Positions 1 through 28,577 of a DNA stretch of 28,577 bases are shown here, in pieces. The notes beneath the pieces are model-generated. The model saw only the letters and a list, made by a program, of their open reading frames with translations, did no database searches and had not been told where the DNA came from. The stretch's first letter is position 1; every line of letters starts with the position of its first letter. Source of the DNA: Actinomycetota bacterium (GTDB lineage Bacteria; Actinomycetota; CADDZG01; WHSQ01); contig DASSMG010000233.1 of the NCBI GenBank assembly GCA_035688995.1, forward strand, positions 1 through 28,577, given 5' to 3'. The position numbers and the translations under genes were made by a program.

Positions 1-63
1 CGTCGAGAGGCGACGCCCCCATCGTGCCACCCAGGCGCCCCGTGGTGCGGATTTGAGAATGCG

Positions 64-1089
64 CTACGTAGTCGGTGGAGGGGGGTCTGGTGGGTTTCCG
101 AGACTCTCCGTAGTCGAAGCGCGAGGATTTTCGGCGTGAGCGCCCACGCCGGCGGGCGCCGGCGCCGGTTCGAGCGGTTCGCGGTCCCCCGCCGGGGGGC
201 CTGGAGGGGGCCCTGCGAAGCGGGCAGGAGCGCCCCGGAAGCGCGCCAGCAGGTACAGGGCGATGATCCCCACGGCTATCGACATGATCTGGCTCCCCGT
301 CAGCCCGAAGTACCGGCGGTCGACCCTCATGTAGTCGGTGATCACCCTCATGGCGGCGTACCAGACCGTGAACAACAGGATCATGAAGCCGGGGCGCCGG
401 ACCTTGCGACCGACCCAGAGCAACACGCCCAGTAGCAGGAGCGTCGAGAAGAGGTCGTAGAGAGCCGTCTCGTGAAGCGTGAGGTCGAAACACCCCAGCG
501 ACGGGGGCTTCCCCTCGGCGAGCGCCTGCAGGTAGACCTGCGCGTCGGTCGGTGGATGCCCGCTCGAGCCGAGGCAGTGCCACCCGAGGGCGAAGTTCGT
601 CGGCTTGCCGAGGTGGTCTCCGATTATCAGGTCGCCGATCCTCCCGATCACGATCCCTAACGCCAGGCCGGGCGCGGCGAGATCCATCGTGCGCCAGAAC
701 CCCATCCGGTGCCTCAGCATGTACGGGAGCGCGGCGAGCACCGCACCCGTTATCCCGCCGATGAGCGAGATGCCGCCTTCCCAGATCTTGAACACGCCGA
801 GGTAGTCGGCTCCATTGTTCGTGACCTCACCGAAATGTCCGAGCACGTATCCGACGCGCGCTCCAACGATCGCTCCGATCAGCGCGTAGAACAGCACGTT
901 CCAGATATCGGTCTCCGGAGGGCCGCCGCGCTTGCGCGCGCGGCGCGCCATCAGTTGCGCCCCTGCGAGGAACCCGACGGCGATACCGATCCCGTGTGGC
1001 GAGATGGCGAGGGGGCCGAGATGGAGCCGCGGCACGATCTCCCACCTAAGTGGGTCGAGGCCGAACTTGAACGCCTCGGCGAGGATCAT
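64..1089 (-). CDS. lgt: Prolipoprotein diacylglyceryl transferase
   Basis: Multi-TM protein with Lgt signatures: GARVGYV, IWEGGISLIGG, GRIGDLIIGDHLG, H-x-T-A-L-Y (HPxQLYE-like), YAAMRVITDYMR. Pro-rich low-complexity C-tail. Confidence 0.93.
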   Translation of the reverse strand: MILAEAFKFGLDPLRWEIVPRLHLGPLAISPHGIGIAVGFLAGAQLMARRARKRGGPPETDIWNVLFYALIGAIVGARVGYVLGHFGEVTNNGADYLGVFKIWEGGISLIGGITGAVLAALPYMLRHRMGFWRTMDLAAPGLALGIVIGRIGDLIIGDHLGKPTNFALGWHCLGSSGHPPTDAQVYLQALAEGKPPSLGCFDLTLHETALYDLFSTLLLLGVLLWVGRKVRRPGFMILLFTVWYAAMRVITDYMRVDRRYFGLTGSQIMSIAVGIIALYLLARFRGAPARFAGPPPGPPAGDREPLEPAPAPAGVGAHAENPRASTTESLGNPPDPPPPTT

Positions 1090-1111
1090 CGGAAGGTGCG
1101 CGCGGGCGCGC

Positions 1112-1897
1112 TCAAACCTTCTTGTATTCGGTCACCCACGCGCCGTTCGCGTCGATCGTGAAGTCGCCGAACAGCAACGGCGCTTCCTGCACCATGATGT
1201 GACCGATCTTGTCGAACACGTAACGGATCTCTTCCTCCGCGCCGGGATCGGTGCGCATCGCGATCGTGTGACGCAGCGTGCGCACGTTCGCGGTCCAGAA
1301 GATCATCGTCGAGACCCCTTCCGGCGCCAGCCTGCGCATCGCCGAGGTGATCTCTTTCTTCGTGTGAAAGTTCACGCCCTCCTCGTCGAGACCGACGTGC
1401 TCGGCCGCGGCGACCTGGAACTCCTCGAGCGTCTCGAGGATCGAGATGATCTGCGGCCGCATCGACTCCATCGACTCGGGGATGCGGAAGGGGATCTCGT
1501 CGAGGCGTACGAAGCGCATGCTCTCCTGGCTGAACGCGCTTCCCGCCCGATGGCGGATCAGCTCGTGCGTAAAAACCCTGCTGACGTTGTAGAGGATGAA
1601 CGTGTAGTTGGCGTGCTCCATGACGCTGCCGTGGCCCGACCGCATCAGGTTGAGGAAGTACTCCTTCTGTTCCCTGCGCACCCTCGTGACGTTGGGGTTG
1701 AGCCCCGGTTCCCACGAGCGGTAACACGCCCGTCCGGCCGCCTCGATCAGCAACTGGCCGGGGTTCGGGTCGGGGTCTTCCTGAACGCGGTTCGCAAGCC
1801 AGGTCTCGCCCCCGACGGTCTTGAGATAGCGCTCGAGCGCCGCCAGGTCCAGCGACGGGCGGGCGATCAACTCGACTTCGGGCGTGGTCTCTCTCAC
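1112..1897 (-). CDS. thyX: FAD-dependent thymidylate synthase
   Basis: ThyX motif RHRxxxxxxxSxR (RHRAGSAFSQESMRFV), plus GHGSVMEH, AGRACY and N-x-R-T-L-R-H. GTG start preceded by CAGGAG. Confidence 0.95.
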   Translation of the reverse strand: MRETTPEVELIARPSLDLAALERYLKTVGGETWLANRVQEDPDPNPGQLLIEAAGRACYRSWEPGLNPNVTRVRREQKEYFLNLMRSGHGSVMEHANYTFILYNVSRVFTHELIRHRAGSAFSQESMRFVRLDEIPFRIPESMESMRPQIISILETLEEFQVAAAEHVGLDEEGVNFHTKKEITSAMRRLAPEGVSTMIFWTANVRTLRHTIAMRTDPGAEEEIRYVFDKIGHIMVQEAPLLFGDFTIDANGAWVTEYKKV

Positions 1898-1977
1898 GAC
1901 TTCTCCTGCGATGGGGTGGGCCTAAGAATCTAGCCCGCGCGGCCGCCAACTCGGTGGAGCCCCGAGCTTTTCGCGAC

Positions 1978-2763
1978 CTACTTGGGTCCGTTGATCCGAT
2001 CGGCCGCCCGTCCGATCCCGTCGGTGGGCGCCGTCGGGACGGCCTCGATGCGGGGATCGTTCACTAGCGCCTCGGCAATGCCCTCGGGCCCGGCGACGTA
2101 GGTGCAAACGAAGTCGATCTCGGTTGCGACGCACCACGACCTGTCGGCAGGCCACCACAGGGAGGGACGGTTCCCGAGATCGCCCATCCAACTCGTGGTG
2201 GCCTCGGTGATCGCACCCTCGTAGAGATAGAACCCCCGTCCCGGGATCAGGAACTTGGCAGCTCGGTCGCGCTCGGCACGAGGGCTACCGGCGAAGTCGA
2301 GAGGAGCCGGCTCCGGCGGCGTCTCACCGATCTTCGTTGCAACCGATTCCACCGGGTCGCCCCAACCTTCCCAGTAGGCGAAGTAACAACTTTCGGGAGT
2401 GCCGGTGAATCCTCGAAGGAGCTCGGCAAGTGCTCTGGCGATGTCGCCGGGGATCTCTCCGAGTTCGGGAGGCTCGTCCCACAACCCCTCCTGCGAACGC
2501 CGGCAATTGAGGGCGCCGTCGAAGCAGTCATCCGGAACGAGGAACTCGAACTGCATCTCGGGGTGAAACTGCTTTCCATTCGCTTCTGCAATCTGACGCC
2601 ACGTCACTGGGGTCGACGAGGAACCATCGCGTTTCTCGGCCGGATGCAGCACCCGCAAGTAGGCCTGGAATGTGTCGGGGATCACCGAGCCCACATCCTG
2701 CGCGAATGGATGAATGGCGTTCACCACCCAATCGGCCACCGAAGGATCGGTTACGGCGCGCAC
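1978..2763 (-). CDS. Conserved hypothetical protein (actinobacterial, W/P-rich motifs)
   Basis: 261-aa ORF in tandem with its neighbours, with globular composition and motif-like segments (VGSVIPDTFQAYLRVLHP, CYFAYWEGWG, PSLWWPADRSWCVATEIDF). No function recognised. Confidence 0.8.
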   Translation of the reverse strand: MRAVTDPSVADWVVNAIHPFAQDVGSVIPDTFQAYLRVLHPAEKRDGSSSTPVTWRQIAEANGKQFHPEMQFEFLVPDDCFDGALNCRRSQEGLWDEPPELGEIPGDIARALAELLRGFTGTPESCYFAYWEGWGDPVESVATKIGETPPEPAPLDFAGSPRAERDRAAKFLIPGRGFYLYEGAITEATTSWMGDLGNRPSLWWPADRSWCVATEIDFVCTYVAGPEGIAEALVNDPRIEAVPTAPTDGIGRAADRINGPK

Positions 2764-2769
2764 GGGTCC

Positions 2770-3798
2770 TCAGTCGTCGTCGTTGCGGTGGCGACGGCTC
2801 GCCTTGCGGTAGAGACGTTTCCCATCCTCGGTCTCGATGCGCTCGACCTCACCGCGACGAACGAGGTAAGCAAGGTGAGCGAGAGCTTCGCCCAGCGCCA
2901 GACGCTTCTGGAAGTGCAGCAAGGTCGTCCCGAAGATCTCGTCGGTTATCTCGTCGGCCGTGTGGGGCTCGTTGCGGACCACCTGGAGGATGGCCCCGAG
3001 TCGACGATCGTGATGCCGCGCGACCACTCGGGCGCGCTCGGCCCCGTCCTCGAACGGTCGGCCGTGACCGGGCAACACGAGCTTCGGATCGAGCCGCTCG
3101 ATCGTCGCGAGCGACTCGAGAAAGTCCCCAAGAGGATCGTCGTCCACGCCGCGCCGGAAATCGATGTGCGGCGTGATCGTCGGCAACAGGTGGTCGCCGG
3201 AGATGAGGATGCGGTCGGCGCTCGACCACAGACAGACGTGCGCGCTGGAGTGGCCCGGCGTGTAGACGACCTCCCAGGTCCGGGGACCGATCTCGAACGT
3301 CTCGCCGCCGGCCACCGGGTGGGTGGGCTCGATCACCCCCGAGACGAAACCGCGCCAGTCCTCCCAGCGGGTGAGCTCACCGATCTCCTCGGGTGCGACT
3401 CCGTGATCGGCGAGCATCTCGCGCAGGGTTTCGCGTGCGGCGGTCGGGTCGCGGTATCCCTCGATGTCGTCGGAGGCTCGTTCGTGCATGACGAGCTCGC
3501 AACCGCTCTCTTCGACGAAACGAGCCGCCATCCCGTAGTGATCGATGTGAGGGTGCGTGATGATCAGACGCACGACGTCGGCCGGCTCGTATCCGCAGGC
3601 GTTCAGGCCCGCAACCACATCGTCCCAACCGTGGTCGCCGGCCTCGTCCGGCGTGAAGATGCCGCAGTCGACCAGCGTCGTGTCCGCGCCACCCGCGAGC
3701 ATGTAGGCGTTCACCCGATCGAGACCGGGGAACGGGAGCGGCAACACCAGTCGGAAGACGCCCGGTGCGGGCTCGCGGCGTTTGTGGTCGATCGTCAT
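2770..3798 (-). CDS. MBL-fold metallo-hydrolase with C-terminal winged-helix-like segment
   Basis: THPHIDHYG (HxHxDH), TPGHS, SGDH and PGHG motifs. The C-terminal LGEALAHLAYL is typical of this subfamily. Confidence 0.9.
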   Translation of the reverse strand: MTIDHKRREPAPGVFRLVLPLPFPGLDRVNAYMLAGGADTTLVDCGIFTPDEAGDHGWDDVVAGLNACGYEPADVVRLIITHPHIDHYGMAARFVEESGCELVMHERASDDIEGYRDPTAARETLREMLADHGVAPEEIGELTRWEDWRGFVSGVIEPTHPVAGGETFEIGPRTWEVVYTPGHSSAHVCLWSSADRILISGDHLLPTITPHIDFRRGVDDDPLGDFLESLATIERLDPKLVLPGHGRPFEDGAERARVVARHHDRRLGAILQVVRNEPHTADEITDEIFGTTLLHFQKRLALGEALAHLAYLVRRGEVERIETEDGKRLYRKASRRHRNDDD

Positions 3799-3831
3799 CT
3801 CGGGCGCGTCGCGCGATCGGAGCGAAGGCCG

Positions 3832-4041
3832 CTACTCGTGGACCTGCTCCTTGATCTGGAACGAGACCCGCACGAGCACCCGGTAGACCGGCGTGCCGTC
3901 CTCGATGAGGCCGTCGATGCGTTCGACCTCGAACGTCGTCAGGCCCTTGAGAGTGAGGCTCGCTCGATGGACGGCCTCGGCGACGGCCTCCTCGATGCTC
4001 GGTCCGGTCGCGGTGAGATCGATCGACTTCTCGACGGTCAT
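3832..4041 (-). CDS. Dodecin-family flavin-binding protein
   Basis: 69 aa with dodecin pattern (K-x-I-D-L-x-A...SIEEAVAEAV.RAS.TL....FEV...YRV.V.VSF). AAGGGGG SD upstream. Confidence 0.85.
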   Translation of the reverse strand: MTVEKSIDLTATGPSIEEAVAEAVHRASLTLKGLTTFEVERIDGLIEDGTPVYRVLVRVSFQIKEQVHE

Positions 4042-4093
4042 CGGAACCCCCTTGGAGATAGCGGCGGAGGCGATGTTACGAGTCGAACCGAAT

Positions 4094-4116
4094 CGCGCCC
4101 GCGACGTCGGGGCGCG
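4094..4116. terminator. GC-rich hairpin between the small ORF and dodecin (possible terminator)
   Basis: CGCGCCC (4094-4100) pairs with GGGCGCG (4110-4116). No strong U-tract. Confidence 0.3.
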
Positions 4117-4165
4117 CGTTAAGTGACCGTGAGAACGCGGAGAGGGATCGCTGGAACTGTGAGGG

Positions 4166-4348
4166 CTAGCGGAGGGGACCGGAGAAGGTCGGCGTGCGCC
4201 GGCATCGCACGGGCGGGCGGTGACGCCGCTGCATGCGTGCGTTGGTCACGAAGACGTCACGTGAGATGGCAAGCCACCACTTGGCCGAGGTGACCTTCAC
4301 GGACGGGTCCTTCGGGCCCGACATGAAGGGGCAATTGCGCTTGCTCAT
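4166..4348 (-). CDS. Small basic protein or leader peptide, 60 aa (MSKRNCPFMSGPKDPSVKVTSAKWWLAISRDVFVTNARMQRRHRPPVRCRRTPTFSGPLR)
   Basis: ATG at 4348 with GAGG 6 nt upstream. 51 of the 59 codons after the start end in G/C, as in real genes here. The ORF track extends it to a TTG at 4384. Confidence 0.6.
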   Translation of the reverse strand: MSKRNCPFMSGPKDPSVKVTSAKWWLAISRDVFVTNARMQRRHRPPVRCRRTPTFSGPLR

Positions 4349-4525
4349 CACGTACCTCTTCTTTCCCTTGATCCCTGTGTTCAAGCTGAGGGGGTCCTGT
4401 GCATCGCCAAGGTCAAAGGTTCGGCGGGGGGCCGCGGTCTCCTGTAACGGAGAGAGAATTCCCGCTCGCGAAACGCGAGGTGCGTGGGGTTATGTCCGAT
4501 TCTTACGGCAGAAAAGTGACACGGA

Positions 4526-5449
4526 TCAGGTCCCGGGAGCCTCGATGCCGTCGGAGGAGGCCTCTTCGAGCCCCGACTTCAGGAACCGCTTCGTCGCCTC
4601 GTACCCGAGATCGATAAGGCGGTCGGTGTACTCCATCGACGCGAACGGCACGAAGAAGTCCAGCTTGGGACCCGGGATCAGCACCAACTTGACCCTCTCC
4701 GCATAGAGCGAGCGCTCGATGTCGAAACGCTGGCCGCGAGCGAGCGAGAAAGCATGCAGTAGATAGTCGATCGGACGGTTGAGGGGACGTCTCTGCCGGG
4801 AGTGGCCCGTCGCGTCGAAGACGTACAGCGTCTTGGCCCCCATCGCCACCGCCGGCGCGATCGGAACGTTGTCCGCGACGCCGCCATCGATATAGCTGCG
4901 TCCTCTGATGGAGACCGGCGGAAAGATGCTCGGCATCGCGGTCGACGCGAGCAGAGGATCCGTGAGCTCACCCGATGTGAACACCACCTCCTGTCCCGTT
5001 TCGAGGTCGGTCGCGGTGACGGCAAGCGGGATCTGTAGATCCTCGAACCGAGGTGTCCCGAGGCTGCTCGCGATGAGCCGACGGATGCCGCTGTTCTCGA
5101 ACACGTGATTGCCCCGCACCAACATGCGCGCCCACGATGCCTTGAAGCGCCCGGCCCCGGGGAACATGTCGTTGTCCTTGAGATTGCGCCACACCGCATC
5201 GAGCCGTTCGACTCCGGCGGGCGTGGGGTCGTAGGCGACCCAGGTCGCGTTGAGAGCGCCCACCGACGTACCGACCATCAGGTCGGGCCTGATGTCGGTC
5301 TCGAACAACGCGTGGAGGGCCCCAACCTCCAGCGCTCCCAGCGGCCCGCCCCCAGACAGCACGAATCCGACGGTGTCACGCCTTCGGTGCGCCAGCCTTC
5401 GGAGCCACTGCGCGCGCGAGGGCTGGTTGCGAACGCCCCTGTCGCTCAT
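4526..5449 (-). CDS. Patatin-like phospholipase
   Basis: Gly-rich SGGGPLG, nucleophile GTSVG (GxSxG), and DGG motif (YIDGGVADN). Confidence 0.93.
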   Translation of the reverse strand: MSDRGVRNQPSRAQWLRRLAHRRRDTVGFVLSGGGPLGALEVGALHALFETDIRPDLMVGTSVGALNATWVAYDPTPAGVERLDAVWRNLKDNDMFPGAGRFKASWARMLVRGNHVFENSGIRRLIASSLGTPRFEDLQIPLAVTATDLETGQEVVFTSGELTDPLLASTAMPSIFPPVSIRGRSYIDGGVADNVPIAPAVAMGAKTLYVFDATGHSRQRRPLNRPIDYLLHAFSLARGQRFDIERSLYAERVKLVLIPGPKLDFFVPFASMEYTDRLIDLGYEATKRFLKSGLEEASSDGIEAPGT

Positions 5450-5497
5450 GGGTACATCATCGGCCCGAACGGGCCCTTATGTGAGGATCCGTAGGAC

Positions 5498-5989
5498 TTA
5501 GCGGGAGACCTTCTTCGCCGTCGATTTCGCCTTCGACTGGGCCTTCTTGGCCGCGGCGCTCGACTTCTTGGCGGCGGCCGCGCTCCGGGCCCGGGCTTGC
5601 TTCACCGCGGCGGCGCTCTGCTTGCGAGCGGTCTTGGTCGTCGCTTTGGCAGCCGCCCGCGACGCGCCCGCAGCCTTGGAGACGTTCTTCGATGCCCGCT
5701 TGACCTCTTTCGATCCGGCCAGGCCCTTGGCGCTCTTGCGCGCGGCACCGGCGGCGGTCTTGACGAGTTCGACGCCCGCGTCCACCGCTACCCCGACCGC
5801 TTTCGAGGCGGCCTTCGCCTGCTTCTTGGCCGTCTTGGCGTCGCGGGTCTTGGCGACCTCGCGCGCGGTCTTCGTTGCGGTTTGGACGGCCTTGCGACCG
5901 ACCTTGCCGAGACTGTCTGCAGCCTTACCGATCTGCTTCCGCGCTTCTTTGACCTGCTTCTTGGTCTTCCGTGTGCTCGCCACGTTCAC
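5498..5989 (-). CDS. Lys/Ala-rich histone H1-like basic protein
   Basis: 163 aa with 34 Lys + 12 Arg versus 7 acidic residues and no aromatic residues. GTG start with AGGAGG SD. TACGCT -10-like hexamer upstream (6024-6029). Confidence 0.8.
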   Translation of the reverse strand: MNVASTRKTKKQVKEARKQIGKAADSLGKVGRKAVQTATKTAREVAKTRDAKTAKKQAKAASKAVGVAVDAGVELVKTAAGAARKSAKGLAGSKEVKRASKNVSKAAGASRAAAKATTKTARKQSAAAVKQARARSAAAAKKSSAAAKKAQSKAKSTAKKVSR

Positions 5990-6023
5990 TACCTCCTGGT
6001 TGCCGCGCGCCCGCTCGCCCGGG

Positions 6024-6029
6024 AGCGTA
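6024..6029 (-). promoter_or_regulatory. Putative -10 (GGTACGCT) for the histone-like gene
   Basis: TANNNT hexamer preceded by GG in the 54-nt gap upstream of the SD. Confidence 0.45.
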
Positions 6030-6043
6030 CCCGAGCAAGCCCA

Positions 6044-6286
6044 TCACCTATCCAGATGCACCCGTACCCACGTGCGGCGTCCGCAAGCAGGGCACCGCAT
6101 CCACGAGTGGTGATACCTGACGAAGGGGACGTGGAAATGGACCGGAAACATCAGAGCGGCCAGCTCGAGGTAGGACACCCGCGTCTCCTCGCGACACGCG
6201 CTGCACTCGACCGTGCACGTCATGGAACGACGTTCCGTCGCCGAATACAGGGCGTACCTGCCGGTGGGATCGGGTCGCTCAGGCAC
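6044..6286 (-). CDS. Small zinc-ribbon protein (CxxC...CxxC)
   Basis: CSAC and CPAC pairs. The GTG start overlaps the parA stop region, consistent with translational coupling. Confidence 0.75.
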   Translation of the reverse strand: MPERPDPTGRYALYSATERRSMTCTVECSACREETRVSYLELAALMFPVHFHVPFVRYHHSWMRCPACGRRTWVRVHLDR

Positions 6287-7040
6287 CTGTTTCGCCCTCG
6301 TCGATCTGACGCGCCAGCTCGCGGTATGCGGCCGCGGCGTCGTGCCCCGGCGCGTAACGAAGGATCGAGCAACCGGCCTGAGCCGCCTCCGCCAGCCGGA
6401 TCGATTTCTTCACCGGGGGGTCGAGGACCTTCACCGAATAACGCTCGCCGACATCGCCGAGGACCTTGCGAGCGTGCAGCGATCGTCCATCGAACATCGT
6501 GGCGATGACCCCGATGACGTTGAGGTCGGGGTTCGTGAAGTGACGGATGTCGGCCAGGGTCTCGATGAGCTGTCCCACACCACGATGAGACAGTGCTTCG
6601 CACTGAAGAGGTATCAGCACTTCCTTCGCCGCGGTCAATGCGTTGATCGTGAGGATGCCGAGCGACGGCGGACAGTCGATCATCACGTAGTCGTAGCGTG
6701 GGGCCACGTCGCGCAACGCTCGCTCGAGTGCGTATTCGCGTCCCGTCTTGGCCAAGAGGATCGCTTCCGCTCCGGCGAGATCGATGTTGGCCGGTACGAC
6801 GTCCACCTCACGTTCGACGATCACTTTCTCCATCGGAAGTCGCCTGACCAGCACGTCGTTCACCGTCTCGTCCAGCGCGTCCGGGTCGATCCCCACCGAG
6901 TAGGTCAACGCGCCCTGAGGATCCATGTCGATCGCCAGAACGTGGCGGCCGCGTTCGGCAAGGGCGGACGCCATCGACAAGGTGGTTGTTGTCTTGGCGA
7001 CGCCGCCTTTCTGATTCGCGAAGGCGATCGTGCGCGTCAT
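6279..7040 (-). CDS. ParA/Soj-family ATPase (orphan, M. tuberculosis Rv3213c-like)
   Basis: Deviant Walker A NQKGGVAKTTT, DMDPQG, PANIDLAGAE, DCPPSLG, PLQCE. No parB adjacent. Confidence 0.93.
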   Translation of the reverse strand: MTRTIAFANQKGGVAKTTTTLSMASALAERGRHVLAIDMDPQGALTYSVGIDPDALDETVNDVLVRRLPMEKVIVEREVDVVPANIDLAGAEAILLAKTGREYALERALRDVAPRYDYVMIDCPPSLGILTINALTAAKEVLIPLQCEALSHRGVGQLIETLADIRHFTNPDLNVIGVIATMFDGRSLHARKVLGDVGERYSVKVLDPPVKKSIRLAEAAQAGCSILRYAPGHDAAAAYRELARQIDEGETGA

Positions 7041-7546
7041 CGAGAAGCGTCGCGCCCGTGATCCCCGAGGGGCGGAAGCTGCATGTCGACCTTGGCGAGT
7101 AGCGCTTTCACCTCGTCGGGCCTCCAGCCGCGCTCTTTGAGCTCGAGGACCAGTTTGAGGACGCTTTCACCTTGCGTCTCTTCCTCGAAGGATTCGTACC
7201 CGTCGAGGAAACCACGCGCGTAATCCCATGAGACGTAGTCGTTGGGGTCGGGTTCGAAGGCCGGCTCGTGAACCGGTGATTCGCCGGCATTCAGCAACTC
7301 CTGCAGGTTCCCTGCGAGCAGATCCCAAGCGAGATAGTGATCCTCGTCGCAGTCCGGGCAGTAGAAGACGACTCCTCTGATCGACTTGGTTCCGAGGATC
7401 TCCTTGAGGACCTGGACGTCTACGAGGTCCTGCTGCAGGGCCTCGCGCTCGTCGTCGGCCAGGGGGGCCGAGCTCTCGTCGCCGAGAGAGGAGGGGTCGA
7501 GGTCGTCGTCGCCGAGCGGCCCTTCGAAAGGTTCCGGCTCATCCAT
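7037..7546 (-). CDS. DUF5319-family acidic protein
   Basis: GVVFYCPDCDEDHYLAWDLL...HEPAFEPDPNDYVSWDYARGF resembles actinobacterial DUF5319. Its TGA overlaps the parA ATG (ATGA). Confidence 0.8.
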   Translation of the reverse strand: MDEPEPFEGPLGDDDLDPSSLGDESSAPLADDEREALQQDLVDVQVLKEILGTKSIRGVVFYCPDCDEDHYLAWDLLAGNLQELLNAGESPVHEPAFEPDPNDYVSWDYARGFLDGYESFEEETQGESVLKLVLELKERGWRPDEVKALLAKVDMQLPPLGDHGRDASR

Positions 7547-7552
7547 AGGCCC

Positions 7553-7558
7553 ATGGTA
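7553..7558 (-). promoter_or_regulatory. Leaderless-type -10 (TACCAT) for the DUF5319-parA operon
   Basis: TANNNT exactly 6 nt upstream of the ATG at 7546, with no SD. Confidence 0.6.
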
Positions 7559-7660
7559 AGGCCGGGAACGGATATGCGGACCGGTCCCGCCCGAACGGAC
7601 TAGGTTTTTTAGTCACTTCTATTCATTCCGTGGATGACCACGAGATGACATCGTGACCCA

Positions 7661-8824
7661 GTGACTCCCGAATCCCAGATCCCCCTCCCGCGCATGAGAT
7701 CCCTGGTCCTCGTCGTGGACGACGACCCGGACATGCGCACCGTCGCGAGCATGCAGCTGTCCCACGAGGGTTACGACGTCATAGAGGCTCCCAACGGCCG
7801 CGGCTGCATCGAGATGGCTGCGACCCGGTCCCCCGACGTGATCCTGTTGGACATGATGTTGCCGGACATGGACGGCGGCGCCGTGTTGAACGCGCTTGCA
7901 TCGAATCCGCGCACCGCAGAGATCCCGGTCGTCTTCCTGTCGGCGATCACCACCACCGACGACCGCGTCCGCGCGCTCGAAGGAGGCGCCGTCGACTGGA
8001 TCAACAAGCCCGCCGATCCACGCGACCTGATCGCACGTGTCGGCGCCGCGGCGCGCACGAAAGCTCGTCAAGACGAGATCCGGATGCGGGCCGGGGGCGA
8101 TGCAGTCACCAGGCTGATGGGCAGAGACGTTTTCGAAACACGCTTGCGCCGCGAGCTCTCACGCTCGGCGCGCACGTCGTCGCACGCTTCGGTACTTCTG
8201 ATCAAGATCGACGCCGCCGACGAGGTGATCAACCGACATGGGATTGCGGTCAGCGATCGACTTCGGAGTGAGATCTCACGGGTTCTTCGCTCGACGTTGC
8301 GTACTTCCGACGAGCTGTTCCACTACGGCCCCGATGAATTCGCAGCGTTGCTTCCGGATACCGAGGTCGCGACCGCGTTCCTTGCGGCAGAGCGCTGTCG
8401 CGAGGCCGCAGCTTCTGTCGCCACGGCTCCCGAACCGCCGTCGGTTTCCGTTGGAGTCGCACAGTCGATGCCCGGCCGGACGGCCGACGAGGTCCTGGCT
8501 CGCGCCGAGATCGCACTGTTCCGGGCCCGTGACTCGGGTGGCGATCGCTCGTGGCGTGCCGACGACCCCAGAAGGCACGGCTTGAATCCGGTCTCGTTGT
8601 CGCAGGAACTGACCGAACGCGAGTGGGACGTGCTCGTCAACCTGTCGCAGAAGAGAACCGAGCACGAGATCGCCCGGCGACTGGGGATCACCCGCGGCAC
8701 CGTGCGCAGTCACAAGGCGCGGATCCGGCGCAAGCTCCACGTTCCCCCGGACATGCGCCTCTCGGAGTTCGTGCGGGTCAACTTCAAGGACCTGATCGAC
8801 CGGCTCCAAGCAACCGCGGGCTAG
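7661..8824 (+). CDS. Response regulator: REC + degenerate GGDEF + LuxR-type HTH
   Basis: REC (VVDDDPD, ILLDMMLPDMDG, FLS, WINKP); GGDEF-like domain with active-site motif YGPDEF; C-terminal LTEREWDVL...IARRLGITRGTVRSHKARIRRKL. The start may instead be the ATG at 7694. Confidence 0.85.
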   Translation: MTPESQIPLPRMRSLVLVVDDDPDMRTVASMQLSHEGYDVIEAPNGRGCIEMAATRSPDVILLDMMLPDMDGGAVLNALASNPRTAEIPVVFLSAITTTDDRVRALEGGAVDWINKPADPRDLIARVGAAARTKARQDEIRMRAGGDAVTRLMGRDVFETRLRRELSRSARTSSHASVLLIKIDAADEVINRHGIAVSDRLRSEISRVLRSTLRTSDELFHYGPDEFAALLPDTEVATAFLAAERCREAAASVATAPEPPSVSVGVAQSMPGRTADEVLARAEIALFRARDSGGDRSWRADDPRRHGLNPVSLSQELTEREWDVLVNLSQKRTEHEIARRLGITRGTVRSHKARIRRKLHVPPDMRLSEFVRVNFKDLIDRLQATAG

Positions 8825-8866
8825 CCGTCCGTCGTCACGATCCTCGACGGGCAGCTCGGTAGCTCG

Positions 8867-9646
8867 TCAGAACGTCCCGAGATAGGCATCGAGTAGCGGA
8901 CGCCCCACGAACACCGCGAGCACCGTCCCGAACGCGAGGAACGGTCCGAAGGGGATCTTCATCTTGCGCCCGCCGCGCGTCGCGGCGGCCGCGATCCCTC
9001 CGATGATCCCTCCCGACAGGAACGACAGGAACATCCCGACCAACACCACACCTATGCCACCGATGTCTCCTAGGAACATCCCGAGCAGGTAGGCGAATCG
9101 GACGTCTCCCATCCCCATCCCCTGCGGCACCAGGAATGCGATGGCGAAGAAGAAGACACCGAAGATCAACGAGCCCACCCCGGCCCGGACGAGCCGCCCC
9201 GGCTCGCCCTCGATGAGCGCGTCGGCAGTCAGCAACGCCGCACCGGCAACGATCGACGGATAGATGATCCGAGACGGCAACAGCTTGTGCTCCAGATCTA
9301 TGACGGTGAGCACCACGAGAACCCAGAAGAATGCAGCGAATGCGACCGCCCGGAGTGACACGCCGAACTTCCACTCGGCGAGCGCGAAGAGCACTGCCGT
9401 TGCAAGCTCGATCAGCGGGTAACGGACCGATATCCGCTTGCCGCAATGACGACACTTGCCGCGGAGGAAGAGCCAGCTGAACACCGGAACGTTCTCGAGT
9501 GCGGTCACGGTCGCACCGCAATCCGGGCAACGGCTGCGTCCGGAAACGATCGATTCGTGGCGCGGGACACGGTAGGCGACGGCAGTCGCGAAGCTGCCGA
9601 AGATCAGGCCGAGAACGGCAGCGAGAACTACGAAGTAGGTATCCAG
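8867..9646 (-). CDS. pilD: Prepilin peptidase (A24 family, PilD-like)
   Basis: Zn-binding CPDC/CRHC pairs, catalytic Asp motifs VIDLEH and GMGMGD, and C-terminal IPFGPFL. The frame stays open 46 codons upstream of the track start (9508) and encodes the canonical N-terminus DTYFVVLAAVLGLIFGSF...YRVP...RSRCPDC, beginning at a CTG (9646). Confidence 0.85.
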   Translation of the reverse strand: MDTYFVVLAAVLGLIFGSFATAVAYRVPRHESIVSGRSRCPDCGATVTALENVPVFSWLFLRGKCRHCGKRISVRYPLIELATAVLFALAEWKFGVSLRAVAFAAFFWVLVVLTVIDLEHKLLPSRIIYPSIVAGAALLTADALIEGEPGRLVRAGVGSLIFGVFFFAIAFLVPQGMGMGDVRFAYLLGMFLGDIGGIGVVLVGMFLSFLSGGIIGGIAAAATRGGRKMKIPFGPFLAFGTVLAVFVGRPLLDAYLGTF

Positions 9647-9659
9647 GACCGAACCGTCG

Positions 9660-10031
9660 CTACTGCGGTCCCCCGATGTGGGCCGCGATCTGGGAGAGAA
9701 GGGTCTCGGCCTCGAACGGCTTCATGATCACGTTCTCCTGGCCGATCTGGTCGTCGAATATCTGATGAGCGTCGGGCTTGCCGGTGACGACCAGGATGGG
9801 GATCCCCTCGGTCGCCGGATGCCGTTTCATCTCGTCGAACATCCGCCCGCCCGAGACGTCGGGCATCATCAGGTCGAGCAGGATCAGGTCGGGACGCTTG
9901 AACTCGGCCTTCGTCAGTCCTTCGAGACCGTCGCGTGCTTCCATCACCTCGTAGCCGCTCTGCTCGAGGATGAACTTCTCGAGCTCGCGGACGGCTTCTT
10001 CGTCTTCGACGATCAGGATGGTCTTAGCCAC
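9660..10031 (-). CDS. Single-domain response regulator (CheY-like receiver)
   Basis: ILIVEDE, LILLDLMMPDVSG, VVTG and IMKPF. No output domain. Confidence 0.92.
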   Translation of the reverse strand: MAKTILIVEDEEAVRELEKFILEQSGYEVMEARDGLEGLTKAEFKRPDLILLDLMMPDVSGGRMFDEMKRHPATEGIPILVVTGKPDAHQIFDDQIGQENVIMKPFEAETLLSQIAAHIGGPQ

Positions 10032-10037
10032 GGCGAC

Positions 10038-10043
10038 AAGGTA
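10038..10043 (-). promoter_or_regulatory. Leaderless-type -10 (TACCTT) for the receiver gene
   Basis: TANNNT 6 nt upstream of the GTG at 10031. Confidence 0.55.
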
Positions 10044-10067
10044 TCAAGTGACGGCCCTCGGCGAGCT

Positions 10068-10898
10068 TCATTCCCACAGGCCCCTGATCGCCGCCTCGGG
10101 ACGACGCGTTCCCCGGACCGCTTCGACCATCCGAACCGTCCTGACCGAGGCGGCTACATCGTGGACCCGGACGATCCCGGCCCCCGCCGCGACCGACAGG
10201 GCCACGAGCGCCAGCGTCCCCTCCAGGCGCTCCTCGAGAGGCAATCCCAACGTCTCTCCGACCACGTCCTTCCGGGAAGGTGCGACCAGTACGGGCCACG
10301 GCGAATCGCACAGTTCGCGCAGCCGCCGCATCAGCTCGAGGGAATGGAAAGTCGTCTTTCCGAAGTCGAGCCCGGGATCGACGATGATCCGGCCGTCCGC
10401 GACTCCGGCGCGCCGGGCGATGCCGGCGAGACGCTCCCACTCCTCGAGAACGGCCGTCACGATGTCCTCGTAACGCGGGTTGAGGGGACGACCACGGATC
10501 TGCCCCCCATGATGCATGAGCACGACGTACGCGTCGCGCCGCGCGCAAACGTGTGCCAGCTCGCCGTCGGCGAACCCGGTGACGTCGTTGACGATCGTGG
10601 CGCCGGCCTCGATCGCTTTCTCCGCGACGGCCGCGCGACCCGTCTCGACCGACAGGGGGACGCCCACCCGGGAGACGGCGTCGACCAAGGGCACGAGCCG
10701 ATCGAGCTCTTCGTCTTCCGACACGTCGGCACCGGGCCCTGCCTTCACCGCCCCGAGATCGAGGATGTCGGCTCCCTCCTCGACGAGACGCTCCGCGTGC
10801 GCGACCGACGCCTCCAGCCCCATCCTTCCTCCGTCGTAGAAGGAATCGGGCGTGCGGTTGACGATGCCCATGACGAGACAACGATCGAACTCGATCAT
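10068..10898 (-). CDS. Dihydropteroate synthase homologue, FolP2-type
   Basis: MGIVNRTPDSFYDGG, GADILDLGAVKAGPG, DPGLDFGK, SRK, VRVHDV. The true start is the ATG at 10898 overlapping the EamA stop (ATGA). The 11171 extension in the ORF track overlaps EamA and is rejected. Confidence 0.88.
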   Translation of the reverse strand: MIEFDRCLVMGIVNRTPDSFYDGGRMGLEASVAHAERLVEEGADILDLGAVKAGPGADVSEDEELDRLVPLVDAVSRVGVPLSVETGRAAVAEKAIEAGATIVNDVTGFADGELAHVCARRDAYVVLMHHGGQIRGRPLNPRYEDIVTAVLEEWERLAGIARRAGVADGRIIVDPGLDFGKTTFHSLELMRRLRELCDSPWPVLVAPSRKDVVGETLGLPLEERLEGTLALVALSVAAGAGIVRVHDVAASVRTVRMVEAVRGTRRPEAAIRGLWE

Positions 10899-11770
10899 TC
10901 GACGACGACCGCCTGCGGTCTCCCGCGCGCGGAGACGAGATAGATGCCCAACAGGATCGCAGCACCTCCGGGATAGACCAGAGATGTCGGAACCTCGGAG
11001 AACAACACGAAGGCAAGGATCGTTGCGATCACGGGTTCCGCCATGATCGCCACCGTCACGGTCGTCGCGTCGATGTCTTTGAGAACGAGATTTATGACGG
11101 TGTGTCCCAGCAATTGCGGGACGGCGATCAACGCGACGATCGCGATCCACGTTCCCGCGTCGTACCCCCACAGGGGGATGTGACGGACCAGGCAGACGAC
11201 CAGTAGAGGTACGGCTGCAACCGTGTAGGTGACCGTTGCGTAACCGAGGATGCCGGTATCTCTACGTGCTACCTGGCCCGCGAGGATGTACGCACCTCCG
11301 GTGATGCCTCCGATGATCGCAAGGATGTTCCCATCGCGCGATGTTCCCGACAGGTCGCCACCCGCGATCAGCACGCTACCGACCATGGTCGCGACGATGC
11401 CGACCCACGCCGCCATCGGCAAGCGGTCCTTGAACAGCCACCACGATGCGATCGCGACGAACACCGGCGAGGTCGACACCAGTAGGACCGAAGCAGCCAC
11501 CGATGTGAGCCCGAGTGACGTGATCCACGTGGCGAAGTGAACCGCGAGGAAGATCCCCGCCAAAGTGGAGGTACGGATCGCGCGCCGTGGGGTCTTCGAC
11601 AGATCGCGCCCGGCGAAGGGAGCCAACACGGCGGCACCGGCGGCACAACGCCACAGAGAGATCGCCAACGGATCGGCGTCGCGCGCGTACCTGATCAGGA
11701 TCGCCGAGATGGACGCCGCCAGGACCCCGAGACCGAGCAATAACCACGAGGATCGCGACGGCGCTTCCAT
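10895..11770 (-). CDS. EamA/DMT-family transporter
   Basis: About 10 hydrophobic helices in two repeats. Motifs FLAVHFATWITSL, SVLLVSTSPVFVA, EPVIATILA. Confidence 0.92.
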   Translation of the reverse strand: MEAPSRSSWLLLGLGVLAASISAILIRYARDADPLAISLWRCAAGAAVLAPFAGRDLSKTPRRAIRTSTLAGIFLAVHFATWITSLGLTSVAASVLLVSTSPVFVAIASWWLFKDRLPMAAWVGIVATMVGSVLIAGGDLSGTSRDGNILAIIGGITGGAYILAGQVARRDTGILGYATVTYTVAAVPLLVVCLVRHIPLWGYDAGTWIAIVALIAVPQLLGHTVINLVLKDIDATTVTVAIMAEPVIATILAFVLFSEVPTSLVYPGGAAILLGIYLVSARGRPQAVVVE

Positions 11771-11774
11771 GAGG

Positions 11775-11807
11775 CTCGTGAGGTTAACGGGGGCATAACC
11801 TCACGAG
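11775..11807. promoter_or_regulatory. 12-bp perfect inverted repeat forming back-to-back divergent promoters
   Basis: CTCGTGAGGTTA-N9-TAACCTCACGAG. Each arm carries an outward-facing TAACCT -10. Confidence 0.7.
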
Positions 11808-12200
11808 ATGACAGATGGGCCCGTGGTCGCCGTCGGCGCGGTCGTCATCCACGATGGTGCGCTCCTCATGGTTCGTCGGGGTCGCGAGCCGGGCAAGGGA
11901 CTGTGGTCAATCCCCGGGGGCCGCGTCGAGAAACACGAGACTCTCGCCGGCGCACTGGCGCGTGAAGTCAGGGAGGAGACCGGGCTGGAGATCGAGGTCG
12001 CCGACCTCCTGGGGATCCTCGAGGTCACCGGCGATCCGCATTACGTGATCCTCGATCACGTCGCGACGGTCGTCGGCGCGGCCACGCCACGAGCCGGCGA
12101 CGATGCCGATGAGGTTCGGTGGGTCCCGCTCGACGAGGTGGAAAACCTCGACTGCACGCCCCGGTTCGTCGAGTCGTTGCGAGGGTGGGGGGTTCTCTAG
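11808..12200 (+). CDS. NUDIX hydrolase
   Basis: Nudix box GGRVEKHETLAGALAREVREETGL. TAACCT lies 6 nt upstream of the ATG. Confidence 0.93.
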   Translation: MTDGPVVAVGAVVIHDGALLMVRRGREPGKGLWSIPGGRVEKHETLAGALAREVREETGLEIEVADLLGILEVTGDPHYVILDHVATVVGAATPRAGDDADEVRWVPLDEVENLDCTPRFVESLRGWGVL

Positions 12201-14038
12201 CAGACGAACAGGGCGACTGTGTCGTGCTCGTGCAGCTTCGTTCCGGCGATCGGCTGGGTCTCGACCACGATGCTGCCGGGGCACGACTGAACGACATGGA
12301 CGCGGAGTCCCAACGCCGTCAACTTCGCCTTGGCCTCGTCCACGCCCATCCCTCGAACGTCCGGCATCGTTACCTCGGCGAAACGGGGGCCGACGGAGAT
12401 GTAAACGCGGATCTCGCTCCCGCGCCCGATGACCTCACCGGTGGCGGGGTCGGTCGAGACGACCTTGCCCTCGGGAACGTCGTCCGAGTACGCATCCACG
12501 GGGACCGGGACGAAGCCCTCACTGCGTAAGGCATCCAGTGCCGCTCCACGCGACTTGCCGACCACGTCCGGGACGGCAACCGGTTCCGGCCCCTTGCTCA
12601 CGACGAGGCCGACCTTCGTGAACCATTCGCGTTTCCCATCGGCCGGGCTCTGCGAGATGACCGTGCCTTCCGGTTTCATCGAGTATTCGTAGGTGACATC
12701 GCCGATCTCGAACTTGCGTATGTGCAAGCGGATGGCGGCCAGGTCCTTCGTGAGGCCGGTGACGTCGGGGATCTCGAACAGGGGGTACCCGCTCGAGAGC
12801 ACGACCTCGATCTTCGACCCCTCCTGGATCTGACCGGACTTCGGACTCTGAGAGATGACGTGCCCTTTCGGGACGGTGGGGCTGCGCTCGCGGTCCACGA
12901 CCGTGATGTCGAGCCCACGGTCGTCGGCACGCCGCGTTGCGGCACCTTTGGCGAGTCCTCGCAGAGACGGAACCGCGACGTCACGAGCACCGAACAGCCA
13001 CGTGGCACCTTTGGCCGCGCCTGCCGCCACCAGCAGGACAAGGATCGCGATCGCCACGAAACGCGCTCGCGGGGCGCGTCTGCCGGCCCGCTTGAGACTG
13101 CGATTGGACACGAAGGTCGTCGGCTCCATGTCGGGCAGCCGGATCTCGCCCGTCACGTGATCGAGGAGCATCTCGACCCCGGGCCCCGCTTCGACGTCCG
13201 TGTCGGTGAGCGACCGCAGATCGCGGGCCATCTCGGCCGCGTTCTGATAGCGATCGGCAGGGTCCAGAGCGCACGCGGTTGCAACGATGTCGTCGATGGC
13301 GCGCGGGATCGAGGGGTCCATCTTCGAAGGCGCTTCGACCTGTTCGTTGGCGCGATGACGGAGTACGTCGGCCCCCGAACCACGACCCGGGGGTGAGCCG
13401 GTGACGAGCTCCGCGAGCACCGCGCCGGCCGCCCAGATGTCGGCCTGCGGACCGGCGTCCTCCCCGCGGGCCTGCTCGGGAGCGACGTATCGCAACGTTC
13501 CGTGAATGGTTCCGCCCGGCATCGTCCTGTCCGCGTCGACCATCGCGGCGATCCCGAAGTCGGCGACCTTCACGGTGCCGTCCCGAGCCAGCAGGATGTT
13601 CTCGGGCTTGACGTCTCGATGGATGAGCCCGTGTGCGTGAGCCACCGACAACGCCTCGCAGACCGAAGCCATGATCCCCGCCGCGTGCGCCGGATCGAGC
13701 GACCCTCTGCTGACGAGGAGATCCCTCAGGTCCGATCCCGAGACGTACTCCATGACCATGTAATAGGTGTGGTCGTCCTCGGCCCCCCAGTCGTGCACCG
13801 CGACGATGTTCGGATGCGAGAGACGAGCCGCGGCACGTGCTTCGGCGCGGAACCGTGCGACGAGATCGGGATCGGTGGCGAGTGACGGCTGAAGCACCTT
13901 CACCGCGACGCTGCGGTCGAGCAACAGGTCGTGACCTCGGTAGACCTCGCCCATGCCACCGCCGGCGATACGCGCGACGATCCGGTAACGATGCGACAAG
14001 ACCTCGCCCACGAGGTCGCGCATTACCCGCACCATCAC
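12197..14038 (-). CDS. Membrane Ser/Thr protein kinase with 4 PASTA domains (Stk1/PknB-like)
   Basis: GGMGEVY, VAVK, HRDVKPENILL, DFG, GTLRYVAPE, DIWAAG. A TM helix follows, then four VP(D/S)(V/L)xG...V..Q/T.P repeats. Exact start (14038, 14035 or 14023) is uncertain. Confidence 0.95.
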   Translation of the reverse strand: MMVRVMRDLVGEVLSHRYRIVARIAGGGMGEVYRGHDLLLDRSVAVKVLQPSLATDPDLVARFRAEARAAARLSHPNIVAVHDWGAEDDHTYYMVMEYVSGSDLRDLLVSRGSLDPAHAAGIMASVCEALSVAHAHGLIHRDVKPENILLARDGTVKVADFGIAAMVDADRTMPGGTIHGTLRYVAPEQARGEDAGPQADIWAAGAVLAELVTGSPPGRGSGADVLRHRANEQVEAPSKMDPSIPRAIDDIVATACALDPADRYQNAAEMARDLRSLTDTDVEAGPGVEMLLDHVTGEIRLPDMEPTTFVSNRSLKRAGRRAPRARFVAIAILVLLVAAGAAKGATWLFGARDVAVPSLRGLAKGAATRRADDRGLDITVVDRERSPTVPKGHVISQSPKSGQIQEGSKIEVVLSSGYPLFEIPDVTGLTKDLAAIRLHIRKFEIGDVTYEYSMKPEGTVISQSPADGKREWFTKVGLVVSKGPEPVAVPDVVGKSRGAALDALRSEGFVPVPVDAYSDDVPEGKVVSTDPATGEVIGRGSEIRVYISVGPRFAEVTMPDVRGMGVDEAKAKLTALGLRVHVVQSCPGSIVVETQPIAGTKLHEHDTVALFVC

Positions 14039-14466
14039 CCTCCTCCGTGGTCGTGCTTCATGTGGTAGTCGAAGCGATTCTCGAGAACCGAGAGGCCATC
14101 CAAAGCCGACTGCGCGCGGTTGAGTGCGTCGTTCGCAGTCGCCGCTGCCTCGTCGGCCGCCCCGACGCGCGCCCGCAACGACTCACGCAGGTCGCTCAGG
14201 GCCGAACCGAGCCGCGCGGCCAGGTTGTCGATGCGTTCGGTCATGTGGTCGCGGCGGTTCTCCAAGCGCTCGACGCGGGCCGCGAGACCGTCGGCCGTAC
14301 GTTGTATCGAGCTGATCTGGGACAGGGCCTTATCGAGGCGCGGATCGGCGGCGGCCGGGGTGGTGTCCCCGCCGCCCGAATCCCCGCAGGCTGCGAGCAG
14401 TACCAGTACCAAACCCCAGGCGCACAACGTCGCTCCCCGTCGGCTCCCCATGTTGCGGATCGTCAC
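14035..14466 (-). CDS. Coiled-coil lipoprotein
   Basis: GGAGG SD 5 nt before the GTG at 14466 (alternative ATG 14451). Signal peptide with lipobox LAAC, heptad Ala/Leu-rich body, and a stop overlapping the kinase start. The 14934 start in the track is spurious. Confidence 0.8.
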   Translation of the reverse strand: MTIRNMGSRRGATLCAWGLVLVLLAACGDSGGGDTTPAAADPRLDKALSQISSIQRTADGLAARVERLENRRDHMTERIDNLAARLGSALSDLRESLRARVGAADEAAATANDALNRAQSALDGLSVLENRFDYHMKHDHGGG

Positions 14467-14526
14467 ACGTGCCTCCGCACCCTCAACGGAAATCGGGATG
14501 AACGTCCCTAGACGGGAGTCACACGA

Positions 14527-14554
14527 GTAACAATAGCAACAATAATTTACAAAA
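14527..14554 (-). promoter_or_regulatory. AT-rich promoter with extended -10 (TGCTATTGT) and a direct repeat
   Basis: Strongly AT-rich patch in a GC-rich window. On the minus strand TGnTATTGT; on the plus strand AACAATA repeated at 14529 and 14538. Confidence 0.6.
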
Positions 14555-15206
14555 GCACCAGACCCGAGAGGGCATTGTGATCCGAGCCCCTGGTCCGAAC
14601 CACCCGCCTGCGCCCCACCCGGGCTCCGTGACCGGCCAGGATGTGGTCCCTCTGAGCGAACCGGCGGACGAGCGTCTTGCGGGGCCAGCGGGGCGAGTCG
14701 AGCCCGGCATCGAACAGGGGCGTAAGGGTCCGGCGAGGCTGATTGAGGTCCCCCAGAACCACGATCGGCCCGTCGAGATCCCGGACGAGCTCGGCCACCG
14801 CCGCGGTCTGGGTTGCCAGGGGGCCGGGCTGGAGGGATAGATGGGCGGCCACGATCGTCACCCCGGGCATCGTCGCCACGATCGCGGCACGCGGCTCCTC
14901 GTCTCCGACGAGCGGCAGCTGATGCGGCCGCCACACGAGCTTCTCCTTGCTCGCGAGCCCGATCCCGTAGGACCCCTCCCCGCGCCGGAGCGTCGGGACG
15001 AAACCGATGTGCAGGCCCGTCAGCCGGCTCAATTCCGCAGGTTGATCGACGCGGCCGGTCCGCTCCATGAGCTCGTCCAGCTCCTGCAACGCCACGATCG
15101 AAGCGCCGGTTCTGGTTATGACGTCGGCGATCCGGGCCAGGTCGATACGGCCGTCGAGCCCCTCGCAGTGGTGGACGTTGAACGTGGCGACCTCGAGTTG
15201 GGGCAT
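14547..15206 (-). CDS. Endonuclease/exonuclease/phosphatase (EEP) family protein
   Basis: ATFNV, LQE, AAHL, LGDLN, RDHIL and SDH motifs. Start at ATG 15206 with TATCCT 6 nt upstream. Confidence 0.9.
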   Translation of the reverse strand: MPQLEVATFNVHHCEGLDGRIDLARIADVITRTGASIVALQELDELMERTGRVDQPAELSRLTGLHIGFVPTLRRGEGSYGIGLASKEKLVWRPHQLPLVGDEEPRAAIVATMPGVTIVAAHLSLQPGPLATQTAAVAELVRDLDGPIVVLGDLNQPRRTLTPLFDAGLDSPRWPRKTLVRRFAQRDHILAGHGARVGRRRVVRTRGSDHNALSGLVLL

Positions 15207-15212
15207 CGGGCC

Positions 15213-15218
15213 AGGATA
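15213..15218 (-). promoter_or_regulatory. Leaderless-type -10 (TATCCT) for the EEP gene
   Basis: TANNNT 6 nt upstream of the ATG. Confidence 0.6.
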
Positions 15219-15237
15219 GTCAGGGGGCCGTGGGAGC

Positions 15238-16113
15238 ATGAGCCCCATGGATCGACCAGCCGCCGCGGGCCAGGATCTCGCCACCTCTCCCCCCTCTGGG
15301 GACGAGGTCGAGTACTGCTACGGGCATCCCAAGACCCCGACCCGTTTGCATTGCTCGCGGTGCGGGAGGCCGATCTGCGGTCGTTGCGCCATCGCTGCTT
15401 CGGTCGGGCAGCACTGCCCCGAATGCGTTGCCGAAGCCCGCCGCAGCGCCCCCAAGGTGCGCTCGACCCTTCGGGCCAACGCCCCCGTCGTCTACTCGCT
15501 GATAGCGATCAACGTCCTCGCCTACGCGGCGCAGACGTTCCTCGGATTCGAGAACTTCACCGTGCGCTTCATGCTCATCCCGCAGGCCGTCGACGCCGGT
15601 CAGTGGTACCGGCTGGTGACTGCGATGTTCCTGCACGGTGGGGCGCTACACATCATCATGAACATGTACGTGCTTTTCATCTTCGGGCCGAATGTCGAGC
15701 AGGCTTTCGGCTCGGTGAGGACGTTGGCCATGTACCTGGCGGCGGGTCTGATGGGAAGCGCGTTCTCGTACGCGATACCGCCCGAGAGCCCCAGTCTGGG
15801 GGCGTCGGGAGCGATCTTCGGCCTCGCCGGCATCCTGCTGGTCTATCTCTACAAGAGACGGACCTCGCAGTTCCTCGGGCGTTACCTCAGAAGCATCGGG
15901 TTCTTCATCGTTGCCAACCTCGTGCTCGGGTTCGCGCTGTCGTCATTCATCGACATCTGGGCCCATATCGGGGGCCTCGTCGGGGGGATCATCCTGGCCT
16001 TGGGCTTCGACAGGCGTGATCAACTCGCGCCGATCACCTCGACACTGGCGACGCTCGCCGTGGTGGGCGGCGCGGTGCTACTCGTGATGATGAAGACGGC
16101 CGGAGCGTTCTAG
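15238..16113 (+). CDS. Rhomboid intramembrane serine protease with N-terminal Cys/His zinc finger
   Basis: CYGH...CSRCGRPICGRC...HCPEC, WYRLVTAMFLH, HIIMNM, catalytic GASG and AHIGG. Confidence 0.93.
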   Translation: MSPMDRPAAAGQDLATSPPSGDEVEYCYGHPKTPTRLHCSRCGRPICGRCAIAASVGQHCPECVAEARRSAPKVRSTLRANAPVVYSLIAINVLAYAAQTFLGFENFTVRFMLIPQAVDAGQWYRLVTAMFLHGGALHIIMNMYVLFIFGPNVEQAFGSVRTLAMYLAAGLMGSAFSYAIPPESPSLGASGAIFGLAGILLVYLYKRRTSQFLGRYLRSIGFFIVANLVLGFALSSFIDIWAHIGGLVGGIILALGFDRRDQLAPITSTLATLAVVGGAVLLVMMKTAGAF

Positions 16114-16129
16114 CTAAGTCGCTCTTCCG

Positions 16130-16951
16130 CTAGGCGATCTCGACGACCGCGTTCTTGATCACCGCATCGCCGTCGGGGTTGTAGGTCTCGAAGCCGTACG
16201 TGTTGTCGCTTTCTTTCCAGAACTTCGTCGTGAGTTCCTGACCCGGGAACACAGGCTTCGAGAAGCGAGCTGCAACTCGCTTGATCTTCGTCGGGTCGCC
16301 TCCCGCGAGCCCATCCACCGCACCCTTCGTGGCGATCGCAAGAGTGCACATGCCGTGGTTGATGATGCCCGGGAGCCCGGCCATCTTGGCGATGTTCTCG
16401 TCGACGTGGATCGGGTTGGGGTCTCCGGAGGCCTCGGCGTAACGAACGGTCTGGTCCTCGTCGACCTTGGTGGTCTCCTCGTAGATCACGTCCCGCTGCG
16501 GCTGCTCGGACGGTCCACCGCTCTTCTTACCGGAGCCGGTGCCTCGAATGAAACTCGTAGCGCGGATCTCGGCGACGACGTCTCCGTCCTGGTTGGTCTC
16601 GGTGACCTTGACGGTGAAGGTCTCGCCGGTCTCCTTCTGCTCGATCGACTCGATGACCGGGGTGAGCGTGAGCACGTCGCCGGGCCGGATCGGCTTGTGG
16701 AGGATGTGCTCCTCCTCGCCGTGGACGAGTCGCATGAGGTCGGCCTCGAGCTCGGGATCCATGCCGGCTTTCATGAGGAACTGGAACGCCGGGACGATGG
16801 GGAAGATCGGCGACGCGACGGAGTCCTCGCCGGCGAGGTAGCGCTCGTTGACGTCGTTCGTGGCGCGCGCGTACTTCTCGATCGCGTCGGCCGTGACCTT
16901 GTAGGTGTCGGTCTCGTATTCCTTACCGATGAGAGCGGTGTTCAGCGGCAT
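16130..16951 (-). CDS. Double hot-dog MaoC-family (R)-enoyl-CoA hydratase/dehydratase
   Basis: N-terminal non-catalytic hot-dog (LVHGEEE) and C-terminal YAEASGDPNPIH...HGMCT...RFSKPVFPG. AAGGAGG SD. Confidence 0.92.
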   Translation of the reverse strand: MPLNTALIGKEYETDTYKVTADAIEKYARATNDVNERYLAGEDSVASPIFPIVPAFQFLMKAGMDPELEADLMRLVHGEEEHILHKPIRPGDVLTLTPVIESIEQKETGETFTVKVTETNQDGDVVAEIRATSFIRGTGSGKKSGGPSEQPQRDVIYEETTKVDEDQTVRYAEASGDPNPIHVDENIAKMAGLPGIINHGMCTLAIATKGAVDGLAGGDPTKIKRVAARFSKPVFPGQELTTKFWKESDNTYGFETYNPDGDAVIKNAVVEIA

Positions 16952-17012
16952 CGAGTCCTCCTTTTAGTGCGGTGGGAGCGCGGTATAGACCCCTTCAGTT
17001 AGTACAGAACGG

Positions 17013-17492
17013 TTAGGCGGGGAGCTCGATGTCGGCTTCGCCGGTGATCGCGGTCTGCTCCTCGTCGAGGTTCAGCTCGGCCGGGCCCGTGCCGCGGCGG
17101 CGGACCTCCAGGCTCACCTTCACGAGGCCGTCCTCGATCGCGGTGACCTTGCCGGTGCAGACCACCTCGTCACCGGGCCACACGCGGTTCGTGAAGCGGA
17201 CCTTGTAGCGACGGATGTGGTGGGGGCCGCCGAACCAATCGGAGACCGCCTTGGCGAGGTAACCGGCATTGAGCATCCCCATCGCGAACACGGTGGGCGC
17301 CCCGGACTTCCTTGCGTACTCCTCGTCCTGGTGGATCGGGTTGTCATCGCCCGATGCGGCGGCGTAACGAACGAAGTCCTCGCGGTCGACGGGGCCGAAG
17401 ACCCGTTCCTCGAGTTCCATGCCGGGCGTGATCCCCTCGAGCGTGATGGTCGTGGGGAAGATCCGTTGCGTGTCGACCCTGCGTTCGCTCAT
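17013..17492 (-). CDS. MaoC-family dehydratase, catalytic single hot-dog (HadB-like)
   Basis: YAAASGDDNPIHQD, GML, RFTNRVWPGD. Confidence 0.9.
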   Translation of the reverse strand: MSERRVDTQRIFPTTITLEGITPGMELEERVFGPVDREDFVRYAAASGDDNPIHQDEEYARKSGAPTVFAMGMLNAGYLAKAVSDWFGGPHHIRRYKVRFTNRVWPGDEVVCTGKVTAIEDGLVKVSLEVRRRGTGPAELNLDEEQTAITGEADIELPA

Positions 17493-17514
17493 CTCGTTCC
17501 CGATCGCTTTCGGT

Positions 17515-17964
17515 TCATCCCACGTCCTTCGCGGTTTGTAGGAGTGTGTAGTACGCCGTCAGTACTTCCCCGCCGTCTGCATCCGTGAACTTCGTCTCGT
17601 ACGTGACGAAACGCATGGAACCTCCGCGCTTCCCCTCTTTCTCGAAGTCTTTCGAGATCCGCATCGTGCCGGTCAGGGTCTCCCCCGCCACCGGAAGGCG
17701 GTTGTAGACGAACTCCTGCTCGCCGTGGAGGACCCGGGCGTAGTCGAGGTTCGCACCGAGCCGGCGTTCGCGCTCGTCGCGCGGCACCGGGAAGATCTGA
17801 CGCGTAGTGAAAGTCGGAGGCGCGAGGACGTCGGGGAACCCCGCCTCGCGCGCAGCTTGGGAGTCGAAGAACAACGGATTGTTGTCTTCTCCGACCGCGA
17901 GCGCGAAGTCTTCGATGGCCTCCGCGGTGACGGGCAGCTCGAAGACGATCTCCGTCTCAGCCAA
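17515..17964 (-). CDS. MaoC N-terminal/FAS1-like hot-dog subunit (HadA-like)
   Basis: IEDFALAVGED.NP...AAREAGFPDVLAPPTF and VLHGEQEF. Lacks the catalytic His. Confidence 0.88.
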   Translation of the reverse strand: MAETEIVFELPVTAEAIEDFALAVGEDNNPLFFDSQAAREAGFPDVLAPPTFTTRQIFPVPRDERERRLGANLDYARVLHGEQEFVYNRLPVAGETLTGTMRISKDFEKEGKRGGSMRFVTYETKFTDADGGEVLTAYYTLLQTAKDVG

Positions 17965-18898
17965 GCTGAACGCCCTCGCCGCCCGCGGCCTTCGCCATCA
18001 TCTGCATCATGCCCTCGGGAGCGATGCCGCTCGGGAACGCCTCGTTGAGCTTCGCGATCAATTCGTCCGGCTTCCAGCCGTCGTCCTTCTTGATGACCGT
18101 GCCGACGTCCCACGGCTTGAGCACGTTGATAACGCCGCCGTAGATGAAGAAACACTGACCGGTGATGTTCTGCGCTTCGTCGCTCGCAAGTGCAACGACG
18201 ACCGGCGAGATGTTCTTCGGATCCAGCGCATCGAACTGACCCTCTTCGGGCTGTGCCATGTCGCCGAAGGTCTGCTCGGTCATCCGCGTGCGCGCGTTGG
18301 GGGCCAGGCAGTTGACGGTGACGCCGTAACGACCGAGCTCCTGCGCCGCGATGATCGTGAAGGCAGCGATACCTGCCTTCGCCGCTCCGTAGTTCGTCTG
18401 GCCGATGTTCCCGAAAACGCCGGAAGGGCTCGACGTGTTGATCACGCGGCCGTTGATCTGGTTCCCGGCTTTGCTCTGCTCGCGCCAGTAAGCGGCGGCG
18501 TGACGGGTCGGCGCGTAATGGCCCTTGAGGTGCACGTTGATCACCGCGTCCCACTCGTCCTCGGCGAGGTTCACGAGCATGCGGTCACGCAGGATCCCCG
18601 CGTTGTTGACGAGGATGTCGAGACGGCCGAAGTCGCCGATCGCCTGCTTGATCATGTTCTCGGCGCCCTGGTAGTCGGCGACGTTGTCGTAGTTCGCGGT
18701 CGCTTCCCCACCGGCGGCTTTGATCTCGTCGGCAACCGACTGCGCCGGGGTTGTGTCCTGACCTTCCCCTGCGGTCGACCCGCCGAGGTCGTTCACAACG
18801 ATCTTGGCCCCCGCGTCCGCGAGAGCGAGCGCGTGCTCGCGGCCGATACCCCGACCCGCGCCGGTGATGATCGCTACCTTGCCGTCCAGATTAGGCAT
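17957..18898 (-). CDS. SDR-family oxidoreductase (3-hydroxyacyl-CoA dehydrogenase-like)
   Basis: TGAGRGIG, VVNDLGG, NNAGILRDRM and YGAAK (YxxxK). GGAGG SD. Confidence 0.93.
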   Translation of the reverse strand: MPNLDGKVAIITGAGRGIGREHALALADAGAKIVVNDLGGSTAGEGQDTTPAQSVADEIKAAGGEATANYDNVADYQGAENMIKQAIGDFGRLDILVNNAGILRDRMLVNLAEDEWDAVINVHLKGHYAPTRHAAAYWREQSKAGNQINGRVINTSSPSGVFGNIGQTNYGAAKAGIAAFTIIAAQELGRYGVTVNCLAPNARTRMTEQTFGDMAQPEEGQFDALDPKNISPVVVALASDEAQNITGQCFFIYGGVINVLKPWDVGTVIKKDDGWKPDELIAKLNEAFPSGIAPEGMMQMMAKAAGGEGVQLG

Positions 18899-18928
18899 CC
18901 GTAACCTCCACTCGAACTAACCGGGCGC

Positions 18929-20128
18929 TCAGTCGAGGCGCCCGAGGATCTTGCGACTGATGACAACGCGTTGGATCTGTCCCGTTCCTTCGAAGATGTC
19001 GTAGACCTTTATGTCGCGGTACCACTTCTCGACGAGGTGCTCCTTGGAATAGCCCTCGGGGCCCATGATCTGGATCGCACCGATGCACGCGCGCAGGGCG
19101 GCCTGCGGCGCGTAGGCCTTGGCCATCGAGGCCTCTTTCGAGTTCGAGATCTTGTTGTCGGCCATCCACGCTGCCTTCCACACGAGGCCGCGGGCCGCTC
19201 CCAGCTCACGCTTCATCTGCCCGAGCTTCTGCTCGATGGCGTGCTTGCGCGGGAAGTTCGTGGTCATCGGCAACTCCCGCGCGACCCAATCGCGTGCGTA
19301 CTCGTACGCGGCGCGACCGATCCCGAGCCCCATCGCCGCGACCGAAGGCCTCGACGAGTCGAACGTCTTCATCGTCCCCTTGAAACCCGAGCCCTTTGGC
19401 TCGAGCGCGGCCTCACCACCGAGGATGTTGTCGAACGGGATGCGGCAGTCGTCGAGGATCAGCTCCGCGGTTTCGGACGCACGGATGCCGAGTTTGCTCT
19501 CGAGCTTCCCGACCTTGAAGCCGGGTGTTCCCTTCTCGACGACGAAGAACTTCTGACCCTGACGACCGAGGGACTTGTCGACGGTCGCGTTCACCACGAC
19601 GATCTCGGAGCGTGCCCCGTTCGTGCAGAACACCTTGGTGCCGTTGAGGATCCACTCGTCGCCGTCCCGGACCGCGGTCGTCTGAACGTTGGAGACGTCG
19701 GAGCCCGCTTGGGGCTCGGTCACCGCAAGAGCGCCGAAGCGCGGCTCGTCGGATTCGACGTTGAAGATGTCGTCGAGGAACTTCTTCTGTTGTTCCGGAG
19801 TGCCCGATGCCCGGATCGAAGGTGCCGCGAGACCGGGGCCGGGGATGTTGAGGAGAACCGCGGGGTCGCCCCACGCGAGCTCCTCGGATCCGACGACCGC
19901 CATCATCGCGGCGATCGACGCGGGACGCTCGGCGCTGGGCTTGCCTTCCTCGGGAGTGATCGACGCACGGTTGCCGGCGAACTGGCCGAGTTGCTTGATC
20001 GTCTCGACCGGGAGCTTGCCCTTCTCGTCTGCCTCTCGCGCCAGCGGACGCAGTGTGTTCTTGGCGAAGTCGTGGACGTAATCCCGTACGAAGGCGACCC
20101 GCTCGTCCATCTCGAAGTCGATCGGCAT
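18929..20128 (-). CDS. Acyl-CoA dehydrogenase, FadE23-like catalytic subunit
   Basis: TEPQAGSD, NGTKVF, KLGIRAS, FDSSRP, SKEASMAK and DIFEGTGQIQ (catalytic Glu present). Confidence 0.93.
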   Translation of the reverse strand: MPIDFEMDERVAFVRDYVHDFAKNTLRPLAREADEKGKLPVETIKQLGQFAGNRASITPEEGKPSAERPASIAAMMAVVGSEELAWGDPAVLLNIPGPGLAAPSIRASGTPEQQKKFLDDIFNVESDEPRFGALAVTEPQAGSDVSNVQTTAVRDGDEWILNGTKVFCTNGARSEIVVVNATVDKSLGRQGQKFFVVEKGTPGFKVGKLESKLGIRASETAELILDDCRIPFDNILGGEAALEPKGSGFKGTMKTFDSSRPSVAAMGLGIGRAAYEYARDWVARELPMTTNFPRKHAIEQKLGQMKRELGAARGLVWKAAWMADNKISNSKEASMAKAYAPQAALRACIGAIQIMGPEGYSKEHLVEKWYRDIKVYDIFEGTGQIQRVVISRKILGRLD

Positions 20129-21228
20129 CAGCCGTTACCTCCTGCGAAGACGCTGCGCGCTACGGAGTCGTCGCCGCCGAGCTCGGGCGGATCGAAGGCC
20201 GACAGCGTCGCCGCGTCCCGGTACCACTTCTCGACGAGGTGATCCCGGATGTAGCCGTGGCCCCCCAGAACCTGTACGCCGTCGTCGCCGCACCTCACCG
20301 CGGCCGCAAGCGCGTGTCCGTTGGCCTCGGCGATGTCGGCGAAGGTGGCGTCACCGCGATCGATCTTCCACGCCGCTCGCCACACTGCGAGACGCGCCGC
20401 GTCGACCTCGATGGCCATGTCGGCGATCCGGAACGAGATCGCCTGGAAGGCACCGATGGGCTTCCCGAAGGCCTCGCGTTCGGTCGCGTAGGTCGACGCG
20501 TACTCGAGCGAGGCCCGGGCGCACCCGATCGCGAGAGCTCCGGTCAGCAGCTTCGACCACAGGATCGCCTTGGTGAGTTCCGGCCCCGGCGCGAGAGCGT
20601 CACCGGCGCCGTCGAAGCGGACGACGAAGGTGGGGGCCGCTTCGAGCCCCAGCTTGTCCTCCGGCTTGACGACTTCGTAAGACGTCGGCTCGGTTACGAG
20701 AACCGCAGCGAGGTCGTCCCCGCTCCGGCCCACGACCACACCGACGTCGGCGGAATCGGCTCCGAGGACCCCGTACTTCTCGCCGCGGACCTTGTCGCCG
20801 TCGATGGTGGTGTCGAGACTCTCGAGGTCGCCCAGCGCGACCTTCTCGCCGATCGCCACGAACGACTTCGGCGGCGACTCGACGAAGCGCGGGAGCAGGT
20901 CCTTCTTCTGTTGGTCCGACCCGGCGAGCCCGACGACGATCGCGGCGAGTCCCGAACCGAACACCTGGTAGGCGATGCCGGGGTCGCCCCATGCGAGCTC
21001 CTCGACGGCGATGCAATAGGTGACGGCATCGAAGGTGCCCCCTCCGCCGTAGCCCTCCTCCACGGGGGCCGCCACGCCGATCTCGTGGATCTGAGCGGCG
21101 AGGGAGTCGGGGACGTGGCGGGCCTCTTCGGACTCGCGGGCGGCGGGCCGCACGACGTTGTCGGCGAAGTCGTGCAGCGTGTCGCGCAGCGCCTGCTGCT
21201 CTTCTGTCAGTTGAAGATCGAAGCCCAA
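20128..21228 (-). CDS. Acyl-CoA dehydrogenase, FadE24-like partner subunit
   Basis: FDLQLTEEQQ, EELAWGD, REAFGKPIGAFQAI, GVQVLGGHGY..DHLVEKWYRD. No TEP-x-x-GSD or IxEGT motif. Likely start is the TTG at 21228 after GGAGGG (track start 21273). Confidence 0.9.
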   Translation of the reverse strand: MGFDLQLTEEQQALRDTLHDFADNVVRPAARESEEARHVPDSLAAQIHEIGVAAPVEEGYGGGGTFDAVTYCIAVEELAWGDPGIAYQVFGSGLAAIVVGLAGSDQQKKDLLPRFVESPPKSFVAIGEKVALGDLESLDTTIDGDKVRGEKYGVLGADSADVGVVVGRSGDDLAAVLVTEPTSYEVVKPEDKLGLEAAPTFVVRFDGAGDALAPGPELTKAILWSKLLTGALAIGCARASLEYASTYATEREAFGKPIGAFQAISFRIADMAIEVDAARLAVWRAAWKIDRGDATFADIAEANGHALAAAVRCGDDGVQVLGGHGYIRDHLVEKWYRDAATLSAFDPPELGGDDSVARSVFAGGNG

Positions 21229-21257
21229 AACGCCCTCCGAAGGGCGAAGCCGCAAAG

Positions 21258-21273
21258 TTGACCATTCGGTCAA
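21258..21273. promoter_or_regulatory. Palindromic operator TTGACC-N4-GGTCAA
   Basis: Perfect 6+4+6 inverted repeat just downstream of a TATACT -10 (minus strand, 21286-21291) of the fadE operon. Confidence 0.65.
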
Positions 21274-21285
21274 GTCCGGGGATCG

Positions 21286-21291
21286 AGTATA
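21286..21291 (-). promoter_or_regulatory. Putative -10 (TATACT) of the fadE-SDR-maoC operon
   Basis: Near-consensus TANNNT preceded by GGC. Confidence 0.6.
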
Positions 21292-21359
21292 GCCAGGCCA
21301 CCGATGGCCCCGTCCCGCCGGTCTGGTCGGGTTCGGCCGGGCTTGGCTTGGGGCTGGGG

Positions 21360-21422
21360 TCGGCTTTCCGTCGGGTCGGCTCGGCTTTCCGTCGGGTCGG
21401 ATCGGCTTTCCGTCGGGTCGGC
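21360..21422. repeat. Tandem repeat, 3 x 21 nt (TCGGCTTTCCGTCGGGTCGG[C/A])
   Basis: Three contiguous copies with one mismatch and no spacers. Confidence 0.95.
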
Positions 21423-21555
21423 TGGGATTTGCGCCGGGTTCCCGATCGGGCTGCTCCGTTCGCGCGATCCCGGCGATCTCTTTTCTGAAAAGTTGCGCGG
21501 ATAGGGCTAGTACCTGTGGTGAAATTGCGGCACGTGAGAAAGGAGGTGGTCCAGA

Positions 21556-21600
21556 CTGTTACCTAGTTTCGACGGACCTCACGAGGTGACCGGCTGCTAG
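21556..21600 (+). CDS. Putative 14-aa peptide (MLPSFDGPHEVTGC), CTG start
   Basis: CTG lies 9 nt after GGAGG, ends at TAG 21598-21600, and has an in-frame stop upstream. No ATG/GTG at SD spacing. Confidence 0.35.
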   Translation: MLPSFDGPHEVTGC

Positions 21601-21747
21601 ACGTGGCCTGAGCACCACTGGATTCTGACCACCTCGCAACAGCAGGCCACGGGCAGAATCCAACCGGTTCACCGGCGTCCCCCGTCCCGGGACTTGGTCC
21701 CCCGGGCGTCATCGACGAAGTACGGGTGGCGAAGCGAACCAGCATCA

Positions 21748-21783
21748 AACCGGCGCGGGTAACCCCCGCGCCGGTTCCTTTTT
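21748..21783 (+). terminator. Intrinsic terminator
   Basis: Perfect 12-bp stem AACCGGCGCGGG/CCCGCGCCGGTT with a 5-nt loop, followed by CCTTTTT. Confidence 0.85.
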
Positions 21784-21806
21784 CCCCTCCCCTCCCCCCG
21801 CCCCTC

Positions 21807-21855
21807 CCGCCGAGTGGTGAATCAGTCGCCAAATATCGGCCCGTGTCACCACTCG
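21807..21855. repeat. Palindromic repeat, left copy
   Basis: CCGCCGAGTGGTGAATCAGTCGCCAAATATCGGCCCGTGTCACCACTCG. 10-bp stem. 43/49 identical to the copy at 22812. Confidence 0.9.
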
Positions 21856-21905
21856 ATGTGGTGGGACTCACTTAGTTGGCGTTCACGCTGGGATTCCATC
21901 GCGTC

Positions 21906-22841
21906 ATGGACGCAGATGAGCGGTGCAGCGAACTAGCTCGCCGTCAATTCGGCTTGATCAATCGGACGCAGGCCCTAGCGGTGGGTCTGTCGCGCCATCA
22001 GATCGCGAAACGAATCATGTCCAAACGGTGGCTCCCCACGTTGCCTGAGGTTTACCTGATCAATGGGTGCCCTTCTTCGTGGGAGCAAAGTGCCATGGCG
22101 GCATGCCTGTGGGCTGGAGATGGAGCAGCCCTTTCCTTCGGAGCTGCTGCTCGGCTGTGGGGATTTGCAGGCTTTGAATCGGCCGGCGTCGAGATCTCCA
22201 CCATTCGATCCAAACGGAATGTGGAGTTGCCTTTCCGCGTTCACCGGATCCGGCGAGAGCTGATCGACAACGTCGATCACATCAAGAACATCCCCGTCAC
22301 CTCTCCAAGATGGACGCTTCTCGATCTTGCGGGGATCAAACACCGGCGAGCCGAGCGCGCTCTTGACCAAGCGCTGGCCCGCGACATCACTTCTTTGGGT
22401 CAGATGTGGCTGCTCTATGAGGAGCAGTGGACGAAGGGAAGACGAGGGATCGCGATCCTTCGGTCTTTCCTCAATGCCAGGACGCCGGGTAACGCACCCG
22501 ACGACTCTGAGCTTGAGCGGCTCCTAGACGAAATCATCAGGGATTTCTCGTTGCCGGAACCAGAGCGTCAGTACTTGATCCAGTTACCCGATCGACTAGT
22601 GAGGATCGACCACTGCTACGCGCATGCCAGACTTCTGATCGAGGTCGACAGCTATGCATGGCACTCGGACCGCGAGACGTTCGAAGCCGACCGCAGGCGC
22701 GACAACGAACTCCAGCTCCTCGGGTGGCGAGTCTTGCGCTTCACCTGGGCACAGCTGCGCTTCGAACCCGAGAAAGTGGCTGCGATGATCCGCGGCCACC
22801 TCGAGAACCGACCGCCGAGTGGTGAGTCAGTCGCCATATAG
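21906..22841 (+). CDS. AbiEi-like N-terminal domain + DUF559 (Vsr-like) endonuclease domain protein
   Basis: N-terminus LARRQFGLINRTQALAVGL...WLPTLPEVY; middle PVTSPRWTLLDLA; C-terminus DSELE..L...PERQY...RID..Y....LIEVDS.AWH...DRRRDNELQLLGWRVLRFTW. Start at ATG 21906 is preferred over TTG 21876. Confidence 0.88.
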   Translation: MDADERCSELARRQFGLINRTQALAVGLSRHQIAKRIMSKRWLPTLPEVYLINGCPSSWEQSAMAACLWAGDGAALSFGAAARLWGFAGFESAGVEISTIRSKRNVELPFRVHRIRRELIDNVDHIKNIPVTSPRWTLLDLAGIKHRRAERALDQALARDITSLGQMWLLYEEQWTKGRRGIAILRSFLNARTPGNAPDDSELERLLDEIIRDFSLPEPERQYLIQLPDRLVRIDHCYAHARLLIEVDSYAWHSDRETFEADRRRDNELQLLGWRVLRFTWAQLRFEPEKVAAMIRGHLENRPPSGESVAI

Positions 22842-22864
22842 CGGCCTGATTCACCACTCGGCGG
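22812..22864. repeat. Palindromic repeat, right copy (possible bidirectional terminator)
   Basis: CCGCCGAGTGGTGA/TCACCACTCGGCGG is a 14-bp perfect stem extended by GTCAG/CTGAT. The nuclease stop codon sits in its loop. Confidence 0.9.
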
Positions 22865-22871
22865 AGGGGGG

Positions 22872-24881
<2,010 letters not shown>

Positions 24882-25622
24882 TCAACCACGCTCGCACAGG
24901 AACATCGCGCGCCGTCGGGTGAACGCCCACTCGTCCCCCTCGCGCCGGAAATCCATGCCGGTCTCGGGTCCGAATCTCTCGATGAAGCCCTCCACCGCGG
25001 CGAAGCGTTCGGGTGGAAACTCGCCCGGCGCCATCCAGGTCGACATCCGTTGAGTCGATTCCGACAGTTTCTCCTTGACGATCTCCAGCCCGGCCGCCCG
25101 CAGCAATACCCGGAACGCGGACGGCGACCGCGAGACCGCATGCGAAGGATCTCGTGCGATCTCGAGCTCGTTCATGAAGCGGGTCTGCTCGTAGTTCTCG
25201 GTCGCGACCTGATCGACCACGAGCACACGTCCGCGCGCGATCCGCCGCATCTCTTTCAGCAACGGCAACGGCTCGCTCACGTGATGCAGCATCTGCGCGC
25301 ACGCGACGAGGTCTACGGAACGGGACTTCAGGGGCAGGGCGATCCCGTCTGCTACGAGGAGACCCATGTCGGGGAATCGGGATCGAGCTTCCGCCAGCAT
25401 CGCAGGAGTCAGGTCGATCGCGATCGAGAACGCCGCCGTGCCCCCGAAGAGTTGCAGGAAGTTCCCGGTTCCTGCCCCGACCTCTGCAACGGTTCCGCCG
25501 GGTTCCACGTCGGCGAACTCGACGACTCCGAGCTCGTCGAAGCGCCCTTTCGTTCGTTCGGCGAACGTCGCCGCGGCACGAGCGAACTCGGAGCGGAGGA
25601 CGTCGCGGGAGCGCTCGCTCAA
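24882..25622 (-). CDS. Class I SAM-dependent methyltransferase
   Basis: VAEVGAGTG motif I, IAIDLTPAML, DGIALPLKSRSVDLV, LHH. TTG start overlaps the mnmA stop. Confidence 0.88.
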   Translation of the reverse strand: MSERSRDVLRSEFARAAATFAERTKGRFDELGVVEFADVEPGGTVAEVGAGTGNFLQLFGGTAAFSIAIDLTPAMLAEARSRFPDMGLLVADGIALPLKSRSVDLVACAQMLHHVSEPLPLLKEMRRIARGRVLVVDQVATENYEQTRFMNELEIARDPSHAVSRSPSAFRVLLRAAGLEIVKEKLSESTQRMSTWMAPGEFPPERFAAVEGFIERFGPETGMDFRREGDEWAFTRRRAMFLCERG

Positions 25623-26713
25623 GCGGGAACGGCGGCCGGGATCGTCGCCTCGATGATGCCGCCGCCAATCAGCTCGTCGGGATCGGCCGATGAATAGAGC
25701 GCGGCGGATTGGCCCGGGGCGATCGCGCGCGCGCCGTCGGGTAACTCGACCGCGAAGTTCGCCGGGGTGCTCGTGGTGACGGTCCCTCGAACCACATCGC
25801 CGTGGGCGCGGTATTGAACGAGGACCGACGATCCCGGAGCGATCACCTCTCCGACGTAGCTCGCCTCGGCAACGGTCATCCCTCCCACGACAAGGTCGTC
25901 ACGACGACCCACGACGACCCTGTTGGAGGCCGCGTCGATCGCAGTTACGAAGATCGGCTCGCCCAGCGAGACGCCCAACCCCTTCCGCTGCCCCACCGTG
26001 TAGTGACCGATCCCGCGGTGTGCGCCCAGGACGGTCCCGTCGCGATCGACGATCTCCCCGGGCACCGATGCCTCGGGGATGCGGTCGTCGACGTAAGTCG
26101 CCGTGTCCCCGTTGCGGACGAAGCAGATCTCCATCGAGTCCGGTTTGCGCGCCGTCCGGAGGCCGAGATCCGCCGCGATCGCACGCGTTTCGGTCTTTCG
26201 AAGCTCGCCGACCGGGAAGCGCGTACGCGCGAGGTCTCGCTGGTCGAGCATCCAGAGGACGTAGGACTGGTCCTTGGTCACGTCGACGCCCCGAAGCAGT
26301 CGGTAGGCACCGCCGCTCCGACGTATCCGCGCGTAGTGGCCCGTCACCAGGACGTCGGCTCCGAGAGCGTCGGCGCGCCCCATGAGGGCACCGAACTTGA
26401 TCCACTGATTGCATCGCACGCACGGGTTCGGAGTGCGACCGGCGGCGTAGTCACGGTGGAAATCCTCGATGACCGTCGCGTCGAATCGCTCGGCGAGGTT
26501 CAGCACGTAGAACGGGATGCCGAGGACGTCGGCAACGCGACGGGCGTCTTCGGCCGCGCCGAGGTTGCAGCAGCCCGAGTTCGTGTTGAGATCGTCGCCC
26601 TGCCACAGCTTCAGCATCACGCCGGTCACGTCGTAGCCCTGCTCGACCATCAGCGCCGCGGCGACCGAGGAATCGACCCCGCCCGACATCGCGACTACGG
26701 CTTTCCGGCTCAC
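25619..26713 (-). CDS. mnmA: tRNA 2-thiouridine(34) synthase
   Basis: AMSGGVDSS PP-loop, SGCC, TPNPCVRCN, TGHYA, KDQSY, KPDSMEICF, YTVGQRKG. GTG start at 26713 overlaps the desulfurase stop. Confidence 0.96.
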   Translation of the reverse strand: MSRKAVVAMSGGVDSSVAAALMVEQGYDVTGVMLKLWQGDDLNTNSGCCNLGAAEDARRVADVLGIPFYVLNLAERFDATVIEDFHRDYAAGRTPNPCVRCNQWIKFGALMGRADALGADVLVTGHYARIRRSGGAYRLLRGVDVTKDQSYVLWMLDQRDLARTRFPVGELRKTETRAIAADLGLRTARKPDSMEICFVRNGDTATYVDDRIPEASVPGEIVDRDGTVLGAHRGIGHYTVGQRKGLGVSLGEPIFVTAIDAASNRVVVGRRDDLVVGGMTVAEASYVGEVIAPGSSVLVQYRAHGDVVRGTVTTSTPANFAVELPDGARAIAPGQSAALYSSADPDELIGGGIIEATIPAAVPA

Positions 26714-27855
26714 GCGACCTTCCTTGCGCGCCGGACCGCTTCGGGAAGAGCCGTCAGGACCGCGTCGACGTCCGCTTGGGTCGAGTCGCGGCCGAGCGAG
26801 AACCGCAAGCTCCCCTTCGCTATCTTGCGCGGCACGCCGATCGCGAGGAGCACGTGAGAGGGATCCAGCGCCCCCGACGCGCAAGCCGACCCCGACGAGC
26901 ACGCGATGCCGGCACCATCGAGTAACAGGAGCAGGGTCTCGCCGTCGGCCCCCGGGATGCAGACGCTCACGTTTCCCGGGGCTCGGCGATCGAGACTCCC
27001 GTTAACGACCACGTCCGGGATCGCCGAGGTGATCCCATCCAGCAGCGCGTCGCGCAGCCCACTGACCCGATCGTGCTTCGCGTGGACTTCCTTCGCGGCG
27101 ATCTCCGCCGCGGTCCCGAATCCGACGATGCCCGGCACGTTGAGCGTCCCGGATCGCACGCCCCGCTCCTGACCGCCGCCGTCGAGGATCGCTTCGATCG
27201 GGACGCCGGAACGAACGAACAGCGCGCCCACACCCTTGGGGCCGCCGAGCTTGTGGGCCGCGAATGCCGCCAGATCGACGCCCCACCCGTGGAGATCCAC
27301 CGGGACGTTGCCGAGCGCCTGCACCGCGTCGGTGTGCACGAGGACCCGGGGTTCCCGTCCCTTGACGGCTTCGGTCACGGCCGCGATGTCCTGCACGGTG
27401 CCGATCTCGTTGTTGACGGTCATCACGGACGCCAGAACGGAACCGGCGTTCACGGCGGCCGCTATCCGATCGGGATCTACCAACCCGTCGGTTCCCACGG
27501 CGACCTTCGTGACGTCCGCCCCGGAGCGCGCCAGAGCATCCGCGGTGTCAAGAACCGCGTGGTGCTCGAAGGTGGTCGTGATGAGGTGATTCCCGTTGCC
27601 CCGGAGCTTTGCCATGACGCCCTTGAGCGCGAGGTTGTCGGCCTCGGTGCCGCCCGAGGTGAACACGATCTCGGATGGGCCGGCCCCCACCGCCAGCGCG
27701 ACCTTTTCGCGCGCGTCTTCCACCAGGGCCTTGGCTCGGCGCCCGTAAGCGTGCACCGAGGACGGGTTCCCGAAGTCCTCCTCCAGGACCGCCATCATGG
27801 CGCCGCGGACCTCCGGCAAGACCGGGGTCGTCGCGGCGTGATCGAGGTAATGCAT
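26710..27855 (-). CDS. iscS: Cysteine desulfurase (IscS/NifS, group I)
   Basis: YLDHAATTP, FTSGGTEADN, HTDAVQA, PLP-lysine AHKLGGPKG, RSGT, SSGSAC. Start at ATG 27855. Confidence 0.95.
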   Translation of the reverse strand: MHYLDHAATTPVLPEVRGAMMAVLEEDFGNPSSVHAYGRRAKALVEDAREKVALAVGAGPSEIVFTSGGTEADNLALKGVMAKLRGNGNHLITTTFEHHAVLDTADALARSGADVTKVAVGTDGLVDPDRIAAAVNAGSVLASVMTVNNEIGTVQDIAAVTEAVKGREPRVLVHTDAVQALGNVPVDLHGWGVDLAAFAAHKLGGPKGVGALFVRSGVPIEAILDGGGQERGVRSGTLNVPGIVGFGTAAEIAAKEVHAKHDRVSGLRDALLDGITSAIPDVVVNGSLDRRAPGNVSVCIPGADGETLLLLLDGAGIACSSGSACASGALDPSHVLLAIGVPRKIAKGSLRFSLGRDSTQADVDAVLTALPEAVRRARKVA

Positions 27856-27861
27856 CGCCCC

Positions 27862-27867
27862 AGGATA
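27862..27867 (-). promoter_or_regulatory. Leaderless-type -10 (TATCCT) for the iscS-mnmA operon
   Basis: TANNNT 6 nt upstream of the ATG at 27855. Confidence 0.6.
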
Positions 27868-27874
27868 CGAGCGC

Positions 27875-27908
27875 GAACGCGAACCGGGGGCCCCTGGAGG
27901 GCCCCCGG
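27875..27908 (-). terminator. Hairpin terminator after the LPFTG protein gene
   Basis: Perfect 10-bp stem CCGGGGGCCC/GGGCCCCCGG (27884-27908) with a 5-nt loop, followed by TTCGCGTTC on the minus strand. Confidence 0.7.
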
Positions 27909-27932
27909 CGTTGATCTCGTTCAAGTGCTCGA

Positions 27933-28577
27933 CTACTGCGAGTCCGGTTTCCTGCGGGTCAGCAATTGCCATCCGCCGATAACGAGGGCGATGGCGATCA
28001 GGGCGTAGACGAACAGCCCCGCGGTCGAGCCGGTGAAGGGAAGCGTCTGGGTTCCCGAACGCCCTTCGATCCGATTGCCGCAGACCTGCGTGCCGGCCAT
28101 GTCTCCGTTGGCGTCGCACACCTCGGGCGGGTTCGTGCACGCCTGGATCCCGGGCATCGTCTCGTCGGCGTCACAACGCTCGATGATGTTGCCGCTCACC
28201 GACGGTGATGGGCTCGGAGAGCAGTTCGGCCCGGTGCAAGGTGTCGATGGCGACGGGCTCGGCGAGCAGTTCGCACCCACGCACGGCGTGGACGGAGACG
28301 GGCTCGGGGAGCAGGTGGCGCCGACACACGGCGGAGTACAGGTACCTCCGACGCAAGGGCTCGATGTCGACGGCGATGGTGACGGTGAGTTCGTCGGCTT
28401 CGGACGACACTGGCTGTGAGGGGGATTGCCCCGGCCCACGCCACCGTTGTGGTCACACTCGTAACCGTTGTTGTGGTCGCCCGGGTGCTGGCCCGGTGGG
28501 TTCTTGTAGTCCGACTTGCCGGTGCAACCAGCGCACTTGCCGTTTCCACCGTTCCCGTGGTCGCCGGCCCCCTGGTC
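27933..28577 (-). CDS. Sortase-anchored (LPFTG) Cys-rich secreted protein, 5'-truncated by the window edge
   Basis: Frame is open to the window end. It reads DQGAGDHGNGGNGKCAGCTGKSDYKNPPGQHPGDHNNGYECDHNGGVGRGNPPHSQC, then a Pro/Ser/Cys repeat linker, then LPFTG + hydrophobic helix + RRK tail. Confidence 0.88.
   Translation of the reverse strand, partial: DQGAGDHGNGGNGKCAGCTGKSDYKNPPGQHPGDHNNGYECDHNGGVGRGNPPHSQCRPKPTNSPSPSPSTSSPCVGGTCTPPCVGATCSPSPSPSTPCVGANCSPSPSPSTPCTGPNCSPSPSPSVSGNIIERCDADETMPGIQACTNPPEVCDANGDMAGTQVCGNRIEGRSGTQTLPFTGSTAGLFVYALIAIALVIGGWQLLTRRKPDSQ
28201..28345 (-). repeat. Coding tandem repeat, 45-nt period (PCVGxxCSPSPSPST)
   Basis: GGCTCGG anchor at 28211, 28256 and 28301. 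Three near-complete copies plus a partial fourth (PCVGGTCTP). Confidence 0.85.

What the first reader, a model, noticed from the sequence alone, without database searches (positions are those of the whole stretch)
21537..21783. Candidate novel structured RNA with switchable anti-SD pairing, crossing helices and its own terminator
Seen: (i) anti-SD GACCACCTC (21627-35) pairs perfectly with the SD tract GAGGTGGTC (21543-51); (ii) the same strand can instead pair with a second SD-like copy, CGAGGTG 21582-88 with CACCTCG 21630-36; (iii) perfect 9-bp helices CGTGGCCTG/CAGGCCACG (21602-10/21643-51) and TGGATTCTG/CAGAATCCA (21619-27/21654-62) cross each other, so they form a pseudoknot or alternate; (iv) a 3' multibranch domain (GGTTC/GAACC 21666-70/21736-40, CCCGT/ACGGG, inner hairpins); (v) a 12-bp terminator with U-tract. 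Established: very strong SDs held shut by anti-SD helices typify type I toxin mRNAs and translational switches. Inference: an undescribed ~250-nt regulatory RNA, either a dual-function sRNA or an attenuator for the downstream nuclease gene.
Basis: partly seen in the sequence, partly recalled or inferred. Interest (0 to 1): 0.85.

Follow-up and report, generated by a model that had tools for sequence, protein, structure and literature searches.

The report
Ribosome-docking mini-mRNA, Ms_IGR-5 family
The flagged stretch is a real, stand-alone gene for a folded RNA of about 250 bases, but it is this soil actinobacterium's diverged copy of a catalogued small RNA of unknown function (Ms_IGR-5), which can pair with the whole free tail of 16S ribosomal RNA in front of a tiny reading frame.

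Summary
It is single-copy, found in 33 of 36 sampled genera of the same family, has a conserved extended -10 promoter box and its own terminator, and covaries strongly (92% of cells paired against 35-44% in slid controls).

It is not a new family. It aligns end to end with Rfam RF02471 (Ms_IGR-5), but at only 19 bits against a cut-off of 45. Its orthologues in sister genera score 30-48 bits at the same position.

The two crossing helices both covary, so they form a pseudoknot or two alternative states. The anti-SD pairing is conserved only through one-sided changes. The proposed GGUUC/GAACC closing helix fails. Its strand pairs instead with GGUGACCGG, inside a 14-codon reading frame.

That frame is kept open across Actinomycetota: 2, 125 and 200 stop triplets in the three frames, and its stop is always TAG, TAA or TGA. 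No downstream gene is conserved, so it is not an attenuator.

The closest design is the alpha-proteobacterial rre small mRNAs. Function is unknown. This scan has met the same family repeatedly on other DNA.

The parts
21515..21525 (+). Promoter-like box: TGTGG plus hexamer TGAAAT (21520-25). It is the window's version of the family-wide TGTGnTTTCAT extended -10, which lies 6 nt before the invariant A.
   Evidence: Upstream regions of 30 orthologues lined up. The generic sigma-70 scan finds nothing. Assignment as a promoter is inferred.
21532..21783 (+). The whole RNA gene, about 252 nt, from the inferred start (invariant A21532) to the end of the terminator T-run.
   Evidence: Full-length alignment to RF02471 starts at 21532. 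Conservation starts here. Terminator. A 159-nt soil metatranscriptome contig, 97% identical, lies wholly inside (21580-21733).
21537..21552 (+). Extended Shine-Dalgarno AGAAAGGAGGUGGUCC. All 16 nt can pair with the 16S tail GGAUCACCUCCUUUCU (15 Watson-Crick pairs plus one G-U). Nucleotides 21538-47 form a 10-nt bulge between P1 and P2.
   Evidence: Invariant in 29 orthologues. Predicted duplex -27.8 kcal/mol against -7.0 for GGAGG alone. The tail sequence is exact in 24 of 40 family genomes and is the 3' end of SSU rRNA in L172. The window's own MAG has no assembled 16S end.
21533..21583 (+). P1 helix CGUGA/UCACG (21533-37 with 21579-83). It encloses the SD bulge and hairpin P2, GGUCC/GGACC (21548-52 with 21574-78).
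   Evidence: P1 is 100% paired, with compensatory changes in 8 and 12 of 29 sequences. Phylum-wide, pairs 2 and 3 use 3-4 Watson-Crick types at 94% paired. P2 never varies, so it gives no evidence either way.
21556..21600 (+). Mini-ORF of 14 codons plus stop: CUG start (UUG in most relatives), peptide LLPSFDGPHEVTGC as translated (the CUG would initiate with Met), stop UAG 21598-600. It runs through the P2 loop, P2-3', P1-3' and P5-5'.
   Evidence: In 140 distinct 5' regions the stop triplets number 2, 125 and 200 by frame. A canonical start with an open frame occurs in 114, 15 and 0. The triplet three codons after GAG GUG is always a stop: TAG 125, TAA 9, TGA 5. Translation in this genome is not shown.
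21585..21673 (+). P5 long-range helix GGUGACCGG (21585-93) with CCGG-U-UCACC (21664-73). It closes the central domain.
   Evidence: 97.3% paired, 2 pairs with compensatory changes, 0 of 500 shuffles. The same pairing is visible in the RF02471 consensus.
21602..21651 (+). P3 helix CGUGGCCUG/CAGGCCACG (21602-10 with 21643-51). It crosses P4.
   Evidence: 96.1% paired, 3 pairs with changes on both sides (L030, L034, and L033 from an unpublished genome), 0-1 of 500 shuffles. Nested alternatives using the GGCC palindromes show no covariation.
21619..21662 (+). P4 helix UGGAUUCUG/CAGAAUCCA (21619-27 with 21654-62). Its loop holds the anti-SD and the 3' strand of P3.
   Evidence: 98.7% paired over the 8 conserved pairs. 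A-U to G-U changes in 14 sequences, U-A to C-G in 2.
21627..21635 (+). Internal anti-SD GACCACCUC, a near copy of the 16S tail GAUCACCUC. It can pair with 21543-51.
   Evidence: Exact complement, predicted -15.9 kcal/mol, 95.5% pairable in the family, and 9 nt or more at the same position in 21 of 30 copies. It overlaps P2 by 4 nt and P4 by 1 nt, so it competes with them.
21676..21731 (+). 3' three-way domain. P6 is 21676-85 with 21722-31. P7 is CCCGGG/CCCGGG (21686-91 with 21701-06) with the conserved loop UGGUCC (21695-21700). P8 is a variable hairpin (21707-10 with 21714-17).
   Evidence: Compensatory changes in P6 (7 of 9 pairs), P7 (CCGG to CCAG/CUGG) and P8 (all pairs). The loop GGUCC is invariant.
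21748..21783 (+). Intrinsic terminator: 12-bp G+C-rich stem, 5-nt loop, then CC and UUUUU.
   Evidence: Terminator scan. 93.7% paired, with 8 of 12 pairs showing compensatory changes.

Best explanation
SHOWN. Window 21532-21783 (+) is a single-copy, independently terminated gene for a structured RNA. It is this lineage's diverged orthologue of the actinobacterial sRNA Ms_IGR-5 (Rfam RF02471). Its 5' end has a 16-nt stretch that can pair with the entire free 3' tail of 16S rRNA. Ten of those nucleotides sit in a bulge between helices P1 and P2. A 14-codon frame follows, whose start position, openness and stop are conserved across Actinomycetota, while its peptide is not conserved wherever RNA helices covary. 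The frame is made of helix strands (P2-3', P1-3', P5-5'). The body contains two crossing helices, an internal copy of the 16S tail (the anti-SD), and a three-way 3' domain.

INFERRED mechanism. A 30S subunit seeds on the bulged AAAGGAGG and zips along the 16-nt complement, which melts P2. Initiation and the short round of translation then unzip P1 and P5. A ribosome terminating at UAG 21598-600 would also cover the 5' strand of P3. Ribosome loading and the conserved fold therefore exclude each other, and the internal anti-SD competes with the real 16S tail for the SD. On this reading the RNA is a ribosome-docking mini-mRNA, and its conformation, stability or the activity of its 3' domain reports on or depends on ribosome engagement. 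This is what was found experimentally for the unrelated but similarly built rreB mRNA. What it controls downstream is unknown.
For: Identity:
- Full-length RF02471 alignment at 21532-21737, 19 bits, E = 0.04.
- Orthologues 70-83% identical to the window score 30-48.2 bits on the same model at the same position. L021 (48.2) and G005 (47.2) pass the 45-bit cut-off.
- The 5' motif is found in named Mycobacterium, Micromonospora, Cellulomonas, Acidimicrobiia and Thermoleophilia. It is exact in 27 of 27 high-quality genomes of the own family and 102 of 401 of the phylum, usually once per genome.

RNA gene:
- Covariation.
- Conserved promoter box and terminator.
- Downstream genes are convergent and differ between classes.
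- A metatranscriptome contig lies inside the gene.

Mini-ORF and SD:
-.
- Ms_IGR-5 gives ribosome-protected reads in M. abscessus and M. smegmatis (PMC4974804).
- It is detected as a transcript in M. smegmatis, S. lividans and S. avermitilis (PMC10454040, PMC8079986, PMC8780764).

Design precedent: rreB has a 17-nt SD and a 14-aa sORF, co-sediments with 30S, is weakly translated, and is stabilised when its start codon is removed (PMC5711450).
Against: - The window's own score is far below Rfam's cut-off.
- The window's start codon is CUG (7 of 30 family copies), a poor initiator. 24 of 154 copies phylum-wide have CUG and 7 have AUU, AUA or AUC, so 'NUG' could be a structural motif.
- Amino-acid-like conservation (G-P-H/R-E-V) coincides with helix strands, so it cannot be told apart from RNA constraint.
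- No transcript ends, ribosome binding or translation were measured for this organism. The RNA-library evidence is one assembled contig, and DNA carry-over is not excluded.
- The 16S tail is taken from sister genera, not from this MAG.
- The connector between P3-3' and P4-3' is only 2-3 nt, so a simultaneous pseudoknot may be sterically strained.
- Covariation counts come from related sequences. The shuffle control is not a probability.
- In Hahn et al., overexpressing rreB gave no growth phenotype, so a simple ribosome-sponge role is unlikely.
Confidence: 0.75

Rival explanations
1. A purely non-coding regulatory sRNA. The SD-like bulge and the 'frame' are structural or protein/RNA-binding motifs, no ribosome is involved, and the RNA acts in trans by base pairing or by binding a protein.
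For: Every conserved codon overlaps a conserved helix strand. The window has a CUG 'start'. Ms_IGR-5 was first recovered as an Hfq-bound sRNA (Li et al., as cited in PMC4109619). The invariant loop UGGUCC in P7 looks like a seed or contact site.
Against: Stop triplets are excluded from one frame only (2 against 125 and 200). The 'stop' changes only among TAG, TAA and TGA in 139 distinct sequences. An in-frame ATG, GTG or TTG is present in 114 of 140. Ribosome-protected reads are reported for Ms_IGR-5 (PMC4974804). A 16-nt match to the 16S tail is hard to explain without the ribosome.
Confidence: 0.12
2. A conventional micro-protein gene. The 14-residue peptide is the functional product, and the RNA structure only tunes its expression or stability.
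For: The open frame, start and stop are conserved. Within the family the C-terminal half GP(H/R)EV(T/S/A)GC is nearly constant.
Against: The N-terminal half is free to vary within the family (LPSFD, SDSSC, NDRSD, SEYRC and others). Across the phylum the residue before E-V is R, C, L, S, H, P or T, tracking P1 covariation rather than chemistry. About 180 nt of covarying structure lies 3' of the stop, far more than a peptide gene needs. The synthesised RreB and RreR peptides were unstructured and without phenotype (PMC5711450).
Confidence: 0.08
3. One reading: a cis-acting attenuator or leader that controls read-through into the downstream DUF559-like nuclease gene (21876-22841).
Against: The gene is bracketed by 62-nt direct repeats and 25-nt inverted arms, and is absent from this position in relatives, where convergent ligA follows the RNA after about 300 nt in 17 of 30 loci. 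In other classes the downstream genes differ and are convergent. In the source metagenome the left repeat has about three times the flanking depth, so it is a multi-copy element.
Confidence: 0.03
4. A type I toxin-antitoxin-like locus with a tightly repressed toxic peptide.
For: Very strong SD with a competing anti-SD helix.
Against: The peptide is short and hydrophilic, with no membrane segment. The locus is one copy per genome, syntenic, and present in 27 of 27 high-quality family genomes, unlike patchy, multi-copy TA loci. No antisense partner was seen, though none was searched for systematically.
Confidence: 0.02

Closest known systems
Ms_IGR-5 (Rfam RF02471), actinobacterial sRNA first reported from Mycobacterium smegmatis (IGR-5 = ncMSMEG15794c)
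   Same: End-to-end alignment to the model. Shared 5' block AC-NNNN-G-RAAGGAGGUGGUCC / hairpin / GGAC-NNNN-GAGGUG. Shared landmarks GCUAG (the stop), GAAUCC, the CACC strand of P5, a hairpin with a (G)GUCC loop, and a closing helix. Single copy, stand-alone, with convergent neighbours. Orthologues of the window reach the family cut-off.
   Different: The window's copy scores 19 bits (cut-off 45). This lineage has a 14-codon rather than a 12-codon frame, a compact central domain with crossing helices P3/P4 and an internal anti-SD, and a canonical U-tailed terminator. Synteny also differs: acyl-CoA dehydrogenase and ligA here, against a GCV_T-like and a THAP4-like gene in mycobacteria and relatives. 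In the alignment, the Rfam consensus structure line does not mark P1, P5 or the crossing helices. I found no paper that describes the mini-ORF or 16S-tail complement of Ms_IGR-5.
rre small mRNAs of alpha-proteobacteria (rreB, rreR; Hahn et al., RNA Biol 2017, PMC5711450) and Rfam CC2171 (RF01867)
   Same: The design is the same: a stand-alone transcript of about 165-250 nt, 16-17 nt complementary to the 16S 3' end, only the 5' part of that stretch single-stranded and the rest in a hairpin, a 14-18-codon frame with a non-AUG start, and unknown function. There is a weak CC2171 hit on the SD/ORF part (15.6 bits).
   Different: No demonstrable sequence homology (15.6 bits against a cut-off of 75, E = 0.63). 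Different phylum. The actinobacterial RNA has a much larger covarying 3' body. 30S binding and weak translation are shown for rreB only.
SD-sequestering translational switches (RNA thermometers, riboswitch expression platforms, type I toxin mRNAs)
   Same: An internal anti-SD can mask the SD, and competing helices exist.
   Different: No downstream gene is regulated, no ligand-binding aptamer was recognised, and the only frame is 14 codons long and built into the fold.

Membership tests
Rfam RF02471 Ms_IGR-5 | Covariance-model score at or above the curated gathering cut-off (45 bits) | tested here: inconclusive
   The window scores 19 bits, E = 0.04, full length 1-184, which is below the cut-off. 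Orthologues 70-83% identical and alignable over their whole length score 30-48.2 bits at the same position, two of them above the cut-off. Membership therefore rests on transitive homology, not on the window's own score.
Rfam RF02471 Ms_IGR-5 | Conserved 5' block: AAGGAGGUGGUCC, hairpin, GGAC, 4-5 nt complementary to the 5' flank, GAGGUG | tested here: met
   Present at 21539-21588. The same block is present in RF02471 hits above the cut-off (L036-L047) and in named Actinomycetota. The P1 flank covaries phylum-wide.
Rfam RF02471 Ms_IGR-5 | Shared downstream landmarks in the same order (GCUAG, GAAUCC, the strand complementary to GGUGNNNNN, a hairpin with a GUCC loop inside a closing helix) | tested here: met
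   Alignment to the model consensus. Family alignment A1.
Rfam RF02471 Ms_IGR-5 | Stand-alone, usually single-copy locus in Actinomycetota | tested here: met
   One match in the window's genome and in most relatives. Neighbours are convergent.
Rfam RF02471 Ms_IGR-5 | Expressed as a discrete small RNA | not testable with these tools
   The only evidence is one 159-nt contig from a soil metatranscriptome library lying inside the gene. Published expression data concern other genera (PMC10454040, PMC8079986, PMC8780764).
rre-type small mRNAs (rreB/rreR; Rfam CC2171) | At least 16 nt complementary to the 16S rRNA 3' end directly upstream of a small ORF | tested here: met
   16 of 16 pairable (one G-U), -27.8 kcal/mol. 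The tail sequence comes from same-family genomes.
rre-type small mRNAs (rreB/rreR; Rfam CC2171) | Conserved sORF of about 14-18 codons with a weak (non-AUG) start | tested here: met
   14 codons, CUG here and UUG in most relatives. Frame statistics.
rre-type small mRNAs (rreB/rreR; Rfam CC2171) | Sequence or structure homology to rreB/rreR/CC2171 | tested here: not met
   CC2171 scores 15.6 bits against a cut-off of 75, E = 0.63, covering the SD region only. So this is a resemblance of design, not membership.
rre-type small mRNAs (rreB/rreR; Rfam CC2171) | Tight binding to 30S subunits that depends on the 5' extension of the SD | not testable with these tools
   Needs sucrose-gradient or toeprint assays.
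cis-acting leader / attenuator | A conserved co-oriented downstream gene | tested here: not met
   The downstream genes are convergent ligA (own family), a THAP4-like gene (Actinomycetes) and DUF4446 (Thermoleophilia). The DUF559 gene here is an insertion.
type I toxin mRNA | Hydrophobic membrane-active peptide; patchy, often multi-copy distribution | tested here: not met
   Peptide LLPSFDGPHEVTGC. Single copy and present in all sampled high-quality genomes of the family.

The most novel reading that the evidence does not exclude
Ms_IGR-5-type RNAs, including this copy, could be a phylum-wide ribosome-engagement sensor. The RNA would carry both a full complement of the 16S tail and an internal mimic of that tail. 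Free 30S subunits would compete with the mimic, and each docking or translation event would refold the crossing-helix core (P3 in the idle state, P4 in the loaded state). This would switch the activity or lifetime of the conserved 3' domain. That would be a housekeeping read-out of translational capacity, comparable in rank to 6S/Ms1 for RNA polymerase and convergent with the alpha-proteobacterial rre RNAs.
Probability: 0.25. Interest if true: 0.8.

Novelty: new member of a known kind. Interest (0 to 1): 0.45.

Why it matters
The call of an undescribed RNA family does not hold, which is useful in itself. The element escapes Rfam's gathering threshold (19 bits against 45) but is an orthologue of Ms_IGR-5. 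The Rfam model therefore under-detects the family in deep actinobacterial lineages, and its consensus structure line, as printed in the alignment, lacks the helices best supported here (P1, P5, P3/P4).

The family deserves attention. It is single-copy across a large part of the phylum, including mycobacteria and streptomycetes. It has the longest possible match to the ribosome's mRNA-docking tail and a mini-frame whose translation, not its peptide, appears to be selected. It has no known function. A tractable orthologue exists in M. smegmatis, so the docking-and-refolding model can be tested directly.

Tried and rejected
- Rfam at gathering thresholds over the whole window: no hit. The relation appeared only in E-value mode.
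- 16S tail in the window's own MAG: the only near match (C168) lies in a coding region and is not rRNA. The tail was therefore taken from sister genera.
- Naming the lineage: none of the 120 named loci from the genome-contig scan is close to the window beyond the 5' block, and the protein-atlas look-up of LigA gave no useful taxa.
- The phylum is inferred. Genomes the tool labels 'same phylum' give RF02471 hits of 165-186 bits, and named Actinomycetota carry the motif.
- Read laying: only assembled contigs were available, so there are no transcript ends and no strand information.
- Nested alternatives to the crossing helices (middle GGCC with 3' GGCC; 5' GUGGCC with middle GGCCAC) are about 90% pairable because GGCC is a palindrome, but show no covariation.
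By eye, the flanking nucleotides do not covary across classes (sequences). Left open.
- Literature search for the motif as a sequence string returned only unrelated papers.
- I did not build my own covariance model for a reciprocal search. The Rfam hits on orthologues already answered the question.

Full report
**1. What is there**

The finding lies in a 600-nt gap between an acyl-CoA dehydrogenase gene (20128-21273, - strand) and a DUF559-like ORF (21876-22841, +). NAD-dependent DNA ligase ligA (22872-24869, -) follows. The genome is a 2.27-Mb, 85%-complete MAG with 65.5% G+C. Its DNA is best held by a soil metagenome run.

The terminator is a 12-bp stem at 21748-76, followed by CC and UUUUU. 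The + strand folds at z = -3.76 against shuffles. The - strand folds at z = -3.60, so energy alone does not decide the strand.

**2. It is a conserved gene**

A DNA search of 60 relatives found one copy in 33 of 36 genomes of the same family, each from a different genus, at 70-83% identity. It found almost nothing in the sister families. The exact 5' motif is present in 27 of 27 high-quality family genomes.

A MAFFT alignment of 29 orthologues (A1) shows invariant blocks separated by variable loops. Upstream, the orthologues share TGTGnTTTCAT, an extended -10 type box, 6 nt before an invariant A. In the window this is TGTGG + TGAAAT at 21515-25, with A21532 as the likely start. The strand, start and end are thus fixed by conservation.

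Four rows of A1 come from genomes marked unpublished: L008 = G018, L020 = G011, L031 = G035, L033 = G004. L033 supplies one of the three compensatory events in P3 and one of the two in P4. The other events come from L030, L034 and L029. The tallies also include unpublished genomes (G173, G006, G433).

**3. Structure**

I wrote a structure from the alignment and counted it on the structure-blind alignment.
- 92.1% of 1827 cells pair, against 35-44% when the 3' partners are slid by 1-3 columns.
- 30 of 68 pairs show changes on both sides, against 15-17 in the slid controls.
- No shuffle of 500 reaches any of the five measures.

Helix by helix:
- P1 (21533-37 with 21579-83): 100% paired. G-C changes to A-U in 8 sequences, and U-A to C-G in 12.
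- P2 (GGUCC/GGACC): never varies.
- P5 (21585-93 with 21664-73): 97%, 0 of 500 shuffles.
- P3 (21602-10 with 21643-51): 96%, three pairs with double changes, 0-1 of 500.
- P4 (21619-27 with 21654-62): 99%, 5 of 500.
- P6, P7, P8 and the terminator all show compensatory changes.

Both are supported, and the nested alternatives are not. The connector between the 3' strands of P3 and P4 is only 2-3 nt, so I cannot say whether they co-exist as a pseudoknot or are two alternative states.

That strand belongs to P5.

The SD / anti-SD helix is 95.5% pairable with only wobble-compatible one-sided changes. It is kept at the same position in 21 of 30 copies. It overlaps P2 and P4, so it is a competitor, not part of the same state. 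The second 'SD copy' GAGGUG is mostly the 5' strand of P5.

**4. It is Ms_IGR-5**

Rfam at gathering thresholds is silent. In E-value mode the region aligns end to end (model positions 1-184) with RF02471 at 19 bits, E = 0.04.

The same model hits the orthologous position in ten of twenty sister loci at 30-48.2 bits, with L021 above the 45-bit cut-off. In a phylum sample it hits G005 at 47.2, G036 at 40.5 and G018 at 38.5 bits. Other families score up to 186 bits.

An exact-pattern scan of named genomes finds the 5' block in several groups:
- Actinomycetes: Mycobacterium, Micromonospora, Pseudonocardia, Cellulomonas, Kineococcus and Nocardiopsis.
- Other classes: Acidimicrobiia, Thermoleophilia and Nitriliruptoraceae.
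- Outside the phylum: one acidobacterial MAG.

P1 covaries across this whole set. Its two middle pairs use C-G, A-U, G-C and U-A at 94% paired.

The window's copy is therefore a diverged family member.

**5. The mini-ORF and the ribosome-binding site**

In 153 of 154 loci a frame defined by GAG GUG ends exactly three codons later. The one exception runs off the end of its locus. The frame begins at an NUG 2-6 nt after GGUCC in most loci: TTG 76, ATG 37, CTG 24, GTG 10.

Over 140 distinct sequences:
- Stop triplets between GGUCC and GAGGUG number 2, 125 and 200 in the three frames.
- A canonical start with an open frame occurs in 114, 15 and 0.
- The terminal triplet is TAG 125, TAA 9, TGA 5, and never a sense codon.

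The peptide is not conserved where helices covary. The residue before E-V is R, C, L, S, H, P or T. The N-terminal half varies freely even within the family. What is selected is an open, startable, stoppable frame, that is, ribosome passage.

In the window the frame is 21556-21600 with a CUG start. A one-T deletion relative to the UUG of most relatives produces this, and 7 of 30 family copies share it.

The SD AGAAAGGAGGUGGUCC (21537-52) pairs with all 16 nt of GGAUCACCUCCUUUCU at a predicted -27.8 kcal/mol. That tail is exact in 24 of 40 family genomes and is the 3' end of SSU rRNA in L172. The window's own MAG lacks it.

**6. Not a leader**

The neighbours differ by class, and the downstream gene is convergent in each:
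- Own family: acyl-CoA dehydrogenase upstream, ligA downstream.
- Mycobacteria and relatives: a GCV_T-like gene upstream, a THAP4-like gene downstream.
- Thermoleophilia: gyrA upstream, DUF4446 downstream.

The DUF559 ORF next to the RNA here is bracketed by 62-nt direct repeats and 25-nt inverted arms. In the source metagenome the left repeat has about three times the depth of its flanks. It is an insertion, not a regulated target.

**7. Mechanism**

Shown: the frame consists of helix strands (P2-3', P1-3', P5-5'); ten nucleotides of the SD lie in a bulge; and an internal near-copy of the 16S tail can mask the SD (-15.9 kcal/mol).

Inferred: 30S seeds on the bulge, zips over 16 nt, and translation unzips P1, P2 and P5. 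A terminating ribosome would also cover the 5' strand of P3. Ribosome loading and the conserved fold are then mutually exclusive.

This is the design described for rreB in Bradyrhizobium: a 17-nt SD, a 14-aa sORF, 30S co-sedimentation, weak translation, and stabilisation when the start codon is removed (PMC5711450). Ms_IGR-5 is reported to give ribosome-protected reads in two mycobacteria (PMC4974804). What the RNA controls is unknown.

**8. Expression**

One 159-nt contig from a soil metatranscriptome library, 97% identical, lies wholly inside the gene (21580-21733). This is compatible with expression but is not proof.

**9. Earlier notes of this scan**

The same family has been met many times on other DNA (28 notes in at least 26 genomes), and earlier agents reached the same filing. 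The pointer to the rre paper came from those notes. I read the paper myself. All three are confirmed here.

**10. Verdict**

This is a real structured RNA gene. It is wrong on novelty and on the attenuator and toxin readings. The element is a new, sub-threshold member of a known but functionally unexplained family.

Noticed in passing
window 21801-22873: The DUF559-like ORF (21876-22841, +) is bracketed by 62-nt direct repeats (21807-68 / 22812-73, 81% identical) and 25-nt inverted arms (21801-25 / 22846-70). In the source soil metagenome the left repeat has contig depth 22-24 against 7.4 for the flanks, and several contigs break there. Relatives have ligA directly after the RNA. It looks like a multi-copy palindrome-associated insertion.
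   Followed up: partly
window 21352-21435: A 21-nt tandem repeat of 3-4 units (GGGTCGGCTCGGCTTTCCGTC-like) sits upstream of the RNA promoter. The metagenome contig of the source sample lacks 18 nt at 21360, so copy number varies in the population.
   Followed up: no
window about 21488-21500, and the same position in L007-L035: A conserved AAGT(G/T)GCGCG-like box lies about 21 nt upstream of the extended -10 hexamer in most family orthologues. That is too far for a normal -35 element. It may be a regulator site.
   Followed up: no
L025 (G019:C28), L010, L019: The RNA tolerates large insertions at two sites: about 70 nt between P3-5' and P4-5' in L025, and 20-30 nt hairpins between P4-5' and P3-3' in L010 and L019. 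This marks those segments as peripheral loops.
   Followed up: no
window 21530-21592: Weak hit to Rfam CC2171 (RF01867), the model that earlier notes of this scan link to the rre small mRNAs of alpha-proteobacteria: 15.6 bits, E = 0.63, covering only the SD and the start of the frame.
   Followed up: partly
L092 (Candidatus Polarisedimenticolia MAG); G079 (C17 and C126): The 5' motif with a 15-codon frame also occurs in an acidobacterial MAG. At least one actinobacterial genome carries two copies.
   Followed up: no
window 21695-21700 and 21547-21552: The invariant P7 loop UGGUCC is identical to the UGGUCC at the 3' end of the SD. Both could pair with GGACC (21574-78) inside the frame, which gives a possible third competitor in the switch. 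By eye, the flanks do not covary.
   Followed up: partly
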